The notes under the pieces are model-generated. The model worked only from the letters and a program-made list of their open reading frames with translations. It searched no databases and had not been told where the DNA came from. A stretch of 64,000 bases of DNA, taken from IMG/VR virus record IMGVR_UViG_3300028738_000008. One strand, given 5' to 3'. The position numbers were made by a program, and so were the translations under genes. Source of the DNA: a virus (lineage: Duplodnaviria > Caudoviricetes). Positions 1 to 64,000 of the stretch are shown here, piece by piece. How positions within the stretch are numbered: position 1 is the first letter of the stretch; each line of letters begins with the position of its first letter.

Positions 1-1
1 A

Positions 2-214
2 TTGAAAACATTATTAATGGAAAGAGAACCTGAGAAGAAGATCGTCACAATAGACAAAATGTTGAACGTAATACACCAACGATCAGATATAGCAGCATGG
101 TTTATTGAAGGTGGTACAAAGGCTCTTTCAGATATTAGCGGCTACTATGGGGCTGAAAATGATAAAGACGACAGCGTTGTTTCTGGACAATATCGCATGC
201 ATGACTATCGTTAA
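2..214 (+). CDS. Hypothetical protein, probably a C-terminal fragment running off the window
   Basis: Open frame from the window edge to TAA; no recognisable motif. Confidence 0.55.
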   Translation: MKTLLMEREPEKKIVTIDKMLNVIHQRSDIAAWFIEGGTKALSDISGYYGAENDKDDSVVSGQYRMHDYR

Positions 215-243
215 ATAATAATTATCGTATTTATAAAAAAATA

Positions 244-465
244 TTGATCATGAGCGTATTATTAGAAATTATAGATGGATGGAAAAACTTCATCTTTGAA
301 AACAAGGAAGTCGAAATAGAGGCAAAACGTCGAATAACAATATGCGTTGATTGTGAATTTTTTACGAGTAGAAATACATGCGAAAAATGCGGATGTTATA
401 TGCCTTTTAAAACAAGAAGTCTTAAATCGAAATGTGCTCTGCCAGAGCCTTTAAAAAAATGGTAA
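244..465 (+). CDS. Small Cys-rich (zinc-binding-like, DUF6171-like) phage protein
   Basis: CVDC...CEKCGC...KC...W motif; TATTTATA at 228-235; start may be ATG 250. Confidence 0.65.
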   Translation: MIMSVLLEIIDGWKNFIFENKEVEIEAKRRITICVDCEFFTSRNTCEKCGCYMPFKTRSLKSKCALPEPLKKW

Positions 466-552
466 TGATAAATTCAAAGTCATGTAAAGGCTGAATCCAG
501 AATTTATAAACGAACAGGATACGCCAGTTTCTGGCGAAACAATATTGCTCAG

Positions 553-1101
553 TTACTTAAACTGAGCAATATTGTTTGCAACCATATCGTAAAGATATTG
601 TTTAATAAAAATACCCTTAATCTTTGGACTAGCTTTTTCAAATGTTGTAAATGGAACTTCCTCGCCGCCATCGGTGTAAAGAGAAACGGCAATGTCACTC
701 CATTCAACATGACTTATCAATGACGACGTTTCGTCTGGCATATCGTAGTCACTGCTTCTATTGCTTTGATTGTCCATAAGACATTTGACATTTACGCCAT
801 TCATATATATCTGAAATGAAACAGGCTCTTTGGTAGGGTCAAATGTATAATTAATATCGCTAATGTATTCAAGATCAAAATTACAACTATCGTTATCATT
901 TTTTTCTTTGATGTTCGAATCTATAACGTTTTCCTTAATCTTATTTCTATTTGATATAGAGTCGATTACGAATTGTTTTTGGAAATCTTCGCTTGCAAGC
1001 AATTGCGCTTTTTCGTCTTCGCTAACTTGCTTATCGTTATTAAGATAGTCGAAGTTTGATATTTCTTCGTTTATGGTTCTAATAATGTCTTTACTTATCA
1101 T
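553..1101 (-). CDS. Hypothetical protein (putative virion-associated)
   Basis: 182 aa ORF; N-terminal IIRTINEEI motif; late-type motif at 1117-1124. Confidence 0.7.
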   Translation of the reverse strand: MISKDIIRTINEEISNFDYLNNDKQVSEDEKAQLLASEDFQKQFVIDSISNRNKIKENVIDSNIKEKNDNDSCNFDLEYISDINYTFDPTKEPVSFQIYMNGVNVKCLMDNQSNRSSDYDMPDETSSLISHVEWSDIAVSLYTDGGEEVPFTTFEKASPKIKGIFIKQYLYDMVANNIAQFK

Positions 1102-1127
1102 GATTATAATATTTTATATAAATACGC

Positions 1128-1616
1128 TTAAATTTTATTAATGATCTTATTTTCGAAATCTTCAATAGCATTATCAACATTTTCCATTGTATTGCTAACG
1201 TCTTCAATAGCATTATCAACATCATGTCCTATTTCATCTGTTTTACGCTCAATCTTTTCAGATAATTCTTCGATGATTTTATCAACGTCGTCAATAACAT
1301 CGTCAACATCAACGCCAATTTCCTCTGTTTGGCGTTCAATCTTTTCAGATAATTCTTCGATCTTTTTTATAATACTATCAGTTCTAGCACCGCCTAATTT
1401 AGATGTATAGCCTAATACTGGTAAGGCGACTCCTTGAAAGAACACGGATACAATATATTGCATCCATCCGACCAGTCCGACTGGCTGCACGAAAAATAGT
1501 GGCACAATTACCAATAAAGATATAATCCAAAACATTGTCATAGAAGACAGTGAATCAGATAGTACCATTGCAAAGCTTTCCATCAAATTTTTATATTTTT
1601 CTATGAACTTAGACAT
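1128..1616 (-). CDS. Membrane protein with two TM helices and an acidic coiled-coil repeat tail
   Basis: Hydrophobic segments at about aa 25-70; repeated IEELSEKIER and DNAIED units, duplicated at DNA level (about 1249-1274 vs 1336-1361). Confidence 0.7.
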   Translation of the reverse strand: MSKFIEKYKNLMESFAMVLSDSLSSMTMFWIISLLVIVPLFFVQPVGLVGWMQYIVSVFFQGVALPVLGYTSKLGGARTDSIIKKIEELSEKIERQTEEIGVDVDDVIDDVDKIIEELSEKIERKTDEIGHDVDNAIEDVSNTMENVDNAIEDFENKIINKI

Positions 1617-1687
1617 AATGATTGGGTTTTATATAAATACTTAACACAATAATTAAGGTATAAGTATTTATATGAAAAGTAATTCAA

Positions 1688-2062
1688 ATGATGTATGATA
1701 TAATAATAATGGCGGCTATCAAGGATTTTGAGAAAATTGAATTCGTTTATAACAGTATTCTAAAAAACCTTCCGAAGGAGTATAATAAAATTTATTGCTT
1801 CACGCCTGTAGAATCATTCGGAAAAATAGAAGGCATTACATATATGCTTGATAGTGATGTTTTAAAGGTTGATATGTCTAGCGTCAACTTCAATCCTAGT
1901 TGGCCTTCGGTACTTGATAATTACGTATTTGCTTACATTGGTACTCGTAGAAATATCTCGTTAACAATACCGACAGCACTGATGACAGTAAACGGCGGAC
2001 AACGTGATGGCGATATTGCAAGCTTATCAGTTTCACATAATTTAAATGTTATTTTAGTATAA
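1688..2062 (+). CDS. Apparently chimeric ORF: glycosyltransferase-like N-terminus fused to the C-terminus of a BspA-type LRR protein
   Basis: C-terminal ISLTIPTALMTVNGGQRDGDIASL matches ITLTVPTALMTCNSGSPDGDIAYL of 13233..14855; N-terminal YDIIIMAAIKD resembles a GT-A start. Confidence 0.5.
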   Translation: MMYDIIIMAAIKDFEKIEFVYNSILKNLPKEYNKIYCFTPVESFGKIEGITYMLDSDVLKVDMSSVNFNPSWPSVLDNYVFAYIGTRRNISLTIPTALMTVNGGQRDGDIASLSVSHNLNVILV

Positions 2063-2073
2063 AATATTTATAA

Positions 2074-4989
2074 ATGGCAAAACTAACTACTAATCTCATA
2101 ACAGGCATTGAGATGCTTCTAACGGGTTTCGATGTTAGCGGAAATACGGTCACCGAAACAGACCCCACAGTTCCAACATATGTTAAAGCCATAACGACTG
2201 GCGATATATCTAGCTGGAACTCAAAACAACAAGCTGGTAATTATTTAGTTCAAGGTGATGTTATTGCTACCGATGCTTTGGGTCGTAATAAATTGAAAAT
2301 GTACATAACTGTTAATCCGTCAAACGTTGACATGAATGCATGTAACATTACTATACCAGCTCTAAAATACAATAAGAAGGTAGCATTTTCGCATTCAAGT
2401 GACGATAGTGACATCCTTGTTCATTCTTTATGGCAAGAATATTGCAACGGACATTGGATAGATGATATACTGTGGATTAATAGTCAACCATTTCATGAAT
2501 TGACTCCAAGAACTACTGGTAGTTATGCTCCACGAATTTTACGAAGTACTGACGGATGCGGAAATGACATTAGATTTAGAATGACTTTAGCTTATCTGTC
2601 ATATAATGGTGCTGGAACTAATTTATTAACATCAACGAATCTTGCTTCACCATACTCACAGAAAACAGACATTCAAAAAATGCTTGATTTTTTTGGCGAC
2701 ATATCTAATCATGGTCAAGGTATTCCCAATGGCGGTAAACTTGGCGTTGATGGCGACTGGTATGACTCATTAACTGGAACAGAAAATAACTTTAATACAA
2801 ATATGGGATTCAAGCCCGCCACAGTCTGTCAGGCTGACGGCGATATAAATTATTTGTATGCTGCGCAGATTATGGACGAGATTTATATGATGACAGATAA
2901 TCTGGTAAAATATGACCCATTTAATGCCGCTGATAACGCTGCGGACATAGATAAATTATGTATCAACAGACGATCCATAGTAAGCATGATATCATTTACA
3001 GGTAATACAACAGACGTTCAAACAAGCTTAATTGCTGCTCATAATGCATGCGTAGCAGACCCTTCAAAAAGATATTGGTTAATTAGCGGCGGACATAATT
3101 GGTCAGCATCGGCAAATATGCATAATGACGCCGTAGGCTTTCTTAATTATATTCATGATCATTATGGCGCAGGCGGCGACGATTCCATTTGGTTTGCAGG
3201 TATGTCAGAAATCTACGAATATTTGTTTTTAAGAAAACTTATAAAGAATAATATTGTGAAAACAATTTCAGGCAATACAATAATGTTTGAGTTTGAAATC
3301 CCAGATCCTTATAATGTGTCGTGGAAGGAATTATCATTCCTTATATCTGGAATCGCAAATATGAATGACGTTATCACATTCAGCGTTGATGGGCCAGCAT
3401 ATGGCGTATCCAAGGCTATTAATGACTCGTCATTATTGGTGAATATTGATTACAATAAAAACAGTAAAGCATTAGCTGAAAAGTATTTGGCTTTAGCTAT
3501 TGCATCCCCAACAAGTGAGAGAGTTGCTGATGCATATTATTTTATAAATAGACTCAACCCAAATATCAACTCGGTGTTAAGAAGTAAATTATCAACATAT
3601 GCAATAGCACCAACATTAAACTCAATCGTTATCAATAATAATGACACCTCAACCGCAAATAGATTGGTAACAATATCTTTAAGTTATACTGGCTACATGT
3701 CCGAATATATGGTATCTGAAACATCAACATTTTCAGGTGCTACTTGGAATGTGTTAACAACAACATCATTTCCATATACTTTCGCAACAAGTATCATTGA
3801 GACAAAAACGATATATGTGAAAATTAGAAATGCTTATGGCGTGTCAGCAACTATGGTCGATTCAATTAGTTATCTTGGCTTAGTGTTATCATTTAATTCA
3901 GTTATTATTAATTCTGGCGCAGGTACTACACAAACTGCTGAGGTGGTTGTGTCTACGACATATAGTAATAGTACGCCGACATACTATAGAATTGGCGAAA
4001 CACCCGATCTATCAACAAATCTTTGGATTACATGGACTGGATCGCAAATATCCTATAACTTAACAGCATTGGGAACACGAACCGTATACGTTCAATTACA
4101 GGATAATATCACAACAACAAATACCCTTAGTGACTCGATTCTATATTCGCCAATTGATCTTAAATCGGTTATAATTAATAGTGGCTCAACATCAACCCCC
4201 GATCAAATAGTACACATTGCATTTAATTACTTAGGATATCCTACTGATTATATGCTATCGGAAAATGCTGACTTTTCGGGTGCTACATGGACTCAGTGGA
4301 TAGGAGGCTCAGGATCAACCGTCACGTTTACTCTTAGTTTGAATAACGGTGTAAAAACGGTATATGGAAAAATGCGAGACATTAATAGTTATGAGAGTGT
4401 TGTTGTTAATGATACAATATCATTAGCGATTGCATCTGCAAAAAGAATGAAAGCAAGTTTAACAACGTATAGTGGAACATCGCCATTTGTCAGTTTAGTA
4501 TCAAATGGCGAAACTTGGAATCAAGGAAAACCATCAGTTACTTCAAAAGCATTGAAGGATACAAATGGTAATGCATACTGTAGTGTTATAGCATCATACA
4601 CTGGCATAATATCAGCATCTTTACCAATTCCTATGACTGGCACAGTTTATGACGCCGTGTTGTCAGGTGGGCTTGTATGGTACACAGGATCGCCAGTGGT
4701 TTACACTATACCGTTTATTATTACATTCACAGGTTTGGTTGTTGGTAAAATAATAAGAGTTAAAGTATTTGGCACTGATAACAGATCAACCGAGCAACAT
4801 GGTGCAGTGACTATATCTGGCATTGGTTCTGAAACGCAGGCAATAAATCCTAAATATAATGTATCGAATATAAACATATTTGAAAACGTTGTAGTGCCAA
4901 GCAACGGTAGTATTACACTTAGTTTAGTTGGCGTTACGCCTGATACTAAAACTTGCATTCAGATTGTTGAATTTGAAGAAGTGGGTTAA
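2074..4989 (+). CDS. Large protein with a polysaccharide-deacetylase-like domain and three beta-rich Ig-like repeats (putative virion/adhesion protein)
   Basis: PALKYNKKVAFSHSSDDS, DISNHG and ISGGH motifs; repeats LNSIVINNN/FNSVIINSG/LKSVIINSG...FSGATW. Confidence 0.6.
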   Translation: MAKLTTNLITGIEMLLTGFDVSGNTVTETDPTVPTYVKAITTGDISSWNSKQQAGNYLVQGDVIATDALGRNKLKMYITVNPSNVDMNACNITIPALKYNKKVAFSHSSDDSDILVHSLWQEYCNGHWIDDILWINSQPFHELTPRTTGSYAPRILRSTDGCGNDIRFRMTLAYLSYNGAGTNLLTSTNLASPYSQKTDIQKMLDFFGDISNHGQGIPNGGKLGVDGDWYDSLTGTENNFNTNMGFKPATVCQADGDINYLYAAQIMDEIYMMTDNLVKYDPFNAADNAADIDKLCINRRSIVSMISFTGNTTDVQTSLIAAHNACVADPSKRYWLISGGHNWSASANMHNDAVGFLNYIHDHYGAGGDDSIWFAGMSEIYEYLFLRKLIKNNIVKTISGNTIMFEFEIPDPYNVSWKELSFLISGIANMNDVITFSVDGPAYGVSKAINDSSLLVNIDYNKNSKALAEKYLALAIASPTSERVADAYYFINRLNPNINSVLRSKLSTYAIAPTLNSIVINNNDTSTANRLVTISLSYTGYMSEYMVSETSTFSGATWNVLTTTSFPYTFATSIIETKTIYVKIRNAYGVSATMVDSISYLGLVLSFNSVIINSGAGTTQTAEVVVSTTYSNSTPTYYRIGETPDLSTNLWITWTGSQISYNLTALGTRTVYVQLQDNITTTNTLSDSILYSPIDLKSVIINSGSTSTPDQIVHIAFNYLGYPTDYMLSENADFSGATWTQWIGGSGSTVTFTLSLNNGVKTVYGKMRDINSYESVVVNDTISLAIASAKRMKASLTTYSGTSPFVSLVSNGETWNQGKPSVTSKALKDTNGNAYCSVIASYTGIISASLPIPMTGTVYDAVLSGGLVWYTGSPVVYTIPFIITFTGLVVGKIIRVKVFGTDNRSTEQHGAVTISGIGSETQAINPKYNVSNINIFENVVVPSNGSITLSLVGVTPDTKTCIQIVEFEEVG

Positions 4990-4993
4990 AACA

Positions 4994-5028
4994 CTTGCAA
5001 GATACTGATATTAATAGTATCTTGCAAG
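4994..5028. terminator. Perfect inverted repeat, probable terminator
   Basis: CTTGCAAGATACT-N9-AGTATCTTGCAAG right after the 971 aa ORF. Confidence 0.55.
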
Positions 5029-5045
5029 CCTAAAAAATATATGAT

Positions 5046-5219
5046 ATGAATGAACAATTAAAAATTGGCGACGTGGTTGATTTAAAATCAGGAGGCCCAC
5101 GAATGACATTAGGTACTTTCCAGAGCAATGGAAAATGGCTTGCGCAGTGGTTTACTGGTGAAGAACTGAGACATGGCGAATTCCGTACTGAGCAAATCGA
5201 ATTGTCAAAAGACGAATAA
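5046..5219 (+). CDS. YodC/DUF2158-family small protein (57 aa; not in the ORF track)
   Basis: MNEQLKIGDVVDLKSGGPRMT...AQWFTGEELRHGEF; the GDVVxLKSGGPxMT signature. Confidence 0.8.
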   Translation: MNEQLKIGDVVDLKSGGPRMTLGTFQSNGKWLAQWFTGEELRHGEFRTEQIELSKDE

Positions 5220-5303
5220 TCAATGATTTCGTTTCACAATTCATGAAATAATTTACAGAATTTCATGAATTGTGAAACTTTTTCAAAATATTTTGTATTT
5301 ATA

Positions 5304-5334
5304 TTTGCAAGTTACAAATTAATGATTACCTTTG
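5304..5334 (+). promoter_or_regulatory. Bacteroidota housekeeping-sigma promoter of tRNA operon 1
   Basis: TTTG-N19-TACCTTTG. Confidence 0.85.
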
Positions 5335-5363
5335 TACCGAAATAAAATTTTAAGAAATATACA

Positions 5364-5435
5364 ATGAGAACAATTTTTAACATAGTACCGCAGCATCAAC
5401 CACAACCCTTGAAGTATCTTCAATCGAATGGCTGA
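5364..5435 (+). CDS. Leader peptide 1 MRTIFNIVPQHQPQPLKYLQSNG (Pro/Gln/His sensor)
   Basis: CCG CAG CAT CAA CCA CAA CCC run, located between promoter and terminator of the Pro/His/Gln tRNA cluster. Confidence 0.85.
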   Translation: MRTIFNIVPQHQPQPLKYLQSNG

Positions 5436-5463
5436 ACTATGTAAAAAATAAACATACATAATG

Positions 5464-5500
5464 ATCCCCTTTAATTGAAAGATTAAAGGGGATTTTTTTT
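5464..5500 (+). terminator. Attenuator terminator 1
   Basis: ATCCCCTTTAAT-tgaaag-ATTAAAGGGGAT plus T run, 2 nt before the first tRNA. Confidence 0.9.
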
Positions 5501-5502
5501 AT

Positions 5503-5587
5503 CTAGGCGTAGCCCTGTAGTTGGTAGCAGTCCTGATTTGGGATCAGGCGTGGTAACACCTCGTGAGTTCGACCCTCACCGCTTAGA
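5503..5587 (+). tRNA. tRNA-Pro(TGG) with long variable arm
   Basis: Acceptor CTAGGCG/CGCTTAG; anticodon arm CCTGA-TTTGGGA-TCAGG; 14-nt extra arm GTG-GTAA-CAC; T arm GTGAG-TTCGACC-CTCAC. Confidence 0.85.
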
Positions 5588-5597
5588 CAAAATTTAT

Positions 5598-5674
5598 CTG
5601 GGAGTTATGCAGAGGCAATACAACGGTATTTTGGAAATATCGGCTCGTGAGTTCGATTCTCACCTCTCAGACCA
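5598..5674 (+). tRNA. tRNA-Pro(TGG)
   Basis: Acceptor CTGGGAG/CTCTCAG; loop TTTGGAA; T arm; encoded CCA. Confidence 0.85.
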
Positions 5675-5702
5675 CTGATTATCAGTTCTTTGAATAATTT
5701 AT

Positions 5703-5775
5703 AGAGTAGTATATCAATTGGCAGATTACCGCATTCGGGATGCGGAGGCTCTGGATTCGAGTTCCAGTTACTCTA
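5703..5775 (+). tRNA. tRNA-Pro(CGG)
   Basis: CCGCA-TTCGGGA-TGCGG; acceptor AGAGTAG/TTACTCT. Confidence 0.85.
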
Positions 5776-5785
5776 CTGATTAGAT

Positions 5786-5859
5786 GGTGTCTATAGTGCA
5801 ATTGGTAGCATGACAGATTGTGGTTCTGTTGATGACAGGTTCGAACCCTGCTAGACACA
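5786..5859 (+). tRNA. tRNA-His(GTG)
   Basis: ACAGA-TTGTGGT-TCTGT; G-1 present; A at position 73. Confidence 0.85.
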
Positions 5860-5887
5860 CTAAATGCGAATTGCATTTTATTAAAAT

Positions 5888-5962
5888 GGTGATTGTAGCT
5901 TAAACGGATAAAGCGCATGCCTGTGAAGCATGTATATGCGAGATCGTACCTCGTCTTTCACC
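5888..5962 (+). tRNA. tRNA-His(GTG)
   Basis: CATGC-CTGTGAA-GCATG; G-1:C73. Confidence 0.8.
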
Positions 5963-5982
5963 CTAATTTTAAATTAAAGATC

Positions 5983-6747
5983 ATGTATTACGTTGTACAG
6001 AAGAATGTTTTTAGGGAAGAAAATTACGATAATTTGATTATCGCTTTGAATCGGTTGGAGTTGCCATATGAGATCGTTGATGTATTACCTTTTGTAGACA
6101 CCTTCGAATTCAAGACAACCAGAAAGGATGTTTTTCCTTTCGGAGCTGTTAAAATGTCAAGAATTGCCAAAGAATTGGACTGGAATCCAGGCTCTCAATT
6201 ATGTGACAATCATGACTATAACGTATATAGTAAGTATTATAAAGAAAACTTGCTGAACTACGATTCAAGGATTATCAGGTTTGGCGATGATTTCTTTCAA
6301 ACAGAAAGGTTCTTTGCACGTCCGACATTGGATACTAAAGTGTTTACTGGTCATGTGTTTGACATGGGCGAATGGATTAAGTTCAGAGACGAATCCATTG
6401 TCAATGGACATAGCACTTTACTGAACACAGATACTGAAATTCAGATTTCTTCTGTAAAAAATATACAGAAAGAAATAAGGTTTTGGATTGTGAAAGGCGA
6501 AATCGCCACAGCAAGTCAGTATTCTCTGGGTGGAAGATTCTGTGTGAATGAAAACGTCGATCAGTCGGCATATGACTTCGTAAACAGAATGATTAAGATA
6601 TTCGAATTGAATGATACCTTTATTATAGATGCATGCCTTGTTAAAGGCGAATACAAAATAGTTGAATGCGGTTGCACAAACAGTGCTGGCTTCTATCGAG
6701 CAGATATGCAAAAGCTGCTTATGAAATTGGAAGACGCTTTCAATTAA
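5983..6747 (+). CDS. ATP-grasp domain protein (DUF4343-like)
   Basis: FFARPTLDTKVFTG, EIRFWIVKGEI and IVECGCTNSAGFY motifs; start moved to ATG 5983 because 5917 lies inside tRNA-His. Confidence 0.75.
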   Translation: MYYVVQKNVFREENYDNLIIALNRLELPYEIVDVLPFVDTFEFKTTRKDVFPFGAVKMSRIAKELDWNPGSQLCDNHDYNVYSKYYKENLLNYDSRIIRFGDDFFQTERFFARPTLDTKVFTGHVFDMGEWIKFRDESIVNGHSTLLNTDTEIQISSVKNIQKEIRFWIVKGEIATASQYSLGGRFCVNENVDQSAYDFVNRMIKIFELNDTFIIDACLVKGEYKIVECGCTNSAGFYRADMQKLLMKLEDAFN

Positions 6748-6754
6748 TATAAAT

Positions 6755-6830
6755 TGCCTTATGGTGTAATTGGCAACACACCTGATTCTGATTCAGTTGA
6801 GTGAAGGTTCGAGTCCTTCTAAGGCATCCA
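6755..6830 (+). tRNA. tRNA-Gln(CTG)
   Basis: TGCCTTA/TAAGGCA acceptor; loop TTCTGAT; encoded CCA. Confidence 0.9.
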
Positions 6831-6837
6831 ACTATAT

Positions 6838-6909
6838 TGCCCTGTTATGTAATGGCTAGCATACGACACTTTGACTGTCGGAGTTACGGTTCGAATCCGT
6901 ACAGGGCAA
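6838..6909 (+). tRNA. tRNA-Gln(TTG)
   Basis: CGACA-CTTTGAC-TGTCG; TGCCCTG/CAGGGCA. Confidence 0.9.
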
Positions 6910-6995
6910 CAAAATTTAACGATATATTAGCGTTATTTAGAATCATTTTTTTTACATAATGTGCATATTTTTACTATTTATAGGTAAAATATACC

Positions 6996-8009
6996 ATGAA
7001 AATATTATTTATATTAAAAGAAAGATTTTATAATAATTCGTTAATCAAGTCATATGGACTAATGAATTCATCAACGCATGTTTCGAAGTATTTAGACTCT
7101 ATTGGACTTTGCACAAAAGTAGTGAGAGTTGTTGATGGAAATTCAATTGATAAAGAGGTTCATGAATACAAACCAGATGTCGTCATTATTGAGGCTTTAT
7201 GGGTAAGCGGCGAAAAACTAAAAGAACTTATTGAGATAAAGAGATATTCCCATATCAGATGGATTGTAAGAGTTCACAGCGATATTGGCTTCTTGGCTGC
7301 TGAGACTTTGGCATTGAAATATATTAATGATTACATTAGCCTCAATAAGCATAATTTGGTCATAGCACCAAACAATAAGGAATTTAATGAGTATCTTACG
7401 AATGCTATGAATTTTAAATTCAAATATCTTCCCAATATTATTAATGTTAAATCATCAGATCATTCTTTAGTAAAGCATCCGCACTCAATAGATATTGGAT
7501 GTTTTGGTGCATTAAGAATACTGAAAAATCATGTATTTCAAGCTATGTGTGCAATGAGCGCAGCGGATATATTAAATAAGACATTGCGCTTTCACATTAC
7601 TGTAGATGCGAACGCCGATAAAGCAAATCTAAATCCAGTATTAAAGAATTTGGAGGAATTATTTAAACGTAGTTCTCATGAATTGATCTGTCATCCTTGG
7701 ATGGAGAATGACGAGTTTCAGGGTCTGGTTAGAAAAATGGACATAGGCTTACAGCTTTCATATACCGAAAGCTTCAACATTGTCGCAGCAGATTTTGTTA
7801 ATAATGATATTCCAATTATCGTATCAGATGCCATTGATTGGATGCCAGATATATTTAAAACATCTACAATTGATTACGAAGAAGCGACTAATAAAATAGT
7901 TTCAATCTATAAATCCAGAACTTTGGGTCATAAAAAGAATGTTGCTTTTGATAGTTTGGTAAAATATAATCGTAAGGCTCAACAAGAATGGCTAGATTTC
8001 ATTATCTAA
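6996..8009 (+). CDS. GT-B fold (GT4-like) glycosyltransferase
   Basis: PDVVIIE, IGCFGALRILKN and DIGLQLSYTESFNIVAAD motifs. Confidence 0.7.
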   Translation: MKILFILKERFYNNSLIKSYGLMNSSTHVSKYLDSIGLCTKVVRVVDGNSIDKEVHEYKPDVVIIEALWVSGEKLKELIEIKRYSHIRWIVRVHSDIGFLAAETLALKYINDYISLNKHNLVIAPNNKEFNEYLTNAMNFKFKYLPNIINVKSSDHSLVKHPHSIDIGCFGALRILKNHVFQAMCAMSAADILNKTLRFHITVDANADKANLNPVLKNLEELFKRSSHELICHPWMENDEFQGLVRKMDIGLQLSYTESFNIVAADFVNNDIPIIVSDAIDWMPDIFKTSTIDYEEATNKIVSIYKSRTLGHKKNVAFDSLVKYNRKAQQEWLDFII

Positions 8010-8058
8010 AGTCAAGTGCTTATTATGAAATTAAAAGTATTTATTTTAAAATAATATC

Positions 8059-8829
8059 ATGACAGTAACGAATAGTAAACAGAGACTTTTTGAAATGATG
8101 TCCAGATTGGATGGCAATTTCAATTCAAGTCTAAACGAAAATGACGATAAGCTTGTTGATAGAGAGTTAATAGAAAACAAACGAACCGAAAAGAAGAAGG
8201 TTATCAATGAAAACAAGCTTTTCGAAATGAATAATAAGTTGAATGAGTTGGGTCAAAACGATCCTTGGGATGCTGAGGTTGATGCAGCATCACGTAGAGC
8301 TGAAATTAAAGCTTATTATGGTGGTAATCATACTCAGGGTGATGACGATGATGATTACGATGTAAAACCTCGTAGAGCTAGATTTTATTCTGATGATGAA
8401 GATGAAATGGACGAAAATAAGCTGACTGAATATCCTTCCGAGAAACCCACACATGGTCAAGACCCTAATTGGAGTATTGACCCAAAAAATCCTTCGGGAT
8501 GTCTACCTAATCTTCCTATGGATGAGGGCGATATGAATGAGGCTATTAACGTTGGTGACGTTTTACAATATTTAGATGACGGCACATTTTGGAAAATAAT
8601 TGATATAACCAACGGAATAGCAACAGCTTTTGACGGATTTAAAACAAAAGGAAAAATTGAGGCGAACAAATTAGTTGCCAATAATAATCTAAAAATATCT
8701 AAAGATGTTGACGGTAGGTTATTTAAAAGCTTAGTAGCGAAAGCAAAAGAGCATATTAAGAATAATGGCACAGATGAGGATGATTATATTAATAGCGGCT
8801 ACCCAATGGACGAAAATGAGCTGAACTAA
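8059..8829 (+). CDS. Acidic hypothetical protein (putative virion-internal)
   Basis: N-terminal SKQRLFEMMSRLDGNF shared with 11618..12691; late-type motif upstream. Confidence 0.75.
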   Translation: MTVTNSKQRLFEMMSRLDGNFNSSLNENDDKLVDRELIENKRTEKKKVINENKLFEMNNKLNELGQNDPWDAEVDAASRRAEIKAYYGGNHTQGDDDDDYDVKPRRARFYSDDEDEMDENKLTEYPSEKPTHGQDPNWSIDPKNPSGCLPNLPMDEGDMNEAINVGDVLQYLDDGTFWKIIDITNGIATAFDGFKTKGKIEANKLVANNNLKISKDVDGRLFKSLVAKAKEHIKNNGTDEDDYINSGYPMDENELN

Positions 8830-8877
8830 TAAAATAGTGAATTATTTTAAACTTTTTTGATTTTTTTACTATTTATA

Positions 8878-8908
8878 TTTGCAGGTATCAAAAATTGTAT
8901 TACCTTTG
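8878..8908 (+). promoter_or_regulatory. Bacteroidota housekeeping-sigma promoter of tRNA operon 2
   Basis: TTTG-N19-TACCTTTG. Confidence 0.85.
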
Positions 8909-8938
8909 TACCGAAATTAATATTTAAGAATAGAAACA

Positions 8939-9031
8939 ATGAGAAATTTACTTAACATAGAATTATTGGCAGTGGATCAGGTCAACCTCCTATTATGGGC
9001 GGATGAAGATAGATTATGCCATGCTGGTTAA
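8939..9031 (+). CDS. Leader peptide 2 MRNLLNIELLAVDQVNLLLWADEDRLCHAG (Leu/Trp/Ala/Asp/Glu/Val sensor)
   Basis: Consecutive L L L W A D E D codons; lies between promoter and terminator. Confidence 0.85.
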   Translation: MRNLLNIELLAVDQVNLLLWADEDRLCHAG

Positions 9032-9056
9032 GTAGAGTTTAAGAATATTTTAAACT

Positions 9057-9087
9057 AAACCCCCAGCATACGTGTTGGGGGTTTTTT
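9057..9087 (+). terminator. Attenuator terminator 2
   Basis: AAACCCCCAGCA-tacg-TGTTGGGGGTTT plus T run. Confidence 0.9.
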
Positions 9088-9131
9088 GTTTATGTACGTT
9101 ATTTGACATGTTGGGTTATAAAATTAAAATT

Positions 9132-9203
9132 GGTCTATTGGGGTATGGGTTATCCTTTGTGGTTGTCAGCCATGAGAAGCGAGTTCAAGTCTCGCATAGA
9201 CCG
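9132..9203 (+). tRNA. tRNA-Asp(GTC)
   Basis: Loop TTGTCAG; GGTCTAT/ATAGACC; G73. Confidence 0.85.
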
Positions 9204-9262
9204 CACTAAGCATTATGAGAGTACTTGCCACTAGGGTAAGCCAACCTAAATTGCTTTTTCAT

Positions 9263-9336
9263 ACCTTCGTAGGGGAGTGGTCGTCCCTGTCGCACTGTCT
9301 ATGCGAAGATCGCCAGTTCAAATCTGGTCGGGGGTG
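9263..9336 (+). tRNA. tRNA-Asp(GTC)
   Basis: TCGCA-CTGTCTA-TGCGA; G73. Confidence 0.85.
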
Positions 9337-9365
9337 CTGGTTTCATAATAAATGAAACATTTAAT

Positions 9366-9438
9366 GCTCGGTTCATCTAACTGGTTAGGATAGGTGACCT
9401 TCAATCATCCAATACGGATTCAAGTTCCGTACCGAGTA
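9366..9438 (+). tRNA. tRNA-Glu(TTC)
   Basis: GGTGA-CCTTCAA-TCATC; GCTCGGT/ACCGAGT. Confidence 0.85.
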
Positions 9439-9448
9439 CTTTTTTCAT

Positions 9449-9523
9449 GCTCCTATCGTCTAGTTGGTTCAAGGCGTCTGTTTTACAAGCAGAATATCGG
9501 TGGTTCGAATCCATCTGGGAGCA
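9449..9523 (+). tRNA. tRNA-Val(TAC)
   Basis: TCTGT-TTTACAA-GCAGA. Confidence 0.9.
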
Positions 9524-9532
9524 CAAATTTAT

Positions 9533-9605
9533 GGCTTAGTAGACCAACGGCAGAGTCATCAGACTTAAACCCTGTACAGTGTGGGTTCGAATCCCACCTA
9601 AGCTA
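9533..9605 (+). tRNA. tRNA-Leu(TAA), short variable region
   Basis: Loop CTTAAAC; GGCTTAG/CTAAGCT; A73; imperfect anticodon stem. Confidence 0.75.
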
Positions 9606-9612
9606 CAAATAT

Positions 9613-9686
9613 GGCTCAGTATCCCAATTGGCAGAGGAAGTTGACTCAAAAACAACTAGTTGTCGGTTCGAATCCGACTTGAGCTA
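9613..9686 (+). tRNA. tRNA-Leu(CAA), short variable region
   Basis: GTTGA-CTCAAAA-ACAAC. Confidence 0.8.
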
Positions 9687-9697
9687 CAATATAATAT

Positions 9698-9770
9698 GGA
9701 TCGGTAGACCAACGGCAGAGTCACTTGTTTTAGAAGCAAGCCAGTGAGGGTTCGAATCCCTCTCGATCTA
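9698..9770 (+). tRNA. tRNA-Leu(TAG), short variable region
   Basis: CTTGT-TTTAGAA-GCAAG. Confidence 0.85.
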
Positions 9771-9780
9771 CAATATTTAT

Positions 9781-9867
9781 GGGGAATTGATGGAATGGTA
9801 GACATCCTAGTTTTAGAAACTAGTGCGAAATAATAGTAGCGTGTGAGTTCGAGTCTCACATTCCTCA
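9781..9867 (+). tRNA. tRNA-Leu(TAG), long variable arm
   Basis: CTAGT-TTTAGAA-ACTAG; GGGGAAT/ATTCCTC. Confidence 0.9.
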
Positions 9868-9986
9868 CGCAATATTCAATGGGAACGCATGTGTTAACAT
9901 CGTGGCGTCCGTCACGTAGATGGGAAACAGAACAGGGAGCATGCCTAGAATCTCGTTTAGGGTTGGAGATTTACTTTAATAATTAT

Positions 9987-10060
9987 GGGGCAGTAGCTCA
10001 ATTGGCTAGAGCACTACACTTGCAATGTAGAGGTTGTGGAATCGTCCTCCATCTGCTCCA
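9987..10060 (+). tRNA. tRNA-Ala(TGC)
   Basis: CTACA-CTTGCAA-TGTAG; G3:U70 pair. Confidence 0.9.
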
Positions 10061-10088
10061 CTGATAATCAGGAGATTATCTATTTTAC

Positions 10089-10178
10089 ACGTCTATGTCC
10101 GAGTGGCTTAAGGAACTGGTCTCCAAAACCAGCGTGGGTGACACCATATCCAAGGTTCGAATCCTTGTTGGCGTGCCA
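10089..10178 (+). tRNA. tRNA with Trp anticodon (CCA) on a Ser-like long-variable-arm body
   Basis: CTGGT-CTCCAAA-ACCAG; D region TGTCCGAGTGGCTTAAGGAA; 18-nt extra arm; G73; encoded CCA. Confidence 0.75.
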
Positions 10179-10199
10179 GAGAATAAATGTTGCGAATCT

Positions 10200-10225
10200 T
10201 GTAACATTTATTCTTTTTTTTCGTA
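10200..10225 (+). promoter_or_regulatory. ECF-type promoter
   Basis: TGTAAC-N16-CGTA(TAAT), same motif as in the 55-64 kb region. Confidence 0.7.
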
Positions 10226-10245
10226 TAATTTGTAAAAATAACAAT

Positions 10246-10434
10246 ATGAGAGTTAAGATTGGCGATAAAATTGTGGATACAGAAGACGAGCCTATCATGC
10301 TTATTTTCGAAGACGATGCTGAAAGAAAAATGGTTGCGAATACAATTGGCGACATGATTTCAGGCTGTAAACGTTATTGCATGTATCCAAAAGATACCGA
10401 TATTGATACTATTAATTTTTTCATGATATGTTAA
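10246..10434 (+). CDS. Hypothetical protein
   Basis: ATG 10246 downstream of the ECF-type promoter; the longer track ORF overlaps tRNAs. Confidence 0.65.
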   Translation: MRVKIGDKIVDTEDEPIMLIFEDDAERKMVANTIGDMISGCKRYCMYPKDTDIDTINFFMIC

Positions 10435-11108
10435 TTATTTCAAAGAAAAAGGACTATTACGATGGCGTTGTTCAAACAACAGGCATTGATAAGACAATTG
10501 TTTATAATAGAAAGCAAAATGATATCAGAGATTCATTCGATGATTATAAAAAGCTTCCAGCGGACTTAATTAAGTTGGTTGAAAATCTCACAGCCTTTCA
10601 TTTGGATACTAAGAAGACTAATTTGGAATTAAAGGGGATTTACATAATCGCTTTTTGCGGACAAATGTATGTCGCATGGGAAATGATTGACAGAAAACCA
10701 TTCAATGATTATGATCCGAAATCAATTATAACGTATGATTTAAAAGGCATGCAAGAAATTGTTATCGATAAAACATGGCGTGATGCTGTTGGCATTGTAG
10801 ACGCTTATAGAAACCTTGTTAATTACGACCCTATGAAGCTTCACAGATTATATAATAGTCCTGTTTTCGCCATCGATACGGCATTTGTAAGGTATGGCGC
10901 ACGTGACTCCAACTTCATACTCAACCCAACGTTGAAAACGTATAAATTCTTCAAGCTTTTTGATTCATTTCAGGCTTTGCAAGAAATTCAAATGTTTATT
11001 TCTGGTGTGTTGGGAACTGGCGAGAATAAGATGATAGAAGTAGCTGATAAATATAAAATAGAAAGTCATGGATTCGACAAAACATCCTTCCGAAAAGAAA
11101 AAAAGTGA
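10428..11108 (+). CDS. Hypothetical phage protein
   Basis: 226 aa, coupled to the upstream ORF. Confidence 0.8.
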   Translation: MLIISKKKDYYDGVVQTTGIDKTIVYNRKQNDIRDSFDDYKKLPADLIKLVENLTAFHLDTKKTNLELKGIYIIAFCGQMYVAWEMIDRKPFNDYDPKSIITYDLKGMQEIVIDKTWRDAVGIVDAYRNLVNYDPMKLHRLYNSPVFAIDTAFVRYGARDSNFILNPTLKTYKFFKLFDSFQALQEIQMFISGVLGTGENKMIEVADKYKIESHGFDKTSFRKEKK

Positions 11109-11177
11109 GCCTGAAAACTGCTGCGGCAAAACTGCCAATGTCATTGAGCAGAGAAAGAAAAGTAAAGTAAAAAAGAA

Positions 11178-11582
11178 ATGAGATTATTAATATTACTTTT
11201 TTACTTACCAATATTATCCTTTTCGCAGACCACTGTGATCGGTCATGTTTCAGCAACTGTAATTGAGTCTGTGTTTGTCAAGAATGTGTATAATTCTGGG
11301 TATACGGCAATAGATAAGAGTATCGACTCAACAACCGTTACATCTGCAATCATAACTACAACGCAGTTCAATCCGAATATTTTTACGATTACAATTCCAA
11401 CAACAAGTAAAATTGTTAAGAATACTAATGGCAAGGATTCAATGAGTGTTTTCAATTTTAAAACCGTTGGGTTTAAAATTGACACAATTACAATAAATGG
11501 GATAGTAGCACCAATGCCAAAGCAATCTTCTGGCAATTATATATCGACTACGCCCATACCAATCATAGTAAATTATAATTGA
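11178..11582 (+). CDS. Secreted beta-sandwich protein, DUF4402-like
   Basis: Signal peptide, GHVSATVI, C-terminal IIVNYN. Confidence 0.65.
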   Translation: MRLLILLFYLPILSFSQTTVIGHVSATVIESVFVKNVYNSGYTAIDKSIDSTTVTSAIITTTQFNPNIFTITIPTTSKIVKNTNGKDSMSVFNFKTVGFKIDTITINGIVAPMPKQSSGNYISTTPIPIIVNYN

Positions 11583-11617
11583 AAAAGGGAAGCTTTATTA
11601 GCCTCCCTTTTTCTTGT

Positions 11618-12691
11618 TTAGTATTTGGTTGAGTATGTGGCATACATTTTGAAGTCATTTTTCGTTAAAGCAGAGTCTCCGCCATCACGACCAGACATCT
11701 TGTCAGCCAATTTTTTTGCCAATTTAGCATTGTATATCAAAACATTTACCATTTGCGGATTAAACTCATATTTATCAATGTTATTTAAATATTCGTCGTC
11801 AGCTGGGTTATACATTAAGGTAATACTGGCATTTTTTTCTTGTGAGAAGAATGTAAATGCAAATATGTCCCCATTATTAGCACCTCTTAACTCGACTTTA
11901 GCAAATCTAAATGGAACTGGAGCACTTTGACCAGATGATCTATCCATAATCATAAGCTGAACATCAATGTTATTAAGATACTTCTTAAATAAGCTATCGA
12001 GAACATCTTGTCTTATCTTTCTAGTTCGTGAATCGGTTCTATCCGCCTTAAATGCTTTAGCTCCCATTTCGGGCCCGATTTCATCAATAGCCAAATCCGC
12101 TTTAAATGACTTATTATCAGCATTTTTATCATAAACATCGCCATCATTGAACGATTTAATGCCGTCACGTGGACGAACGTCTTGATCTTCATCCATATCA
12201 TTTTCGTCATCAACAGTATATTTTCCAATATCCTCAACTCCAACTCCTTCAATTGAATCGTCAGTAGTTCCGTCATTAAGATCGGCTTCATCCATTTCGC
12301 CTTCATCTGACATTCCATCATCGCCAAAGAAATTTTCTCTACTCTCAACAAAGTCACCCCAAGAGGTCGCTAGAAATTGTTTGTTCTTTGTATCGTAAAC
12401 AATTGTTTTTGTATATGTATCACCCATATTAACATATATGCCAATTGCATCCCTGAAATAATTGTCAACGAATTCATTTTCATCTGTAATAGATTCCACA
12501 CCATATCCTTCAAGATATTTATTAGCCGCATCCATAGCATTTTCAGCGGCTGCGTGTGATAAATGTTGTGTATTAAGTTTCTCAGCATATTTTTCGATCA
12601 TATCGCCATTTTCATCGGCTTCATTTGCGTTGAAGTTTTGATCCATTCTACCCATGACTTCAAATAGTCTGTTTTTACTAGTTTTTTTCAT
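11618..12691 (-). CDS. Acidic hypothetical protein (putative virion-internal)
   Basis: 357 aa; N-terminal SKNRLFEVMGRMDQNF similar to 8059..8829. Confidence 0.8.
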   Translation of the reverse strand: MKKTSKNRLFEVMGRMDQNFNANEADENGDMIEKYAEKLNTQHLSHAAAENAMDAANKYLEGYGVESITDENEFVDNYFRDAIGIYVNMGDTYTKTIVYDTKNKQFLATSWGDFVESRENFFGDDGMSDEGEMDEADLNDGTTDDSIEGVGVEDIGKYTVDDENDMDEDQDVRPRDGIKSFNDGDVYDKNADNKSFKADLAIDEIGPEMGAKAFKADRTDSRTRKIRQDVLDSLFKKYLNNIDVQLMIMDRSSGQSAPVPFRFAKVELRGANNGDIFAFTFFSQEKNASITLMYNPADDEYLNNIDKYEFNPQMVNVLIYNAKLAKKLADKMSGRDGGDSALTKNDFKMYATYSTKY

Positions 12692-12697
12692 ATTGTT

Positions 12698-13129
12698 TTA
12701 ATTAAATCCTACTATGCAGGTATTATTTTTAAAATCGAATTGTAAGTCAGCAGCATATAATGTTCCGCCATTTTGTAATGTCGCTCCGCCGATAACATAC
12801 TTCCATTTATATTCGTTAATGTTTTTCTTTGTGCTTGAAATAAGCTCGTCACTATTCTTATCACGTAATTCGAGATCAAAAGTACCTGTCAAGCCATTTA
12901 TAACAATTTTCATAAGTCCAATACCCTCTTCGTCAGGATTAAAGCCAACACCCCAGCTAAGTACAATACTACTATCATTAATATCTGACTCATACTCGGA
13001 TGATATGTTATCATAATTAAAAAAATGTGACTGAGCAATTGGTTGTGTGAAGGCGAATTGTCCGTTTGTGAATGAGTAATTCTCATTGATTGACTTTATT
13101 TCGTCGTCGATTATTTTGTTAATATTCAT
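12698..13129 (-). CDS. Hypothetical protein (putative virion-associated)
   Basis: MNINKIIDDEIKSINE N-terminal motif; late-type motif upstream. Confidence 0.75.
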   Translation of the reverse strand: MNINKIIDDEIKSINENYSFTNGQFAFTQPIAQSHFFNYDNISSEYESDINDSSIVLSWGVGFNPDEEGIGLMKIVINGLTGTFDLELRDKNSDELISSTKKNINEYKWKYVIGGATLQNGGTLYAADLQFDFKNNTCIVGFN

Positions 13130-13232
13130 AATGTCAATATTTTTATAATAAATACTTACACAAACTCTTTTCGTTTGTATTTATGTTAAAACAATTTAAA
13201 GCATATTTTTTTATTAAAAATACCTGATTTAT

Positions 13233-14855
13233 ATGAAAACATTACACGAATCGCCATTTGTATATTTATATGAAAACTCTGGCCATAAGGAAAAAACTGT
13301 TCGTAGCATTAATATAAATGCAAGTAAGGCACAAGCAATATACGTTCCAGTGCCACCACCAACAGTTAACGCCTTATTAATGACTTTTAATGATATATCA
13401 GGTACTTTTGTTACAGACCCATCATCTGTTGAAGAATGGAACATATTTTTTGATTTACCAGTAAATGGTAATCCGTTTACATCTGTCTCAATATCTTCAA
13501 ATACCGTTAGTTTATTTGGCGGTAGTGACATAACTCTAAAAAATTACTTATTCGGCGATACTGATTTTGGAAACAATCTGTTGGAGTTCATTGATGATAG
13601 CGGAATCATTATTAATAGTGGTAATGGAGCATTTAGCGATACAGGCGAAATTGGTAATGGATGCCACAATATAACAAAAATATCAATGTCAGCATGCGTA
13701 TCATTAGGTGATGAAACATTTGCTGATTGCTATTCATTAACAGATTTATCATTACCATTCGATAGTTATGTTACCTTGGGTTCAAATATTTTTCGTTCTT
13801 GTGGTATGGCATCATTAAGCTTTTCATCATTAACAATGGCTGGAGATAGCTGCTTCAATAGCTTGTCACTTTTAACTGAATTTAGTGCACCAATATTAAT
13901 CGTTGCGGATATGAATTGTTTTTCTGGATGCGTTGCAATATCAGCAATATCATTGCCGTCATTAACAACGGCTGGAGACGGCTGTTTCAGTAATTGCGTA
14001 TCGTTATCAATTCCTGATCTACCAATTGCAACAACTGCTGGAGTTAACTGCTTTTACAATTGTTCGACATTATCATCATTATCATTACCAGATTTAGTTA
14101 CTGCTGGAGAAAGCTGTTTCAGTAATTGCGTATCGTTATCAACTGTCGATCTGCCATTATTAACAACTGCTGGAAATGGTTGCTTTTACGGTTGTCCATT
14201 ATCATCATTATCATTACCAGATTTAGTTACTGCTGGAGAAAGCTGCTTTATGGGAATAAGATCATTTACTACCATGAATTTACCATCCTTATCATCGATA
14301 GGTACTACTTGTTTTCAAGATTGCGCATCTTTGTTAGCAGTTAATTTACCAGCATTAATCACAATGGGCGAAGGCTGTTTTAATGGATGCACATCTTTAC
14401 TAACAGTAGACATGCCACAGTGTCAAACAGCTGGCGGCGGTTGCTTTAGTTATTGTACGTCGTTAACATCAGTAGACATGGCATCACTGATTTCAATGGG
14501 AAATTCATTTTTTTTAAACTGCATATCTTTAGTGACATTAAATCTTCCTTTATTATCGTCTGCCACGCAATCTTGTTTTGCGACCTGTACATCATTGGTA
14601 GACATCAGTTTACCATCATTAATATCAACTGGTAATTATTTCTTTAACGGCTGTACGTTATTAACAAACATCAGTTTACCGTCATGCGTTAGTTTAGGAC
14701 TTACTTTATATAATGATTCAGTTTTCAATAATATTACAGGCAAAAAAATAACTTTAACAGTGCCAACAGCTTTAATGACTTGTAATAGTGGATCGCCTGA
14801 TGGTGATATAGCTTATTTACAGGCTAATAACATAGTAACACTGATAACAGTTTAA
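13233..14855 (+). CDS. BspA-type (LRR_5) leucine-rich repeat protein
   Basis: Many 22-23 aa repeats of the form SLPSLTTAGDGCFSNCVSL. Confidence 0.85.
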   Translation: MKTLHESPFVYLYENSGHKEKTVRSININASKAQAIYVPVPPPTVNALLMTFNDISGTFVTDPSSVEEWNIFFDLPVNGNPFTSVSISSNTVSLFGGSDITLKNYLFGDTDFGNNLLEFIDDSGIIINSGNGAFSDTGEIGNGCHNITKISMSACVSLGDETFADCYSLTDLSLPFDSYVTLGSNIFRSCGMASLSFSSLTMAGDSCFNSLSLLTEFSAPILIVADMNCFSGCVAISAISLPSLTTAGDGCFSNCVSLSIPDLPIATTAGVNCFYNCSTLSSLSLPDLVTAGESCFSNCVSLSTVDLPLLTTAGNGCFYGCPLSSLSLPDLVTAGESCFMGIRSFTTMNLPSLSSIGTTCFQDCASLLAVNLPALITMGEGCFNGCTSLLTVDMPQCQTAGGGCFSYCTSLTSVDMASLISMGNSFFLNCISLVTLNLPLLSSATQSCFATCTSLVDISLPSLISTGNYFFNGCTLLTNISLPSCVSLGLTLYNDSVFNNITGKKITLTVPTALMTCNSGSPDGDIAYLQANNIVTLITV

Positions 14856-14902
14856 ATTAATTTGAAGAATTTAAACTTTTTTATAAAAAATCACTATTTA
14901 TA

Positions 14903-14934
14903 CTTGCAGATGTAATTTATTTGAATTACTTTTG
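14903..14934 (+). promoter_or_regulatory. Bacteroidota housekeeping-sigma promoter of tRNA operon 3
   Basis: CTTG-N20-TACTTTTG. Confidence 0.8.
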
Positions 14935-14963
14935 CACCAGTTAAAAACAATTAAAAAATAGAA

Positions 14964-15041
14964 ATGATGAATGCAACACTTAAATACGGAAAGACTACTA
15001 AATCTTATAAAAAATATAAGATGAAGAAGGACTGTGTGTAA
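14964..15041 (+). CDS. Leader peptide 3 MMNATLKYGKTTKSYKKYKMKKDCV (Lys/Tyr sensor)
   Basis: 8 Lys and 3 Tyr in 25 codons; lies between promoter and terminator. Confidence 0.85.
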   Translation: MMNATLKYGKTTKSYKKYKMKKDCV

Positions 15042-15063
15042 GTGAACTATATATAATATATTC

Positions 15064-15098
15064 AAAAACCCAGTCTTAATTTAAGTCTGGGTTTTTTT
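15064..15098 (+). terminator. Attenuator terminator 3
   Basis: AAAAACCCAGTCTTAA-t-TTAAGTCTGGGTTTTT plus T run. Confidence 0.85.
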
Positions 15099-15112
15099 AT
15101 GTTAAAAAATTC

Positions 15113-15184
15113 GCTCCTATAGCTTAATGGTAAAGCCTTCGACCTTTAATCGAATGACCCCTGAATCAGTATCAGGTGGGAGCA
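15113..15184 (+). tRNA. tRNA-Lys(TTT)
   Basis: TTCGA-CCTTTAA-TCGAA; variant T loop. Confidence 0.8.
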
Positions 15185-15200
15185 CAGAGTATAGTAAGTC

Positions 15201-15271
15201 GCTTCTATAGCTCAATGGTAGAGCTTGTAACTTTTAATTATAAGACCTCGGTTCGATTCCGAGTAGGAGCA
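15201..15271 (+). tRNA. tRNA-Lys(TTT)
   Basis: TGTAA-CTTTTAA-TTATA. Confidence 0.85.
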
Positions 15272-15281
15272 CAAAATTATT

Positions 15282-15354
15282 GCCTTCGTAGCTTAATCGG
15301 GAAAGCTGTACACTCTTAATGTAAGGAGCGTGAGTTCGATCCTCACCGAGGGCA
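15282..15354 (+). tRNA. tRNA-Lys(CTT)
   Basis: Loop CTCTTAA; GCCTTCG/CGAGGGC. Confidence 0.9.
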
Positions 15355-15361
15355 CAAATAT

Positions 15362-15443
15362 GGGATGGATGGTAAGCAGGCGAAATCAGCGGATTGTAAA
15401 CCCGTCGCTACCAGCTATTTAGGTTCGAATCCTAACCGTCCCA
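15362..15443 (+). tRNA. tRNA-Tyr(GTA)
   Basis: Loop TTGTAAA; long variable arm; A73. Confidence 0.85.
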
Positions 15444-15502
15444 CGTGAGAGACCGTTATAATTTCAAAGTCCACTTGGTATCGGAAGCGTAGAAATTAAT
15501 TT

Positions 15503-15586
15503 GGGGATGTATGCAAATGGTTGAAGCAAGCGGTCTGTAAAACCGTGACGTAAGAGACGATGCTGGTTCGAATCCAGCCAGCCCCA
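15503..15586 (+). tRNA. tRNA-Tyr(GTA)
   Basis: GCGGT-CTGTAAA-ACCGT; long variable arm. Confidence 0.9.
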
Positions 15587-15648
15587 CTTGGTAGACTGTT
15601 ATAATTTCATAGAACCCATTAAGTGTGGTATGCGTGGAAATTAAAAAT

Positions 15649-15729
15649 GGCGGCAGACGGGTAATGGAAATCCTAGGGGCATGCAATCCTGAGTCACAGA
15701 CTATGTTGGTTCGAATCCAACCGTCGCCA
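15649..15729 (+). tRNA. Atypical tRNA of undetermined identity (best-centred anticodon TGC, possibly GCA), long variable arm
   Basis: Good T arm and acceptor GGCGGCA/CGTCGCC; weak anticodon stem with loop CATGCAA; extra arm AGTC-ACA-GACT. Confidence 0.5.
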
Positions 15730-15753
15730 CAATGAATTAAAAATTAATTAGAT

Positions 15754-15993
15754 ATGGAAACATTAGTAGAAATCATCAAAGGAAATCGTGCCGTTATGTC
15801 GCACGTATGCAATGCTAAAGCTTATTTTATCATTGAAACAATGAATAACAAGTATCAACTTGAAATGGACAGCACTGATGGTGATTGGAAGACAACACAC
15901 ATGCAGACTGAATACGCTGCTATCACATTAATGCGATGGATACGCCGAGGTATTGACGAAAAGGACGGAACATTTATATCACTATATGAATAA
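15754..15993 (+). CDS. Hypothetical protein
   Basis: 79 aa ORF after the tRNA cluster. Confidence 0.7.
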   Translation: METLVEIIKGNRAVMSHVCNAKAYFIIETMNNKYQLEMDSTDGDWKTTHMQTEYAAITLMRWIRRGIDEKDGTFISLYE

Positions 15994-16049
15994 GTTACAA
16001 TCAGCTTGGAAATAAGAATGGCGATTGAAGAAATTTAGTCGCCATTTTT

Positions 16050-16075
16050 TGTAACCTTTTTGGTTTCTTAACGTA
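16050..16075 (+). promoter_or_regulatory. ECF-type promoter upstream of the suppressor tRNA
   Basis: TGTAAC-N16-CGTA, 15 nt before the tRNA 5' end. Confidence 0.7.
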
Positions 16076-16089
16076 TAAGTATTAAAATT

Positions 16090-16161
16090 GGCTCGTTAGT
16101 TCAGCGGTTAGGGCGTCTGACTCTAAATCAGAAGGCATGGTTTCGAATACCATACGAGCCG
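16090..16161 (+). tRNA. Amber suppressor tRNA (anticodon CTA)
   Basis: TCTGA-CTCTAAA-TCAGA perfect arm; GGCTCGT/ACGAGCC; G73. Confidence 0.9.
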
Positions 16162-16175
16162 CAAATAATTATAAT

Positions 16176-16472
16176 ATGAGAAAAATAACTGTTGAAAATG
16201 TGATGGCTGATGATCCTATGAAGGTACTCCAGCAATGGCGTAGCGTTAATGATAAGATCACCAGATTCATAAACGTGGCAAATCCAAGGGTTTATATGTT
16301 CATATTTGGCGAATCAGAAGGCATGCGACTATGGGAACATTTCGTAAACAATTGCGACAGACATGATTTCCAGAAATTTATGACATATTTAACATCAGAG
16401 CAATACAATGACCTGATGATCAATTTATATTATAATGACGGCATGTATTCATTGGTGCATTATAACGATTAA
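16176..16472 (+). CDS. Hypothetical protein
   Basis: ATG 16176 directly after the suppressor tRNA. Confidence 0.65.
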   Translation: MRKITVENVMADDPMKVLQQWRSVNDKITRFINVANPRVYMFIFGESEGMRLWEHFVNNCDRHDFQKFMTYLTSEQYNDLMINLYYNDGMYSLVHYND

Positions 16473-16482
16473 TAAAAAAAGA

Positions 16483-16514
16483 CTTGCATAATTGAATTAT
16501 TTAGTTTATTTTTG
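16483..16514 (+). promoter_or_regulatory. Bacteroidota housekeeping-sigma promoter of pth2
   Basis: CTTG-N20-TATTTTTG. Confidence 0.75.
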
Positions 16515-16549
16515 CAGTCTATTAGTATTTAATATTAAAAAGTAAGATT

Positions 16550-16879
16550 ATGACGTAGGTTAAATTAGTAACAGTAACAAGGAAAGACCTCAAAGCAGGT
16601 TATCAATTAGTACAGTCAGCACACGGCTTAGCTGAGTTTGCACATGTATATCCAACACATTTCAATGATTGGATGCGAGATTCAAAGTATCTCGTTTCAT
16701 TGTCAGTCGATAATGAAGAAAACCTCAAAGAATTATTTAGTGAATTAACCAGTAATGGCGCAATCATTGTGGCATTTAACGAACCTGATATAAATGATCA
16801 GCTGACATCGATATGCTTTTATGGTACGCCAGAGATTAGGAAATTGACTGAACATTTAGATTTAGCATTAAAAAATTAA
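16550..16879 (+). CDS. pth2: Peptidyl-tRNA hydrolase, Pth2 family, with in-frame TAG at codon 3
   Basis: ATG ACG TAG, then in frame VKLVTVTRKDLKAGYQLVQSAHGLAEF...FNEPDINDQLTSICF (Pth2 N-terminal V-R-x-D-L...Q-x-x-H motif and EPD motif); the track ORF 16673 is only the C-terminal part. Confidence 0.8.
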
Positions 16880-16883
16880 CGTT

Positions 16884-16913
16884 ATGAGAAAGATATAGAT
16901 ACGTCCTCCATAA
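16884..16913 (+). promoter_or_regulatory. Amber-containing minigene MRKI(TAG)IRPP(TAA) inside a hairpin
   Basis: ATG AGA AAG ATA TAG ATA CGT CCT CCA TAA; CGTTATG at 16880 pairs with CATAACG at 16909-16915. Confidence 0.5.
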
Positions 16914-17027
16914 CGTCATAGGAAACTATGAATTTGCAATTCGCAAATTGCAAATCACATGCATGAATCATTTAGAATGACGACTGTATTAATTATAAAT
17001 GAATAAATTTAAATAAAAAAACACATC

Positions 17028-17483
17028 ATGGAAGCAGTAGCAAATAGTTCAAAAATAGTATCAAAGGATACACAGGCATTAGTAAACGGTATTTCAGAAG
17101 TTATCGCCGTAATCAATAGCAAAATCAAAACAACTGACTGGAAGCAGTCATCGTCATTAAGTGTTTACAACAATCCAAAGTTGTTCTCATTGGTAGCTGA
17201 TTTAGGCACATGCGACAGAAAAAGATTGAAGAGAATTCTAAACAGATGCATGACTAACACAAGTCTTAGGAACATCAATTCAGTTATACATTTCTTATCA
17301 AAAACAGTATATAACGATCTAATTCCTACGGCTTATGTTCGTTTATCAGCCACAGAAACAGCTATACAGTTAGCTAGAAAAAAATACGTGGAATCTCGTA
17401 AGGCAACAGAAGCTTTACAGGCTAAATACAAGGTAGTTAAAGGGGATTACTACAAAATGAAAACAGCATTAGACTTAAAATAA
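17028..17483 (+). CDS. Hypothetical basic protein
   Basis: 151 aa; C-terminal coiled-coil. Confidence 0.75.
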   Translation: MEAVANSSKIVSKDTQALVNGISEVIAVINSKIKTTDWKQSSSLSVYNNPKLFSLVADLGTCDRKRLKRILNRCMTNTSLRNINSVIHFLSKTVYNDLIPTAYVRLSATETAIQLARKKYVESRKATEALQAKYKVVKGDYYKMKTALDLK

Positions 17484-17636
17484 TATCGAAATTATTTTAA
17501 AAAATCGTTGCCGAATCGAAAAAGAACTGGTATATTTGCAGAATGTATCGGTTCTTTTTTTATGTTTGAAATTATGATAATTTAACATCAAAAAAACGTA
17601 TTCGGTTCTATTTATAAAAGCAAAAATTAATTATAT

Positions 17637-20186
17637 ATGACACAAGAAAATGATTTAAGTCCTATTTCGCCAGACCTCATAAAGAAGGCGTCACTAGAAT
17701 ATTTCGGCGGAGATTCATTAGCAGCCGAAGTTTGGATGAACAAGTATTGTTTGAAAGACGACAATAGCTTTTACGAACTAACTCCAGACGATATGCATCG
17801 GAGAATCTCAGGAGAGATCGCAAGAATTGAAAACAACTATCCAAATCCAGTATCCGAGGAAGAAATCTTCCAATCCCTATCACATTTTAAAAGAATTGTT
17901 CCGCAAGGAGGCCCAATGAGTGGCATTGGCAATAACCTTCAAATCGTATCATTAAGTAATTGCTTTGTGATTGGCGATAAAGGTGTTTCAGATTCATATG
18001 GTGGTATCTTGAAAATTGATCAGGAGCAAATTCAATTAATGAAACGACGTGGTGGAGTTGGTCACGATCTATCACACATTAGACCATCAGGATCACCAGT
18101 AAAAAACAGCGCATTAACCTCAACAGGTATTGTGCCATTCATGAAACGTTATAGCAACTCAACAAAAGAGGTTGCACAAGATGGTAGACGTGGTGCTTTA
18201 ATGCTTTCAATAGCCGTAAAACATCCAGACTCGGAAGCTTTCATCGACGCAAAATTGGAGAAAGGCGAAATATCTGGCGCAAACATTTCTGTTAAACTTG
18301 ACGACGAGTTTATGAACAGCCGTTATCTTCCCAACGGAGAATTCGTTCAACAATATCCTATTAACAGTGAAAACCCATCAGTAACCAAAACTATTAACTC
18401 TAATAAGTTATGGGATAAGATTATACACAATGCTTGGAAATCAGCAGAACCTGGAATTTTGTTTTGGGATACAATCATAAAAGAATCTATTCCAGACTGT
18501 TATAAAGATTTTGGGTTTAAAACTGTATCAACAAATCCTTGCGGTGAAATTCCTTTATGTCCATATGATAGTTGTAGATTGCTTGCTTTAAATCTATTTG
18601 GCTATGTCATTAATCCTTTCATGCCAAACGCATCTTTCGATTGGGAGTTATTCAAGTCTGACGTTCGTTTGGGTATGAGATACATGGACGATATCATTGA
18701 TCTTGAAATCGAAAAGATCGACGCAATATTATTGAAGATCGAAAATGACCCAGAGGATGCATTTATCAAAATGTATGAAAAGAATCTTTGGGAGCAGATA
18801 AAAGCAATGACGATCAAAGGTAGACGTACAGGCTTAGGCATCACAGCCGAAGGCGATATGCTTGCTTCCTTGGGCTTACGTTATGGAACTGATCTTGCTA
18901 CTGACTTTGCCGAAGAAGTTCAAAAAACGCTTAAATTAGAGGCTTACAGAGCATCTGTTGAAATGGCTAAAGAACGTGGTGCATTTCCTATTTATGATGC
19001 TAAGCTTGAAGAAAATAATCCCTTCATTGCTAGAATTAAAGAAGAAGACCCACAGTTGTATGCTGATATGCAAAAATATGGTCGTAGAAATATTGCCTTA
19101 TTAACAATTGCGCCAACAGGAACTGTAAGTTTAATGACGCAGACAACATCTGGTATTGAGCCTTGTTTTATGCCTGTGTACATGCGTCGCAGAAAAATCA
19201 ATCCACAGGAAAAAAATGTTCGTGTAGACTTCACTGATTCGGAAGGCATTTGCTGGACAGAATACCCAATCTTTCATCATAAATTTGAATTGTGGCTACA
19301 ATTAAATGGTTATGATGTTGACGCCGTTAAGTTGATGAAACCATCAGAGGTTGAGGAAATTACAAAATTAAGTCCTTATTATCTTGCTACTGCCAATGAT
19401 GTTGATTGGGTGAAAAAGGTTGAAATGCAAGGCAGACTGCAAAAGCATGTCGATCATAGTATTTCCGTAACGGTTAATCTTAAAGCCGACGCAACGGAAG
19501 ACCTTGTTTCAAAGGTATATGAGACTGGATGGAAATCAGGATGTAAAGGTATTACTGTTTACAGAGACGGCTGTCGTGACGGCGTTCTTGTATCAGTAAC
19601 AGACATAAAGGAAAATGAGAAGATCAAAGCATTCCATGACACGCAAGCACCTAAACGTCCTAAACGTGTAAAAGCTGATATTATTAGATTCAATAATAAT
19701 AGCGAAAAATGGATTGGCGTTGTAGGCTTAATCGATGGCAGACCCTATGAAATCTTCACAGGTAAGTTAGAGAACGGCTTAGCAACTATACCACCTTATG
19801 TTAAAGAAGGTATAATCATAAAAAATAAAATGGCTGATGGTACATCACGATACGATATTGAATACACTGATAATGCTGGTGTTGCTCATGTTGTTGAAGG
19901 CTTATCATATAAATTCAATCCAGAATTTTGGAACTACGCCAAACTTGTTTCAGGTATTTTGCGTCATGGTATGCCACTTGTCTATGTTAAGGAATTGGTT
20001 GAGTCGCTGAATCTTAATGACGAAAATTTGAATACATGGAAAAATGGCGTTGTTCGATGTATCAAAAGATATATTAAGGACGGCGTGAAAGGCAAAGGTA
20101 CATGTCCTAATTGCGGTGGAGATCGCCTTGAATATATTGAAGGATGCCTTACTTGCAAGGATTGCGGAAATAGTAAATGTTCGTAA
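17637..20186 (+). CDS. nrdJ: Class II (adenosylcobalamin-dependent) ribonucleotide reductase
   Basis: TNPCGEIPLC, RRTGLG, TIAPTGT, DHSISVTVN and KGITVYRDG motifs; C-terminal CxxC...CxxC. Confidence 0.95.
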   Translation: MTQENDLSPISPDLIKKASLEYFGGDSLAAEVWMNKYCLKDDNSFYELTPDDMHRRISGEIARIENNYPNPVSEEEIFQSLSHFKRIVPQGGPMSGIGNNLQIVSLSNCFVIGDKGVSDSYGGILKIDQEQIQLMKRRGGVGHDLSHIRPSGSPVKNSALTSTGIVPFMKRYSNSTKEVAQDGRRGALMLSIAVKHPDSEAFIDAKLEKGEISGANISVKLDDEFMNSRYLPNGEFVQQYPINSENPSVTKTINSNKLWDKIIHNAWKSAEPGILFWDTIIKESIPDCYKDFGFKTVSTNPCGEIPLCPYDSCRLLALNLFGYVINPFMPNASFDWELFKSDVRLGMRYMDDIIDLEIEKIDAILLKIENDPEDAFIKMYEKNLWEQIKAMTIKGRRTGLGITAEGDMLASLGLRYGTDLATDFAEEVQKTLKLEAYRASVEMAKERGAFPIYDAKLEENNPFIARIKEEDPQLYADMQKYGRRNIALLTIAPTGTVSLMTQTTSGIEPCFMPVYMRRRKINPQEKNVRVDFTDSEGICWTEYPIFHHKFELWLQLNGYDVDAVKLMKPSEVEEITKLSPYYLATANDVDWVKKVEMQGRLQKHVDHSISVTVNLKADATEDLVSKVYETGWKSGCKGITVYRDGCRDGVLVSVTDIKENEKIKAFHDTQAPKRPKRVKADIIRFNNNSEKWIGVVGLIDGRPYEIFTGKLENGLATIPPYVKEGIIIKNKMADGTSRYDIEYTDNAGVAHVVEGLSYKFNPEFWNYAKLVSGILRHGMPLVYVKELVESLNLNDENLNTWKNGVVRCIKRYIKDGVKGKGTCPNCGGDRLEYIEGCLTCKDCGNSKCS

Positions 20187-20299
20187 AAATAATTGCAAAA
20201 ACGCTTGCAGATACGAAAATAAATAACTATATTTGCGAATAATAATTACAATGGGTCTGTCGATAATTATTGGCAGACCCATATTTAACTATAATCTAT

Positions 20300-20512
20300 A
20301 TGGGTAACATTAGTACATATGACTTAGAACAGTTAGAAGCCTTCGTAGGCGTGAAAAGGTGTAAAGTAATAGGAAAGCATCCTCATAGTGGAGAAAATGT
20401 TGATTGCGATAAACTTGTACAGATAGCAAAAGGCATATGTGGCTTAAGAGTTGTTAATGATAAACTTGAGGCATTTTATGTATTCAAACCAAAACAACTC
20501 AAATGTCTATAG
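20300..20512 (+). CDS. Hypothetical protein
   Basis: Behind a TAnnTTTG promoter (about 20206-20235); ends in TAG overlapping the next start. Confidence 0.6.
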   Translation: MGNISTYDLEQLEAFVGVKRCKVIGKHPHSGENVDCDKLVQIAKGICGLRVVNDKLEAFYVFKPKQLKCL

Positions 20513-20799
20513 TCATACGCAATCCATTTGATATTGTCCTCGATGGAGAGGGCGACGAACTATGGAGTGTTATGCACCAATATCATTTTCGTGATGGGGT
20601 GCTACAAGACCCTATGATTCGAATGTATTGCGGAAAGATTGACGATTATGGCGATCTTGAAATAGATAAAGTCTATGACGAACTGGATTGGTTAAAAGAT
20701 TTTGAAATATGTGGTAGAATACCACAGGTTATGCATGACGATGGTTTAGTCTATGACGACCTTACTTACAAATTGAAAATAAAGATTGAAAATAAATAA
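20503..20799 (+). CDS. Hypothetical protein
   Basis: 98 aa, coupled ORF. Confidence 0.65.
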   Translation: MSIVIRNPFDIVLDGEGDELWSVMHQYHFRDGVLQDPMIRMYCGKIDDYGDLEIDKVYDELDWLKDFEICGRIPQVMHDDGLVYDDLTYKLKIKIENK

Positions 20800-20824
20800 T
20801 AACAAAAATTAATAAATTGTATCT

Positions 20825-23098
20825 ATGAAAACTGTAAAAATTTCCGAGGATTTTTATTTAAACTCTCAAGCTGTAAAGAAAGAACAGATTATCGTTCAAC
20901 AAACTGCAACCAATCACATCTTCGTGGTTGACGTATCAGGTTCAATGAGCAGAGAACTGCCATTGATCAGAAAACAACTAAAGAATAAGCTTTCGACTGT
21001 CATGCGTGATGGCGATACTATTTCAATTGTCTGGTTTTCTGGTGGTAGCCAGAGTGGAATCCTAAAGGAAGAAGTTGAGGTAAAGTCCTTAAAAACATTA
21101 TCTGAATTGAATGATGCCGTCGATAGATGGCTGCAACCTGTAGGCTGTACCGCTTTCCAAAGACCTTTAATTCTTACCAAGGAATTGATCGGAAGGATTA
21201 GAAAAAATCGTCCAAACAGTTCATTCTCAATGATCTTCCTAACTGATGGTTACAATAATGATTGTAGCTGGACTAGCGTTGTATCTGCGTTGAAAGACTT
21301 AACCGATGATATTTCAGCATCTACTTTCGTTGAATATGGCTTCTATGCCGATTCACAAAGAATACAAGAAATGGCGTCCATATTAGGTGGCGAAAGAATC
21401 AGCACATCTGATTTCGATGAATTTGAGCCAATCTTTGATAAGAAGATTTCATCTGGCGGCGGTTCAACTAAAAAAATTAGCGTTACAGTTGATACCAAAG
21501 AGCTTTTATTTGGCTTGGTGTACAGTTGCGACGCTGATGGTTCAATCATTCTATACAACGTTGTCGATGGCAAAGTTGCTGTAAATGAATCTGTTAACGA
21601 GATATTTTTCTTCTCGAAATTAGGTAATAACAATTTAAACGAATACCCGAAGGAACTTGACACAGTATTATATACTGCAATATATGTTCTAGCGGATAAT
21701 CTTTTATATGACGAAGCCGAAAAAATCTTCACATTTCTTGGTGATGGATACTATTACAAGGAGCTGATGGATGCTTATGGAAAACAGAAGTTGAACAACT
21801 TCAAGATCTCAATGAAAGCATGTATTACCGACACAAGTTTCAGATTTCCACAAGGCAGGTCAACGATTAAACCTGTTGACGACAATGCTTATTGCTTGAT
21901 GAATCTTATTTCTGATCTCGGTCAAATTAAAGATTGCTTACTATTCACAGGACACAAAGATTTTGTTTATAACAGAATTGGTGCAAAACGTGTGGCGGTT
22001 GGCAGTACATTAACCGAAGGTGAAAAAGAAAAACTAGCACACGCTAAGAATGTTGCAGAAATGGTTGAGATCAGTAAAGACCTTGAAAAAAACAAAGTCG
22101 ATCTTACATTCACGACAACCGACCCAAATGCTGGGAGTCCTCTTACAAACCTTGTTTGGAACGAAGAAAGAGCCAATTTATCGATCTTAGTCAAATATGA
22201 AGGTGTTGTAACACTTCCAAAAAATGACTTCGGAATCGAAAGCGTAGCAAGCTTTAAATACAATACTTATACAGTTATCAAAGACGGTATTCTTAATGTA
22301 ACAAAATTGCCTGTTTCGTACTCGAAAGAACTTGAAGAATTGTTGATTGCCAATGAAGTATCATACTACAATGATTATTTTGAAGGCGACCATATTATCA
22401 ATGCAAATTCGACAGTCCATTACGAACCTCAATACATCGTTATCGACTTGGCGTCACTTCCAATCGTAAACAGAGGAATGGTTCGTTCGATTTCTGCTAC
22501 CGATTTATCGAAACTTGAATGGGAATTGGTGAAATTACAAGGTGCAAAAAAGGTTTTTGATTCGTATAAGAAAGCAATGTTTCCAAAAACAAGCAAGTCT
22601 TATGCAGATATGATCAGTCCTGAATGCGCTGAATGGTTGAAAACAATCGGTATTACTGATTACAATGGCTATGCGCCAAAAACATCAGCAGTCCTTAGCG
22701 GCGACAACTACATGTCCGTAAATCTTATCACAAAGATTAAAGGCTTGTCGGCATTGCCAAAGGTTGAAGATGTTGTCAGCAAAATGGCAAAAGGCGGCGA
22801 TCTAAAATTGGGTGAATTCGTTATGTCGTCAGCAGTTACTGACGTTCTAAATGAGTTAGCTCTTGATAAAGATAACTTACCAGCACTCGAAGAATTCTTC
22901 AACACGCAGTTCAATGAGATTAATACCCTCAAACGTAAGCTGTTGCAGTATATCGCACAGATTAAATTCTCACTTATCCTGTCAAGGAAATGGTTTACAG
23001 AGTTTAAGAATTTCGACGAAAACAAATTGTCCGTCAAATACGATGGACAAGCATTAGACTTTACTTTCGATCTTACCGAAAAGGAAGTGAAAATCTAA
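20825..23098 (+). CDS. von Willebrand factor A domain protein
   Basis: MIDAS motif IFVVDVSGSMS, GCT and IFLTDG. Confidence 0.8.
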   Translation: MKTVKISEDFYLNSQAVKKEQIIVQQTATNHIFVVDVSGSMSRELPLIRKQLKNKLSTVMRDGDTISIVWFSGGSQSGILKEEVEVKSLKTLSELNDAVDRWLQPVGCTAFQRPLILTKELIGRIRKNRPNSSFSMIFLTDGYNNDCSWTSVVSALKDLTDDISASTFVEYGFYADSQRIQEMASILGGERISTSDFDEFEPIFDKKISSGGGSTKKISVTVDTKELLFGLVYSCDADGSIILYNVVDGKVAVNESVNEIFFFSKLGNNNLNEYPKELDTVLYTAIYVLADNLLYDEAEKIFTFLGDGYYYKELMDAYGKQKLNNFKISMKACITDTSFRFPQGRSTIKPVDDNAYCLMNLISDLGQIKDCLLFTGHKDFVYNRIGAKRVAVGSTLTEGEKEKLAHAKNVAEMVEISKDLEKNKVDLTFTTTDPNAGSPLTNLVWNEERANLSILVKYEGVVTLPKNDFGIESVASFKYNTYTVIKDGILNVTKLPVSYSKELEELLIANEVSYYNDYFEGDHIINANSTVHYEPQYIVIDLASLPIVNRGMVRSISATDLSKLEWELVKLQGAKKVFDSYKKAMFPKTSKSYADMISPECAEWLKTIGITDYNGYAPKTSAVLSGDNYMSVNLITKIKGLSALPKVEDVVSKMAKGGDLKLGEFVMSSAVTDVLNELALDKDNLPALEEFFNTQFNEINTLKRKLLQYIAQIKFSLILSRKWFTEFKNFDENKLSVKYDGQALDFTFDLTEKEVKI

Positions 23099-23300
23099 AT
23101 AAATAAAATGCGGTGCTTCTATGAGGCATCGCATTATTTACTTTCACACAATTTTGATTACGGCTCAGATGAAATTGGAAAGCTAGTTATGATTGTCAAA
23201 CCGTCTAAATGTGTTCTCACAGGATGCGGCGATTTTTAATAAAGCATATATAAAAAAAATAAGTAAAATCTTGTGGTGTAAAGACGAACCGCATAAATAT

Positions 23301-23924
23301 ATGACAAATACACAAAAATTTGTAAAGCGAGAATTAGAGATTCTTGCAGCAACAGTTCCAGATGCAGTTATAACACCTTTCGCAAAAGAAATACTTGCTT
23401 TATGTGAAGCATTTGGGAACTCAGGGCAGAGTGGAGGTTCTGCGCCATATACAGCAAGCGTGCTTGCGCAAGCAATTAAGAAACTTTTACTCCAAGAGCC
23501 AATTTGCGACGTAACTGGACATGAGAATGAATGGATTAACGTTAGCGAAGTTTCTAATGACATTGACTTATATCAGAATTGTAGATGTAGTGCTTTATTT
23601 AAAAATAGCAAGGAGAGCAAAGCGAATTATTTGGATGCCATTGTTTGGAAGGGGACGGAAGCATATGACACATTTACAGGTAGAGTTTATATCGACGATA
23701 AAGACTTCGAACTGATTGGGAGTAGCCATTATGTGAAATTTCCGTTTAAACCAAAAACATTTTATATCGATGTGGTTCGAGTTCCAATTACAAAAGAATT
23801 GGCTGAAAGTAGAGGCATGCACTATATTGAAGACGGGTTAAAAGAATGTTACTATACTATTTTAAAAAATCCCAAACAATTGGAAAAGGTTTTTAAATAC
23901 TATGATAAAAGATGTATCGTCTAA
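23301..23924 (+). CDS. Hypothetical phage protein
   Basis: Likely start ATG 23301 (track start 23193). Confidence 0.75.
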   Translation: MTNTQKFVKRELEILAATVPDAVITPFAKEILALCEAFGNSGQSGGSAPYTASVLAQAIKKLLLQEPICDVTGHENEWINVSEVSNDIDLYQNCRCSALFKNSKESKANYLDAIVWKGTEAYDTFTGRVYIDDKDFELIGSSHYVKFPFKPKTFYIDVVRVPITKELAESRGMHYIEDGLKECYYTILKNPKQLEKVFKYYDKRCIV

Positions 23925-24178
23925 ATGCGCCCTCACAAGATAAGAAACATATGTATAAAAAAATAAGTAAAACCGACGAAATTAATGCTCGGCTACAACA
24001 AGAAGGAAAGGTATATTTATTGAATACTGATAAGGATTTACAAAAAATGATCGATATGAATCAGATTATGGATGAAGCTAGATACGAACATCAGGATTTT
24101 GTTCTTAACTTCTGTCCTACTTGTATTCAAATGACAAACCATTTGAGTGGAATATGTCAAAAATGTCGAATTAAATAA
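23912..24178 (+). CDS. Hypothetical protein with C-terminal CxxC...CxxC
   Basis: 88 aa ORF. Confidence 0.55.
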   Translation: MYRLNAPSQDKKHMYKKISKTDEINARLQQEGKVYLLNTDKDLQKMIDMNQIMDEARYEHQDFVLNFCPTCIQMTNHLSGICQKCRIK

Positions 24179-24240
24179 TATCTCATTATCAGTCAGTTAG
24201 AATTATTACGAAGAATTTTTTCATTTTATATGGAAAAATG

Positions 24241-24271
24241 TTTGGTAGTTAAAAAAATTGTATTACTTTTG
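24241..24271 (+). promoter_or_regulatory. Bacteroidota housekeeping-sigma promoter of tRNA operon 4
   Basis: TTTG-N19-TACTTTTG. Confidence 0.85.
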
Positions 24272-24375
24272 TGCCATGATCATCAAATGAGGCGACGAGA
24301 TTTTATTTTAATACTTCTCAAACTTTTATGAAAATCATACTATTTATATTTTTAAAACATACAAAAAAAACGAAA

Positions 24376-24522
24376 ATGAAAAGGAACATATCATCAGCAA
24401 CCATATCGGGAATTACATCGGGATCAATATCTCGCAATAGTAATGGTATGTCAAGATGTAATTTCATTTTTACAGGTATTAATACAGGCATACAAAAAAT
24501 AGATTGGGTTCTCTTAATGTGA
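24376..24522 (+). CDS. Leader peptide 4 MKRNISSATISGITSGSISRNSNGMSRCNFIFTGINTGIQKIDWVLLM (Ser/Gly/Thr/Ile/Asn/Arg/Met/Cys/Phe sensor)
   Basis: 36 of the 38 residues at positions 2-39 belong to the nine amino acids of the downstream tRNAs; may also start at 24328. Confidence 0.85.
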   Translation: MKRNISSATISGITSGSISRNSNGMSRCNFIFTGINTGIQKIDWVLLM

Positions 24523-24544
24523 GAATTTTAAAACCTTAAACAGG

Positions 24545-24578
24545 AAACCCGATCTACAGCAAATAGATCGGGTTTTTT
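24545..24578 (+). terminator. Attenuator terminator 4
   Basis: AAACCCGATCTA-cagcaaa-TAGATCGGGTTT plus T run. Confidence 0.9.
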
Positions 24579-24629
24579 CGTTGATAGCAGTAAGGCTATC
24601 GTTTCTTTGACATGTTGGAATTAAAATAA

Positions 24630-24714
24630 GCAAGGCTAGCTAAGTGGTCGAAAGTAGGTGATTGCAAACCATCTGGAAGAAATTCCCTCACTGGTTCAAA
24701 TCCAGTGCCTTGCT
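24630..24714 (+). tRNA. tRNA-Cys(GCA) with long variable arm
   Basis: GCAAGGC/GCCTTGC; loop TTGCAAA; U73; 16-nt extra arm GGAA-GAAA-TTCC. Confidence 0.85.
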
Positions 24715-24734
24715 CATATCATATTGATAATCAT

Positions 24735-24810
24735 AGGGTTGTATCACCTCTGCCTGATAAGCAGTTGAAAGTGTAATGGTCACATGTGGGTTCAAGTCCC
24801 ATCCTCCCTA
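24735..24810 (+). tRNA. Atypical D-armless tRNA-Ile(GAT)
   Basis: AGGGTTG/CCTCCCT acceptor, TATCAC linker, CTGC-CTGATAA-GCAG, GTG-TAATGGT-CAC hairpin, T arm GTGGG-TTCAAGT-CCCAT. Confidence 0.65.
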
Positions 24811-24840
24811 CAACAAAGAAAAAATAAAGTTGCTTAATTT

Positions 24841-24866
24841 TGTAACCTTTTCAAAGTTTCTTCGTA
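24841..24866 (+). promoter_or_regulatory. Internal ECF-type promoter
   Basis: TGTAAC-N16-CGTA. Confidence 0.7.
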
Positions 24867-24942
24867 TAATAGAAAAAGATTTATGAGTACAAAAATTAAA
24901 TGATGATTTTTCGAACCATTGTAGTATTTATATTAAAATAGT

Positions 24943-25614
24943 ATGATGAAAGATCAAATTATCGAATTACGAAAATTGGGAAATTCGTACAACGAAATAG
25001 TAAGTAAACTTGGTTGTACAAAGTCAAATGTCTCATATCATTGTGGCAAATTAGGAATTAATTTACATAATGATAATCCGAAAAAAATAAGTGAACAAAT
25101 CGTAGAGTCAATAAGAAACGATAAAATTTCGTTGTCGTCTAAAGAGATTGCTTTAAAATATAATGTTAGCGTAAGTACAGTGAATAAATTTACAAAGATG
25201 AAGTCAAGGTCTTTAGATATAAAACCTGAAAGTAGCGTATGTTTAAATTGTGGTAAAGAAACACCGTATAGAAAAGAGAAACGATTTTGTAGCAATCAAT
25301 GCGGTGCTCAATATATACACAAATTGGCTTATAAAGATTTTTTAGAAAATAACGAAAAATATTGTGTTGGAAATTACACAGCTAAAAATTTTAAGGACTT
25401 TATTGTAGCTGAGCAAAATGATAAATGCTTGATATGTGGAATGTCAGCAATTTGGGAAAACAAAATATTAGTTTTCGTTTTAGATCACATTGACGGTAAT
25501 GCTTCAAATAACAAAAGAGAAAATTTAAGATTAATTTGTCCTAATTGCGATTCGCAAACAAGCACATTTAAATCGAAAACGAAGGTTTCAATGAGAAGAA
25601 ATTATAATAAATAA
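24943..25614 (+). mobile_element. HNH homing endonuclease with N-terminal HTH, inserted in the tRNA operon
   Basis: LDHIDGNASNNKRENLRLICPNCDSQT; CLNC...FCSNQC zinc finger. Confidence 0.9.
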
Positions 25615-25619
25615 TATAT

Positions 25620-25702
25620 GGAAGGTAGCATGCAGTGGTGCATAAGTGGCTTTGAACACCATGCCGATGTAAAAGTCGAGAGTTCGATTCTTTTACCTTC
25701 CG
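25620..25702 (+). tRNA. tRNA-Ser(TGA)
   Basis: GGAAGGT/ACCTTCC; loop TTTGAAC; long arm; G73. Confidence 0.85.
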
Positions 25703-25709
25703 CTTAGAA

Positions 25710-26015
25710 GTAAGATTAGTCTGAGACAAAGTACACGTCATGGCAACCACGCCAGCTTCTACACGCATAGCTGATTGATTAACAGAGTCATTCAGTCTGG
25801 TACTTAGAAGTAGTGTTAGCAATTGTTCTGTTTATTTGCTAATGATATTTATTAATTGCCGTTTCCGAATTGCTTAAGATGCTGCCATTAAGATTCTGTT
25901 TGGGACAATTAGAAAGGATGTGTTGAACTACCCGATTATAAAAGGTCTCCTGAGATTTTATGAATCTTTGTAATAAGGTTCGTGGTCGTGAGTAAGAGGC
26001 TCACATCGGAAATAA
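25710..26015 (+). ncRNA. Candidate structured ncRNA (about 300 nt) between tRNA-Ser and tRNA-Phe
   Basis: No credible ORF; hairpins CAGCT/AGCTG, TTAGCAA/TTGCTAA, GTGAG/CTCAC; long-range TTTCCGA/TCGGAAA. Confidence 0.35.
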
Positions 26016-26028
26016 AATATTTAAAATT

Positions 26029-26102
26029 GGGGAGGTAGCTCAGTTGGTAGTAGCGGTGGATTGAAGATCCACAGGTCGTCGGTTCAAGTCCGACTCTCCC
26101 CA
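26029..26102 (+). tRNA. tRNA-Phe(GAA)
   Basis: GTGGA-TTGAAGA-TCCAC. Confidence 0.92.
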
Positions 26103-26183
26103 CGAAAAACAATGGTGCTTAGTATTGTTACTTCAATGGATGAAACAAAACACAATGCTGCAAAATTCCTTGTTTTTATTATC

Positions 26184-26257
26184 GCAGTGATGGTGTTTAA
26201 TGGTTAGCATATAACCTTGCCAAGGTTGAGGTGGAAGTTCGAATCTTCTTCATTGCT
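26184..26257 (+). tRNA. tRNA-Gly(GCC)
   Basis: TAACC-TTGCCAA-GGTTG; U73. Confidence 0.9.
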
Positions 26258-26329
26258 CTTTTTTTATATTTATTATTTCGGTGATGAAATCTAAATATTT
26301 TTTTGATGTTCGCTCTTTGACATATTTTT

Positions 26330-26468
26330 GAGCAGATGTATCGATAACATAATAATCAATAGAATTATTGGCGCATGCTGTTATTTTTAAATTATCATTG
26401 ATCTGGGTTTGACGTAATTTTCTCTCGCCAAAAACAGGTAAATTAAATTTAATCCCGATCACCTGCTC
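26330..26468 (+). ncRNA. Candidate rod-shaped ncRNA (6S-like architecture)
   Basis: GAGCAG..ATCG / CGAT..CTGCTC closing stem, AT-rich bubble, inner TTGGCG/CGCCAA stem. Confidence 0.35.
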
Positions 26469-26481
26469 CACAAATTAAATT

Positions 26482-26567
26482 GCAGTAATCGCATAGTTGG
26501 TCGATTGCGCCAGCCTTCCAAGCTGGAAAGAGAAATCACGGCGAGGGTTCGAATCCCTCTTACTGCT
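26482..26567 (+). tRNA. tRNA-Gly(TCC) with long variable region
   Basis: CCAGC-CTTCCAA-GCTGG; 16-nt variable region; U73. Confidence 0.85.
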
Positions 26568-26583
26568 CAATAAATTGTTAATA

Positions 26584-26856
26584 ATGAAACTGAAAAACAT
26601 ATTGAAAGCCTTATGGGGTCAGTTACCAGCACAAAGAGCATTTAGGAATTTTTTTATCACTGGAAATGCTTTAGGCATGTTTAACATAAGAAGTCATCAG
26701 TGTGAAAATGGTACTCCAAAGGTTATGTACAATACCAGAGCCACAGCACAAAAAGCTGCTGATAGCATGGGTAAAAAAATGAATAAGCATTTCTCGGTTT
26801 ATAAATGTATCTATTGTGATGGGTATCACTTAGGTAAGAATAGAGATAATAAATAG
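26584..26856 (+). CDS. Hypothetical protein with YKCxxCxGYH motif
   Basis: ATG 26584; C-terminal zinc-finger-like motif. Confidence 0.7.
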   Translation: MKLKNILKALWGQLPAQRAFRNFFITGNALGMFNIRSHQCENGTPKVMYNTRATAQKAADSMGKKMNKHFSVYKCIYCDGYHLGKNRDNK

Positions 26857-26927
26857 TGGTATAGCTCAGTTGGTAGAGCATGGGTATCATAAGCCCTGTG
26901 TCATAGGTTCGATTCCTATTGCCGCTA
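26855..26927 (+). tRNA. tRNA-Met/Ile2(CAT)
   Basis: GGGT-ATCATAA-GCCC; paired 1:72 (elongator type). Confidence 0.85.
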
Positions 26928-26945
26928 CAAACTAATAAATATATA

Positions 26946-27176
26946 ATGGTAGAAAGTAAGTTTAATTCACACGGAAAATTGAAAATGGATAATGATACAA
27001 AAATCAAGGCTGGCGATACTGTTGAATACAGCTATGCTGATAATAACCCAAACGATAGAACAAGAAAAATGATCGTAACGCTTAGAGGCACTTGGGATGG
27101 TGATAAGGTTTCATTCAACGATAAGAAAAATACCGTAGTTAAAACTACTCATTGGCTAACATTAATAGAAGAATAA
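26946..27176 (+). CDS. Hypothetical protein
   Basis: ATG 26946, between tRNAs. Confidence 0.6.
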   Translation: MVESKFNSHGKLKMDNDTKIKAGDTVEYSYADNNPNDRTRKMIVTLRGTWDGDKVSFNDKKNTVVKTTHWLTLIEE

Positions 27177-27177
27177 T

Positions 27178-27315
27178 ATGCAAGAAAAAGAAGATGCTAT
27201 TGAGGAAAGGGATGATAAGCTTTCATACGAGAATTATAATCATGTTGATGGCAAATTTCATAAAGTAAGACGTAAGAATACGCATCTTACGCCAAAGAAG
27301 AAAAAACGAAAGTAA
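27178..27315 (+). CDS. Small basic hypothetical protein (45 aa)
   Basis: MQEKED...HLTPKKKKRK, translated by eye. Confidence 0.55.
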   Translation: MQEKEDAIEERDDKLSYENYNHVDGKFHKVRRKNTHLTPKKKKRK

Positions 27316-27323
27316 AAATATAT

Positions 27324-27413
27324 TGCGAGTTAGAGAAGTCAGGCCTATCTCACCAGTCTCATAAGCTGGAGTACCGTTTAAAAGTATCGTTGGTTCGAAT
27401 CCAGCACTCGCTT
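27324..27413 (+). tRNA. tRNA-Met(CAT), initiator-like 1:72 mismatch, long variable arm
   Basis: CCAGT-CTCATAA-GCTGG; 19-nt variable region. Confidence 0.8.
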
Positions 27414-27427
27414 CATTAAAAACACAC

Positions 27428-27512
27428 TGCGGAATGGTGTAATTGGCAACACACGAGGCTCATAACCTTGAGACATTAAATGCTTGTATTGGTTCGAATC
27501 CAATTTCCGCTT
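27428..27512 (+). tRNA. tRNA-Met(CAT), initiator-like 1:72 mismatch, long variable arm
   Basis: CGAGG-CTCATAA-CCTTG; 17-nt variable region. Confidence 0.8.
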
Positions 27513-27526
27513 CTATAATTATAATT

Positions 27527-27600
27527 GGTCGTGTGGCGCAATTGGTTAGCGCAATTGTCTTATACACAAAAGGTTGTGGGTTCAAGTCCCACCATGACCA
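27527..27600 (+). tRNA. tRNA-Ile(TAT)
   Basis: TTGT-CTTATAC-ACAA; GGTCGTG/CATGACC. Confidence 0.8.
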
Positions 27601-27612
27601 CAACAAATACAT

Positions 27613-27693
27613 GCTTAGTTAGCCAAGTGGCAAGGCAGCAGACTGTTAATCTGCCGAAGAAATTCATCGTAGGTTCGATCCCTACACTAAGCG
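27613..27693 (+). tRNA. tRNA-Asn(GTT) with long variable region
   Basis: GCAGA-CTGTTAA-TCTGC; 14-nt variable GAA-GAAA-TTC; G73. Confidence 0.88.
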
Positions 27694-27762
27694 CAAATAC
27701 TTTATATTTTTTGTTGCATATCTAATTTATTATCATTAAATTTGCAGCCTAAAACATTTAAT

Positions 27763-27987
27763 ATGATAGTAAAATATGTACATCATGACACTGAGGTAAG
27801 TGTGCAAGAAGAAATGCTTGGAAAACATCGTGAGCATTGCTTATGTTATCAGGGTTGTAAGTTCTTCAAACCTGAAACCAGAAAAGGAAATTGTGGCATT
27901 GCAAATGCCATTTATAAGAATTGCGTTCTTTACGGTGTTGTAACACCAGTTTGGGAATGTCCTAAATACGAGAAGGAAACTGTGTAA
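27763..27987 (+). CDS. Cys-rich hypothetical protein
   Basis: HCLCYQGC...C...C...WECP. Confidence 0.7.
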   Translation: MIVKYVHHDTEVSVQEEMLGKHREHCLCYQGCKFFKPETRKGNCGIANAIYKNCVLYGVVTPVWECPKYEKETV

Positions 27988-28235
27988 TGGATGAATTAAT
28001 ACCAGCACCTGAACAGAATATGTTCAACATTGAAGTTTATTTGGACGACGGAAGGGTATTCGAATACAAAGTAGCGTCAGCCGAAAAAGTTCGAGAACAT
28101 GCTCATGCCATTATCATGACAGGCTACAGGCATAATGATGGATTTTTATTTGAACATTATCCACCGCACAGAATCTTGAAGGTCAAGAGCAATAACATAA
28201 GCACTCAGTATAAAGACGTAACAAAAGGAACGTAA
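27987..28235 (+). CDS. Hypothetical protein
   Basis: Coupled ORF. Confidence 0.75.
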   Translation: MDELIPAPEQNMFNIEVYLDDGRVFEYKVASAEKVREHAHAIIMTGYRHNDGFLFEHYPPHRILKVKSNNISTQYKDVTKGT

Positions 28236-28540
28236 TGGAATTACAAAAATTGATTTTAGCCGAGGACGTTTACGACGCCTTGGAAACAGGTAAGAATTGT
28301 ACGATCAGAAAAGGTCGCAGAGACATTCAATTAGACAAGCTTTTATTTGAATCGCTTGACGAAAAAAGAACAACAGTCGTAAATGTCGTAATGACAATTC
28401 ATTGTAAGCTACAGCATATTCCAGACGAGTTTGTATGGAACGACGGATTCACAGGACATGAAAACATGCTTACAGAAATGAAAAGGTTTTATCCTGACAT
28501 TCAAATGGATACCGAATGTACTGTAATTATATTTGAATAA
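28235..28540 (+). CDS. ASCH/PUA-like domain protein
   Basis: GKNCTIRKG...DGF...LxxFYP pattern. Confidence 0.65.
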   Translation: MELQKLILAEDVYDALETGKNCTIRKGRRDIQLDKLLFESLDEKRTTVVNVVMTIHCKLQHIPDEFVWNDGFTGHENMLTEMKRFYPDIQMDTECTVIIFE

Positions 28541-28662
28541 TGAATTTCGAGACATTATTGGCAATAATTATAGCAATTCCATTTTCAATGATTTGTCTAC
28601 GTTGCACATTGAAAAATTGTGAGAATCCTTCATATGAATCATGGAGAATTGAGAACGAATAA
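28540..28662 (+). CDS. Small membrane peptide (40 aa)
   Basis: TAATG coupling; hydrophobic N-terminus. Confidence 0.4.
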   Translation: MNFETLLAIIIAIPFSMICLRCTLKNCENPSYESWRIENE

Positions 28663-28728
28663 AAATATAAATGCTGGAACAACTCTGTACGTGAGCCAGC
28701 TACTATTGCAATAGTAACGTACACTCAC

Positions 28729-28800
28729 GCCGATATCATATAATTGGTATTATGCTGGCTCTGTAACCCAGACATCGGGAATCGTCCTCTCGTATCGGCT
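28729..28800 (+). tRNA. tRNA-Thr(TGT)
   Basis: GCCGATA/TATCGGC Thr-type acceptor; loop TCTGTAA (atypical C33). Confidence 0.7.
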
Positions 28801-28806
28801 CAATAT

Positions 28807-28880
28807 GCATCCTTAGCTATAATTGGTAGAGCACCTGTTTAGTAAGCAGGGGGTTGTCGGTTCGAGTCCGTCAGGATGCT
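28807..28880 (+). tRNA. tRNA-Thr(AGT)
   Basis: CCTGT-TTAGTAA-GCAGG; GCATCCT/AGGATGC. Confidence 0.85.
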
Positions 28881-28901
28881 CAAACATTTAAATTAAAAAC
28901 A

Positions 28902-29126
28902 ATGGTAAATACATTAAAGGGTAAATTGATTAAAACTGTTATAAAGAGTGCTTGCAGAGCAAAATTTACTAAAGAGAAGGTGCAAGAGTATCTAAAGGGA
29001 TATTTAGCATTTGAGACAACTGTAACAAATTATTCGCTTGATGTAGATTCAGCATATTTTGATATTGTCTATGTGGACAATCATCAAAATCATTTAATTA
29101 GTGTTAATATAAAAATCGTAAAATAA
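28902..29126 (+). CDS. Hypothetical protein
   Basis: ATG 28902 after tRNA-Thr. Confidence 0.6.
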   Translation: MVNTLKGKLIKTVIKSACRAKFTKEKVQEYLKGYLAFETTVTNYSLDVDSAYFDIVYVDNHQNHLISVNIKIVK

Positions 29127-29133
29127 AAGTAAT

Positions 29134-29526
29134 ATGACAATTCAAGATCAGATCAACTTGGACTTGCACCAAGCAATGTTAAACAAAGACAAGGAACTTT
29201 TAACATTTTTAAGGGTTGTAGCCAGTGATTTTTACCTAAAAGGAAAGGTCATTGACGATGAAATGGCGAAGAAAGTTTTACGCACATTAAAGGAAGAAGC
29301 AACCATAATGAACAACCAATACGAAATTGACGTTATTGCTAAGTATTTGCCAGCATTATTAAGCGAAGCAGAGATCAAAGCACTCGTTATTGAGGCTATT
29401 AAAGCCAATGGCTTCGCTGGAATGAAAGACATGGGTAAAGTTATGGCTGAATTAAAAAAGTTGCCTACAGCCTCTCAAATTGACAATACTTATGCCAGTA
29501 AATTAACAAAGGAATTGCTAGCATAG
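29134..29526 (+). CDS. GatB/YqeY domain protein
   Basis: DLHQAMLNKD...KYLPALLSEAEI...KDMGKVM signature. Confidence 0.85.
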   Translation: MTIQDQINLDLHQAMLNKDKELLTFLRVVASDFYLKGKVIDDEMAKKVLRTLKEEATIMNNQYEIDVIAKYLPALLSEAEIKALVIEAIKANGFAGMKDMGKVMAELKKLPTASQIDNTYASKLTKELLA

Positions 29527-29534
29527 TAAAATAT

Positions 29535-29610
29535 GGAGGCGTATCACAACAATCTTCTAAATTGTTTTAGTGTAATTGGACTGATGTGGGTTCGACTCCC
29601 ATCGCCTCTT
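29535..29610 (+). tRNA. Atypical D-armless tRNA-Arg(TCT)
   Basis: GGAGGCG/CGCCTCT, TATCAC linker, AACAAT-CTTCTAA-ATTGTT, TTAGT-GTAATTGG-ACTGA hairpin, T arm GTGGG-TTCGACT-CCCAT. Confidence 0.65.
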
Positions 29611-29627
29611 CAAGAATAATAACTATT

Positions 29628-29903
29628 ATGAATATAATTAAAGTAGAAAACGTAAAAGGCATTGAAAATCGTGCAAAGGGTATGACGGTATTGCACGATT
29701 ATAAAATGGATGGTAGACATGTTCAGTCTGTTATAGTTGTTTTAAGCTATGATGATCTTAAAAGTATTAGCAATATAATCGAAAAATTGAGGGGATATAA
29801 TGTTAGTTGTTTGGTCATGCCAGAAGCTTTACATTTTACTCCAGAAGAAAGAATATTGCTTGAACCTTTATTCAATAAAAGTTTTACTGTAAGTTATTAT
29901 TAA
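29628..29903 (+). CDS. Hypothetical protein
   Basis: ATG 29628. Confidence 0.6.
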   Translation: MNIIKVENVKGIENRAKGMTVLHDYKMDGRHVQSVIVVLSYDDLKSISNIIEKLRGYNVSCLVMPEALHFTPEERILLEPLFNKSFTVSYY

Positions 29904-29908
29904 ACAAT

Positions 29909-29982
29909 GGCTATGTAGCTCAACTGGATGGAGCACTTCGCTACGAACGAAGAGGTTGGGGGTTCGAATCCCTTCATGGTCA
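29909..29982 (+). tRNA. tRNA-Arg(ACG)
   Basis: CTTCG-CTACGAA-CGAAG. Confidence 0.92.
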
Positions 29983-29995
29983 CAAATGCATATAT

Positions 29996-30877
29996 ATGAA
30001 AAAGAACATAGTATTTTATAACGCCTATCATAAAGGTGACTTACATTACTCAAGACAATTTATGAAAGATATTCAAAAGAATCTCTCGACTAAATATGAG
30101 GGTTTCTTTTATTCTGATAAATATCCTGATGATAATATTTATTTTGACTTAGTTGATTTTAAACGACTTCCGTTTAAAAATATGCTTAATGAAAATTCTC
30201 AAGTTACTTATGACGAAAAAAATGTTTACATTAATACTTGGATAGGTCAAGGTGGGTACAAATATGTTGTTGAGTCTAAATGCTCTTTAAAGTCTTATCA
30301 TAATATGTATAAGGACATTTATGTAACATTAGGCATACCTTTAAAGAGAATTGATGCATATATTCCAACGATTGATTATACAAAGCTTGACCAACAGCAT
30401 ACCGTAAATATTTTGAATTTTAACAGTCAGCAAAAACTCACCAACGTAAAGAAGAAGATACTTATATGTAATGGCGATGTATTATCATTTCAGTCTGAGA
30501 ATTTTAAATTTGAATACATTGTAAACATACTTGCATTCATGAATCTCAATTGTACTTTTATATGTACCAGTAAATCTTTTCTACCCAAAACCGATAATGT
30601 TGTTTTCTGCGAGGATATCATAAAAAAAGACGGCTGTGATCTAAATGAAATTTCTTTTCTATCAACATTTTGCGATATAATCGTCGGCAGAGCTTCTGGG
30701 CCTTATGCATTCACGCATGTAAAGGAAAACATTGGGAATAAAGATATCGATTATATTTCATTATGTAAAAATATAGAAGAAGGTATTTGGTATCAGGGCA
30801 AAGCATCTAATAGCTGGTCTGACAAATATACCATAAATAATATTGTTGACATGATTAATTTGAAAATAAATGACTAA
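29996..30877 (+). CDS. Putative glycosyltransferase (GT-B-like)
   Basis: N-terminal HKGDLHYSR and DIIVGRASGP motifs; first gene of the sugar cluster. Confidence 0.55.
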   Translation: MKKNIVFYNAYHKGDLHYSRQFMKDIQKNLSTKYEGFFYSDKYPDDNIYFDLVDFKRLPFKNMLNENSQVTYDEKNVYINTWIGQGGYKYVVESKCSLKSYHNMYKDIYVTLGIPLKRIDAYIPTIDYTKLDQQHTVNILNFNSQQKLTNVKKKILICNGDVLSFQSENFKFEYIVNILAFMNLNCTFICTSKSFLPKTDNVVFCEDIIKKDGCDLNEISFLSTFCDIIVGRASGPYAFTHVKENIGNKDIDYISLCKNIEEGIWYQGKASNSWSDKYTINNIVDMINLKIND

Positions 30878-31541
30878 AAAAGTATTAATTTTTACAAGTG
30901 CTTGGGGCAGAAGACCTCTAATGACACGACAATGCATGCTGAGTGTTATGGCTCAGAGTTATAAAGATCTTGTCCATGCGGTTAACATTACTTTAGACGG
31001 CGACGCAACCACAAAAGATTATTCTCCGATGTATAACGATCTTGTTAAATTGGATAATAGATTTATCGTTAATACCAATCTGAATGGTCATACACATCAT
31101 AATAATATGCTTGCGATAAAGTCCGTTCCAAATTTCATGGAGTATGATTATTTTTTGAAGATGGATAATGACGATATATACAAAACTCATTACGTTGAGA
31201 ATATTGTAAATTTCTTTGAAGCAAATCCTGATGTAGATATTACATCGACAAAAATAACCGATCACTTAAATGGTTATGACCTTTATAAAGGCTCATGGGA
31301 TAATTTTGGCGCAAATCCAGATGGAACAGATTATCATATGCCTATGACATTTGCATTTACACGTAAAGCATTGGAGTCTATTATCGGACTAACAAATATT
31401 TATGGCTTTGATGATATGATGTGGCGTGACGCATGGGCTAAAGATGGCTTGAAGCATAAGGCTGTTCATAATGAAAACGAAGTTATTTTCAATGTACATG
31501 GCGGAAATGTCTCAACAGGCAGTTGGTTAAAAAAGAAATGA
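30870..31541 (+). CDS. GT2-family glycosyltransferase
   Basis: SVMAQSYKD, FLKMDNDDIY (DxD) and FDDMMW motifs. Confidence 0.75.
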   Translation: MTKKVLIFTSAWGRRPLMTRQCMLSVMAQSYKDLVHAVNITLDGDATTKDYSPMYNDLVKLDNRFIVNTNLNGHTHHNNMLAIKSVPNFMEYDYFLKMDNDDIYKTHYVENIVNFFEANPDVDITSTKITDHLNGYDLYKGSWDNFGANPDGTDYHMPMTFAFTRKALESIIGLTNIYGFDDMMWRDAWAKDGLKHKAVHNENEVIFNVHGGNVSTGSWLKKK

Positions 31542-31544
31542 ATC

Positions 31545-32159
31545 ATGATAAATGGAGATCGTAGTAAAATAAATTTATTCGTATGCGTTTATAGTACTGA
31601 GAATAAACGGAGACAGAATGAAATGGATAAATGTTTACGAATTAATAAAAGGAATCAATTTCTCAATGTTGTGCCAATTTATAATCAGGATAGACTAACA
31701 TATAATGATTTCTTTAAAATCATAAATGAAGCGTCTGGAAATGATGACATTAACATAATAACAAATTCGGATATATATTTTGACTCTACTATTGAATTAG
31801 CTCAACATATGTTATATAAGGAATTATATGCATTAACTCGCTGGGATTTAAATGGTAATGACTTAACATTTTATAATCTTAGTTATAGTCAGGATAGCTG
31901 GATATTTAGAGGTAAAATTGAAGATATTAATGCACCTTATGAATTAGGAAAAATGGGATGCGATAATAAAATAGCTTTTGAATTTTTTAATAAAGGTTAT
32001 AAAGTGCTAAACCCATCTAAAAGCATTATTACAACTCATTTACATGAATCAAATTTTAGAACATATGATTATTTTGATCAGTATGATGGGTGGACTCTGT
32101 GGATTGAGCCTCATTTTATTTTTGAAGAGCCTGTATTTAATAAATATATGAAATCCTAA
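31545..32159 (+). CDS. Glycosyltransferase-like protein
   Basis: IITNSDIYFD, ALTRWD, SQDSWIF and GCDNKIA motifs. Confidence 0.6.
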   Translation: MINGDRSKINLFVCVYSTENKRRQNEMDKCLRINKRNQFLNVVPIYNQDRLTYNDFFKIINEASGNDDINIITNSDIYFDSTIELAQHMLYKELYALTRWDLNGNDLTFYNLSYSQDSWIFRGKIEDINAPYELGKMGCDNKIAFEFFNKGYKVLNPSKSIITTHLHESNFRTYDYFDQYDGWTLWIEPHFIFEEPVFNKYMKS

Positions 32160-33146
32160 ATGAGAAAAGCACTAATAATCGGTATAACAGGACAGGACGG
32201 TTCATATCTCGCAGAATATTTATTGGAAATGGGATATGATGTTCACGGTATTGTAAGAAGAAATTCATTACCCAATTCGCAATCGTATCGTCTTGAGTCG
32301 ATAGAAAAAGAAATTCATACCTATTATGGTGACCTATTAGATCAAACATCCTTAGATAGTACTCTTGCTGAGGTTAAACCTGATGAAATTTATAATCTGG
32401 GTGCTCAATCTCATGTTAGAATTAGTTATGATATTCCACAATACACATCACAGGTAAATGCCATAGGCGTTTTAAATCTACTTGAGTCGTATAAGAAAAT
32501 ATGTCCAGAAGCTAAATTATACCAAGCCAGCACTTCCGAAATGTTTGGATTGAATATTGACGATGATAATTTCCAGAGAGAAACAACGGTTTTGAATCCT
32601 GTTTCCCCTTATGGTATATCGAAAGTATTTGCTTATGGCATGGTAAGGCATTATAGACGAGCATATGATTTACATGCATGTAATGGCATTTTGTTTAATC
32701 ATGAATCTCCAAGACGTGGTGACAACTTTGTTACAAGTAAAGTCGTTAAAAGTGCATGTATGATTAAATTAGGACGACAAGAAAAACTTGAATTAGGCAA
32801 TATGGACTCATACAGGGATTGGGGGCATGCTAAGGATTACGTGAAAACAATGCATTTAATTATCAATCATGAAACAGCTGATGATTTTGTTGTTAGCACT
32901 ATGGAAACTCGCTCAGTAAGAGATATGTGCGATATAGTTTTTAAATATTTGGATTTGAATTATATGGATTATGTTGTTCAAAATCCTAAATTTATGAGAG
33001 CAGAGGAATTACCATATTTAAGAGGTGATTCAACAAAAATGAGAAATACGTTCAATTGGAAGCCTACTTACACATTCGAAGAAATGATGTACGAAATGAC
33101 TGCTCATTGGATGGATGTATTACAGGGAATTAAATCAAAAAGATAA
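32160..33146 (+). CDS. gmd: GDP-mannose 4,6-dehydratase
   Basis: GITGQDGSYLAE, YNLGAQSHV, YQASTSEMFG, SPYGISK and NHESPRRG motifs. Confidence 0.95.
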   Translation: MRKALIIGITGQDGSYLAEYLLEMGYDVHGIVRRNSLPNSQSYRLESIEKEIHTYYGDLLDQTSLDSTLAEVKPDEIYNLGAQSHVRISYDIPQYTSQVNAIGVLNLLESYKKICPEAKLYQASTSEMFGLNIDDDNFQRETTVLNPVSPYGISKVFAYGMVRHYRRAYDLHACNGILFNHESPRRGDNFVTSKVVKSACMIKLGRQEKLELGNMDSYRDWGHAKDYVKTMHLIINHETADDFVVSTMETRSVRDMCDIVFKYLDLNYMDYVVQNPKFMRAEELPYLRGDSTKMRNTFNWKPTYTFEEMMYEMTAHWMDVLQGIKSKR

Positions 33147-33159
33147 GAGTTCGATATAA

Positions 33160-33291
33160 TGCAGCGAGAATAAATACATCGAGGTTAAAGGGTATGAAAC
33201 AGAGTTAGATCGAATTAAATGGAGTCAATTTACTGAACCATTGGAAGTTTGGAAGAGAAAAGAATTGTTAAAATTAGGACTAAAATTATAA
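33160..33291 (+). pseudogene. C-terminal remnant of a PD-(D/E)XK-type endonuclease
   Basis: Start-less frame ENKYIEVKGYETELDRIKWSQF, bounded upstream by TAA. Confidence 0.45.
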
Positions 33292-33336
33292 TAATTGACT
33301 TGTATTTGTTAATAATTATAAGTATTTTTGTAAAAT

Positions 33337-33427
33337 GGATAGATGCCAGAGTCTGGTTTATCGGGACAACCTGCTAAGTTGTTGTACGGCGAAAGTCGTG
33401 CCGAGGGTTCGAATCCCTCTCTATCCG
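33337..33427 (+). tRNA. tRNA-Ser(GCT)
   Basis: ACAAC-CTGCTAA-GTTGT; long arm; G73; own TAnnTTTG promoter at about 33323-33330. Confidence 0.92.
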
Positions 33428-33442
33428 CATAAATGATTGGAT

Positions 33443-34078
33443 ATGAGAAAAGTGTCGTTTGCGTTAACAGCTTGTGGGAGACCTGATCTCTTAGAAAGAA
33501 CTATGGATTCATTCATAACACATAACACATATCCAATCGAAAAATATTATATCACAGAAGACTCAACAATAATCGGATTGAATGATAAATTGATTGAGAA
33601 ATATTCAGCCTTGAATATAGAGTGGATAATAAATGAAACCCGAATGGGTCAGATAAGATCAATCGATAATATGTATGCAAAAATAGATACTGAATACATA
33701 TTTCATTGTGAAGATGATTGGCTATTCACTCAAGATGGCTTCATTGAGAAGAGTATTGATATACTCGATAATAATTCCAACATAATGATGGTGTGGCTTA
33801 GAGCACACAATGACACTAATGGACACCCTGTAACATACTTCAATGAAAAATTCGATATTGTTACACATAATTACTTAATAATGTGGCATGGTTTTTCATT
33901 TAATCCAGCATTGCGAAGATTAAGTGATTATAAACTTGTTGCGCCTTATGAGTCGATTGGACATGAATCTGATCTCTCAATAAAGTATAAAGAACTCGGA
34001 TTTTCAACAGCAATACTAAAAGATAAGCATGTCGAGCATATTGGCTGGAATCGACACATGAATGATATAAATCAGTAA
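33443..34078 (+). CDS. GT2-like glycosyltransferase
   Basis: TACGRPDLLERT, YIFHCEDDW and FSFNP motifs. Confidence 0.75.
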   Translation: MRKVSFALTACGRPDLLERTMDSFITHNTYPIEKYYITEDSTIIGLNDKLIEKYSALNIEWIINETRMGQIRSIDNMYAKIDTEYIFHCEDDWLFTQDGFIEKSIDILDNNSNIMMVWLRAHNDTNGHPVTYFNEKFDIVTHNYLIMWHGFSFNPALRRLSDYKLVAPYESIGHESDLSIKYKELGFSTAILKDKHVEHIGWNRHMNDINQ

Positions 34079-34080
34079 GC

Positions 34081-35007
34081 ATGGAAAAAGTTGACGTAAT
34101 TATAAACGTGTATGGCAAACCTTGGCAGACACTTTGCACATTAAAATCGCTTATGAAAGTAAGCGGCGAACATATCGATAAAATTTATATAATCGAGGAG
34201 AGACAACAACCATATGGCTCAAAAATTGAATTCATATATAAAGAATTTAATAATGTAATTAGATATATGCCAGACGTATATCGTTTCGTAACTGTTACAA
34301 ATCATGGTAACATGTCTAATCCGAACGAACGATATATTTTCAGATACCAATATGGTATAGAAAATTCAGACAAAAAATATGTTTTTATCACGCACAACGA
34401 TATACTATATGTCAATGATATTATTGGTAATATGCTTGAGAAAGATGATGGCCAAGCTGGCGTTGGGCTGATTGGACAATGTTGGAATTGCCCAGCGTTT
34501 ATGGGTAATCTATGTGATGGAGATAGGCACGATAAATATAACCCAACATATGATGAAGTCATAAATCTGACAAAAATACACACACCAGCACGATATCTAC
34601 AACACAATGAGTTGGTAGACCGAACTCACCCAATGCCATTACCTGAATGTAGACTTAATGAATTTGCATGCTTAGTCGATAGAAATATAACTATGGCACA
34701 ATGCTACCCGAATGGTAATACGCCTTTGTTTGGAGCATATGATTTACTTGACTTGGGCGATGCTTGGTTTAGAAGCCTTATCCTTAAAGGATTCAAATTT
34801 AAAAATCATGACATTAATGTTGATGCCGTTCATGGTTATTTTTCTCAAATTCCATCCGAAATACGAGTATATATGGAGAAAATAACTGATAGCAGCGTAA
34901 CTGAACGATCAAAAATGTTTGTAAGTGGCTACCCGACGCAACTTGATCATCAGAAATATAATGATTCAGAAGTATTTGCCGAAAATTATTTTAAAGAAAA
35001 CTTTTAA
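34081..35007 (+). CDS. GT-A-like glycosyltransferase
   Basis: YVFITHNDILY, RLNEFACL and DLGDAWF motifs. Confidence 0.6.
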   Translation: MEKVDVIINVYGKPWQTLCTLKSLMKVSGEHIDKIYIIEERQQPYGSKIEFIYKEFNNVIRYMPDVYRFVTVTNHGNMSNPNERYIFRYQYGIENSDKKYVFITHNDILYVNDIIGNMLEKDDGQAGVGLIGQCWNCPAFMGNLCDGDRHDKYNPTYDEVINLTKIHTPARYLQHNELVDRTHPMPLPECRLNEFACLVDRNITMAQCYPNGNTPLFGAYDLLDLGDAWFRSLILKGFKFKNHDINVDAVHGYFSQIPSEIRVYMEKITDSSVTERSKMFVSGYPTQLDHQKYNDSEVFAENYFKENF

Positions 35008-35018
35008 CACTTTTAACA

Positions 35019-35609
35019 ATGGATGTATATTGCTTACCAGACAATTATTCACATAGATTGAATAATGCATACTTTGATGATACTTCATTCAAAGACGAAT
35101 ATCAAGATGACGTTTATGATGCTGCTGAGGCTACTCTGAAAGAAAATGATTTTAAATCAATCGTGGATATTGGTACAGGTAGCGGATTTAAGCTGATCAA
35201 GCATTTCGATAAATACGACACATTTGGAATTGATCTTGAGCCAACAGTTACTTTTTTAAGAAGACAGTACCCTGAAAAGAAATGGGGCGGACTGCATGAA
35301 CTACCTGTGGATGGTCGATATGACGTTTTCATATGTTCAGATGTGATCGAACATATACCTGAGCCAAATGGATTTCTCGAAGAATTACTTAAATACGATT
35401 TTAAGAAAATAGTTTTCTCAACACCCGATAAATTGCATATGTATTCAGGCTTACAACTTGGAATGCCCTCAAACACAGCACATGTACGTGAATGGGATAT
35501 GATCGAGTTTAATAAATACCTGAGTAAATATTTTGTGATCGAAAAGCATTTTAAATCCAATGAGGGATCAAATACGCAGATTGCTATTTGCAGTAAGAAA
35601 ATAATTTAA
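35019..35609 (+). CDS. Class I SAM-dependent methyltransferase
   Basis: IVDIGTGSG, DVFICSDVIEHI and VFSTPD motifs. Confidence 0.85.
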   Translation: MDVYCLPDNYSHRLNNAYFDDTSFKDEYQDDVYDAAEATLKENDFKSIVDIGTGSGFKLIKHFDKYDTFGIDLEPTVTFLRRQYPEKKWGGLHELPVDGRYDVFICSDVIEHIPEPNGFLEELLKYDFKKIVFSTPDKLHMYSGLQLGMPSNTAHVREWDMIEFNKYLSKYFVIEKHFKSNEGSNTQIAICSKKII

Positions 35610-35715
35610 TAAATTTATAGAAAAATACTTGCATGATATTTAAAAAAGTTTTATTTTTGTATCGAATTTTAAACAGGGCATAGCCTAATCTATGCGTAAA
35701 CTTTAATTTTTTTAT

Positions 35716-36750
35716 ATGAAAAACTTTTTATTTTCTTTCGTGCTATTAACCTTAGCACTTGTTTCTTGTCAGAAACAGTCTGACATCGTAACGCCGACTA
35801 CAGGCAAAATGCATTATCCGACCATTAATTTGGTTCAGGGTTCTGAACTTGTAACAAAAAGTGCTGGCAACACTATTACTACACTCACTTATGAATTTTG
35901 GGTGAAAGCACCAAATGCTGGTGGAACAGGAACTACTGGATGGGTACTTGCAGAGGACGGATTATTTAAGGATGGAACTACTCCACAGAACAACAATGCT
36001 CCAACATGGGATGTTGCTTATCCTAACAATTGCACCACATGCTTTATTGACATTCCATTACATATGGAAACACGTATTGTTATCAAAGGTAAGGATGCGG
36101 ATGGAATTAAATATTACGGTATTGGCACTTCACCTGTTGGCGGATGGACAACAGCTGAAATTGGTAATATGACGATTAATATGTATGAGATTGATTCTCG
36201 CCTAACAATCGATGTTAGCGATTTGATTAAGAATACAAACTTTAATTTCACATTAACATTTGCTGGCACTATTAAACCCATTGACTATAATAATATTGTT
36301 CAATCGACAGATTCATGGTTACTTGGCGTAGCATCTGGCGTTAGAAATTATAGAGGCGTACCATTAGTATCGACGACAGGAGTTTCAGTCTTGAAAAAAA
36401 TTGAGATATTGGGTACAGGTATTAAAAATACAACACCTACCTATAAGATTAATGATGCTACAGCAACAATTGAGCAGGTTCAGAATGTATATGAATACTT
36501 CGGAAAAGGTAGTTCAGATTTTACAGCCACATATAGTGTTGTTAGACGTGATGGCGTTGTGTTTAAACCTACGACAGCCATTACAATGGCAAGTCCAAAT
36601 CCGTCAACAAGTTTTAGTGGTACTAATTGGCTGCAAGCAGGATATGACTTTCATATAGCTTTCACGGCAAACCCACAAGACTTAGGTAAAGGCTGCTTTG
36701 TAGGTACACTTACGAGCAATAGCACTATCAACGGAACTGTTGGTCTATAA
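35716..36750 (+). CDS. Lipoprotein (Bacteroidota lipobox), beta-rich
   Basis: MKNFLFSFVLLTLALVSC signal II; own promoter at about 35628-35660. Confidence 0.75.
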   Translation: MKNFLFSFVLLTLALVSCQKQSDIVTPTTGKMHYPTINLVQGSELVTKSAGNTITTLTYEFWVKAPNAGGTGTTGWVLAEDGLFKDGTTPQNNNAPTWDVAYPNNCTTCFIDIPLHMETRIVIKGKDADGIKYYGIGTSPVGGWTTAEIGNMTINMYEIDSRLTIDVSDLIKNTNFNFTLTFAGTIKPIDYNNIVQSTDSWLLGVASGVRNYRGVPLVSTTGVSVLKKIEILGTGIKNTTPTYKINDATATIEQVQNVYEYFGKGSSDFTATYSVVRRDGVVFKPTTAITMASPNPSTSFSGTNWLQAGYDFHIAFTANPQDLGKGCFVGTLTSNSTINGTVGL

Positions 36751-37284
36751 ATGAAGACAATACTATTAGCATTCATTATGTTAATAGGAATCACAAGTCA
36801 AGCTCAGAAGCCCATCAACGTACTGTCGATGGGCTTCGGCAAAGACTTCATAAGTGGCGAAGCATTGATCAATGCAAACTTTATGATACATAATGCTTAC
36901 GCCAGTTATTCGGTTTCTATTGAAAACTCTGTAAAGAGTTACGACGTGGGATGGACTTTCAATCAAAAATATTTGAAAGGTTTCTATTTAATTCCCACAA
37001 TTGGCATTACAGCCGTAAATAAAACAAATGTTTCAAGATTTTGCATTGAGACAGTTCCAAATTCAAATGTTGATATTACAGTTGTTGACGGAGTGATCAC
37101 AACCTCAATTATTAGTCAGCCAACAGGCACAACTGTGGGAGCAATTGACAAAGTAAATAGTAAGGTTGAAATGCACCCAAATATAGGATTGTTTATTGGA
37201 TATCAGTTTGATGACACGCTTACACTTTTCATAAAGGCAACAAATAATTCATTTGGTGCTGGGATGGGTTTCATTATAAATTAA
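36751..37284 (+). CDS. Putative outer-membrane beta-barrel protein
   Basis: Signal peptide; alternating beta pattern; C-terminal FGAGMGFIIN. Confidence 0.55.
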   Translation: MKTILLAFIMLIGITSQAQKPINVLSMGFGKDFISGEALINANFMIHNAYASYSVSIENSVKSYDVGWTFNQKYLKGFYLIPTIGITAVNKTNVSRFCIETVPNSNVDITVVDGVITTSIISQPTGTTVGAIDKVNSKVEMHPNIGLFIGYQFDDTLTLFIKATNNSFGAGMGFIIN

Positions 37285-37293
37285 AATTACAAA

Positions 37294-37734
37294 ATGCCAT
37301 TAAAAATTGTAGATTCCTATAAAAGGAAATTTAAAGTGTATTGCGTGAATGATAAAATCATGTGCGATGTTTTGCAAATGATTTTATCGAGTGATGAAAC
37401 ATCTGGCATCATTCAACATGATCAACTCTATGGAGTAATATTCGATGATTCAAAATTCATATTACATGAATACACTGGACTCAATTATATTGATGGCAGA
37501 GAGGCATACGACGGCGATATCTTTAGAGATAAGCATCATGGCGATCTGTTTAGAATCTATCGTATAGAGGGCGGATTTGCCATTAGCGTAAATTCCTTTC
37601 CTTCTACATTCGTTGGTAGCAGTCCATTTCCATTAACGCCATTAGCTGATGCTCAAACAACTTCATGGTTTCATGGTAGTGCCGAGTATGTATCTAACAT
37701 CCATGAATTTATTTTACCAGAATCATATTTTTAA
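37294..37734 (+). CDS. YopX-like protein
   Basis: EYTGLNYIDGREAYDGDI resembles YopX QxTGLxDxxGxEIYEGDI. Confidence 0.7.
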   Translation: MPLKIVDSYKRKFKVYCVNDKIMCDVLQMILSSDETSGIIQHDQLYGVIFDDSKFILHEYTGLNYIDGREAYDGDIFRDKHHGDLFRIYRIEGGFAISVNSFPSTFVGSSPFPLTPLADAQTTSWFHGSAEYVSNIHEFILPESYF

Positions 37735-37780
37735 CTTGCAGTCAATATTATTTTTACGTATTTTTGTAAAAAAGTAATTT

Positions 37781-38137
37781 ATGGATATTGATTTAAATGA
37801 TACTTATTGGGATAGAGTGGTTGGCATTGTCACCGAACTTCGTGTTGATGCACGATGGATACTAAGACAGAACGGTAGCGAGAAACCATATGGCTCATTG
37901 CGAATAGTTTCGCACCCAGACCTTAAAGCAGGTTATCTACGTGCAGTCTTCACCTATGTTGAAGATGTTAGGCAAAAATCCAAAGGCGAGAAGATACAAA
38001 CTATTGAAGACTATCAAATTGATAAGTCTGAGCTTGAAATATATTCCGTCGATGAAGCAATAAAAACAAAAAGCGTCACATATGAAGCTCCATATCAAGA
38101 GCTTAACAAAAAATTCGGCGTAAATATTTTCGAATAA
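37781..38137 (+). CDS. Hypothetical protein
   Basis: 118 aa behind a TAnnTTTG motif. Confidence 0.75.
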   Translation: MDIDLNDTYWDRVVGIVTELRVDARWILRQNGSEKPYGSLRIVSHPDLKAGYLRAVFTYVEDVRQKSKGEKIQTIEDYQIDKSELEIYSVDEAIKTKSVTYEAPYQELNKKFGVNIFE

Positions 38138-38155
38138 ATTTAATAAATAATAATT

Positions 38156-39055
38156 ATGATTTCAAGAAGTAATAAAAAGGAACTGGACATTTTCGATAGT
38201 TTTAATACTGATCAGAATCTTCCAAAGCATGTGAAACGTAGAGAGTCAGAAACAAATGATGTTGTGTCATTTGAGGGCAGTAGCGTTGATGGTAATTGGC
38301 AAATAGCGTCGCCCACCACTGTTGAGAGTGATATGACGTATTGGGTTGATTATCGGAAATATATGTTCGGTCAGAACAATACCATTATCAATTGGGTGAA
38401 ACTTAAAATAGCTCAATCAATGTTTAAAAACAAAATGGTTGCAAAGCCTGTTAAAACATTGAATATCAGGGAATTTTTCAGTGACATAAAGGATTCTGTT
38501 GAAACTATCGCAGCATCAAATGAAATTGCTGATCATTACGAAAAGGTTCTTTTGAAAGCAAAGGACATGAATCAAAGAGCTTTGATCACAAAACTTACTG
38601 ATTTGTTGGAAGTCGTTAGGGCTGAAACCGTTTTAATTGGGACTGATTTGAATAAGTTTGTAACCGAAAAGAATGTAATTGACTTTTACAATAAGATCGG
38701 CGAAGACAAACATCTTAAATTGAGTTGGATGAAGAACTTTGTAAGGGTAATACCTGACGACGTTTATGAACTTAAACAACATGCCGACACTTTCATGGTG
38801 TTCGATAACTATGTTGTTCTTCATTACGACCCTCTGAATAACGGCGATGAATTGACAACAGAAGAAAAGGAAAAAGCTAAAGACCCAATTCTATTCGGTG
38901 TTATCAAAAACAGCCATAAGCTTTATTATATTGCTGATTGGGTTGACGAATATTGCGACTTAACATTGGAAGAAATGTTTAAAGAATTAGGAAGCAAAGT
39001 AGGCGAGATAAACAATAAGTCTGTGCATACTTTCATTGACAAAATAAAAGCATAA
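38156..39055 (+). CDS. Hypothetical phage protein
   Basis: 299 aa; C-terminal KDPILFG...YIADWVDEYCDLT. Confidence 0.8.
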   Translation: MISRSNKKELDIFDSFNTDQNLPKHVKRRESETNDVVSFEGSSVDGNWQIASPTTVESDMTYWVDYRKYMFGQNNTIINWVKLKIAQSMFKNKMVAKPVKTLNIREFFSDIKDSVETIAASNEIADHYEKVLLKAKDMNQRALITKLTDLLEVVRAETVLIGTDLNKFVTEKNVIDFYNKIGEDKHLKLSWMKNFVRVIPDDVYELKQHADTFMVFDNYVVLHYDPLNNGDELTTEEKEKAKDPILFGVIKNSHKLYYIADWVDEYCDLTLEEMFKELGSKVGEINNKSVHTFIDKIKA

Positions 39056-39130
39056 AAAATATATTTACAATATTTGGCATAGATTAAAGTTTTCAGTTAC
39101 TGCCCACGTATTTATAATAAAGTTTATATC

Positions 39131-39946
39131 ATGAAATTAATTAATTACGATGGGAATGGCATAAAAACTGGAATTTATTGTATAAGGAATTTAAAAAACA
39201 ATAAATTATATGTTGGAAGTAGTAAGAGTTCAATAGGATCGAGAAAACGAAGACATTTATTAAATTTAAAAAACAATACACACTATAACGAACATTTACA
39301 AAATGCTTGGAATTTTTATGGTGAGGAAAATTTCTCATTTGAGGTTTTATTTTTATGTAAATCAGACGAATGCTCAAGATATGAAGCAGAATTTATCAAG
39401 TTGTATTCATCGAATATTCGAAAATATGGATATAATATTGCCAATGTTGAGAATTATAAATTCGCATACAATATGTCTGAAATACATAATAATGAAAAAA
39501 GTCAAAAAAAAATTAATAAATCATTAGTATGTAATGGATTACATACTAATGAAAGAGGCATTTCTAAACCATTTAATGTGTATAACTTAAGTGGTAATTT
39601 TATTAAAAAATATGATAGTGCCAAAGAGTATATTGAAATGCATGGCGGATCAAGAGGAAATTTATCCATAGTCTTATCAAAAAGAAAATTAGTATACATT
39701 GAGAAAAATATAATACTATTTGAAGATGATATATTAACTAATGACGATATCGCATATGTTAATAATAAGTTAAGACGTAAACATGTGTTTCTCTATAACG
39801 TCGATGGCGAATTTATTAACGAATTTGAATCTGTAAAGCTTTGTGCTGATCATTTAAAATGTAAAGAAGCTGAGATAAGAATGTGTTGTTTGGGCAAAAG
39901 AAGTAGAATAAGAAATTTTATAACTAAATATACAAAAAATGAGTGA
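39131..39946 (+). mobile_element. GIY-YIG homing endonuclease with NUMOD1-like C-terminal repeats
   Basis: TGIYCIRNLKNNKLYVGSS...HYNEHLQNAWNFYG; YNxxGxFI repeats. Confidence 0.9.
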
Positions 39947-40802
39947 AAGTAATGACGATTTAACAACTGGAATAGGCAAAGGGTTAAGGTATAACCAAGG
40001 CAAATTAAGATACGACCTTGTGCATGCAAAAGCCGAAAGGGATATGGTTGATGTTTTAACATATGGCGCAAGTAAATATAGCCCTGATAATTGGCGTCAA
40101 GGTATGTCGTGGAAATCTATTATAGCCTCTTTGAAAAGACATTTGGCTGCGATTGAACTTGGCGAGGATTATGACAATGGCGAAGGCGGAAGTGGAAAGC
40201 TACATGTTTCAAATCTGGCTTGTAATGCACACTTTTTAAATGGACTGTACTATGATTTTCCACAGGGCGATGACCGTTATAAAAGCTATCTAAAGATTCC
40301 TAAAATTGGCTGGGATATTGATGGCGTACTTGCAAACTTTATGAAAGCATGGCATTTATTGCACCCAGAGGTACTGGAATTCCCAACTACATGGTATACT
40401 GATCGCCATATTCGTGACAGGTTTGACGCTATGAAAATAGATGGCACATTAGATGCTTTTTATTTAAATATGGAAACTGAAATAAAAGCTGAGGAGTTAT
40501 TATATGATCCTCATTGCTACATAACTTCTCGTCCAGTTAAGAAAGAAGTTACTGAACAATGGCTTGATAAGAATCATTTTCCAAGTAAGCCTGTTTACAC
40601 ATTGGAAACCAGACAGTCCAAAGTTGATTTGGCAAAGGAAGCTGGCGTTGAGATTTTTATTGACGACTCATTTGACAACTTTGTTGACTTAAACAATCAT
40701 GGTGTGTTTACATATTTGTTAACAACTCCTTGGAACATACGACATGACGTTGGTCATATGAGAATTAATTCGATTAATGACATTCCTTGGTTAAGAAAAT
40801 AA
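39939..40802 (+). CDS. dATP/dGTP diphosphohydrolase-like (DUF5664) domain fused to a HAD 5'-nucleotidase-like domain
   Basis: GLRYNQGKLRYDL...GASKYSPDNWRQG...RHL...H; then WDIDGVL and FIDD. Confidence 0.8.
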   Translation: MSESNDDLTTGIGKGLRYNQGKLRYDLVHAKAERDMVDVLTYGASKYSPDNWRQGMSWKSIIASLKRHLAAIELGEDYDNGEGGSGKLHVSNLACNAHFLNGLYYDFPQGDDRYKSYLKIPKIGWDIDGVLANFMKAWHLLHPEVLEFPTTWYTDRHIRDRFDAMKIDGTLDAFYLNMETEIKAEELLYDPHCYITSRPVKKEVTEQWLDKNHFPSKPVYTLETRQSKVDLAKEAGVEIFIDDSFDNFVDLNNHGVFTYLLTTPWNIRHDVGHMRINSINDIPWLRK

Positions 40803-40805
40803 GTC

Positions 40806-40913
40806 ATGGCAGATAATACAGAGTCTAAGTCAATATCAGATATTGAGATAGAAGATGGACATGGCTTTTGGGGCTGCGAACAATACGGATACACAAAAGA
40901 CGAAGATTTATGA
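40806..40913 (+). CDS. Small acidic ORF (35 aa)
   Basis: TGA overlaps the next ATG. Confidence 0.35.
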   Translation: MADNTESKSISDIEIEDGHGFWGCEQYGYTKDEDL

Positions 40914-41245
40914 AGCTTGAAACACTGGTTAGGTCTTATGAAATAATGGGATACACTCCGAAAGGATTGGAACGTGATGAAGAATGTCAAAGCATAATCA
41001 AATAGCTATATGATAAATACAAAATTCATGTTTATGCAAATTATTGCTCAATGCGATTTAAAGAATATCCTAAAACGTATATGAGATTTAAAGGATGCTA
41101 CAGATATGAATGCGGCAAGGATTATAGTAATAATTTTTATTGTGATACGTCATTTGATAGTCCTTACGATGCTTATTTTGACGCACTTAGACATATGCTG
41201 CCAGCATTTAGATTTCAATATAAATATAACGACGATTACAAATGA
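40910..41245 (+). CDS. Hypothetical protein with in-frame TAG at codon 32 (readthrough or nonsense allele)
   Basis: MKLETL...CQSIIK(TAG)LYDKYKIHVYANYCS continues in frame into track ORF 41051..41245. Confidence 0.55.
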
Positions 41246-41898
41246 CAACAGTTTGCTTTATATCCGATACACATAATAAGCATAATAAACTAATAATTCC
41301 TGAATGTGATTTTTTAATACATTCAGGAGATATTAGTTCAATGGGTTATGAATATGAAATAGTAAATTTTTTAAAATGGTTTAGTAAACAGCCAGCTAAA
41401 TACAAAATTTTTACTGTTGGTAACCATGATTGGTTATTTGAACGTAACAGATCATTAGCCAAATCACTTATTCCAGAAAATGTTATATATTTGGAAGATG
41501 AAAGTATTGAAATAGATGGATTGAATTTTTATGGCTCGCCAGTACAGCTGGAATTTTGTAATTGGGCTTTTAATAGAAGTGAAGAGTCTCTTACAAGATA
41601 TTGGTCAAATATTCCAGACAATATTGACATATTGATAACGCATTCGCCTGCATATGGAATACTTGATGATGTTAGACATAATGGCAAACATTTAGGGTCG
41701 CCATCATTATATGACGAAGTTACTAACAGAATAAAACCATTGATTCACTGTTTCGGGCACATACATTCTGGGCATGGAACAAAATTTATTAATAATACAT
41801 GTTTTGTAAATGCCTCTGTTTTAGATGAAGACTATAAATTATCTTACAATCCAATACTCATTGGTATAAATGACCGCAAGGTAGAGGTCTTTAGCTGA
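41242..41898 (+). CDS. Calcineurin-like metallophosphoesterase
   Basis: ISDTH, HSGD, GNHD, ITHSP and FGHIH motifs. Confidence 0.92.
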   Translation: MTTVCFISDTHNKHNKLIIPECDFLIHSGDISSMGYEYEIVNFLKWFSKQPAKYKIFTVGNHDWLFERNRSLAKSLIPENVIYLEDESIEIDGLNFYGSPVQLEFCNWAFNRSEESLTRYWSNIPDNIDILITHSPAYGILDDVRHNGKHLGSPSLYDEVTNRIKPLIHCFGHIHSGHGTKFINNTCFVNASVLDEDYKLSYNPILIGINDRKVEVFS

Positions 41899-41928
41899 TG
41901 ATACCACTATTTATAATCAAAATTAAAT

Positions 41929-42261
41929 ATGAAAAAGATAAAAAATTTATTCAAAAAGCTTCAATACGACAAGCAATTACAAGAAAAGTTGGCTGGCGAG
42001 TTGACACTTAAAGGCGACGCTATTATATGGTCATACGACTTTGATAATGACGCCGAAGAGATTAACATTTGTCAAGAGGAACTCGATGATAGTGATACGA
42101 CTTTTGATGAAGTCGTTTGTGTTGAAGAATACCTAACGGAAACATATGACACAGACTTGGAAGAAATCGAAGATTTCATTACGAGCAACGACGACATTGG
42201 CGAATATGACTTCTCCAACTCGATTATTAAAGGGTCATGCATTTCATTTAAAATTAGCTAA
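41929..42261 (+). CDS. Acidic hypothetical protein
   Basis: 110 aa; late-type motif upstream. Confidence 0.7.
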   Translation: MKKIKNLFKKLQYDKQLQEKLAGELTLKGDAIIWSYDFDNDAEEINICQEELDDSDTTFDEVVCVEEYLTETYDTDLEEIEDFITSNDDIGEYDFSNSIIKGSCISFKIS

Positions 42262-42262
42262 T

Positions 42263-42472
42263 ATGCAAAACCGTACATTCAAAGTAGTAAGCTATGACCC
42301 TAAAACAAATCTTCAAGGAAGTAAACGTGTTTATACTTCGGAAAAAGACTTTCTGAGATATAAGGATGATGTTATAAGGAGATACAGATATCATTTAATC
42401 GTAAAAACTTTTGAGTTGATTGACGATGTGTGGGTTTCGTTAAATACTTATCCATGTGATAAAATTAGTTAA
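42263..42472 (+). CDS. Hypothetical protein
   Basis: ATG 42263. Confidence 0.6.
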   Translation: MQNRTFKVVSYDPKTNLQGSKRVYTSEKDFLRYKDDVIRRYRYHLIVKTFELIDDVWVSLNTYPCDKIS

Positions 42473-42479
42473 GGATTTT

Positions 42480-42505
42480 TGTAACATTTTGAAAGTTTAA
42501 ACGTA
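42480..42505 (+). promoter_or_regulatory. ECF-type promoter
   Basis: TGTAAC-N16-CGTA. Confidence 0.7.
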
Positions 42506-42549
42506 TAAATAGGTAGCAGCATTAAAGTTGTTACCTATTTTTATTTATC

Positions 42550-43587
42550 ATGGGCGGAAAAGCATTACAGAAATACGGAGTCTTTACTGAGAGAAAAGAC
42601 ACTGAGGAATTTATGAGAATTGGCAGGAAAATGCAAGATATAATCAAGACTGAAATCGGACTTGATACCGCCATTGTTAAATGTTTCCACGAGAAACAAG
42701 ATCATGGCGATTTGGACTTGCTGATCAAAATACCTGAAAGAACATTCGGAACTGGCGGTGGCATTAATCTGGCTAGCTTTGTTGAGAACATCTTGAAACC
42801 AAGAGCTATCAATAACAATGGCGGAGTTATTTCATTCGACTTTGAAGAATTTCAAATCGACTTTATCTCAATTGAAGAAAGCGATTGGGAAATAGCTAAT
42901 ACTTATTTCTCTTATGATCCATTGGGAAATATCATGGGTAAAACCTATCATAAATTCAATTTATCATACGGCTGGAATGGTTTGTTTTACAAATTCAGAA
43001 ACCTAGACGGTAGAATCGGCGGAAACATCGAAATGACCAAAGACCCTAGGAAGATTTTTGAATTTGGAGACTACGATTACGACAGGTATTTGAAAGGATT
43101 CAATTCAATTGACGAAATTTATGATTTCGTTATGAAGTCTAAATACTTTGATACCAGCATCTTTCAATTTGAAGACTTGAATCATATTGATCGTAAGAGA
43201 AACAAGAAAAGAAAATCTTACAATGAGTTTCTTGCTTTCATGAATGAGAACAACATCGGAACTAAATACACTTTTGATAAAAATAAGGAAAACTACATCG
43301 ACATGATTGAAGAAGCTTTTCCCGAATCTAATTTGAAACATGAATTAAGTATCATAAAAAAGCGTGATGCTTTCCGTAGAGAACTGGCTAATAAATTCAG
43401 CGGTACGATTGTCATGGAATGGTTGCCAGAGTTGAAGGGTAAGGAATTGGGCTTGGCTTTGAGAGATTATAAAGAATCTCATGGTGACGGCTATGAAAAG
43501 TATATCATGAACCATAATATTGATCAAATAAAAATCAATTTTATGGCGTTGTATAACGGAAATGACTTGCACATTCCAAAATTTTAA
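42550..43587 (+). CDS. Putative nucleotidyltransferase (pol-beta superfamily)
   Basis: HGDLDLL (GDxD) motif and FQIDFI. Confidence 0.6.
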   Translation: MGGKALQKYGVFTERKDTEEFMRIGRKMQDIIKTEIGLDTAIVKCFHEKQDHGDLDLLIKIPERTFGTGGGINLASFVENILKPRAINNNGGVISFDFEEFQIDFISIEESDWEIANTYFSYDPLGNIMGKTYHKFNLSYGWNGLFYKFRNLDGRIGGNIEMTKDPRKIFEFGDYDYDRYLKGFNSIDEIYDFVMKSKYFDTSIFQFEDLNHIDRKRNKKRKSYNEFLAFMNENNIGTKYTFDKNKENYIDMIEEAFPESNLKHELSIIKKRDAFRRELANKFSGTIVMEWLPELKGKELGLALRDYKESHGDGYEKYIMNHNIDQIKINFMALYNGNDLHIPKF

Positions 43588-43612
43588 TTACCTTTGTAAA
43601 AAAATTTGAAAT

Positions 43613-44044
43613 ATGAAACTATATAAGGCTTTAAAACTGAAAAAGAAATTGACTGGCGAAATTGCTAGTTTGAAATTATTAATTCTTTCTAAGAACTCAT
43701 ACGTGGAAGGTTCAAAGGTAAACTATGTTGTGACTGAACTGTATGATGAACTGTTGGTAAAAATAAATGCTTTGGTTGATTTGAAAATGTCGATCAATGC
43801 AGCAAATGCCGACATTCAAGAAAGTATTTATAATCTTGCTGAATTGAAAGGCATGATTTCTTTCTGGCAGCAAATGCCGACAGCCGAAGGTGTTATTAGT
43901 AATACTTACTCGGAAGCAGCCGCAAAGACTTATGTGGCTACCTTTAATGAAGTTTTTAAAGATAATCTCATTAAAAACTTACAGACTGACGTTGATACGA
44001 TTCAGGAAGAAATCGATACATATAATTATACCAAAGAAGTTTAA
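43613..44044 (+). CDS. DIP1984-like coiled-coil protein
   Basis: MKLYKALKLKKKL...LKMSINAAN...IDTYNYT pattern. Confidence 0.6.
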   Translation: MKLYKALKLKKKLTGEIASLKLLILSKNSYVEGSKVNYVVTELYDELLVKINALVDLKMSINAANADIQESIYNLAELKGMISFWQQMPTAEGVISNTYSEAAAKTYVATFNEVFKDNLIKNLQTDVDTIQEEIDTYNYTKEV

Positions 44045-44225
44045 AACATAAGGGAAGTCGAGGAATTAGTGTAAAAATCAACGATAGTTACATGTAAAAC
44101 TGAAAACGATAATGATATCAACATTAAAATTCAAGTCTTATGCGTATCAAAAATCACTCGTCAAAATTGAAAACTCATTTTATCTACTTTTATATTAACA
44201 AATCGATTTTCCTTTTACATTTTTT

Positions 44226-44606
44226 ATGAGAGAAACAATAGAAAAACTAACGGAAGAAGAAAAGTCTGCATTGCTTTTAAAGTACGCTGACCTTTCTTCT
44301 TATTATATTAAAGAACATTTATATGACCCACTTATCTCTGCGGTCATTTTAGATACGTGTTTTAAGCACTTAGAAGCGAATTACAAGGATTCATCGAAAG
44401 TAGCTAAAGCATGGGCTGTAACCATCGTTATGCGCAACTATGACGACCTGCTTGATGTTGGACATATCAGACATATGATCGAGAAGTTCTTAATGTATTA
44501 TGCCAGCAGCAAGTATGAGGAATATTGTGCTGATATAGCTCTTTGGAATAATGACTTTGCCAAAGACGCCGAATTTATTAGGAACTATTGCTCAACCGAA
44601 TTATGA
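44226..44606 (+). CDS. Hypothetical protein
   Basis: 126 aa. Confidence 0.7.
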   Translation: MRETIEKLTEEEKSALLLKYADLSSYYIKEHLYDPLISAVILDTCFKHLEANYKDSSKVAKAWAVTIVMRNYDDLLDVGHIRHMIEKFLMYYASSKYEEYCADIALWNNDFAKDAEFIRNYCSTEL

Positions 44607-44782
44607 GCACAAATTATAATGTTTATAAGGGTAAAAATGGCGTTGAGCATGTGCTTGTAAGATTCACATGGTTTGATGATAAGGGCGACCCAAACTATAT
44701 CGAATCGCATGATCTTGATTCTGCTGCCGAAATACTTGGTCTATTGCGTGGTGAGACATGCCTTGGCGATTTAGAGCCATAA
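44603..44782 (+). CDS. Hypothetical protein
   Basis: ATGA coupling. Confidence 0.55.
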   Translation: MSTNYNVYKGKNGVEHVLVRFTWFDDKGDPNYIESHDLDSAAEILGLLRGETCLGDLEP

Positions 44783-44830
44783 TTAATTATTCAACTATTT
44801 ATGCCTGTATGCTCTAATGCATAATTCAAT

Positions 44831-45046
44831 ATGGCAAATTATATTAAATATAAGAGATCAACAAAGAAATTCGATCTAGGATATAACCAAGAAGATATTC
44901 AAGCATTCTTAGACTCATTAATTGTGGAGGGTTGGAGAATTATCACATATGAGGAAAAGCCTAATAACGATAATGATGGATTTACAATGTATTTACTTTG
45001 CGGCAAAGAAAAAACTGAATGGGGAAAAGATAAACAAGTATTATAA
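44831..45046 (+). CDS. Hypothetical protein
   Basis: 71 aa. Confidence 0.65.
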   Translation: MANYIKYKRSTKKFDLGYNQEDIQAFLDSLIVEGWRIITYEEKPNNDNDGFTMYLLCGKEKTEWGKDKQVL

Positions 45047-45098
45047 ATTTGCTTGTTTATAAAACATTTATTATATACCTTTGTCAAAAATATAATTC

Positions 45099-45446
45099 AT
45101 GACAAATAAAAACAATAATCAAATCTCTGGTAAAACTGATAACAATATCGCAAACACATATTCAGGTATAACCACTGGCATTATAAATGCATTTCCTTGG
45201 AATGGCTCAGCTAGCACATATGTTACAGCACCAAAGTATTCAAGTGTTGAACTGATCGATACACTGATATTTGAAGACAGAATTGAATTGGTTTACAAGG
45301 GAGTACTTTCATTAAGTACATGGTCACAAGGTTATAATATCGAAATTTGGAAAAACGTATACGGATGCGTTGACGGTAAGTTTTCCATGATTGAACATGT
45401 AATCGGAGAATACATACCAGCACAAGATGAATCTTATAGCTTCTAA
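45099..45446 (+). CDS. Hypothetical protein
   Basis: 115 aa behind TACCTTTG. Confidence 0.7.
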   Translation: MTNKNNNQISGKTDNNIANTYSGITTGIINAFPWNGSASTYVTAPKYSSVELIDTLIFEDRIELVYKGVLSLSTWSQGYNIEIWKNVYGCVDGKFSMIEHVIGEYIPAQDESYSF

Positions 45447-45768
45447 GAAAATAAAACCATGACAAAAATTCATGGTTTTATTTTTAAATTATCTTGTAGA
45501 TTCAATATTAATTACTTACTTTTGTACAGCATAATAAACTAATAATTGTGCGACAATATAAACTAATAATTAATAGACGGCGATACAGTTCACACATATC
45601 CTAGTTGCTCGAAAATTATATATTCTAGTAAACCAACTGTTTACAAAGAAGGCGACTATGGTCACTCATTTGCTTTTGGTTATTACATTATAAATGAGAA
45701 ACTTGAGCATGTTTATATTAACACAAATCAAGATGAATATGTTAGGCTCTGGAAACAATACGTAAAAG

Positions 45769-46218
45769 TTGATGAAAAAGATATATCAAACAATAATTGA
45801 TAAAAATCATGGCAATTGCATGCAAGCTACTATTGCCAGTATATTTGATTTAACTTTAGATCAAGTTCCAAATTTTATTGAACTTGGATGCGAATGGTTT
45901 AATGTTATGGGACAAATGTATATTGATCGAGGCTATGACTTATGCTGTTTCAATCCTCAAAGAGATATTGAACAAACCAGAGAAGTACTTAATATAGATA
46001 AGGGAGTTAATGGATATTGGGTTGCCACAGTTGATAGCATTTATTTTGGCAAGGCTGTAAGTCATTCAGTTATCATAGATAAAGACTTAAATGTGGTGCA
46101 TGACCCCAATCCGAATAATATAGGTCACGTCTATGAATTTGGCGATATAAAATCTATAGACGTGTGCGGAAAAAATAATTGGTATATAGATATTGATGGA
46201 AAACTAATAATCAAATAA
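45769..46218 (+). CDS. Hypothetical protein, papain/C39-like Cys-His motif
   Basis: GNCMQATIAS...HSVI...VVHDPNP. Confidence 0.6.
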   Translation: MMKKIYQTIIDKNHGNCMQATIASIFDLTLDQVPNFIELGCEWFNVMGQMYIDRGYDLCCFNPQRDIEQTREVLNIDKGVNGYWVATVDSIYFGKAVSHSVIIDKDLNVVHDPNPNNIGHVYEFGDIKSIDVCGKNNWYIDIDGKLIIK

Positions 46219-46219
46219 A

Positions 46220-46468
46220 ATGGAAGAAAAAATGAAAATACTCTTATTGAGTGACGAAGAAGTAAAATGGCGAATATTCGAAGAAGCCACATTAAAAGCA
46301 TATGAACTCATTGGCGCAAATCCTGTGACAATTGAAGTTGATAACAATGATTATGGTTTTGATTTTGTTTATGGCTTCTGGGTTAATAACAAGTCCGAAG
46401 GCGGCAGAGTGCTGCTAAGCCGTGATAAAGAAAAATGTATTGAAATGTTAAAAATAATACTACCATAA
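46220..46468 (+). CDS. Hypothetical protein
   Basis: 82 aa, coupled. Confidence 0.65.
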   Translation: MEEKMKILLLSDEEVKWRIFEEATLKAYELIGANPVTIEVDNNDYGFDFVYGFWVNNKSEGGRVLLSRDKEKCIEMLKIILP

Positions 46469-46469
46469 A

Positions 46470-46853
46470 ATGGAAGAAGTTGAAGGATTAGTTAGCGACG
46501 AACAAGGTGAGCGTGTCGAGCCAGTTGTTGAAAACATTGGTAAAGAATTTTTTGAATGGGCAGATAAATACTGGTCACTTAATGTCTTTATAACTAAGGG
46601 CATCGAAGTCGTAGGCAAACGAGAGGACTCAGAAGTATGTTTATATGAGATAATGAAAACATACTTTATAAAAAAGATTAATGAACTTGCTGAACAAAAA
46701 TATGCAAAGCCTGAACCAAATAAAGAACTCTTAACGGAACTTTGCGACTATATTGGAACGCATATTTATAAAATTGGGAGGATTGCTCCAGAAGATATTC
46801 CTGTTCAATCAAATTCAGAACTAGTTGAAGAATTCTTAAAAACCAGAAAATGA
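46470..46853 (+). CDS. Hypothetical protein
   Basis: 127 aa, coupled. Confidence 0.65.
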   Translation: MEEVEGLVSDEQGERVEPVVENIGKEFFEWADKYWSLNVFITKGIEVVGKREDSEVCLYEIMKTYFIKKINELAEQKYAKPEPNKELLTELCDYIGTHIYKIGRIAPEDIPVQSNSELVEEFLKTRK

Positions 46854-47317
46854 TAAAGACATTGGCAGAATCATGTGTAATTAATGATATAATCTCGGAT
46901 ATGTTTTTACCATACGAACTATCATTAAAATTAAAGGAACTTAAATTCAATGAACCCTGCTTGGCATTCTATGCAACAGATCCTTTCACTAAGGCAGATG
47001 ATATGCAGCTAAAGATGGTAAAGCAATTACCAAATACTCCGATAGACGCATGTAGGAATTCAGAATTTGGAGGCAGCATAGCTGCACCAACATTTCAACA
47101 AGCATCCGACTGGATATTGTTAAAGTATGGATATTTTATATCGTCAACATATGACACATATAAAAAGCTGCATGGAGCAATGGCTGGCGATTATTATGAC
47201 CTATATTTTGCTGGATATCATGCGACACAAAATATTGCTATGATTGCAATCATTAAAAAAATGCTTCTTTTAATATCTGAAAATTTACTTGAAGGGGATG
47301 GTAAATGCGAAAAGTAG
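46850..47317 (+). CDS. Hypothetical phage protein
   Basis: FLPYELSLKLKELKFNEPC...AAPTFQQASDWILLKY. Confidence 0.75.
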   Translation: MIKTLAESCVINDIISDMFLPYELSLKLKELKFNEPCLAFYATDPFTKADDMQLKMVKQLPNTPIDACRNSEFGGSIAAPTFQQASDWILLKYGYFISSTYDTYKKLHGAMAGDYYDLYFAGYHATQNIAMIAIIKKMLLLISENLLEGDGKCEK

Positions 47318-48210
47318 GCGAGTTCGAAGAGAGATTGAAAGCATACAACGAAGATCATTGCTGGCAATACGACATACGTGTGAAGAACATGGAAGCCGAT
47401 CTAAGCAATGGACAGTTCGACGCCGACTACTGCGACAAATTAAGAGTCTCCGATTTTATATTCGAAAACATTATAGATAAAAAAGAACAGCAAAATCTTA
47501 AAAAGTTTATCGAACGTCATGAGTGGCTCGGAACATTATCTCAATATACGACACATTGGTTCGCTTGCTATCATATTCATAATGACGTAAAGATAATCGC
47601 TGGCGTAATATTATTCAATGTTCCAAACTCCTTTAGCAAAATACTCGGCGAGGAAACTCCACAACTGGAAAGACTTATAAGCCGAGGTGCTTGCATATCA
47701 TGGTCGCCAAAGAACTTGGCAAGTGCTTTCTTAATGTGGTGCATCACATGGATGGTAAAGAATACACAGTACAGACTATTCACAGCCTATTCAGACCCAA
47801 CTGCAAAAGAATTAGGCACAATTTATCAAGCATGTAACTTTTATTACATGGGACAGAGTGCTGGAGCAACCAATCGCTACATAAATCCTTATAACGGAAA
47901 GATTGTGTCCGATAGATATTTCAGACAAAAGACTTCTTACAAAAAGTTCGCAATCGAAATGGGAATCGAATGGCAAAAGAATTGGAATCACCCAACTGGA
48001 ATGTGCTGGGATAATATGTCGAAAGAAACCGAACAAAGATTGAGGGACTATTCAAAAATGAAACAAAGTCAGGCAGAAATTATTCAAATGCCTTCTAAAC
48101 ATAAATATGCATATGTGCTCGGCGTAACCAAACACGAAACACGCCAATTGAGAAAGCTTTATGAGTCAAAGAATAAAAATCATGAATATCCTAAAGACAG
48201 AGGAAAATAA
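47305..48210 (+). CDS. Mom-like (GNAT-fold) DNA modification enzyme
   Basis: FIERHEWLG, LISRGAC, AYSDP and GTIYQACNFYYMG motifs. Confidence 0.7.
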   Translation: MRKVGEFEERLKAYNEDHCWQYDIRVKNMEADLSNGQFDADYCDKLRVSDFIFENIIDKKEQQNLKKFIERHEWLGTLSQYTTHWFACYHIHNDVKIIAGVILFNVPNSFSKILGEETPQLERLISRGACISWSPKNLASAFLMWCITWMVKNTQYRLFTAYSDPTAKELGTIYQACNFYYMGQSAGATNRYINPYNGKIVSDRYFRQKTSYKKFAIEMGIEWQKNWNHPTGMCWDNMSKETEQRLRDYSKMKQSQAEIIQMPSKHKYAYVLGVTKHETRQLRKLYESKNKNHEYPKDRGK

Positions 48211-48254
48211 GAAATAGTTTCGAATAAAAACAGTATTTATAAAAAAATACATTT

Positions 48255-49718
48255 ATGACAGATATTATTAAGCTAATCAGCGAAGAACTTAACAGACTAA
48301 CACCTGTTGTACTCAATGAGAACCATATTTACGAAGCCGAAGACGATACAGAGGATCAAGAAGAACCCGAACAAGTTACACAAGCTGCAAATAACTTCGA
48401 ACAAATGGCAAACGCCGTTAAGCCAGAAGGCGACGTAGAAGCTATCGGAATGCCAAACGAAAGCCAAATAGGTGGCTTCACTGTCTATATTCCTGTAAGC
48501 AGAGAATACTCATTAAATAAGGTAATCGCCTCAATGATCAAAGCAGCGACTAAGCTCGGAGTCACTCCACCTGTTATAACCAAAGGCAATAAAACAACTA
48601 AGGTAGTTACAGTCGATGGCTACAAATATGCCGTAGACGTAATCCCTGTCAGCGTAAATGTTGATCAAGTGTTCAGAATGCCAGGTAATTACAAGCTGGA
48701 AGCAGTCGTGGACACAAGAAGCGGCGGAAGTGTTGCAGTGGGTACAGACCCAATTCCTCATGAATTATTAAACGGTTCACAAGATTGCGACTACTGTCAC
48801 CAAAAAAGAGATCGTATAAAAAGCTTTATCGTAAGAGGCGGAGCAGACAATGGATATAAAACATTGGGAAGTAATTGTGTAAACAAATTCTTAGGAATTA
48901 ATCCAGCCAAATATTTAAGAATGCTGGACGTATATTCATTGTTTAAAAACACAATGGAACAATTCGAAGAAGATGGCTTTGGAAACGAAGGTGGCGGCGG
49001 TGGATTTGGAATCAGTGCTAAACTAAGAATCTTTGATCTACCAAAAGCAATAACTATTGTTCATAATGTATTAAAAGCAGACGGTGGCAATATTAAACGT
49101 GATTGGGTGTATCCTGATAATGGCAGAAAATACCAAACAAATGAAGGAGAAGCAACTGCTGATAAAGCAGAGGAAATTATGGACGACCCAGACCAAAGAG
49201 ATAACATAAAGGTAGACGAGGATTACGTGAAAGGCTTTATTGACTTTTTGAAAAACTTTGAAATACCTAAAGACGCCAAATACGAATTTCAAGAATATCT
49301 TCACAAGATGAAGGAAATCCCTAATAAAGATTTCAGATACGTCGATACTGCCTTCTTAGCTTCTGCCGAAAACTATTTCGACCAAAACCAAGCAAGACTC
49401 GCTGCGCCAGAATCAAACTTCGTAGGCGAAGAAGGTGCTAAAGTCAAAATAAAAGACGCTACAGTAACTGGCGTTCGCTCTGGCGACGGTGCATACGGCA
49501 CATGGTACTTATGGACATTCGTTGACCCAGCAGGTAACGTCTTAAAGAAATTCGGTGAACTTAATACAAAATTCAGAACCTTCGAAGACCCTAGACATGA
49601 TGCATTATTAGGAGATATCAATAAAGGCGATAAATTCAGCTTTACAACGGATATTAAGAAACACGAAGTATTCAATAACCAAAAATCAACCCAGCTGGGC
49701 AGATTGTCTAAATTCTAA
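48255..49718 (+). CDS. Hypothetical protein (Zn motif, C-terminal OB-fold-like), putative virion-associated
   Basis: CDYCH...LGSNCV; N-terminal IIKLISEELNRL...NE; late-type motif. Confidence 0.75.
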   Translation: MTDIIKLISEELNRLTPVVLNENHIYEAEDDTEDQEEPEQVTQAANNFEQMANAVKPEGDVEAIGMPNESQIGGFTVYIPVSREYSLNKVIASMIKAATKLGVTPPVITKGNKTTKVVTVDGYKYAVDVIPVSVNVDQVFRMPGNYKLEAVVDTRSGGSVAVGTDPIPHELLNGSQDCDYCHQKRDRIKSFIVRGGADNGYKTLGSNCVNKFLGINPAKYLRMLDVYSLFKNTMEQFEEDGFGNEGGGGGFGISAKLRIFDLPKAITIVHNVLKADGGNIKRDWVYPDNGRKYQTNEGEATADKAEEIMDDPDQRDNIKVDEDYVKGFIDFLKNFEIPKDAKYEFQEYLHKMKEIPNKDFRYVDTAFLASAENYFDQNQARLAAPESNFVGEEGAKVKIKDATVTGVRSGDGAYGTWYLWTFVDPAGNVLKKFGELNTKFRTFEDPRHDALLGDINKGDKFSFTTDIKKHEVFNNQKSTQLGRLSKF

Positions 49719-49720
49719 TC

Positions 49721-50146
49721 ATGAATACTATATTATGTGCAGCCTTTTGCGGTACAGGCAAAACATACTTCTGTGAGAAAAATGCTAAAGCCATTGAAAT
49801 AGAATACTGGAAGTATAAAGACAAAGGATTGCAAAAAGAGTATATTGCTGATGTGAAAAAACACTTTGGCAAGGTCAAGCATATTTTTATTGCTACCGAT
49901 CCAGAAGGCTTGAAACTTTTAAATAATGAGGGATTTAATATAACTCTCATTTATCCGAATAATGAATTACGAAACGAATATCTTGATAGATATATTGAAA
50001 GAGATAGCCCACATGAATTTATAGGGGCATTTATGAAATACTGGAATCTATGGATTGACGAATTAAAAGAACAAAAATATTGTGAACATATTATATTAGA
50101 AAAGGGTCAATACTTGCAAGACGTTATCAAAAAACTAAAACCATGA
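49721..50146 (+). CDS. P-loop kinase-like protein
   Basis: AAFCGTGKT Walker A. Confidence 0.65.
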   Translation: MNTILCAAFCGTGKTYFCEKNAKAIEIEYWKYKDKGLQKEYIADVKKHFGKVKHIFIATDPEGLKLLNNEGFNITLIYPNNELRNEYLDRYIERDSPHEFIGAFMKYWNLWIDELKEQKYCEHIILEKGQYLQDVIKKLKP

Positions 50147-50748
50147 ACATAAATAATATCATAAAAGACGAGTTATCCAAACTCAATGAAGACGTCATCG
50201 AAAAGTCTAGCGACCCAAACACCATGTCATTCTATCATGGCGGCAACCTAGATCGCTATGACGATTCCTTATCTCAGAAAAAAGGCAGATACGAATACGG
50301 TGCAGGCTTGTACTTAACAACCCACTACGAAACCGCTAATAAGTACTCCAAAGGCTCTAGGAAGATTTATATCATAGAAGTCAATAAAGGAAACGATATA
50401 GCTAACGTCTGGCTGGACTTCAATAACGTAAAAGCTTTTATAAATCTCTACGCAATCAATAACATGCGCAAAGAACTTATTAATACCTTAACCAAATACG
50501 ATAAGGACGGCAAAGTTCCAGCTTATATCCTGAACAACATCTTAAATAATAACCAAGCTATAAGACCTTCAAATACAAAAGCCGTAAGACAATTCTATAT
50601 AGAAAATAACATCGACTACGACATAGTAAATAACCCTTTCGGCTGGGGCGAAGAAATGATGGTGCTTTATAATATGAAGAAAATAAAGTCAGCGAGGATA
50701 ATCAAACCTACCGACAAGATAAAAGACCTTTTAATAAAAAACAATTAA
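50143..50748 (+). CDS. ADP-ribosyltransferase-like protein
   Basis: FYHGG...YGAGLYLTTHYETANKY...E (H-Y-E type pattern). Confidence 0.55.
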   Translation: MNINNIIKDELSKLNEDVIEKSSDPNTMSFYHGGNLDRYDDSLSQKKGRYEYGAGLYLTTHYETANKYSKGSRKIYIIEVNKGNDIANVWLDFNNVKAFINLYAINNMRKELINTLTKYDKDGKVPAYILNNILNNNQAIRPSNTKAVRQFYIENNIDYDIVNNPFGWGEEMMVLYNMKKIKSARIIKPTDKIKDLLIKNN

Positions 50749-50752
50749 TTCA

Positions 50753-51769
50753 ATGAATATCAAAAAACTTATATTGGAAGAAATAATTATAAACGAGAAT
50801 AAACAACTCGCCGATAAGCTGTATTTCAATACAGGTAAATTGGATGAAACTGATAAACAGAAAATATTGTATATCACCAAAGGCGATAACACAACAAAAT
50901 TAATATCAGACATATATTTCGAATATAAAGATTCGTGGAAGTTCCGTGAAGTCGTAAATAATATGCCTTTAGTTCATAACGAACTAGTAAACTATAATCA
51001 AAACGTATTTCCTATTAAAGACTTTGATATTCTTAACTCCAAAAACATTCGCAATATCTATGACATTCTCGTAAACAGACAGTCAATTATAAATAACCTA
51101 AGAAAACTTCCATCTACAGCTGTCCGTAATATGAAAGCCGATATTAGACAACCTAGGAACTATAATGAAATGCACGACTATAATGATCGTATGAGCTATT
51201 TCATGGCAAACTATTCCCTAGTAGGTAACCGTGACCCAAAACTCTTAAAGAAAATTCATGACAAAATGTTCAAGTCTAACATAACCTTAGACATGCTGCT
51301 AGATTTCGTAGAAGAAAAAGAAAACCTTTTAGGTGGTAAAGAATTTACAAAGGATATGATCAATGACATGATCAGAAACGAAAGCGATGAAGACATGTCA
51401 ATAATATTCGAAACAGATAATGTCATGGTCGTAAAAATAGAGAGCTACGATGCAATAAAAAAAATAGGCTGCAACTCCTTCTGGTGCTTTACATATGGCG
51501 GACAGAGTTCCAGACACTGGAACGAATATTCTTATAACGGAATAGTATACGTAATTATCGATTTCAGCCTGCCAAGCGATGATCCTGAATTCATGTTTAC
51601 ATTAATAAAACCTTTACAAAAATATAAATCTTATAACGAAGGCGGCGAAAACGAAGATAGTAGTCCTGTCTTTAATATGGCAAACGAAAACTATAATAAT
51701 CCTTACGACGTTCTCATTCGTCTTGTAGGCAAAAATAATATAAAAAAACTATTTACCTTCGATTATTAA
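50753..51769 (+). CDS. Hypothetical protein (putative virion-associated)
   Basis: MNIKKLILEEIIINE; SFWCFT motif. Confidence 0.75.
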   Translation: MNIKKLILEEIIINENKQLADKLYFNTGKLDETDKQKILYITKGDNTTKLISDIYFEYKDSWKFREVVNNMPLVHNELVNYNQNVFPIKDFDILNSKNIRNIYDILVNRQSIINNLRKLPSTAVRNMKADIRQPRNYNEMHDYNDRMSYFMANYSLVGNRDPKLLKKIHDKMFKSNITLDMLLDFVEEKENLLGGKEFTKDMINDMIRNESDEDMSIIFETDNVMVVKIESYDAIKKIGCNSFWCFTYGGQSSRHWNEYSYNGIVYVIIDFSLPSDDPEFMFTLIKPLQKYKSYNEGGENEDSSPVFNMANENYNNPYDVLIRLVGKNNIKKLFTFDY

Positions 51770-51770
51770 T

Positions 51771-52055
51771 ATGAGATACCTTAAAGAATATCAAGAATAC
51801 ATTAAGAAAATCACCGATACATACATTTCTATGCTTACCTGTGACGAAGAAAACACGCCTTTACGCATGTTTAATGTCGTCGATTCCGTCCCAAATAATG
51901 ACGGCGAATATATGTCAAAACTAGTAATAGCAGAGAATATCAGAGAGAACAACGCATATGCACTTAAATGGCTCATAACAAATATGATGACCTTCGATCA
52001 ATGGAAACTATTAAACGCATTCAAAGTAGATATCGACGACTTCTATAAGCATTAA
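51771..52055 (+). CDS. Hypothetical protein
   Basis: 94 aa. Confidence 0.6.
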   Translation: MRYLKEYQEYIKKITDTYISMLTCDEENTPLRMFNVVDSVPNNDGEYMSKLVIAENIRENNAYALKWLITNMMTFDQWKLLNAFKVDIDDFYKH

Positions 52056-52187
52056 ATTTTTTTAAAAAATTTTAAACCCTGACTATTTAGCTAAATGCTT
52101 GATTTTCAGGGTTTTTTATAAAAGAGAAATTCTATAATGGTAATTTTTTTCCAGAATTTTTTATAGTCTGTGGAGTTACGGCTGCAG

Positions 52188-52250
52188 CACCCCCACCCCT
52201 GTGAGGGGGGGTCTGAGGGGGGGGTGTGGGGTGGGGATACCCCTCTGGGG
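52188..52250. other. GC-rich island with a G-quadruplex-competent tract
   Basis: CACCCCCACCCC followed by G7-TCTGA-G8-TGT-G4-T-G4, in an otherwise AT-rich non-coding gap between convergent units. Confidence 0.65.
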
Positions 52251-52507
52251 CACTTGTCAGCTGTCTGGCTGCACGATCTCGAATGCCGACGATAGGCAGT
52301 ACCACATCAAAACAGGGTCGCTTAAACAGGCTTAAAACGCATAGTGATTATGTTAAGCATTTGGTTATCATATAATTATGATATGTTTAGTACAACATAA
52401 TAATATGCTATGATAAATAGGTTAGCTGAATTATTATGTATAACAGAAAAATGTTAGCAAAAAAAAGATAGCCTATTTCTAAGCTATCTTTTTTTTAAAA
52501 GCTATCT

Positions 52508-53068
52508 TTATAGCTGAAATATTTTGCCTGATGATTTAACAGTATCCATATTTTCTACAATAAAGGTACGGAACTTGCCAGAAGAGAGCTTTAATGCTTT
52601 GGTAATCAGTTGCTTAGCTATTGTTTTGTCGGCACTGTTTACTTTTTTATATTCGCCTTTGATTAAGGTAGTTTTAGAAATAACCATGCCAAAAATGTGA
52701 ACGGCTAAAGTTTCTTTGTGTATTCTGATGCTTGCATTAACATTATGATAAGCATCGGTCTGGGCTTGGCTTGCTACTGTACGATCTTCGATATTTGCAG
52801 ACAAGTTTTTTTGAGCTGCAGCAGTCATTTCCAAAAGAGCCAATCTAACAGTTGGTAATAATATGTTAGATTCTTTTGCAATATTGATCAAAATTGCATC
52901 GCTACAATTTTGCAATTTGCGAAAGTCAGCTTTTTTTATGTTAGCTACCGAAATATTGGTATTAATAACATAATTTGAAATTTCACCGCTTGTTTTACTT
53001 TCGTAGTTTTGGAAACCGATAAACCTTGCACCTTTCAAACCGTCTAATTCTGAAAATAAATTTGCCAT
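52508..53068 (-). CDS. Hypothetical protein
   Basis: Likely start MANLFSELDG at 53068 (track 53185). Confidence 0.75.
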   Translation of the reverse strand: MANLFSELDGLKGARFIGFQNYESKTSGEISNYVINTNISVANIKKADFRKLQNCSDAILINIAKESNILLPTVRLALLEMTAAAQKNLSANIEDRTVASQAQTDAYHNVNASIRIHKETLAVHIFGMVISKTTLIKGEYKKVNSADKTIAKQLITKALKLSSGKFRTFIVENMDTVKSSGKIFQL

Positions 53069-53425
53069 CGTAGGAAATTTTAATGGAATAACATCATTGT
53101 TAAATCCGATACAAAGATATAGCCATATGGAGGCGAAAACTATGACTTTTATCATGTTTCTAAAAATAAGTGCAAAATAAATCATTTATTTTTGATTATA
53201 TTTGTAACTCACTGGAAATCTGTCACTTAGAAACAAGAGTATTTTTTGATCTTATTTTGTGTATATCTATACTATATATATAGACTATTTTTAAAAGTAG
53301 GTTAATTTTGTAGCTTAAATTTGAATGATCTTTACAAAGTTGAACACTTATATAGATATGAAATAATAACGGCTAAAAACGGCTTAAAATCGAAATTGCA
53401 TTTATTTTTGATTATTTTTGTAAAC

Positions 53426-53439
53426 ATGATAAAAGTCAT
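53426..53439. promoter_or_regulatory. Operator-like palindrome ATGAY-N4-GTCAT
   Basis: Near-perfect copy here, perfect copy at 54340-54353, half site at about 57738-57742; each lies upstream of a TAnnTTTG element. Confidence 0.5.
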
Positions 53440-53512
53440 AGTTTTGGTATATCAATAGCATTACTTTTGACGTATAAATTATTTAAAGGTTACAAATTTA
53501 AACTATTTTATT

Positions 53513-54274
53513 ATGATGTTCGTAAATTGTTCACAGGCACGCAAAGAAACAAAGTTATCATATATCGGCGGAACAAATATTTCCAGTAAGATTAAAAAGA
53601 ATTTAAAGGTTAATATGTTAACCTACATCGTTTACCTTGCGCCATCTGACCATAGTGGACATAATGTTTGCACAAGTTCAACAGTTGAATGTCGTTTGGG
53701 TTGCCTTGCAACGTCGGGACGCAATATGATGGATATTAATTCTGGTAAACATATTATTAACAATGCAAGAGTCAGGAAAACACAATTGTTTTTTGATCAT
53801 AATGAATATTATATGGAATGGCTTGTAGCTGAAATAAAAAGTAAACAGCTAAAAGCTATTAAAGATAATAATTTGTTCAGTGTACGTTTGAACGGAACGT
53901 CGGATATTAACTGGCAAGAAATTATGTTAAATGGCAAGAATATCTTCGAAATCTTTCCAGACGTTCAATTTTATGACTACACAAAGAATGCAAAGAAATT
54001 TATTAACATAGCAAAAAATTATGATCTTACTTTTTCGTACACTGGAAAAAACTGGTCAACTTGTCAAAGATTATTATCAATAGGGTACAATGTTGCAATG
54101 ATCTTTAAAGATAGCATTCCTAACGATTACAAAGGTTATACTGTACTTAATGGCGATTTAACGGATAATAGGATAGGCGATTTAAAAGGTTGCATAGTGG
54201 GCTTAAAATGGAAAAGAATAGCTAATAAGGAAATAAACGAACAAATCAAAAATAGTGTGTTCGTAATTCAGTAA
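53513..54274 (+). CDS. Phage gp88-like protein (radical-SAM-like Cys cluster)
   Basis: VCTSSTVECRLGCL, SVRLNGTSDI, QFYDYTK and YDLTFS motifs. Confidence 0.75.
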   Translation: MMFVNCSQARKETKLSYIGGTNISSKIKKNLKVNMLTYIVYLAPSDHSGHNVCTSSTVECRLGCLATSGRNMMDINSGKHIINNARVRKTQLFFDHNEYYMEWLVAEIKSKQLKAIKDNNLFSVRLNGTSDINWQEIMLNGKNIFEIFPDVQFYDYTKNAKKFINIAKNYDLTFSYTGKNWSTCQRLLSIGYNVAMIFKDSIPNDYKGYTVLNGDLTDNRIGDLKGCIVGLKWKRIANKEINEQIKNSVFVIQ

Positions 54275-54425
54275 CATAATTAGGGGACAATGTTAAACAG
54301 AATTGTCCCCTAAATTTATTTTCATTTATTTTTGCAAACATGACAAAAGTCATAGTTTTGGCAATCAAAAGGCCTTATCTTTGTAGTATAAATTTTAAAG
54401 GTTACAAATTTAAAACTTTCTTATC

Positions 54426-54965
54426 ATGGTACAAACAATCAAATTTGATCAAATTTATTCAGACTACTACAAACGTATTAGTCATTTTATTGGTTTGAAA
54501 ATTGGTTTTAATTCGGGTATTACTGCCGAATTAACAAACGACGTATTTGTAAAAGTTAATTTACATTTAACCGAATTTGATGCAGAAAAAAGCAGTTTTG
54601 GCACATGGATACACACCATCGCAAAAAACATTATGATTGATTATTCCAGAAGCACGGAATACAAAAATCGCTACAAAACTGCACATATTGACGATACTGT
54701 TAATGATGAACTTCATCAGGTATTTCAAATTGCACACAAAGAAAACAATTCGGATATGGAACAAAACGAGGTTTATGTTCGGATTCAGGCTTCAATGGCA
54801 AAACTAAAGGAAAACGAAAAAACTTTGGTTGAGTTAATTATTCTCAAAGAATACAAATTGAAAGAGGTCGCCGAAATAACAAATATGACTTTGGCAAATG
54901 TAAAAGTAACGATTATGAGAGCAAAGGAAAAAATGAAGTTACAACTCGCAGATATATATTGTTAA
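54426..54965 (+). CDS. ECF-type sigma-70 family sigma factor 1
   Basis: ELTNDVFVKV...FDAEKSSFGTWIHTIAKNIMIDYSR (region 2); KEVAEITNMTLANVKVTIMRAK (region 4). Confidence 0.9.
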   Translation: MVQTIKFDQIYSDYYKRISHFIGLKIGFNSGITAELTNDVFVKVNLHLTEFDAEKSSFGTWIHTIAKNIMIDYSRSTEYKNRYKTAHIDDTVNDELHQVFQIAHKENNSDMEQNEVYVRIQASMAKLKENEKTLVELIILKEYKLKEVAEITNMTLANVKVTIMRAKEKMKLQLADIYC

Positions 54966-55072
54966 TCAGAACAAATGTCGGGAGCAATGTTCCCGACATT
55001 TGTTTTCATCATGTTACAATGTTCACACTTTAAAGATTCAATCCAATGTTAAAGATTATATTCAATTTAGAA

Positions 55073-55195
55073 ATGTCTCAAACCAGAATTAACATAATAT
55101 TAGCACTGATATTCTGTGCATTTATGTTTTTAACTTCATGCAGTTCAGGCAAACAATTGCATAGGTACAATGTTCAAACCGTTCACAACTTTTAA
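55073..55195 (+). CDS. Small lipoprotein-like peptide (40 aa)
   Basis: MSQTRINIILALIFCAFMFLTSCSS lipobox. Confidence 0.45.
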   Translation: MSQTRINIILALIFCAFMFLTSCSSGKQLHRYNVQTVHNF

Positions 55196-55419
55196 TATGT
55201 TACTACTTACAATGTCCCCAGAATCGTCAATGTCTCCAGCTCAGTTAATTATTTCACTGACTATCTTTATAGTCGTATGTGTTTCCGCTGGTATTATTCA
55301 GGACAAAATTAAATCAAAAAAGAAACCGAAATAATTGTAACCTATTTGCACAATGTTCGTATAATCTTAAACAAACACTTATCAATGTACATTCTTTGTT
55401 GTGTTCAAATAATAAAAAT

Positions 55420-55815
55420 ATGAATAAGCAAAAAAAAATATTACAAGCATTGTATAACATTTCTAAATCTGCAAAAGTAGGTTCTGAATGTACTTGTCCT
55501 TCATGCAACATATTGTTTGTTAAAACAAATTATCAGCAAGCATTTTGTAAATCTAAAAATGGAACATTATGTAAAGATTGGTATTGGAATAATGTAACTC
55601 CGAATAAACGAAATAATACTACACGAATTTCCCCAGCCAATGCAACATATTATAAAACTACAATTATTCCGAATATGTTGGAAGATCGTGGCTTTAGAAG
55701 TTTAGAAGAAATGAATGAACATATGTTAAATGACGATGGAAGTTGGGGCAGTCATCAATGCGTAGTTGAAAAATGCGAATTTTGTGGATATATTAATTGT
55801 GAATGTGAGTTTTAA
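55420..55815 (+). CDS. Cys-rich hypothetical protein
   Basis: ATG 55420 after the promoter cassette; CTCPSC, FC...C, CEFCG..C. Confidence 0.7.
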   Translation: MNKQKKILQALYNISKSAKVGSECTCPSCNILFVKTNYQQAFCKSKNGTLCKDWYWNNVTPNKRNNTTRISPANATYYKTTIIPNMLEDRGFRSLEEMNEHMLNDDGSWGSHQCVVEKCEFCGYINCECEF

Positions 55816-55874
55816 ACTGTAACCTTTTTTGATTAGTATCGTATAATCTTAAACAAACACTAAAACTCTTTATT

Positions 55875-56135
55875 ATGGCACAGGTTCAAAACAAAATCGC
55901 ATCACGTCCATTGTACACAATCGCAGGTGAAATCAGAGCTGAATGGCAAAAGGTTTACTTTGGTGCAGTCCCTTATCTTGAGGCAATGGAATGTCTTACC
56001 AGTATTGACCAGAAGTATGGCTGCGATGACGCCAAAAGTATTGTATTGTATTTCCTTAGCAATGCTTCAAGTTTTCGGGGGGATGCCGCAAAACGCATTA
56101 AAATCGAATTGAAAGCAATGTGCGGATTGAAGTAA
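55875..56135 (+). CDS. Small phage protein
   Basis: RPLYTIAGEI..W..VYFGAVPYLEAM...YFLSNASSFRG. Confidence 0.8.
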   Translation: MAQVQNKIASRPLYTIAGEIRAEWQKVYFGAVPYLEAMECLTSIDQKYGCDDAKSIVLYFLSNASSFRGDAAKRIKIELKAMCGLK

Positions 56136-56235
56136 ACATAAGCAAAACGAACAATGTTCAAATTACATTGTTCGTTTTGTAACCTTTTTTAATTAGTATC
56201 GTATAATCTTAAACAAACACTAAAAAATATTTATC

Positions 56236-56466
56236 ATGAAAAGTTTCAAATCTGTTTTAGTAATCGTTTTCTTATTGTTCACATTGGTATTGTTTGGAAG
56301 TTGCTCAGCATCCAATGGAACTTATCATAAGTCGAAGGGTAATTATGTTCAATCTCGACATGTGCAAAAAAAATCGGCTCAGATTCGCAATGGTAATCAG
56401 TGGAAGTGCAATCATGGTAAGCACAAAACTTTGCAACAAAAACATAATAAATTCCTGCTTTTTTAA
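56236..56466 (+). CDS. Small basic lipoprotein-like protein
   Basis: Hydrophobic N-terminus ending in FGSC. Confidence 0.6.
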   Translation: MKSFKSVLVIVFLLFTLVLFGSCSASNGTYHKSKGNYVQSRHVQKKSAQIRNGNQWKCNHGKHKTLQQKHNKFLLF

Positions 56467-56569
56467 TACTTCTTTTCTCTTTCATTTTTAGTTTTAAAAG
56501 GTTACATTAATTTGTAACCTTTTTTTTTGTTTATCGTATAATCTTAAACAAACACTAAAAACATTCATC

Positions 56570-56791
56570 ATGAGACTTTTAAAACTTTGCGCAAAATGTT
56601 CTGATCTTTGCGGTATCTCTTTTCAGAATGGTACTGGTAAAATTCATGAGTCAGACGGATATGTACCCGAAAACATCAATATCGGCGGCGGAGATTATGT
56701 TGAATTGGATATTGATATGGAAACTGGTCAGATTCAAAACTGGAAACCTGTCACCGATGCAGCAATTATTTTATCAATCAAAACGGCTTAA
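56570..56791 (+). CDS. Hypothetical protein
   Basis: After the promoter cassette; KCSD...GYVP...GGGDYVELDID. Confidence 0.75.
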   Translation: MRLLKLCAKCSDLCGISFQNGTGKIHESDGYVPENINIGGGDYVELDIDMETGQIQNWKPVTDAAIILSIKTA

Positions 56792-56796
56792 ACATC

Positions 56797-56985
56797 ATGG
56801 ATGATTATTACAATGTTAAAAGGCTTGCATTAGTTTTATCTGTGCAAGCAGAAATCGAAGGAATGAAGGCTGAAAATATGTTGCGTAGTCAAAATAATGA
56901 GTCGCCAGCATACGGCTCTGATCAATTCAATGAATGTGCAAACAAATTGGAAAATTTGGCTTACGCTCACAACGAACAATTGTAA
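56797..56985 (+). CDS. Hypothetical protein
   Basis: Its stop TAA lies inside the next TGTAAC. Confidence 0.65.
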   Translation: MDDYYNVKRLALVLSVQAEIEGMKAENMLRSQNNESPAYGSDQFNECANKLENLAYAHNEQL

Positions 56986-57017
56986 CCTTTTTGCACAATG
57001 TTCGTATAATATTAAAA

Positions 57018-57143
57018 GGGAGTTAGCATATATTGTATAATGCGAGAGGCGATTGCCATAGGCACATATTTCCTAATGTGGAAATACTTTGACAGTCTAA
57101 AAGTTGTTACTCTATAAAAAAGGTTCGATTCCTTTTATTCCCA
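57018..57143 (+). ncRNA. tRNA-shaped RNA with a branched insertion (about 60 nt) in place of the anticodon loop
   Basis: GGGAGTT/TATTCCC acceptor; GCAT/ATGC D stem; AGAG/CTCT stem enclosing TGCC-ATA-GGCA and ATTTCC/GGAAAT hairpins; T arm AAAGG-TTCGATT-CCTTT; own ECF-type promoter. Confidence 0.65.
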
Positions 57144-57201
57144 CTATTTTTTGTAACCTATTTGCACAATGTTCGTATAATCTTAAACAAACACAATCAT
57201 C

Positions 57202-57543
57202 ATGAAAGAATTTAAGATCGAAGGCAAGCCATTAGAAGATTTGAAAACTGTAATGATTTTCAGAAAGTATAAGAACGGCGAAGTCATTGCTTTAATGCCA
57301 TACGAAATTGCCGATATGCAGGGTCACATAATGTCATACATGCATCAGGTTCAACATTGTGCAACTGATTACAATGGCGTTGTAAGTCAAACAAAGTTGG
57401 CTAAACCAGAAGAGTATGCCGAATTACTTAAGGAACTTGAATGGGTTGGTTACGAAGTGAAAGCCAATTTAAAAAGAAATCACAATGTTTATTTGAAAGA
57501 GTATTACAGAATCGAGAACCTTTACAAAGAATCTTATAAATAA
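57202..57543 (+). CDS. Hypothetical protein
   Basis: After the promoter cassette. Confidence 0.75.
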   Translation: MKEFKIEGKPLEDLKTVMIFRKYKNGEVIALMPYEIADMQGHIMSYMHQVQHCATDYNGVVSQTKLAKPEEYAELLKELEWVGYEVKANLKRNHNVYLKEYYRIENLYKESYK

Positions 57544-57549
57544 ATTAAT

Positions 57550-57708
57550 ATGGTACAGCTACAAAGATCGCAATACATTCCAACGCTACAGGAATATAAT
57601 AACTCAAGGCTGATTGCTACAGATGTTTTATCTGGTCAGGAATATAGAAGGAAACTTCGCAGGGATAAAAGACACCCAGAAAAAATATCTTTCAAAGGAT
57701 ATAAATAA
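57550..57708 (+). CDS. Small basic hypothetical protein (52 aa)
   Basis: MVQLQRSQYIP...GQEYRRKLRR, translated by eye. Confidence 0.5.
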   Translation: MVQLQRSQYIPTLQEYNNSRLIATDVLSGQEYRRKLRRDKRHPEKISFKGYK

Positions 57709-57728
57709 TTAACTATTTTTTTGTAACA

Positions 57729-57761
57729 TTTGCAAAAGTCATTTTTATTGTTTATCTTTGT
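57729..57761 (+). promoter_or_regulatory. Bacteroidota housekeeping-sigma promoter of ECF sigma 2
   Basis: TTTG-N21-TATCTTTG. Confidence 0.7.
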
Positions 57762-57787
57762 ACCCTAATCAATTTAAATAATCTTGT

Positions 57788-58303
57788 ATGGAAAGGTATT
57801 CAGATTTTAATAAAGTTTATGTTGAGCACAAAGCTATGGTGTTTAACTTCGTTCTAATCAGAACAAACAACCGTGAAGTCTCGGAAGAGATTACAAGCGA
57901 TGTATTTGTAAAAGTAGCTGAATGTATGGATGTTTTTAATCCTGAGATTGCCAAGTTCACAACTTGGATGCTTACCATAGCAACGAATAAGATTAAAGAT
58001 TACTACAGATCATTGCAGACAGTTGCCAAACTTGGCGAAGTCTATTTATCTGAATACGTTCAAGCCGTTGCCCCAGATAGTAATGATTCAATTGAAAATG
58101 ATGAACTAAGGGCACAAATTGATCGTGCTTTTGATGTTCTTAAGGATATTGAAAAACAGGTTGCTGATCTTTATATTAAACAGGATAAGCAATACAAAGA
58201 GATTGCTGCACTGTTGGATATTCCAATTGGCTCAGTCAAAGGCTATTTAAGCCGTGCCAGAATGAAAATGCAAATCTATCTTAAAGATGTTTATGCTAAC
58301 TAA
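57788..58303 (+). CDS. ECF-type sigma-70 family sigma factor 2
   Basis: EEITSDVFVKV...FNPEIAKFTTWMLTIATNKIKDYYR; YKEIAALLDIPIGSVKGYLSRAR. Confidence 0.92.
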   Translation: MERYSDFNKVYVEHKAMVFNFVLIRTNNREVSEEITSDVFVKVAECMDVFNPEIAKFTTWMLTIATNKIKDYYRSLQTVAKLGEVYLSEYVQAVAPDSNDSIENDELRAQIDRAFDVLKDIEKQVADLYIKQDKQYKEIAALLDIPIGSVKGYLSRARMKMQIYLKDVYAN

Positions 58304-58402
58304 GATATATCTTGTCCATAATAATGTTTGTGTAATTAAAAACCCTGAAAGTTGTAACCTTTCAGGGTTTTGTTCGTATAATCTTAAACAAACATAGAAA
58401 TC

Positions 58403-58603
58403 ATGAAAAAGGTTATTTTAACCATTGGCGGCACAAAGTATGAAGTTCACTTCACGATATTAAAGTATGGCTCAAAAGGTTGTTACATTACCATTGAATC
58501 TGTATTTTCAACAATACAAAACTGCATGTCTATTTTAGGCTACACTGAAACCGATATCGAAAACAAAGTTATTTCTGCCTTATCACAGGCTACAGATATT
58601 TAG
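58403..58603 (+). CDS. Hypothetical protein
   Basis: After the promoter cassette. Confidence 0.6.
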   Translation: MKKVILTIGGTKYEVHFTILKYGSKGCYITIESVFSTIQNCMSILGYTETDIENKVISALSQATDI

Positions 58604-58656
58604 TTGTAACCTTTTTGAATCTGTATCGTATAATCTTAAACAAACATACCTATATT

Positions 58657-58842
58657 ATGACAGCTTTTGAGAATGAGAATAAAGTTTATTACATTAGAAA
58701 CCTTGGCAGATACGAGGAAGACGAGGACAGCGACATTCGTTTGACAAAGGAACTCAAAAGGCAATCAAAGCCAAAGCGACAGGTTGTTGAACATAACGTC
58801 AGCCAGAAGTTTAATCAAAAATTGAAAAACTCACGACGATAA
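58657..58842 (+). CDS. Hypothetical protein
   Basis: ATG 58657 after the cassette. Confidence 0.6.
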   Translation: MTAFENENKVYYIRNLGRYEEDEDSDIRLTKELKRQSKPKRQVVEHNVSQKFNQKLKNSRR

Positions 58843-58923
58843 GTTTTTAGGTCAGGTTCAAGACGGCTGAACTTGGGTAACTGTCTCACAAGGTAGCCTA
58901 CAAGCTTATTTAAAACATATACA

Positions 58924-59085
58924 ATGAAACCAAAGAAGACTATAGGCGTTCTAATCGACTACGTTAAAGCGAACCGAAAAGGCTCAAGGGACGCAGAACT
59001 GGAGCACTCAACTGGATGGACAGCAACGCATAAGGTTCACAAGTCAGACAAAACATATTCCAGAAAAAAGGCAAAGAATCTGTAA
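58924..59085 (+). CDS. Small basic protein (53 aa)
   Basis: MKPKK...YVKANRKGSRDAELE..TGW..HKVHKS; stop inside the next TGTAAC. Confidence 0.65.
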   Translation: MKPKKTIGVLIDYVKANRKGSRDAELEHSTGWTATHKVHKSDKTYSRKKAKNL

Positions 59086-59208
59086 CCTTTTTTCTGGAAT
59101 CTCGTATAATATAGTGTAGCCTTATGGATTAAGCCTAAATAATTATTTTGATATTAGTTGTAACCTTTTTTGATATTCATCGTATAATCTTAAACAAACA
59201 CAACGATC

Positions 59209-59436
59209 ATGGCAATAGTAAAAAAGAATTTTAAAGTAATCGGCAAAATCGACAGAGGTAATGGCATCGAAGATTATCCAATTTTTCTCATGGTCTCTTA
59301 TGATCAAAAGAAAGGCGAAAACTCAACGTCAATTGATGAAGATGTTCTTTTTGATGTTGAAAATTTGGCAAAAGAACATTTTTTACTAAAAATGAACGTT
59401 CCGTATTACGGTGCAAAATCTATTACCGTTGTGTAA
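59209..59436 (+). CDS. Hypothetical protein
   Basis: After the cassette; stop inside the next TGTAAC. Confidence 0.65.
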   Translation: MAIVKKNFKVIGKIDRGNGIEDYPIFLMVSYDQKKGENSTSIDEDVLFDVENLAKEHFLLKMNVPYYGAKSITVV

Positions 59437-59481
59437 CCTTTTTTGATATTCATCGTATAATCTTAAACAAACATTAAGACA

Positions 59482-59925
59482 ATGAAACTTTATACAACGA
59501 CTGCAAAAGGTAATTCATTTTTGGCAAAGACTAATTCAAAAGTCATCGAAGCTATTGACAATGTGATTAATACGGGTATTCGTATTCGCTTTTGGTATGG
59601 CGATGATGAAACGGGCTGTTCGTGGGTTGAAGAAAATGATACAATTGGAACCATCGGTAGGTCAACAGGTGACTATAAAATACCATTATTAATTAAGAAT
59701 AAACGATCTTTAGGCGGCGGCGCAATACTTACTCATTGTATTGTGAAATTGGTCGATATATCCAATAATAAAGTTTTATATGTTCACCCAAAATTCAGCC
59801 TACCAGAAATAGACTGTTATTTCATGAAAGTTATTGTTGATCATAAAGTATATGCAAACTGTGATTCATGGAATCAGGCGATAAGATTAACAAAGTTTTT
59901 AACAGGTCAAAGAAATTGTAAATAG
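59482..59925 (+). CDS. Hypothetical phage protein
   Basis: RIRFWYGD.ETG.SW.EE.D..G.IGRSTG..KIPLLI...S.GG.AIL. Confidence 0.8.
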   Translation: MKLYTTTAKGNSFLAKTNSKVIEAIDNVINTGIRIRFWYGDDETGCSWVEENDTIGTIGRSTGDYKIPLLIKNKRSLGGGAILTHCIVKLVDISNNKVLYVHPKFSLPEIDCYFMKVIVDHKVYANCDSWNQAIRLTKFLTGQRNCK

Positions 59926-59999
59926 GTTGTTTATTCTTTTAGACATTTGTAACCTTTTTTAATAGTTTGCGTATAATCTTAAACAAACACTTCGACATC

Positions 60000-60299
60000 A
60001 TGTTAGAATTCACGAACGCAAGGTCATTCAATTTTAGCTTAAAGAAAGCAGTACAAAAGGAAACAGGCTTAAAAGTATCCGTTGAGATCATAAACAGTTA
60101 CAACTTTCCAAAGTGCTGGGTTCGCATACATGCGCCAAGACCAATAATGTTTTCAAACGAATTCAGGCAAAAAGTATTTACCGCTTGTGGCTACGACAGC
60201 AAAGGACTTTTGGATAGTGACGATATTTGCTATGGTAACATAATGCCTAGCAATATCAGTGCCCATGTTCCCGAATGGCTGAAAGTATTCAAAGACTAG
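60000..60299 (+). CDS. Hypothetical protein
   Basis: ATG 60000 after the cassette. Confidence 0.7.
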   Translation: MLEFTNARSFNFSLKKAVQKETGLKVSVEIINSYNFPKCWVRIHAPRPIMFSNEFRQKVFTACGYDSKGLLDSDDICYGNIMPSNISAHVPEWLKVFKD

Positions 60300-60405
60300 T
60301 AAATAGTCGAATGACTACAAAGATAGTTAATAATTAAGTTGGCTATCTTTGTAACCTTTTTGAATATTCATCGTATAATCTTAAACAAACATTAAAACAT
60401 TGATT

Positions 60406-60732
60406 ATGAAAAAGATTAAATCGTTTATCAACTCAGAAAATGTTCAGGCTTATGGTACGTCTTTAGTTGACAAAATTGAAGTGACTTTTGCAGAATTAAC
60501 CAAAGTCTTTGGCAAACGCACATTTGGCGCATCAGGTGACAATAAATGTGCCGCACAATGGCACTTGTTATTCGAAGACGGCACTGTTGCAACCATTTAC
60601 GATTATAAAGAATGTATTGCATACTGTGGAAGAAAACGAGGTAAAAAGGTCGGCGATATTACAGATTGGCATATCGGAGGCAACAGCGAAAGAGCCGCAA
60701 TTTTGGTGAAAAAAGAATTAGGATTGTTGTAA
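60406..60732 (+). CDS. Hypothetical phage protein
   Basis: FGKRT...DNKCAAQW...VATIYDYK...WHIGG. Confidence 0.8.
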   Translation: MKKIKSFINSENVQAYGTSLVDKIEVTFAELTKVFGKRTFGASGDNKCAAQWHLLFEDGTVATIYDYKECIAYCGRKRGKKVGDITDWHIGGNSERAAILVKKELGLL

Positions 60733-60783
60733 CCTATTTGCACAATGTTCGTATAATCTTAAACAAACACTAAAACATTTATC

Positions 60784-60999
60784 ATGGCTGCAACAAAATT
60801 ACAAGAAAGACATTTTGAAAACGAATTAGTTCATAATCCAAGTTTATATGTCGATCAGACATGCAACATGGTTAATCTAACCACTCTGGCAGAAAGTTTT
60901 ATCGACGAACACCAACCAGCGAACAAAGAACAGGTTTATGAATCAGCTATAGATTGGTTCAAAGGTTGGAGAGGTAATGTAAGATATCATAATAATTAA
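60784..60999 (+). CDS. Hypothetical protein
   Basis: After the cassette. Confidence 0.65.
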   Translation: MAATKLQERHFENELVHNPSLYVDQTCNMVNLTTLAESFIDEHQPANKEQVYESAIDWFKGWRGNVRYHNN

Positions 61000-61146
61000 A
61001 AATATAATTGTTCCTTCCCCCAAGTTTGTTTGTGTTTGCCCTGAGAAGTTGTAACCTTCTTGGGGCATTTGCATTTATACAATGTTCGATATAGTTGTAA
61101 CCTTTTCTGGCAATGTACGTATAACCTATAACAAACAATATACATT

Positions 61147-61344
61147 ATGAGCACGATCTACGAAATCATCGAAAGAAAAAAACAGGGTGTCGATTGTACA
61201 GAAGCTGAGAGCGCAACGATCAAAACGTGGCTCAAAGAACTGAAACTCCCATTTGAACAGCCTACAATGGGCGACGTTATGGAATTGTTTTCAGAAGAGT
61301 ACGGCGAATTTCTGGATGAGGTTCAGGTAAAAAACCCTTATTGA
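61147..61344 (+). CDS. Hypothetical protein
   Basis: After the cassette. Confidence 0.65.
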   Translation: MSTIYEIIERKKQGVDCTEAESATIKTWLKELKLPFEQPTMGDVMELFSEEYGEFLDEVQVKNPY

Positions 61345-61396
61345 TTGTAACCTTTTGGGGCAATGTACGTATAACCTTAAACAAACAATATCTATC

Positions 61397-61651
61397 ATGG
61401 CAGACTATATTAACAGAGCACATTTTGACTCAATGAACCCAAGGCAGACTCATAGAACCAGAGAGCAATTTAGAAAAATGAATTCTAATGAAGCACCCAA
61501 AGGATATTATCCAATGCTTAAAGAGTCATTGAGTTCAAGCGATAATGTTTGTAATCATTGTGACTGGCGCAGTGATTGTACAAAGGCTATTTGTTCATGC
61601 ATGGCGTATGATCGTAAAGATGGCGTCGGCGTAATATTTAAAGAAATATAA
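61397..61651 (+). CDS. Cys-rich hypothetical protein
   Basis: APKGYYPM...CNHCDWR..C...CSCM.YDRKDG..VIFK. Confidence 0.7.
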   Translation: MADYINRAHFDSMNPRQTHRTREQFRKMNSNEAPKGYYPMLKESLSSSDNVCNHCDWRSDCTKAICSCMAYDRKDGVGVIFKEI

Positions 61652-61697
61652 TTGTAACCTTTTCTGGCAATGTACGTATATTCTAAAAACAATTATC

Positions 61698-61895
61698 ATG
61701 ACCGAAGCAATTGCTATTAATAATTTGAACAATGTTCAAGCTAAGCGACACAAGATGGTTTACGCTATACTGGCGAACCGCTACAGGCTTAAAATATTGT
61801 CAGAGGCACAATATTATAACTTTGAACAAAGGTTGCTTAATTCGTCTTATTCGCACCTTTATAAAGTATATGGCAAAGAGTGTAACCTTTTATAA
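61698..61895 (+). CDS. Hypothetical protein
   Basis: After the cassette. Confidence 0.5.
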   Translation: MTEAIAINNLNNVQAKRHKMVYAILANRYRLKILSEAQYYNFEQRLLNSSYSHLYKVYGKECNLL

Positions 61896-61932
61896 TCTTA
61901 CTCGTATAATCTTAAACAAATAATTTAAAGCT

Positions 61933-62076
61933 ATGTCATTTATTGTATTAGAAAAATTCGGTGGAAATGTTAATGTCTGCACCAATGAGGATGGCGAAAC
62001 CCTTGAGTTTGAAACGGCTGAACTTGCACAAGTTGAGGCTGATGACTGTCAGGACGGACAAGTAGTTGAGGTATAA
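61933..62076 (+). CDS. Small acidic protein (47 aa)
   Basis: After the cassette; MSFIVLEKFGG...GQVVEV. Confidence 0.6.
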   Translation: MSFIVLEKFGGNVNVCTNEDGETLEFETAELAQVEADDCQDGQVVEV

Positions 62077-62095
62077 ATCTTTAAATGCATTAATT

Positions 62096-62440
62096 ATGAA
62101 GAAATTAACACGTGAACAGGTTATTGAAGAAATTATTCAAAACCTTTATGAACTTGAAGATGAAACACTTTTAGGCGATACCCTGAGAGACGGCTTCAAA
62201 GGCTATAATAATTATACTGATAAAGAGTTGATTAGTCAGTATAAGATTGTATTTGAGACAGAAATTGAAATTCCTCGACAGTCATTAACAAGGGCTGAAA
62301 TCTGCGAAAAATTGAATGCTGATTTTGATTCTAAGCATAATCATGAATCATTTCCAAGCACTTACGAACACTATACAGACCGTGAATTAGCAAACGAATT
62401 TTACAGAACATTTCACTATCGTATAAGTTTTACGAAATAA
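62096..62440 (+). CDS. Hypothetical protein with duplicated LTREQ...Y..YTD.EL unit
   Basis: Internal repeat; similar G..GYNEFSDAEL motif in 63513..63911. Confidence 0.7.
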   Translation: MKKLTREQVIEEIIQNLYELEDETLLGDTLRDGFKGYNNYTDKELISQYKIVFETEIEIPRQSLTRAEICEKLNADFDSKHNHESFPSTYEHYTDRELANEFYRTFHYRISFTK

Positions 62441-62510
62441 TAAAAAGAATCATGATAAGTTGTAACCTTATCATGATTCTTTCGTATAATCTTAAACAAA
62501 CACATTCACT

Positions 62511-62930
62511 ATGAAAATACTCGAAGGTAAAATTCCAACAGTTGCAGGGTTCTATTTTGCAAAGTCTGAAACATCTAATAAATGGCAACTGCTTATCAAG
62601 GTGTCTGGAGTAGCACCGTTCATGAATATGGATAACATTCATTGCCTGAATCAGGAATCCGACGACACGATTCTCCAAAACCTTTTAACTGTTGAGTGGA
62701 GTGAGGCAGTTGAAATGACAGCAACTACCCTTGATGTCCATTGTGGCTTTACCATTTCAATGGAAACAAAAGATTCGATTATTAATAAACTGATTGATGG
62801 TCAGAAACTTGCGGCAGTAATATTACTGAAAAAAAGTACAGACAATGAAATGGGATTGAAAGAAGCTAAAAATTATGTTGATGCCCTTGAGGTCACTCTG
62901 AAAGACTCAGGAGTACTTCAACGAAAATAA
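62511..62930 (+). CDS. Protein with a C-terminal ribosomal L7/L12-CTD-like domain
   Basis: GQKLAAVILLKKST...MGLKEAKNYVD. Confidence 0.65.
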   Translation: MKILEGKIPTVAGFYFAKSETSNKWQLLIKVSGVAPFMNMDNIHCLNQESDDTILQNLLTVEWSEAVEMTATTLDVHCGFTISMETKDSIINKLIDGQKLAAVILLKKSTDNEMGLKEAKNYVDALEVTLKDSGVLQRK

Positions 62931-63002
62931 TAGAAAGAACCCGAATAAGTTGTAACCTTATTCGGGTTCTTTCGTATAACCTTAAACAAACACAATCGTA
63001 TT

Positions 63003-63467
63003 ATGAAATCAATTGAGTATCTTTTACAATTACACCCAGATAAGACAGGCAGAGAAATTCTGGCAATCCAAGCCGAAGAAAAACTTGAAGACGAAAGGAA
63101 ATTCGAAAAAGCTAATGCAAAGAAATTGAAATTCGTTATTGATCATAATACCAATGGCGGTTACTATTGCGGAAGGTTTGGCGTCGATCAACGCTATTTC
63201 TATCGTGTTTTCAATATGAGAATGGAAGGCTCTGATATTTATATGGACGTTGAAACAATAGTAGTCTTTATGAATGATGCCGACTCTGAAAGCACACGGA
63301 ACAAAGGCGAAGTGAATGTAGAAAGGCGTATCAAAGAATTTCAAAAAGAGGATAAGTATTGCTTAAATAGCGAAATGCAAAACAGAGTAACAAAAAAGGA
63401 ATGGGACGAAGTTAACGACTATGTAAATAATCTGGCAAAGTTCTGGGAACACATCAAAAAAGTGTAA
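63003..63467 (+). CDS. Hypothetical protein
   Basis: After the cassette; stop inside the next TGTAAC. Confidence 0.75.
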   Translation: MKSIEYLLQLHPDKTGREILAIQAEEKLEDERKFEKANAKKLKFVIDHNTNGGYYCGRFGVDQRYFYRVFNMRMEGSDIYMDVETIVVFMNDADSESTRNKGEVNVERRIKEFQKEDKYCLNSEMQNRVTKKEWDEVNDYVNNLAKFWEHIKKV

Positions 63468-63512
63468 CCTTATTCGGGTTCTTTCGTATAACCTTAAACA
63501 AACATTCAAAAT

Positions 63513-63911
63513 ATGAAAACAGTTTCAAAGGAATTAGCGATCAGTATGATTTTACAGGCAATCGTTGTGAACATTCAAAGGAATGACGGTACGGGCAAAG
63601 GCATTGACGATATGTGCAAACGTTTGGAAAGTGGCTTTGTTGGTTACAACGAATTTTCAGACGCTGAACTGGAAAGCGAATACAATTATTTATCTGGCGA
63701 CACTGAGCCAATTAAGATCGAAAAGCCTACGTTTCAATTAGAACGTGACATTGAACAGATCACACGTTATTATTTCACGGTTCATGCCGACAACGTGGAA
63801 GAGGCTAACAAGCTGTTAGATGCTTGCATTGATAAAGGCGAAATCCCTTGTATTTTCCAACAAAATCAAGAAGGTAATATCACTTGCTATGACCGTCTGG
63901 CAGACTGCTAA
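63513..63911 (+). CDS. Hypothetical protein
   Basis: After the cassette. Confidence 0.7.
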   Translation: MKTVSKELAISMILQAIVVNIQRNDGTGKGIDDMCKRLESGFVGYNEFSDAELESEYNYLSGDTEPIKIEKPTFQLERDIEQITRYYFTVHADNVEEANKLLDACIDKGEIPCIFQQNQEGNITCYDRLADC

Positions 63912-64000
63912 AAGAAATTGAAAAATAAGGTTGCAGAGTTGTAACCTTATTTTTTGTTTTGCGTATAATATAGTGTAGCCTTATGACTATTAATTAATTG

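What the first reader, a model, noticed from the sequence alone, without database searches (positions are those of the whole stretch)
14964..15586. Attenuator 3: Lys/Tyr leader ahead of three tRNA-Lys and two tRNA-Tyr
Seen: 8 Lys codons (both AAA and AAG, matching the TTT and CTT tRNAs) and 3 Tyr codons in 25. AGGACTG (15028-34) can pair with CAGTCTT (15071-77) of the terminator. Lys richness alone is expected in AT-rich DNA, but the position and parallel with the other three leaders argue against chance (inference). tRNA-Lys is a known target of the PrrC anticodon nuclease.
Basis: partly seen in the sequence, partly recalled or inferred. Interest (0 to 1): 0.72.

Follow-up and report, generated by a model that had tools for sequence, protein, structure and literature searches.

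The report
Lys/Tyr leader-peptide switch gating phage tRNAs
A giant uncultured phage places a 25-codon mini-gene, nearly half lysine and tyrosine codons and wired to a switchable transcription stop, directly in front of its own lysine and tyrosine tRNA genes, so it probably makes these tRNAs only when ribosomes read those codons slowly; I found no published case of this control for tRNA genes.

Summary
ORF 14964-15041 has 8 Lys and 3 Tyr codons in 25. It is the most K+Y-rich of 620 small ORFs in the window. A Bacteroidota-type promoter (14904-14934) lies upstream. A hairpin plus T7 terminator (15064-15098) follows and ends 14 nt before the first tRNA.

The leader folds as a classical four-region attenuator. 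Hairpin 1:2 holds most K/Y codons, strand 2 (AGGACUG) can pair with terminator arm 3 (CAGUCUU), and 3:4 is the terminator.

The unit is widely conserved. Thirty-one further non-redundant leaders from related jumbo-phage contigs keep an in-frame K/Y run, an in-ORF strand complementary to the terminator 5' arm, and Lys/Tyr tRNAs downstream. Four different terminator sequences each have their own matching in-ORF strand. Helix 1:2 shows compensatory changes.

The best reading is ribosome-mediated attenuation that gives demand-driven expression of phage Lys/Tyr tRNAs. No expression or functional data exist. The PrrC link is speculation.

This scan already reported the sister units 1, 2 and 4 on the same genome. 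This report adds unit 3 and its comparative evidence. I found no published description. I rate it a new variant of a known kind.

The parts
14904..14934 (+). Bacteroidota-type promoter: TTGC(AG) then 19 nt then TACTTTTG (TAnnTTTG -7 box at 14927-14934). The predicted transcript start is about 14941-14943 (inferred).
   Evidence: Pattern searches. The same ATTACYTTTGYACC box heads the other three leader units. It is one of only two such motifs on the + strand in 14700-16700. TAnnTTTG lies within 90 nt upstream of the ATG in 27 of 32 leaders.
14964..15041 (+). Leader ORF of 25 codons, MMNATLKYGKTTKSYKKYKMKKDCV*. The regulatory codons are K7 Y8 K10 K13 Y15 K16 K17 Y18 K19 K21 K22.
   Evidence: It is homologous to the M..FGTYYYGKKSYKK.. 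leaders of relatives through the shared KSYKK core.
14977..15009 (+). Region 1: 5' half of the 1:2 hairpin. It carries K7, Y8, K10, K13 and Y15.
   Evidence: MFE folds (z = -3.17 for the RNA without region 4; 0 of 200 shuffles as stable). The equivalent helix in relatives shows covariation.
15015..15044 (+). Region 2: 3' half of the 1:2 hairpin. It contains the antiterminator strand AGGACUG (15028-15034) and the stop codon (15039-15041).
15064..15079 (+). Region 3: terminator 5' arm (AAAAACCCAGUCUUAA). CAGUCUU at 15071-15077 pairs with region 2.
15081..15098 (+). Region 4: terminator 3' arm (UUAAGUCUGGG) and the U7 tract. It ends 14 nt before the first tRNA-like gene.
15113..15184 (+). Non-canonical tRNA-Lys(UUU)-like gene, with C33 and T-loop AUCAGUA.
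   Evidence: Rfam RF00005 at 53.5 bits. Not called by ARAGORN. Identical in relative G001.
15201..15272 (+). tRNA-Lys(UUU)
   Evidence: 71.3 bits.
15282..15355 (+). tRNA-Lys(CUU)
   Evidence: 60.1 bits.
15362..15444 (+). tRNA-Tyr(GUA)
   Evidence: 39.6 bits.
15503..15587 (+). tRNA-Tyr(GUA)
   Evidence: 54.2 bits.

Best explanation
This is a ribosome-mediated (leader-peptide) transcription attenuator. It gates the phage's own Lys and Tyr tRNA genes.

Proposed mechanism:
- Host RNA polymerase starts at the Bacteroidota-type promoter, giving a transcript start near 14942.
- A ribosome then translates the 25-codon leader.
- If Lys and Tyr codons are decoded quickly, the ribosome runs to the stop codon at 15039. 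There it covers strand 2, or hairpin 1:2 re-forms behind it.
- Arms 3 and 4 then form the terminator, and transcription ends at the U7 tract (15092-15098).
- If charged tRNA-Lys or tRNA-Tyr is scarce, the ribosome stalls on K/Y codons 7-18 in region 1.
- Hairpin 1:2 is then held open, and strand 2 (AGGACUG) pairs with arm 3 (CAGUCUU) before arm 4 is made.
- The terminator cannot form, and the polymerase reads into the Lys/Tyr tRNA genes.
- New tRNA speeds decoding and shuts the switch again. This is negative feedback, giving supply on demand.

Shown here: the sequence anatomy, the alternative folds, and the conservation and covariation.

Inferred: translation of the leader, transcription-translation coupling in the host, and the response to tRNA level.
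For: 1. Anatomy.
- The promoter, ORF, terminator and tRNAs lie in order.
- Only 14 nt separate the T-run from the first tRNA-like gene.
- No other Bacteroidota-type promoter motif lies on the + strand before 16484.
- The tRNAs therefore depend on readthrough of the terminator.

2. Composition.
- The ORF ranks first of 620 small ORFs for K+Y content, P = 7.7e-5.

3. Folds in the window.
- The MFE of 14945-15100 is hairpin 1:2 plus terminator 3:4 at -34.8 kcal/mol, z = -5.65.
- With a ribosome masked at Y18 and arm 4 not yet made, the MFE contains the 2:3 pairing.

4. Conservation.
- Every Lys/Tyr tRNA cluster found upstream of the RNR gene in related jumbo-phage contigs, wherever the contig reaches far enough upstream, has a homologous leader.
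- A structure-only pattern (anti strand, terminator, T-run) hit 35 IMG/VR loci. All 35 have the K/Y ORF and Lys/Tyr tRNAs downstream.

5. Covariation of 2:3 between types.
- Main type: GAAUCGGG with CCCGAUUC.
- L064: the same strand with CCCGGUUC, through a U.G pair.
- L070: GAAGAUCGG with CUGAUCUUC.
- L028: GAAGAUCAG with CUGAUCUUC.
- L074: CUGGAUCAGG with CCUGAUUCAG.
- Window: AGGACUG with CAGUCUU.
- In the 16 leaders tested, the in-ORF strand pairs better than shuffled ORFs, with p at most 0.053.

6. Covariation of 1:2 within the main type.
- Nine pairs change on both sides, against 3.3 +/- 1.2 in shuffles (0 of 500) and 4-6 in slid controls.
- Example: the third base of a Lys codon (AAG/AAA) covaries with the first base of a Leu/Phe codon (CUU/UUU), giving GC 22, AU 6, GU 1.

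7. Coding signal separated from RNA signal.
- The K/Y run stays in frame with the ATG in all 32 leaders, and indels there are multiples of 3.
- Aligned codon 11 switches between AAA (K) and TAT (Y), a two-base change within the sensed set.
- The anti strand GAAUCGGG is read in a different frame in L009 and L051 (IGN becomes ESG) yet is unchanged as RNA.

8. Spacing.
- In 19 of 29 main-type leaders (A3) the last run codon starts exactly 13 nt before the anti strand (range 9-16). That is about the 3' edge of a stalled ribosome.

9. Local conservation.
- Window and G001 are identical over 14949-15193.
- They differ at 12 positions in the 72 nt before that stretch and at 21 positions in the 165 nt after it.

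10. General rule.
- An automated scan blind to composition found 61 non-redundant leader candidates in front of tRNAs.
- Their mean cognate fraction is 0.37, against 0.18 expected.
- The real pairing scores above all 2000 shuffled pairings.
- The identity pairing ranks 1 of 720 for six leader families.
Against: - There is no transcript, 3'-end or ribosome data of any kind.
- In the window the 2:3 helix is short (7 pairs with one G.U, -8.9 kcal/mol, p = 0.037) and far weaker than the terminator. The switch must therefore be kinetic.
- The last three Lys codons (K19, K21, K22) lie so close to strand 2 that a ribosome stalled there would mask it and favour termination.
- The window type has only one relative (G001), and it is identical. 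It therefore has no covariation of its own; the support comes from homologous leaders of other types.
- The swap matrix is not clean. Main-type ORFs pair as well or better with the L074 arm, because the arms are similar.
- The 2:3 core is invariant within the main type, so covariation there rests on four sequence types.
- Transcription-translation coupling is not established for the unidentified, presumably Bacteroidota, host.
- G001 keeps the Tyr codons, but no canonical tRNA-Tyr was found in its unit.
- Amino-acid starvation would also trigger the switch, and that response would not help the phage.
Confidence: 0.77

Rival explanations
1. The conserved alternative RNA structures form a translation-independent switch. 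It would respond to a protein, a small RNA or a tRNA that binds the leader directly. The ORF would be a by-product of an A/U-rich structured leader.
For: The anti strand is conserved as RNA regardless of reading frame. Helix 1:2 covaries. K and Y codons are A/U-rich and form part of the 1:2 helix.
Against: - The frame from the ATG through the K/Y run is open in all 32 leaders, and indels there are multiples of 3.
- Synonymous K and Y codon changes occur, as do K-to-Y codon swaps.
- Different leader families in the same phages carry different amino-acid sets that match their own tRNAs. A structure-only element does not predict this.
- No T-box or other Rfam cis-regulator matches.
Confidence: 0.08
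2. The ORF encodes a small basic peptide with a function of its own, and the hairpin is simply its terminator. The tRNAs are made by constitutive leaky readthrough, or by processing of longer transcripts, with no sensing.
For: The peptide core (YYYGKKSYKK) is highly conserved. The terminator is strong.
Against: - This does not explain the conserved in-ORF complement of the terminator arm, which changes together with the terminator.
- It does not explain why the C-terminal peptide changes frame while the RNA is kept.
- It does not explain why sister leaders are each written in the amino acids of their own downstream tRNAs.
- A strong unconditional terminator 14 nt in front of promoter-less tRNA genes would defeat their expression.
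Confidence: 0.07
3. The K/Y richness and the pairings are chance features of AT-rich intergenic DNA. The hairpin is only the terminator of the upstream LRR gene.
For: AT-rich DNA favours Lys and Tyr codons. The 2:3 duplex in the window alone is only marginally significant (p = 0.037).
Against: - The ORF ranks 1 of 620 small ORFs.
- It is conserved in 31 other leaders and L028, at RNR identities of 54-70%.
- A promoter motif lies between the LRR gene and the ORF.
- Covariation is present.
Confidence: 0.02

Closest known systems
Leader-peptide transcription attenuators of amino-acid biosynthetic operons (trpL, hisL, pheL, leuL; the multivalent thrL with Thr/Ile and ilvL with Ile/Leu/Val)
   Same: A promoter, then a short ORF with a run of regulatory codons. 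Four RNA regions have mutually exclusive pairings (1:2, 2:3, 3:4), followed by an intrinsic terminator with a U-tract. More than one amino acid is sensed, as in thrL and ilvL. (The classical model is cited from established knowledge; the anatomy here is.)
   Different: The regulated genes are tRNAs, not biosynthetic enzymes, so the loop closes on decoding capacity itself. The carrier is a jumbo phage with Bacteroidota-type promoters. There is no sequence or covariance-model match to the Rfam leader families. In most relatives the stop codon lies 18-28 nt beyond strand 2 rather than before it.
E. coli pheST attenuator (pheM leader), which controls phenylalanyl-tRNA synthetase
   Same: A translation-apparatus gene is controlled by how fast its cognate codons are decoded in a leader peptide. 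(Own knowledge, not tested here.)
   Different: The output there is the synthetase, not the tRNA. It is a bacterial chromosome element and senses a single amino acid.
T-box riboswitches
   Same: They couple tRNA status to readthrough of an intrinsic terminator through a competing antiterminator.
   Different: T-boxes bind uncharged tRNA directly through a specifier codon and the conserved T-box sequence, and they need no translation. No T-box match is found here, and the element here contains a conserved translated ORF.
tRNA gene clusters of cultured phages (T4, T5, Bacillus and Enterococcus myophages)
   Same: These are phage-borne tRNA genes, including Lys and Tyr. Phage tRNAs are proposed to replace host tRNAs lost to anticodon nucleases such as PrrC, which cleaves tRNA-Lys(UUU) (PMC10264068).
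   Different: In GenBank phages only the tRNA genes themselves match; the leader does not. I found no report of attenuator control for any of them.

Membership tests
Leader-peptide (ribosome-mediated) transcription attenuator | A short ORF with start and stop codons, downstream of a promoter and upstream of the regulated genes | tested here: met
   ORF 14964-15041 with promoter motif 14904-14934. The ORF is open in all 32 leaders.
Leader-peptide (ribosome-mediated) transcription attenuator | Enrichment of codons cognate to the regulated product | tested here: met
   11 of 25 codons are Lys or Tyr, rank 1 of 620, P = 7.7e-5. The downstream genes are Lys and Tyr tRNAs. The relatives have a median of 9 K/Y codons.
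Leader-peptide (ribosome-mediated) transcription attenuator | An intrinsic terminator between the leader ORF and the regulated genes, with no intervening promoter | tested here: met
   Hairpin 15064-15096 plus U7, 14 nt before the first tRNA-like gene. No promoter motif before 16484. This covers consensus motifs only.
Leader-peptide (ribosome-mediated) transcription attenuator | An antiterminator (2:3) mutually exclusive with the terminator | tested here: met
   AGGACUG with CAGUCUU at -8.9 kcal/mol. It is predicted as the MFE when region 1 is masked and arm 4 is absent. Four terminator sequence types each have a matching in-ORF strand.
Leader-peptide (ribosome-mediated) transcription attenuator | An anti-antiterminator (1:2) that overlaps the regulatory codons | tested here: met
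   Hairpin 14977-15009 with 15015-15044. The homologous helix shows 9 doubly changed pairs against 3.3 expected, 0 of 500 shuffles.
Leader-peptide (ribosome-mediated) transcription attenuator | Readthrough depends on leader translation and on the charged cognate tRNA level | not testable with these tools
   No RNA run was listed. Reporter or in vitro assays are needed.
Rfam amino-acid leader families (Trp_leader, His_leader, Leu_leader, Thr_leader and others) | A covariance-model match at or near the gathering score | tested here: not met
   No leader family was reported at the gathering score on the window or at E up to 1 on 14860-16200.
T-box riboswitch | A match to the T-box model (specifier loop and conserved T-box sequence) | tested here: not met
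   No T-box hit.

The most novel reading that the evidence does not exclude
A whole clade of jumbo phages runs its complete tRNA complement under a set of codon-matched leader-peptide attenuators. Each phage tRNA group would be transcribed only when the cell's decoding of exactly those codons slows. The Lys/Tyr unit would then act as a built-in alarm and repair circuit against host tRNA-cleaving defences. Lys and Tyr tRNAs are known targets of such defences: PrrC cleaves tRNA-Lys(UUU) (PMC10264068); PARIS acting on tRNA-Lys and retron Eco7 on tRNA-Tyr are from my own knowledge. The first gene behind the switch is a tRNA-Lys(UUU) variant with C33 next to the PrrC cleavage position, which might resist such nucleases.
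Probability: 0.3. Interest if true: 0.92.

Novelty: new variant of a known kind. Interest (0 to 1): 0.8.

Why it matters
How phages regulate their tRNA genes, and why they carry them, has long been debated. The main ideas are codon compensation and replacement of tRNAs destroyed by host defences.

A sensor written in the very codons that the downstream tRNAs read would show that these phages measure decoding capacity codon by codon and top it up on demand. It would extend the textbook trp-type attenuator to a new class of output, the tRNAs themselves, and to phages of Bacteroidota.

It also gives a compact part of about 160 nt that reports the availability of specific tRNAs in vivo. The idea is directly testable: deplete one tRNA, for example with an anticodon nuclease, and read out one attenuator.

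Tried and rejected
- GenBank phage collection: only the tRNA genes match, not the leader.
- Whole genome of the window: none is held.
- Protein 6996-8006 as a synteny anchor: no relatives were found.
- Sequencing runs: no RNA holder was listed in either of two searches.
- 2:3 covariation inside the main type: uninformative, because the core is invariant.
- Swap matrix of ORFs against terminator arms: not clean, because the L074 and main-type arms resemble each other.
- Search for window-type relatives through a 22-nt piece of tRNA-Lys(UUU): it returned only G001.
- T-box or other Rfam cis-regulators: no match.
- The reading that the hairpin is merely the terminator of the upstream LRR gene: rejected, because a promoter motif and the conserved ORF lie between them.
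- Literature: eight full-text searches found no paper describing attenuator control of tRNA genes in phages or bacteria. A 2026 jumbo-phage review does not mention it.
- The metagenome-contig scan was not used.

Full report
**Observation**

The window is AT-rich, phage-like DNA with 34 tRNA genes on the + strand. ORF 14964-15041 encodes MMNATLKYGKTTKSYKKYKMKKDCV. It has four AAA, four AAG, two TAT and one TAC codon.

They form seven pairs, one of them G.U. The hairpin 15064-15096 with its U7 tract was missed by the simple terminator scan because of an internal mismatch. It dominates the predicted fold all the same.

Four canonical tRNAs follow: Lys-UUU, Lys-CUU and two Tyr-GUA. It has C33 in place of U33 and a T-loop reading AUCAGUA, and ARAGORN skips it.

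Against chance, this ORF is the most K+Y-rich of 620 ATG ORFs of 15-60 codons in all six frames (0.44; the next is 0.32). The binomial P is 7.7e-5 against the composition of the window's long ORFs.

**Anatomy**

A Bacteroidota-type promoter lies 37 nt upstream of the ATG, with TTGC, 19 nt, then TACTTTTG, which fits the TAnnTTTG -7 box. The same ATTACYTTTGYACC box heads three other units in the window, at 5325, 8899 and 24262. Each is followed by a small ORF, a hairpin with a T-run, and a tRNA cluster.

Only 14 nt separate the T-run from the first tRNA-like gene. No further promoter motif of this kind occurs on the + strand before 16484. The tRNAs must therefore be reached by readthrough of the terminator.

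The unconstrained fold of 14945-15100 has two elements (-34.8 kcal/mol, z = -5.65).
- A long hairpin pairs 14977-15009 (region 1, with K7, Y8, K10, K13, Y15) with 15015-15044 (region 2, with the strand AGGACUG and the stop codon).
- The terminator is formed by regions 3 and 4.

The leader without region 4 is itself unusually stable (z = -3.17). I then masked the RNA up to the 3' edge of a ribosome with Y18 in its A site and left arm 4 untranscribed. The best fold then pairs region 2 with region 3. This is the classical four-region attenuator.

Assuming the ribosome's 3' edge lies about 12 nt past the first base of the A-site codon, stalls at K7 through Y18 free strand 2. Stalls at K19-K22 would cover it.

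**Relatives**

GenBank phages match only the tRNA genes. IMG/VR holds a close relative, G001 (148 kb, estimated 45% complete, so a jumbo phage). It has all four units.

Its unit 3 is identical to the window over 14949-15193. The 72 nt before that stretch carry 12 differences and the 165 nt after it carry 21.

A search with the neighbouring ribonucleotide reductase (RNR) gene returned 80 loci, from contigs of up to 360 kb. Wherever the locus reaches far enough, a Lys/Tyr tRNA cluster sits about 2 kb upstream of the RNR gene. In every case the cluster is preceded by a homologous leader with consensus M.TFGTYYYGKKSYKK.LIGIGN.. and a terminator.

Three apparent exceptions (L039, L066, L012) have the leader further upstream. 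L028 has it too, in front of Tyr and Lys tRNAs that ARAGORN missed or miscalled.

I also searched IMG/VR with a pattern that specifies only RNA features: AATCGGG, 40-70 nt, CCCGATTC, 5-9 nt, CGGGTTTTT. It hit 35 loci. All 35 carry the K/Y ORF and have Lys/Tyr tRNAs downstream. Together these give 32 non-redundant leaders.

**Evidence for the switch**

In the main type, the in-ORF strand GAAUCGGG is the exact complement of the terminator 5' arm CCCGAUUC. Where the terminator differs, the in-ORF strand differs with it.
- L064: CCCGGUUC, paired through a U.G.
- L070: CUGAUCUUC with GAAGAUCGG.
- L028: CUGAUCUUC with GAAGAUCAG.
- L074: CCUGAUUCAG with CUGGAUCAGG.
- Window: CAGUCUU with AGGACUG.

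In the 16 leaders tested, the strand pairs better than shuffled ORFs, with p at most 0.053.

In the ten representative leaders folded, including the window, L064, L070 and L074, the folds repeat the pattern: 1:2 plus 3:4 when free, and 2:3 when a ribosome is placed on the K/Y run.

Within the 29 main-type sequences, helix 1:2 has nine pairs with changes on both sides. Shuffles give 3.3 +/- 1.2 (0 of 500 reach nine), and slid controls give 4-6. The 2:3 core does not vary there, so it is uninformative.

**Coding and RNA constraints can be told apart**

The K/Y run is in frame with the ATG in all 32 leaders, and indels there come in threes. Lys and Tyr codons change synonymously. Aligned codon 11 alternates between AAA and TAT, a two-base jump that stays within the sensed pair.

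In contrast, L009 and L051 read the anti strand in another frame (IGN becomes ESG) while its nucleotides stay the same. One compensatory pair links the third base of a Lys codon with the first base of a Leu/Phe codon.

In 19 of the 29 main-type leaders the last codon of the run starts exactly 13 nt before the anti strand (range 9-16). That is about the leading edge of a stalled ribosome.

**General rule**

The four leaders in the window match their own tRNA sets best of all 24 possible assignments.

An automated scan ignored composition. It required an ORF of 15-60 codons ending no more than 75 nt before a hairpin with a T-run, which itself lies within 450 nt of a tRNA. It found 61 non-redundant candidates. 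Further families appeared.
- MKNLIKITRITRKRRTTSSNGFIV in front of Thr, Arg and Ile tRNAs.
- MKLVNLNNNFCNLNSNSISGSNFFGS.. in front of Asn, Phe, Ile, Ser and Gly tRNAs.

The mean cognate fraction is 0.37, against 0.18 expected. The real pairing exceeds all 2000 shuffled pairings. For six family representatives, the identity assignment ranks 1 of 720. These leaders are related within families, so the family-level figure is the safer one.

**Mechanism and its limits**

The best explanation is ribosome-mediated attenuation. Slow decoding of Lys or Tyr codons holds 1:2 open, 2:3 forms, the terminator fails, and the Lys/Tyr tRNA genes are transcribed. More tRNA then restores fast decoding and termination. 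This gives demand-driven, self-limiting tRNA supply.

The unit may extend through ORF 15754-15993, the CUA suppressor tRNA at 16090 and ORF 16137-16472, because no promoter motif intervenes. That extent is an inference.

Several points are not shown.
- Translation of the leader.
- Coupling of transcription and translation in the unknown host.
- Any response to tRNA level.

The window's own 2:3 helix is short and has no covariation of its own, since its only relative is identical. G001 lacks a canonical tRNA-Tyr where the window has two. A minus-strand 227-aa ORF sits there instead. No RNA runs could be listed.

**Known systems and novelty**

The design works like the trp, his, thr and ilv leader attenuators, and in logic like the pheST leader. 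It matches no Rfam leader or T-box model.

PrrC cleaves tRNA-Lys(UUU), and phage tRNAs are proposed to offset such depletion (PMC10264068). This makes a defence-sensing role plausible but untested.

Eight full-text searches and a 2026 jumbo-phage review gave no description of attenuator control of tRNA genes.

Earlier notes of this scan had already reported units 1, 2 and 4 of this genome with the same reading. Those notes are not independent evidence. I re-tested the composition match and the shared promoter box myself.

I rate this as a new variant of a known kind. The mechanism is old, but the regulated output (tRNA genes) and the carrier (a jumbo phage) are new.

Noticed in passing
window 15113-15184: The first gene behind the terminator is a tRNA-Lys(UUU)-like gene with C33 instead of the near-universal U33 and a non-canonical T-loop (AUCAGUA). 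Rfam scores it at 53.5 bits, ARAGORN misses it, and it is identical in G001. C33 lies at the position where PrrC-type nucleases cut (own knowledge), so it might be a nuclease-resistant variant. This is speculation.
   Followed up: partly
window 15649-15728: A tRNA-like sequence with a canonical T-arm (GTTGGTTCGAATCCAAC) and an acceptor stem. Its only match is a weak tRNA-Sec hit (21.4 bits, E = 0.03). Its anticodon and identity are unclear.
   Followed up: partly
window 15445-15502 and 15588-15648: The spacers that follow the two Tyr tRNA genes resemble each other (..GAC(C/T)GTTATAATTTCA..GGTAT..G(C/T)GT(A/G)GAAATTAA..). They may be processing signals or remnants of a duplication.
   Followed up: no
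window 15754-16472: No Bacteroidota-type promoter motif lies between the Lys/Tyr leader and 16484. The attenuator may therefore also gate a 79-aa ORF, the amber-suppressor tRNA(CUA) at 16090 and a 111-aa ORF.
   Followed up: partly
L008 7270-8005 (relative G001): Where the window has two tRNA-Tyr genes, G001 has a minus-strand 227-aa ORF (7322-8005) and only a sub-threshold tRNA hit (7270-7350, 25.1 bits). Its leader nevertheless keeps the Tyr codons.
   Followed up: partly
L014 7985-8136, L021 7954-8087, L057 and L065 equivalents: The 130-200 nt between the terminator and the first tRNA are filled with short direct repeats: GCATAAAAACGCATA twice and TGAAAAACAG(G/T)TAT three to four times. Their function is unknown.
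   Followed up: no
L039 8130-8420, L066 7240-7530, L012 2600-2900: A conserved element of about 200 nt (..AATCGCAATCGTGAGATAAAAAAAC..GAGCAGTGGAAGGTGCTGACAGGCA..) lies between the terminator and the first tRNA called by ARAGORN. A tRNA-like gene with an insertion in the anticodon stem lies there too.
   Followed up: no
L028 8832-8915 and 9010-9095: ARAGORN misses a tRNA-Tyr(GUA) and calls a tRNA-Lys(UUU) with an enlarged D region 'Leu(gag)'. tRNA finders undercount these phages' tRNAs.
   Followed up: partly
L070 15687-15761 and 19068-19190; L028 15461-15568 and 18442-18561: These are further leader families in relatives. A Thr/Arg/Ile-rich ORF lies before Thr, Arg and Ile tRNAs. An Asn/Ser/Phe/Gly-rich ORF lies before Asn, Phe, Ile, Ser and Gly tRNAs.
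   Followed up: partly
window 9098-9131 and 24606-24629: Units 2 and 4 have a conserved TTTGACATGTTGG(G/A)(T/A)T..AAAAT motif between the terminator and the first tRNA. Unit 3 lacks it. Its role is unknown; it could be a processing site or a second promoter.
   Followed up: no

What the first reader, a model, noticed from the sequence alone, without database searches (positions are those of the whole stretch)
24376..24714. Attenuator 4: nine-amino-acid sensor with an 11-bp antiterminator
Seen: 36 of 38 residues at positions 2-39 are S/G/T/I/N/R/M/C/F, the identities of the 16 downstream tRNAs. The leader includes ATA codons (tRNA-Ile TAT) and AGA/AGG codons (tRNA-Arg TCT). TAGATTGGGTT (24500-10) is a near copy of the terminator's 3' arm and can pair over 11 bp with AACCCGATCTA (24546-56). 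This is the clearest antiterminator in the window. Caveat: internal promoters (24841, 24925, about 27737, about 33323) mean distal tRNAs may be only partly controlled.
Basis: partly seen in the sequence, partly recalled or inferred. Interest (0 to 1): 0.85.

Follow-up and report, generated by a model that had tools for sequence, protein, structure and literature searches.

The report
Leader-peptide attenuator gating phage tRNA genes
A giant peat-soil phage puts a 48-codon "test" gene, written almost only in the nine amino acids carried by the tRNA genes behind it, in front of a switchable transcription stop. It therefore probably makes those tRNAs only when ribosomes read those codons slowly, a control I could not find published for tRNA genes.

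Summary
ORF 24376-24522 has 36 of 38 residues at positions 2-39 drawn from S, G, T, I, N, R, M, C and F. These are the identities of the tRNAs at 24630-33428. I count 13 tRNAs plus one degenerate copy, not 16.

A strong intrinsic terminator (24543-24580) follows the ORF. The segment 24500-24510 pairs over 11 bp with the terminator's 5' arm (duplex -15.7 kcal/mol, none of 1000 shuffles as good). This pairing is the minimum-energy fold of the nascent RNA.

A Bacteroidota-type promoter (24241-24271) precedes the unit. Three other units in the window share the layout, each matched to its own tRNA block.

Comparison decides the case:
- Two further phage lineages keep an Att4-type leader at only 24-33% identity, with the same composition and a co-varying antiterminator.
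- A 425-kb relative partitions the amino acids differently, and its four leaders follow that partition.
- Shuffling arrays among 11 units never reached the observed match (0 of 100,000).

The best reading is ribosome-mediated attenuation that senses decoding capacity and feeds back on tRNA supply. Function is inferred, not shown. Five literature searches found no description. Unpublished AI notes of this scan record the same design on this genome and on other DNA.

The parts
24241..24271 (+). Host-type (Bacteroidota consensus) promoter: TTTG, 19 nt, TAnnTTTG
   Evidence: One of only 7 strict matches on the + strand of the 64-kb window; 3 of the 7 head leader units. It aligns with the promoters of units 1-3.
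24310..24345 (+). Partial second copy of the promoter's upstream element inside the roughly 100-nt 5' UTR. It lacks the two consensus boxes. The in-frame ATG at 24328 lies inside it.
   Evidence: Alignment with the other three promoter regions. This makes 24376, not 24328, the likely start.
24376..24522 (+). Leader ORF: 48 codons plus TGA, with an A-rich start context and no Shine-Dalgarno sequence
   Evidence: The frame is kept in L012 through two 3-nt indels. No Pfam family matches.
24379..24492 (+). Sensor segment, codons 2-39: 36 of 38 are codons for S, G, T, I, N, R, M, C or F, spread over many synonymous codons
24500..24510 (+). 5' strand of the antiterminator, a near copy of the terminator's 3' arm; it encodes I-D-W-V
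   Evidence: Invariant between the window and L012.
24543..24556 (+). Terminator 5' arm, shared with the antiterminator
24564..24580 (+). Terminator 3' arm and U-tract
   Evidence: The hairpin alone is -18.4 kcal/mol.
24582..24601 (+). Small second hairpin after the U-tract, conserved in L012; role unknown
24603..24620 (+). Conserved 18-mer TTCTTTGACATGTTGGAA just before the first tRNA; role unknown
   Evidence: Exact in 74 IMG/VR stretches, nearly always just before the first tRNA of a block. In the window it occurs only here and, with 3 mismatches, at 9099-9116 before array 2.
24630..24715 (+). tRNA-Cys(GCA), first gene of the controlled array
26029..33428 (+). Rest of array 4: Phe, Gly x2, Met x3, Ile(TAT), Asn, Thr, Arg(TCT), Arg(ACG), Ser(GCT). 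Protein-coding genes are interspersed (HNH endonuclease, ASCH-like, YqeY-like and unnamed ORFs such as 29996-30877).

Best explanation
This is a ribosome-mediated (leader-peptide) transcription attenuator that gates read-through from a host-type promoter into a phage tRNA array.

Proposed sequence of events:
1. Host RNA polymerase starts near 24278 and transcribes the 48-codon leader.
2. If ribosomes decode the 38 sensor codons (Ser, Gly, Thr, Ile, Asn, Arg, Met, Cys, Phe) at normal speed, the lead ribosome reaches the last codons and the stop (24520-24522).
3. There it covers 24500-24510, so the terminator hairpin (24543-24577) forms and transcription ends at the U-tract.
4. If any of those codons is read slowly because its tRNA is scarce or uncharged, the ribosome stalls at least about 13 nt upstream of 24500.
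5. The free segment then pairs with the terminator's 5' arm, the terminator cannot form, and polymerase runs on into tRNA-Cys and the following tRNA genes.

Because the products are the tRNAs for the sensed codons, the circuit is a negative feedback on decoding capacity.

Shown from sequence: the promoter, the ORF, its composition, the two exclusive helices, their geometry and their conservation. Inferred: translation of the ORF, stalling, regulated read-through, and the physiological trigger.
For: 1. Anatomy. A strict Bacteroidota-type promoter lies at 24241-24271. The ORF, terminator and array follow in order.

2. Composition. Positions 2-39 hold 36 of 38 residues in the set; the whole peptide holds 38 of 47 against a background of 0.469 (p = 1.8e-6).

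3. Four parallel units in the window. Each leader is enriched 1.7- to 5-fold for its own array's amino acids and depleted for the others. The true pairing is the best of 24 permutations.

4. Independent partition. The 425-kb relative (L021/L018) groups the tRNAs as E,D,V,F,I,N,W / M,K,R / Y,T,P,A,S,C,H,G,V,R / Q,L. Its four leaders follow that grouping, and again the true pairing is the best of 24. Shuffling arrays among 11 units gave 0 of 100,000 shuffles as good as observed.

5. Att4-type orthologs in two more lineages. These are L160/L119/L124 and L181, the first syntenic with the VWA gene. They are 24-33% identical to this leader but have 31 of 33 and 25 of 33 core residues in the set. They precede Thr/Cys/Ile/Ser/Phe/Gly/Met/Asn/Arg arrays.

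6. Antiterminator. The pairing is the minimum-energy fold of the nascent RNA in all three lineages, although the paired sequences differ (TAGATTGGGTT, GTGTCGGG, GATACGGGTTC). This is co-variation. In 10 of 15 units the best partner of the terminator's 5' arm is significant and ends 1-17 nt before the end of the stop codon.

7. Geometry. In-set residues make up 75% of leader cores but 46% of the last eight residues, as expected from a ribosome footprint.

8. Window versus L012. Differences cluster in the sensor segment. Two 3-nt indels keep the frame, and 7 of 8 replacements at in-set positions stay in the set although they are chemically radical. The antiterminator and terminator stems are invariant; one loop base differs.
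Against: - There are no expression data. The only RNA hint is one 151-nt metatranscriptome contig lying on 24328-24452.
- No conserved pause or anti-antiterminator hairpin exists. The intra-ORF hairpin 24409-24465 has z = -1.4 and is not kept in L012. Untranslated RNA is therefore predicted to read through, which differs from trp.
- The array is 9 kb long with interspersed genes and one strict promoter match at 26302-26330.
- The conserved 18-mer at 24603-24620, between terminator and tRNA-Cys, might be a second entry point for transcription.
- Antiterminators of units 1 and 2 in the window are weak.
- Making more tRNA would not relieve amino-acid starvation, so what the sensor responds to is inferred.
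Confidence: 0.78

Rival explanations
1. The short ORF is an independent small gene, or is untranslated, and the hairpin is a constitutive terminator or insulator. The tRNAs would then be transcribed only from elements downstream of it, such as the conserved 18-mer or internal promoters.
For: The 18-mer at 24603-24620 is extremely conserved and always sits just before a first tRNA. Its TTCTTTG core resembles the promoter's TAccTTTG box (my reading). A strict promoter match lies at 26302-26330 inside the array. In L053 the 18-mer follows a promoter-like box.
Against: This does not explain why leader composition tracks the downstream array in every lineage and under different partitions (0 of 100,000 permutations). 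It also does not explain why a copy of the terminator's 3' arm sits at the ORF end and co-varies with the terminator. The spacing between the U-tract's TTTG and the 18-mer core varies from 14 to 17 nt, unlike the 19 nt of the leader promoters. In relatives of unit 2, a co-varying helix joins sequence before the terminator to sequence after the U-tract. That helix can exist only in read-through RNA.
Confidence: 0.1
2. The unit senses general translation activity (any ribosome reaching the stop) rather than particular tRNAs. Read-through would rise whenever translation is shut down, and the composition match would be secondary.
For: Without a ribosome the nascent RNA folds into the antiterminator by default. 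No 1:2-type hairpin restores termination.
Against: A general sensor needs no matched composition. Yet the match is specific per array, is maintained through radical substitutions, and follows re-partitioning of the tRNAs.
Confidence: 0.08
3. The leader RNA senses tRNAs directly by codon-anticodon pairing without translation (T-box-like), or the terminated leader acts in trans as a small RNA.
For: The terminated product would be an abundant RNA of about 300 nt. One metatranscriptome contig covers only the leader.
Against: No T-box or other Rfam family matches. Start and stop codons and the reading frame are conserved, and indels come in threes. Only one frame gives the match.
Confidence: 0.03

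Closest known systems
Multivalent leader-peptide attenuators of enterobacterial amino-acid operons (ilvGMEDA leader with Ile/Leu/Val codons, thrL with Thr/Ile, also trpL, hisL, pheL, leuL); from established knowledge
   Same: A promoter-proximal short ORF is enriched in regulatory codons. An intrinsic terminator lies before the structural genes. An antiterminator shares the terminator's 5' arm and is masked by a ribosome that reaches the ORF end. More than one amino acid can be sensed.
   Different: The controlled genes are tRNAs, not biosynthetic enzymes. Nine amino acids are sensed by 38 dispersed codons rather than a short run. There is no 1:2 pause or anti-antiterminator hairpin, so untranslated RNA is predicted to read through. 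The element is phage-borne with a Bacteroidota-type promoter and no Shine-Dalgarno sequence. It matches no Rfam leader family.
pheM leader of the E. coli pheST (phenylalanyl-tRNA synthetase) operon; from established knowledge
   Same: Leader-peptide attenuation is applied to a gene of the translation apparatus, so the output acts on the sensed quantity (charged tRNA).
   Different: It senses a single amino acid and controls a synthetase rather than tRNA genes. It is cellular, not viral.
T-box riboswitches
   Same: They read the state of a specific tRNA and switch between an antiterminator and a terminator upstream of genes for the same amino acid.
   Different: A T-box binds the tRNA directly and needs no translation. 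There is no T-box match here, whereas a conserved translatable ORF is present.
tRNA gene clusters of large phages (T4, T5, vibriophage KVP40 and jumbo phages); from established knowledge
   Same: These are phage-encoded tRNA arrays, often interrupted by homing endonuclease genes, thought to sustain translation when host tRNAs are depleted or cleaved.
   Different: I know of no described cis-regulatory sensor for those arrays, and five full-text searches found none.

Membership tests
Leader-peptide (ribosome-mediated) transcription attenuator | Short ORF with start and stop between the promoter and the terminator, with the reading frame conserved | tested here: met
   ORF 24376-24522 lies downstream of the promoter at 24241-24271. 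The frame is kept in L012 by two 3-nt indels. Orthologous ORFs occur in L160 and L181.
Leader-peptide (ribosome-mediated) transcription attenuator | ORF enriched in codons cognate to what the controlled genes supply | tested here: met
   36 of 38 residues are in the set; binomial p = 1.8e-6 over the whole peptide. The permutation test gave 0 of 100,000.
Leader-peptide (ribosome-mediated) transcription attenuator | Intrinsic terminator between the ORF and the controlled genes | tested here: met
   A 13-15 bp stem plus a run of six T at 24543-24580 is the minimum-energy fold.
Leader-peptide (ribosome-mediated) transcription attenuator | Mutually exclusive antiterminator that uses the terminator's 5' arm, placed where a ribosome at the ORF end masks it | tested here: met
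   24500-24510 pairs with 24546-24556 at -15.7 kcal/mol (p < 0.002). It is the minimum-energy fold of the nascent RNA and lies 10-22 nt before the stop codon. It co-varies in L160 and L181.
Leader-peptide (ribosome-mediated) transcription attenuator | Upstream pause or anti-antiterminator (1:2) hairpin that synchronises ribosome and polymerase and enforces termination without translation | tested here: not met
   Hairpin 24409-24465 has z = -1.4 and is not conserved in L012 or L181. The ribosome-free nascent fold is the antiterminator.
Leader-peptide (ribosome-mediated) transcription attenuator | Read-through increases when the cognate charged tRNA is limiting | not testable with these tools
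   No usable RNA data exist: only DNA runs from peat, plus one metatranscriptome contig on the leader.
Rfam leader families (Trp_leader, His_leader, Thr_leader, Leu_leader and others) | Covariance-model score at or above the gathering threshold | tested here: not met
   Nothing but tRNAs reaches gathering score. The best leader match is Trp_leader at 14 bits against 41, E = 5.
T-box riboswitch | T-box covariance model with specifier loop and T-box sequence | tested here: not met
   No match at E <= 10 in 24200-24640 or at gathering score in the window.

The most novel reading that the evidence does not exclude
Large phages of Bacteroidota-like hosts carry a modular tRNA-pool sensing system. 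The 20 amino acids are split into a few blocks. Each block's tRNA genes lie behind a leader whose codons sample exactly that block. The phage then replaces on demand only those tRNA species that become limiting during infection, for example after host tRNA turnover or cleavage by anticodon-nuclease defences. On this reading the attenuators are a counter-defence and homeostasis device, and a new target class for leader-peptide attenuation.
Probability: 0.4. Interest if true: 0.9.

Novelty: new variant of a known kind. Interest (0 to 1): 0.8.

Why it matters
Leader-peptide attenuation is a textbook mechanism, known for amino-acid biosynthesis and a few synthetase genes. Here the same logic appears to regulate tRNA genes themselves, in viruses, with sensors covering up to nine amino acids (19 in some relatives).

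If confirmed, it would:
- show that phages measure the host's decoding capacity codon by codon and adjust their own tRNA supply;
- give a testable explanation for why phage tRNA genes are grouped as they are;
- link phage tRNAs to tRNA-targeting host defences;
- provide compact, programmable sensors of tRNA availability.

The design is widespread. The associated 18-mer alone is exact in 74 IMG/VR stretches, on contigs up to 675 kb.

Tried and rejected
- Homologs of the upstream Tad3-like gene: 11 loci (L001-L011) have no leader or tRNA array downstream, so that gene is not linked to the unit.
- Whole genome: none is held for this window.
- GenBank phages: megablast found no relative beyond a 60-nt tRNA match.
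- RNA evidence: the DNA holders are peat metagenomes only. One soil metatranscriptome gave a single 151-nt contig on 24328-24452 and nothing meaningful on about 24 kb more. This is a hint at best.
- First 15-mer scan for the motif: mostly chance hits, so it was repeated with the 18-mer.
- Pause hairpin inside the ORF: not significant and not conserved.
- Small hairpin 24506-24529 as an anti-antiterminator: only -6.3 kcal/mol, and it loses to the antiterminator in the nascent fold.
- Column-wise covariation count on the unit-2 alignment: not run, because the window lineage pairs in a register shifted by one column. I used per-sequence duplex energies with shuffles instead.
- Codon-level match to particular anticodons: the leader uses many synonymous codons, which fits broad sampling but is not a discriminating test.
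- The 18-mer as a standard promoter: its spacing to an upstream TTTG is variable and too short, and it occurs only at array heads. This is not excluded.

Full report
**What is there**

The window is AT-rich, phage-like DNA with 33-34 tRNA genes, all on the + strand. No close relative exists among GenBank phages. Near-identical DNA occurs in many peat metagenomes.

At the finding's coordinates the sequence reads, in order:
- a strict match to the Bacteroidota promoter consensus (TTTG, 19 nt, TAnnTTTG) at 24241-24271;
- a 5' UTR of about 100 nt that contains a partial second copy of the promoter's upstream element;
- an ATG in an A-rich context at 24376;
- a 48-codon ORF ending in TGA at 24520-24522;
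- a strong intrinsic terminator at 24543-24580;
- a small hairpin;
- a conserved 18-mer at 24603-24620;
- tRNA-Cys at 24630-24715.

That the promoter consensus is of Bacteroidota type is my own knowledge of the family's promoters. The host itself was not tested.

**Check of the observation**

All the central statements hold. Positions 2-39 of the peptide contain 36 of 38 residues from S, G, T, I, N, R, M, C and F. The last nine residues contain two. The downstream tRNAs are Cys, Phe, Gly x2, Met x3, Ile(TAT), Asn, Thr, Arg(TCT), Arg(ACG) and Ser. These are exactly those nine identities.

I count 13 tRNAs plus one degenerate Ile(GAT)-like copy, which is intact in the relative L012.

Against the amino-acid composition of the window's long ORFs (set frequency 0.469), 38 of 47 gives p = 1.8e-6. 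Only 0.4% of 462 small ORFs in the window reach that fraction.

ATA (5 times), AGA and AGG are present. The coordinates of the 11-nt antiterminator strand and of its partner are exact.

**Structure**

| RNA modelled | Minimum-energy fold | Energy (kcal/mol) |
|---|---|---|
| Full RNA, 24495-24585 | terminator | -27.1 |
| Full RNA, antiterminator forced | antiterminator | -19.5 |
| Nascent RNA, before the 3' arm emerges (24495-24561) | antiterminator, 24500-24510 with 24546-24556 | -17.6 |
| Ribosome footprint at the stop codon masked | terminator only | -20.8 |

The duplex between the terminator's 5' arm and the upstream 60 nt is -15.7 kcal/mol. None of 500 or 1000 shuffles reached it. The antiterminator occupies the loop-proximal pairs of the terminator stem. 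The 3' arm therefore has no free toehold. Slow displacement is my inference from this.

The ribosome-free nascent RNA also folds into the antiterminator. I found no conserved 1:2-type hairpin. The intra-ORF hairpin 24409-24465 has z = -1.4 and is absent from L012 and L181. The predicted default without translation is therefore read-through, which is a real difference from trp.

**Context in the window**

Three more units have the same layout, with homologous promoters:

| Leader ORF | tRNAs that follow |
|---|---|
| 5364-5435, with the core PQHQPQP | Pro, His, Gln |
| 8939-9031, rich in L, D, E, V, A, W | Asp, Glu, Val, Leu, Ala, Trp |
| 14964-15041, rich in K and Y | Lys, Tyr |

Each leader is enriched 1.7- to 5-fold for its own set and depleted for the others. 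The true pairing is the best of 24 permutations. Three of the seven strict promoter matches on the + strand head these units.

**Relatives**

A close relative (L012/L013, IMG/VR contig 3300025140_000001) has the same four units. In unit 4 its differences from the window cluster in the sensor segment. Two 3-nt indels keep the frame. Seven of eight replacements at in-set positions stay in the set, although they are chemically radical (G to R, C to F, F to R, R to M). The antiterminator and terminator stems are invariant, and one loop base differs.

Two further lineages carry an Att4-type unit:
- L160/L119/L124 has the unit directly after the ortholog of the VWA gene.
- L181 carries it in a similar position.

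Their leaders are 24% and 33% identical to this one. They have 31 of 33 and 25 of 33 core residues in the set. They precede arrays of Thr, Cys, Ile, Ser, Phe, Gly, Met, Asn and Arg tRNAs.

In both lineages the nascent RNA folds into an antiterminator built from different sequence. L160 pairs GTGTCGGG with CCCGACAC. L181 pairs GATACGGGTTC with GAACCCGAATC.

**A different partition**

The 425-kb contig behind L018/L021 groups its tRNAs differently, and its four leaders follow:

| tRNA block | Core of its leader |
|---|---|
| E, D, V, F, I, N, W | FFGNINVEFNSNFIEDW |
| M, K, R | IKRRTIKRMMRKM |
| Y, T, P, A, S, C, H, G, V, R | TTSSTYHFASGRCSAGYPVAPTS |
| Q, L | LLQQLQLLQL |

Other contigs have single "all-in-one" leaders. 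One (L050) has 19 amino-acid types in 32 residues and lacks only Pro. It stands before an array of 19 tRNA identities that also lacks Pro in the fetched stretch.

Shuffling arrays among 11 non-orthologous units never reached the observed match (0 of 100,000).

Across 15 units, in-set residues make up 75% of the cores but 46% of the last eight residues. In 10 of 15 units the significant partner of the terminator's 5' arm ends 1-17 nt before the end of the stop codon. This is the geometry expected if a ribosome at the ORF end masks the antiterminator and a ribosome stalled further upstream does not.

**Mechanism**

The best-supported reading is ribosome-mediated attenuation.
- Fast decoding of the sensor codons brings the ribosome onto 24500-24510 and gives termination.
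- Slow decoding of any of them leaves that strand free and gives read-through into the tRNA genes.

Because the products are the tRNAs for the sensed codons, the circuit is a negative feedback on decoding capacity. More tRNA would not cure amino-acid starvation. I therefore infer that the relevant signal is tRNA abundance or integrity during infection, for example after host tRNA decay or anticodon-nuclease defences. That trigger is speculative.

The anatomy, statistics and conservation are shown. Translation, stalling and regulated read-through are inferred.

**Caveats and rivals**

The array is 9 kb long and holds protein-coding genes (HNH endonuclease, ASCH-like, YqeY-like and others). It also holds one strict promoter match at 26302-26330. 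Distal tRNAs may therefore have other inputs.

The 18-mer at 24603-24620 is exact in 74 IMG/VR stretches and almost always sits 20-30 nt before a first tRNA. In the window it occurs only at the heads of arrays 2 and 4. It could be a processing signal, a protein-binding site or an unconventional promoter. If it is a promoter, the attenuator adds to a basal input rather than being the only one.

In relatives of unit 2, a co-varying helix joins sequence before the terminator to sequence after the U-tract. It can form only in read-through RNA, which argues that read-through transcripts matter biologically.

RNA data are nearly absent. One 151-nt contig of a soil metatranscriptome lies on 24328-24452 and continues as the L012 variant. 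Nothing else on about 24 kb was covered.

**Comparison with the known, and novelty**

The unit works like the multivalent leader-peptide attenuators of enterobacterial amino-acid operons and like the pheM leader of pheST. It matches no Rfam leader family and no T-box.

Five full-text searches found no description of leader-peptide attenuation of tRNA genes or phage tRNA arrays.

Notes of this scan record the same reading for this genome and for many other phage genomes. Those are unpublished AI notes, not independent evidence, but they agree that the design is widespread.

I class it as a new variant of a known kind: a known mechanism with a new target class, a new sensor breadth and a new biological setting.

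Noticed in passing
window 24603-24620 and 9099-9116; 74 IMG/VR loci (L027-L179): The 18-mer TTCTTTGACATGTTGGAA is conserved exactly across very divergent large-phage contigs (up to 675 kb). It almost always lies 20-30 nt before the first tRNA of a block. In L160 two Thr tRNAs were inserted between the terminator and the motif. Its role is unknown: processing site, binding site or unusual promoter.
   Followed up: partly
L015 14669-14776, L016, L055, L063, L079, L088, L094, L103 (unit-2 type relatives): A helix joins sequence between the stop codon and the terminator to sequence after the U-tract (ACACAC with GTGTGT, CCTCC with GGAGG, CTCCTTTCT with AGAAAGGA). It co-varies between lineages and can form only in read-through RNA. 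It may be a processing stem. It is absent from the window's units 2 and 4.
   Followed up: partly
window 23193-23924: The gene two ORFs upstream of the leader matches Pfam Tad3, a type I Thoeris inhibitor (E = 5e-20). It is a candidate anti-defence gene. Its homologs in 11 other contigs are not next to tRNA arrays.
   Followed up: partly
window 16090-16162: A tRNA with anticodon CTA (amber suppressor; ARAGORN labels it Pyl) has its own strong terminator upstream (16015-16048). None of the window's four leader ORFs ends in TAG.
   Followed up: no
window 24727-24812 versus L012 5230-5303; window 29535-29610: A degenerate tRNA-Ile(GAT)-like sequence follows tRNA-Cys, and it is intact in L012. It carries an insert in the variable region. 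The Arg(TCT) tRNA at 29535-29610 carries a similar insert (AGTGTAAT-like). Many tRNAs here are unusually long: Cys 86, Gly 87, Met 91, Pro 86 and Trp 90 nt.
   Followed up: no
window 24943-25614; L013 9455-9766; L015 15799-16497: HNH-type homing endonuclease ORFs interrupt the tRNA arrays. In L013 one is inserted between the terminator of unit 1 and tRNA-Pro, separating the attenuator from its array by about 640 nt.
   Followed up: no
L050 998-1096, L098 6534-6620, L053 1209-1310: Other phages have single 'all-in-one' leaders with 15-19 different amino acids in 28-33 residues, before arrays holding nearly all tRNA identities. The amino acids missing from the leader are also missing from the fetched array (Pro in L050; Gly in L098; L, A, G, D and P in L053).
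   Followed up: partly
window 24310-24345: The 5' UTR of unit 4 holds a partial duplicate of the promoter's upstream element. This suggests the unit arose by duplication of a promoter-leader cassette, and it explains the in-frame ATG at 24328.
   Followed up: partly

What the first reader, a model, noticed from the sequence alone, without database searches (positions are those of the whole stretch)
24735..29610. Two D-armless tRNAs (Ile-GAT and Arg-TCT) with a D-loop-like arm placed after the anticodon arm
Seen: 24735-24810 and 29535-29610 share one layout: acceptor 5' strand, identical TATCAC linker with no D arm, anticodon arm, a hairpin with a D-loop-like TAATGG or TAATTGG loop in the variable position, and near-identical T arms (ATGTGGGTTC.A.TCCCATC). 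The shared scaffold with different anticodons suggests a family rather than decay. No other Ile(GAT) or Arg(TCT) gene is in the window, and leader 4 contains the cognate codons. Inference: functional tRNAs with rearranged arm order, possibly escaping host tRNA-targeting defences.
Basis: partly seen in the sequence, partly recalled or inferred. Interest (0 to 1): 0.8.

Follow-up and report, generated by a model that had tools for sequence, protein, structure and literature searches.

The report
Phage tRNAs with a re-threaded D-arm
Both odd genes are real, conserved phage tRNA genes (Ile-GAU and Arg-UCU) in which half of the D-arm has moved to the far side of the anticodon arm, a non-cloverleaf wiring that is common in phages, missed by standard tRNA finders, and not described in any paper I could find.

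Summary
ARAGORN misses both. The Rfam tRNA model aligns both only by deleting the D-arm and inserting 17 nt in the variable region.

They are not D-armless. In 77 distinct homologues from phage contigs, the 3 nt before the anticodon arm pair with the 3 nt just before a conserved UAAU(U)GG (96% paired, many compensatory changes).

The segment order is 1-9 | 22-43 | linker | 10-21 | 48-76. U8, A14, G18G19, A21 and the T loop are near-invariant. The tertiary 15-48 pair covaries: A-U 52, G-C 24, other 1. Position 20 tracks identity: A in 32/33 Arg, U in 44/44 Ile. All Ile members have A73.

Only Arg (UCU, ACG, UCG) and Ile (GAU, UAU) members turned up. Cultured Streptomyces, Listeria and Vibrio phages carry unannotated copies.

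My reading is that these are working tRNAs with a rewired L-shaped core (about 0.75). Expression and charging are untested, and defence escape is speculation. Earlier runs of this scan reported the same family on other phage DNA. I found no published description.

The parts
24735..24810 (+). c1: permuted tRNA-Ile(GAU) gene, 76 nt, no encoded CCA
   Evidence: Rfam RF00005 22.8 bits. Family model R1 64.5 bits. Belongs to the Ile subfamily found in phage contigs.
24735..24741 (+). c1 acceptor 5' strand AGGGUUG. It pairs with 24803-24809, with U5.U68 and U6.C67 mismatches. Discriminator A73 is at 24810.
   Evidence: The same 5-68 and 6-67 mismatches recur in Ile relatives L146, L172, L177 and L183. 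A73 is present in 44/44 Ile members.
24742..24748 (+). c1 U8 A9, then UCAC (equivalent to positions 22-25, the 3' strand of the D-stem), then C26
   Evidence: UA is invariant in 77/77. CAC pairs with GUG at 24771-24773.
24749..24765 (+). c1 anticodon arm. Loop CUGAUAA, anticodon GAU at 24756-24758.
   Evidence: The stem covaries across the family.
24766..24773 (+). c1 linker UGAAA (stands in for positions 44-47), then GUG (equivalent to positions 10-12, the 5' strand of the D-stem)
   Evidence: The long-range helix is 96.1% paired with 3-4 pair types per position. RNAalifold predicts it on a structure-blind alignment.
24774..24785 (+). c1 relocated D-loop strand: U13 A14 A15 U16 G18 G19 U20 CAC A21 U48
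   Evidence: UA 77/77, GG 76/77, A21 76/77. The 15-48 pair covaries: AU 52, GC 24. U20 is present in 44/44 Ile members.
24786..24802 (+). c1 T arm GUGGG UUCAAGU CCCAU
29535..29610 (+). c2: permuted tRNA-Arg(UCU) gene, 76 nt, no encoded CCA
   Evidence: Rfam RF00005 33.1 bits, above the gathering score. R1 88.4 bits. 24 distinct viral homologues.
29535..29541 (+). c2 acceptor 5' strand GGAGGCG. It pairs with 29603-29609 (G1.U72 wobble). Discriminator U is at 29610.
   Evidence: G.U at 1-72 occurs in 16 of 77 members.
29542..29548 (+). c2 U8 A9, then UCAC (positions 22-25), then A26
29549..29565 (+). c2 anticodon arm ACAAU CUUCUAA AUUGU. Anticodon UCU at 29556-29558.
29566..29572 (+). c2 linker UUUA, then GUG (positions 10-12), which pairs with CAC at 29545-29547
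29573..29585 (+). c2 relocated D-loop strand: U13 A14 A15 U16 U17 G18 G19 A20 CUG A21 U48
   Evidence: A20 is present in 32/33 Arg members. A20 is the main bacterial ArgRS determinant (PMC9976931).
29586..29602 (+). c2 T arm GUGGG UUCGACU CCCAU

Best explanation
c1 and c2 are genuine tRNA genes: tRNA-Ile(GAU) and tRNA-Arg(UCU). They belong to a phage-borne structural class in which canonical nucleotides 10-21 (the 5' strand of the D-stem plus the D-loop) lie between the anticodon arm and the T arm.

The order of canonical segments is 1-9 | 22-43 | a 3-5-nt linker in place of 44-47 | 10-21 | 48-76. The D-stem still forms. It is now a 3-bp long-range helix that encloses the anticodon arm and continues it as one long hairpin. 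The cloverleaf four-way junction becomes a three-way junction.

The D-loop nucleotides (U13 A14 R15 U16 U17 G18 G19 N20 .. A21) run as a single strand from the top of that helix to Y48 and G49.

Inferred: because every nucleotide of the canonical tertiary core is kept, the RNA folds into the usual L shape. The kept nucleotides are U8-A14, R15-Y48, G18/G19 with the T loop, and A21. The RNA would then be processed by RNase P and the CCA-adding enzyme, charged by ArgRS or IleRS, and used to decode AGA and AUU/AUC. Those are the phage's commonest Arg and Ile codons.

Shown here: the genes, the family, the helices, the tertiary covariation and the identity nucleotides. Not shown here: expression, 3D fold, charging, or use on the ribosome.
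For: 1. The long-range helix is real.
- On the structure-blind MAFFT alignment A1 (28 sequences) it is 90.5% paired, and all 3 pairs show double changes.
- RNAalifold predicts it unprompted.
- On 77 distinct sequences it is 96.1% paired. Helix types seen are CCC/GGG, CUC/GAG, CAC/GUG, ACC/GGU, CGG/CCG, CAG/CUG, UCC/GGA, GCC/GGC, CCA/UGG and CGC/GCG.

2. The tertiary Levitt pair covaries, although neither scan fixed position 48.
- A15 goes with U48 in 52/52 sequences.
- G15 goes with C48 in 24/25 sequences.

3. Core nucleotides are near-invariant: U8A9 77/77, U13A14 77/77, G18G19 76/77, A21 76/77, and T loop UUC(G/A)A.

4. Identity nucleotides follow the anticodon.
- A20 is present in 32/33 Arg members.
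- U20 and A73 are present in 44/44 Ile members.
- These match the bacterial determinants listed in PMC9976931.

5. At least 10 members encode CCA directly after the discriminator.

6. The genes fill holes in otherwise complete tRNA sets.
- The window has no other Ile-GAU or Arg-UCU gene.
- A 345-kb phage genome rated 100% complete has about 43 canonical tRNAs. Its only canonical Arg anticodons are CCG and CCT, and UCU and ACG exist only as permuted genes inside the tRNA array.

7. Codon demand fits. In the window's 29 long ORFs, AGA makes up 56% of Arg codons and AUU+AUC 67% of Ile codons.

8. The acceptor, anticodon and T stems covary normally.
Against: - There is no transcript, end-mapping, aminoacylation or structural datum. 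Both sequencing-run searches found no RNA holder.
- c1 has two mismatches in its acceptor stem and scores below Rfam's threshold. Its relatives share both traits.
- The D-stem equivalent is only 3 bp. In six Arg members it needs a bulged G.
- Single-sequence MFE folds of c1 and c2 do not recover the conserved structure.
- Some phages carry a canonical gene with the same anticodon beside the permuted one, so the permuted copy is not always needed to complete the set. Examples are Jay2Jay Ile-GAU and L002, with the permuted gene at 4514-4590 next to the canonical gene at 4604-4677.
- The sequences are related by descent, so the cell counts overstate the number of independent events.
Confidence: 0.75

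Rival explanations
1. One reading: D-armless tRNAs whose variable region forms a local hairpin with a D-loop-like loop, that is, a class-II-like extra arm.
For: - Such hairpins can be drawn in c1 (3 bp) and c2 (5 bp).
- The MFE fold of c1 contains the hairpin.
- The annotators of Streptomyces phage EGole labelled the homologous 77 nt 'tRNA-Leu'. A possible reason is that the long insert was read as a long variable arm.
Against: - Across 28 relatives the hairpin is paired in only 35% of cells in the c2 register and 48% in the c1 register.
- It uses the same GUG as the long-range helix, which is paired in 90-96% of cells and covaries.
- In Ile relatives the 3' 'NAC' stays the same whatever the D-stem sequence.
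Confidence: 0.04
2. They are tRNA-shaped RNAs that are not used in translation. They could act as decoys that soak up a host anticodon nuclease or a tRNA-binding toxin, or as regulatory or primer RNAs.
For: - The anticodon loops are canonical and would suit a decoy.
- Some phages keep a canonical gene with the same anticodon alongside.
- These phages invest in tRNA conflict. Jay2Jay encodes Ro, RNA ligase and PNK, and the window encodes a Tad3 homologue.
Against: - A decoy would not need A20 in Arg members, U20 and A73 in Ile members, an encoded CCA, or an intact acceptor/T minihelix.
- In a complete 345-kb genome the permuted genes are the only carriers of the UCU and ACG anticodons in an otherwise full set.
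Confidence: 0.1
3. The primary transcript is cut and religated, for example by phage RNA ligase and PNK, into the canonical segment order. On this view only the gene is permuted, as with the circularly permuted tRNA genes of Cyanidioschyzon merolae.
For: - The covariation of 10-12 with 23-25 and of 15 with 48 would look the same in either chain order.
- Some carrier phages encode an RNA ligase and PNK.
Against: - This is an internal transposition and not a circular permutation. Restoring the canonical order needs three breaks and three specific ligations.
- I noticed no bulge-helix-bulge or intron-like motif flanking the segment, though I ran no dedicated search for one.
- The conserved 3-5-nt linker ending in A, and the direct A21-Y48-G49 join, look like adaptations to the permuted chain.
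Confidence: 0.03
4. They are decaying or rearranged tRNA pseudogenes.
For: - c1 scores below Rfam's gathering score and has two acceptor mismatches.
- ARAGORN finds neither gene.
Against: - There are 77 distinct conserved homologues in phages of Actinobacteria, Firmicutes and Proteobacteria, and in many metagenomes.
- They show compensatory changes in four helices and one tertiary pair.
Confidence: 0.02

Closest known systems
Canonical bacterial and phage tRNA-Arg and tRNA-Ile (Rfam RF00005)
   Same: - 7-bp acceptor stem plus discriminator.
- 5-bp anticodon stem with a 7-nt loop carrying U33 and A37.
- 5-bp T stem with a UUC(G/A)A loop.
- U8, A14, R15-Y48, G18G19 and A21.
- A20 in Arg members; U20 and A73 in Ile members.
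   Different: There is no D hairpin between positions 9 and 26. Nucleotides 10-21 lie 3' of the anticodon arm, so the D-stem is a long-range helix and the junction is three-way rather than four-way. ARAGORN misses these genes, and Rfam aligns them only with a large deletion plus an insertion.
D-armless mitochondrial tRNAs of animals, e.g. mt-tRNA-Ser(AGY) (PMC7609411, PMC9427863)
   Same: No D hairpin follows position 9. A short connector joins the acceptor stem to a lengthened anticodon helix.
   Different: Those tRNAs lack the D-arm altogether and are described as flexible, less rigid than the canonical L shape (PMC7609411). From general knowledge, which I did not check here, they have also lost the G18G19/T-loop elbow contacts and rely on adapted partner proteins. 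In the phage class the whole D-loop sequence and the Levitt pair are kept, only relocated. The T loop is fully canonical, and the presumed partners are ordinary bacterial enzymes.
Circularly permuted tRNA genes of Cyanidioschyzon merolae (PMC3978253)
   Same: The order of tRNA segments in the gene differs from the canonical order.
   Different: There the 3' half precedes the 5' half, and processing through a circular intermediate restores a canonical mature tRNA. Here the 5' and 3' ends are in their normal places, the change is an internal transposition, and the mature RNA is expected to keep it.
Other non-canonical cellular tRNAs: allo-tRNAs with 8/4 or 9/3 acceptor/T branches, tRNA-Sec, tRNA-Pyl (PMC5389517, PMC7609411)
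   Same: Naturally occurring departures from the standard cloverleaf, found largely through metagenomic searches.
   Different: Those change helix lengths but keep the order of arms. None moves a strand of the D-arm across the anticodon arm.

Membership tests
tRNA (Rfam RF00005, canonical cloverleaf) | Score at or above the curated gathering score of 29 bits | tested here: inconclusive
   c2 scores 33.1 bits and meets it. c1 scores 22.8 bits and does not.
tRNA (Rfam RF00005, canonical cloverleaf) | 7-bp acceptor stem, 5-bp anticodon stem with a 7-nt loop, and 5-bp T stem with a TPsiC loop | tested here: met
   All three are present in both genes, and they covary across 77 relatives. In c1, 5 of the 7 acceptor pairs form.
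tRNA (Rfam RF00005, canonical cloverleaf) | D-arm hairpin (stem 10-13/22-25 closing the D-loop) between position 9 and position 26 | tested here: not met
   Only 4 nt lie between A9 and position 26. Rfam deletes 15 model positions there.
tRNA (Rfam RF00005, canonical cloverleaf) | Conserved tertiary-core nucleotides (U8, A14, R15-Y48, G18G19, A21, T54-C56) | tested here: met
   They are present in permuted order and invariant or nearly so in 77 sequences. The 15-48 pair covaries: AU 52, GC 24.
tRNA (functional definition) | Transcribed, processed, aminoacylated and used on the ribosome | not testable with these tools
   Neither sequencing-run search found an RNA holder. The support is indirect only: identity nucleotides, encoded CCA, and complementarity of the tRNA sets.
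D-armless tRNA (mitochondrial type) | No D-stem pairing and no D-loop nucleotides anywhere in the molecule | tested here: not met
   A covarying 3-bp D-stem equivalent and a full D-loop sequence are present 3' of the anticodon arm.
Class II tRNA (long variable arm) | Conserved stem-loop in the variable region | tested here: not met
   The local hairpin is paired in only 35% and 48% of cells in the two registers.
Circularly permuted tRNA gene | The 3' half is encoded upstream of the 5' half, with the acceptor ends internal to the gene | tested here: not met
   The acceptor 5' and 3' strands sit at the two ends of the gene and pair with each other.
Bacterial tRNA-Arg identity | A20, C35 and U/G36 (PMC9976931) | tested here: met
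   c2 has G18 G19 A20 and anticodon UCU. A20 is present in 32/33 Arg members.
Bacterial tRNA-Ile identity | A73, U20, G34 A35 U36, A37 and A38. Also C4-G69, U12-A23 and C29-G41 in E. coli (PMC9976931). | tested here: inconclusive
   c1 has A73, U20 and anticodon loop CUGAUAA. A73 and U20 are present in 44/44 Ile members. c1 has G4-C69, G12-C23 and U29-A41, so the E. coli stem determinants are not matched.

The most novel reading that the evidence does not exclude
The re-threaded core is an adaptive counter-defence. It keeps everything that RNase P, the CCA-adding enzyme, ArgRS or IleRS, EF-Tu and the ribosome read. It changes the backbone path around the D-stem/anticodon-stem junction. The phage's Arg and Ile decoders would then escape a tRNA-directed nuclease or toxin that depends on the canonical chain path. 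That enzyme could be the host's, or the phage's own weapon against host tRNAs. If so, these would be natural, translationally active non-cloverleaf tRNAs working on bacterial ribosomes.
Probability: 0.2. Interest if true: 0.92.

Novelty: new variant of a known kind. Interest (0 to 1): 0.85.

Why it matters
[quoted passage not shown] A 2020 review of non-canonical tRNAs has no phage case and no arm-order change (PMC7609411).

A widespread natural tRNA class would therefore matter if it is confirmed. In it, the same tertiary core is built from a differently threaded chain, and ordinary bacterial translation machinery presumably uses it.

- It would be a natural experiment in tRNA folding topology.
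- It would offer a ready-made scaffold for orthogonal tRNA engineering.
- It is a systematic blind spot in phage annotation. In the table of 40 Streptomyces phage records that I saw, 38 leave the gene unannotated. The other two, both phage EGole, label it tRNA-Leu.
- Counts of phage tRNAs and inferences about codon supply are biased as a result.
- The class is directly testable, because cultured phages of Streptomyces, Listeria and Vibrio carry it.

Tried and rejected
- **Coding reading.** An ATG precedes c2 and opens a 29-codon frame. The frame is broken by stops in the homologues L002 and L003 (read by eye), so I rejected it.
- **Local D-like hairpin.** I tested it in both registers and rejected it as a conserved structure.
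- **Single-sequence MFE folds.** They were uninformative for c1 and c2.
- **Whole genome of the window.** None is held. The window's contig did not turn up in the IMG/VR pattern scans.
- **Megablast of the tRNA region against cultured phages.** It found only a 60-nt match to canonical tRNA-Arg genes.
- **RNA evidence.** Both run searches returned only peat metagenome DNA, or runs holding small shares of uncertain type. I did not lay reads, because contigs cannot show the ends of a 76-nt RNA.
- **Prokaryote genomes.** The Arg pattern gave 91 loci in 185,579 species, and only 2 were true members. One sits among T4-type topoisomerase II, HNH and RNA ligase genes on a 184-kb contig, so it is probably a phage contig binned into a MAG. 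The other is in a fragmented 1.6-Mb Saccharibacteria MAG whose purity is uncertain. I did not resolve whether any cell uses such tRNAs natively.
- **Other amino-acid identities.** The family model found only Arg and Ile above about 49 bits in roughly 1.2 Mb of tRNA-rich loci and five whole contigs. I did not run an anticodon-blind scan of whole collections, because the expected chance hits were too many.
- **Literature.** Eight full-text searches and two reviews turned up no description of this fold. Subscription journals are not covered.

Full report
**What is at the coordinates**

The window is a 34% G+C, tRNA-rich contig of an uncultured peat phage. No whole genome is held for it. ARAGORN finds 33 tRNA genes, all on the + strand, but none at 24735-24810 (c1) or 29535-29610 (c2).

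c2 scores 33.1 bits, above the gathering score of 29. c1 scores 22.8 bits, below it. In both alignments the acceptor, anticodon and T arms match. The 15 model positions of the D-arm are replaced by 4 nt (UCAC), and 17 nt are inserted in the variable region.

No other Ile-GAU or Arg-UCU gene is in the window. The leader-4 ORF contains ATT x3, ATC x1 and AGA x1.

**It is a family**

A pattern built from the shared blocks found five homologues in IMG/VR, all Arg-UCU. Each lies in a tRNA array that has no canonical tRNA-Arg(UCU) by ARAGORN.

I then relaxed the pattern so that it fixed only the anticodon loop, UAAU and the T stem.
- This gave 24 distinct viral Arg-UCU members.
- With the Ile loop it gave 13 distinct Ile-GAU members.
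- Several Ile members repeat c1's U.U mismatches at acceptor pairs 5-68 and 6-67, so those mismatches are a lineage trait and not decay.

A covariance model (R1) scores c2 at 88.4 bits and c1 at 64.5 bits, against 28.9 bits or less for every canonical tRNA in the window. In the fetched loci and five whole phage contigs it found further members with anticodons ACG and UCG (Arg) and UAU (Ile). I found no other amino-acid identity.

The local hairpin that carries the 'D-loop-like' loop has different registers in c1 and c2. Across 28 relatives it is paired in only 35% and 48% of cells.

What is conserved is a long-range helix. The three nucleotides after U8-A9-N pair with the three nucleotides immediately 5' of UAAU.
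- On a structure-blind MAFFT alignment this helix is 90.5% paired, and all three pairs show double changes.
- RNAalifold predicts it unprompted.
- On 77 distinct sequences it is 96.1% paired and shows ten fully complementary helix sequences.
- A subgroup of Arg members (UGG / C-G-CA) needs one bulged G.

Read in canonical numbering, the RNA is 1-9 | 22-25, 26, 27-43 | a 3-5-nt linker, usually ending in A | 10-12, U13, A14, R15, U16, (U17), G18, G19, N20, 1-3 nt, A21 | Y48, G49 ... 76. In other words, segment 10-21 has been transposed to the 3' side of segment 22-47. The D-stem and anticodon stem form one continuous hairpin, and the four-way junction becomes a three-way junction.

**Evidence that the canonical tertiary core survives**

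- U8A9 and U13A14 are invariant (77/77). G18G19 is present in 76/77, A21 in 76/77, and the T loop is UUC(G/A)A.
- The strongest result came from a scan that fixed UAGU (G15) instead of UAAU (A15) and left the nucleotide before G49 free. That scan returned 24 further distinct members, and 24 of the 25 G15 sequences in the final alignment have C48. All 52 A15 members have U48. This is covariation of the R15-Y48 Levitt pair, which forms only in the folded core.

From established tRNA structure, the new joins look feasible. This step is inference.
- In the coaxial D/anticodon stack, strand 39-44 is followed by strand 10-13 across a break in the chain, so joining 43 to 10 through a short linker is natural.
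- U8 and A9 lie against the D-stem at the 13-22 and 12-23 levels. A21 and 48 lie next to the 8-14 and 15 layers.
- The joins 9-to-22 (through the unpaired N22) and 21-to-48 therefore look possible. I could not model this.

**Evidence for function as Arg and Ile tRNAs**

- Position 20 of the relocated loop is A in 32/33 Arg members and U in 44/44 Ile members. All 44 Ile members have A73. A20 is the main determinant for bacterial ArgRS, and U20 and A73 are listed determinants for bacterial IleRS (PMC9976931).
- At least ten members encode CCA directly after the discriminator.
- AGA makes up 56% of Arg codons and AUU+AUC 67% of Ile codons in the window's 29 long ORFs.
- In a 345-kb phage genome rated 100% complete, ARAGORN finds about 43 canonical tRNAs whose only Arg anticodons are CCG and CCT. 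UCU and ACG exist only as permuted genes inside the array.

Against strict necessity, Jay2Jay and contig L002 carry a canonical Ile-GAU gene as well.

**Distribution**

- The Ile form is 100% identical in 37 records of cultured Streptomyces cluster BE1 phages such as Jay2Jay, NootNoot and Samisti12. It lies in an unannotated gap between a nucleotidyltransferase gene and an FtsK-like gene. EGole annotates the same 77 nt as 'tRNA-Leu'.
- Arg-UCU forms sit unannotated beside the tRNA arrays of Listeria phage LPML1 and Vibrio phage 1.101.O.
- Among one genome for each of 185,579 prokaryote species, the Arg pattern hit only two true members. One is on a phage-like contig.

**Why the rewiring exists**

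I cannot say. Arg-UCU and Ile-UAU differ by one anticodon base, and only Arg and Ile members turned up. That suggests a single origin followed by anticodon shifts.

Carrier phages invest in tRNA conflict. Jay2Jay encodes Ro, RNA ligase and PNK. The window encodes a Tad3 Thoeris-inhibitor homologue. I put it at about 0.2.

**Prior knowledge**

Eight full-text searches found no description of this fold. A 2020 review of non-canonical tRNAs has no phage or arm-order case. A 2024 paper states that all known bacterial tRNAs are canonical cloverleaves.

After reaching my own reading, I found that earlier follow-ups of this scan had described the same family on other phage DNA (e1-4040280, e1-238319, e1-282655, e1-406721). 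They agree with this report but are not independent evidence.

**Verdict**

This is a new structural variant of tRNA, and cultured phages make it testable.

Noticed in passing
window 24630-24715, 26482-26568, 27324-27414, 27428-27513, 27613-27694; also 5503-5588 and 10089-10178: Otherwise canonical tRNAs of normally short-variable-loop types (Cys, Gly-UCC, two Met, Asn) carry 11-15-nt inserts in the variable region. The Cys insert, ggaagaaauucccu, could form a GGAA/UUCC stem with a GAAA loop. One Pro tRNA (86 nt) and the Trp tRNA (90 nt) are also unusually long; I did not view their alignments.
   Followed up: no
window 15113-15184, 9366-9438, 28729-28800; weak hit at 25621-25701: Rfam calls three more tRNAs that ARAGORN misses. 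They look like Lys-UUU, Glu-UUC and Thr-UGU and have atypical T loops. A 17-bit tRNA-like element may have a 9-nt anticodon loop.
   Followed up: partly
window 9533-9771: Three tRNA-Leu genes (UAA, CAA, UAG) are only 74-75 nt long. They lack the long variable arm that bacterial tRNA-Leu normally has. A fourth, at 9781-9868, is 88 nt.
   Followed up: no
window 23193-23924: This ORF matches Pfam Tad3, the type I Thoeris inhibitor (E 4.7e-20). It is an anti-defence gene lying just upstream of the fourth tRNA operon.
   Followed up: no
window 24943-25614 and 29134-29526; L062:3309-3743: A weak HNH-plus-HTH ORF lies just downstream of c1. A YqeY-like ORF ends 8 nt before c2. In L062 a clear HNH endonuclease gene directly follows the permuted tRNA-Arg.
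   Followed up: partly
L002:4514-4590 and L002:4604-4677: A permuted and a canonical tRNA-Ile(GAU) gene sit in tandem, 13 nt apart, in one phage contig. This is a natural pair for comparing the two architectures.
   Followed up: no
L115:2181-2254 and L115:2298-2374 (Candidatus Saccharibacteria MAG, 1.6 Mb, at least 185 contigs): Two permuted tRNAs lie side by side on a 15.8-kb contig of a CPR-bacterium MAG. One has a UCU anticodon but U20 instead of A20. The other is Ile-UAU. It is unresolved whether the contig is cellular or a binned phage contig.
   Followed up: partly
window 16090-16162; G001 at about 226,577-226,649 (L348:8777-8849): Both the window's phage and the 345-kb phage G001 carry a CUA (amber suppressor) tRNA in addition to a full tRNA set.
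   Followed up: no
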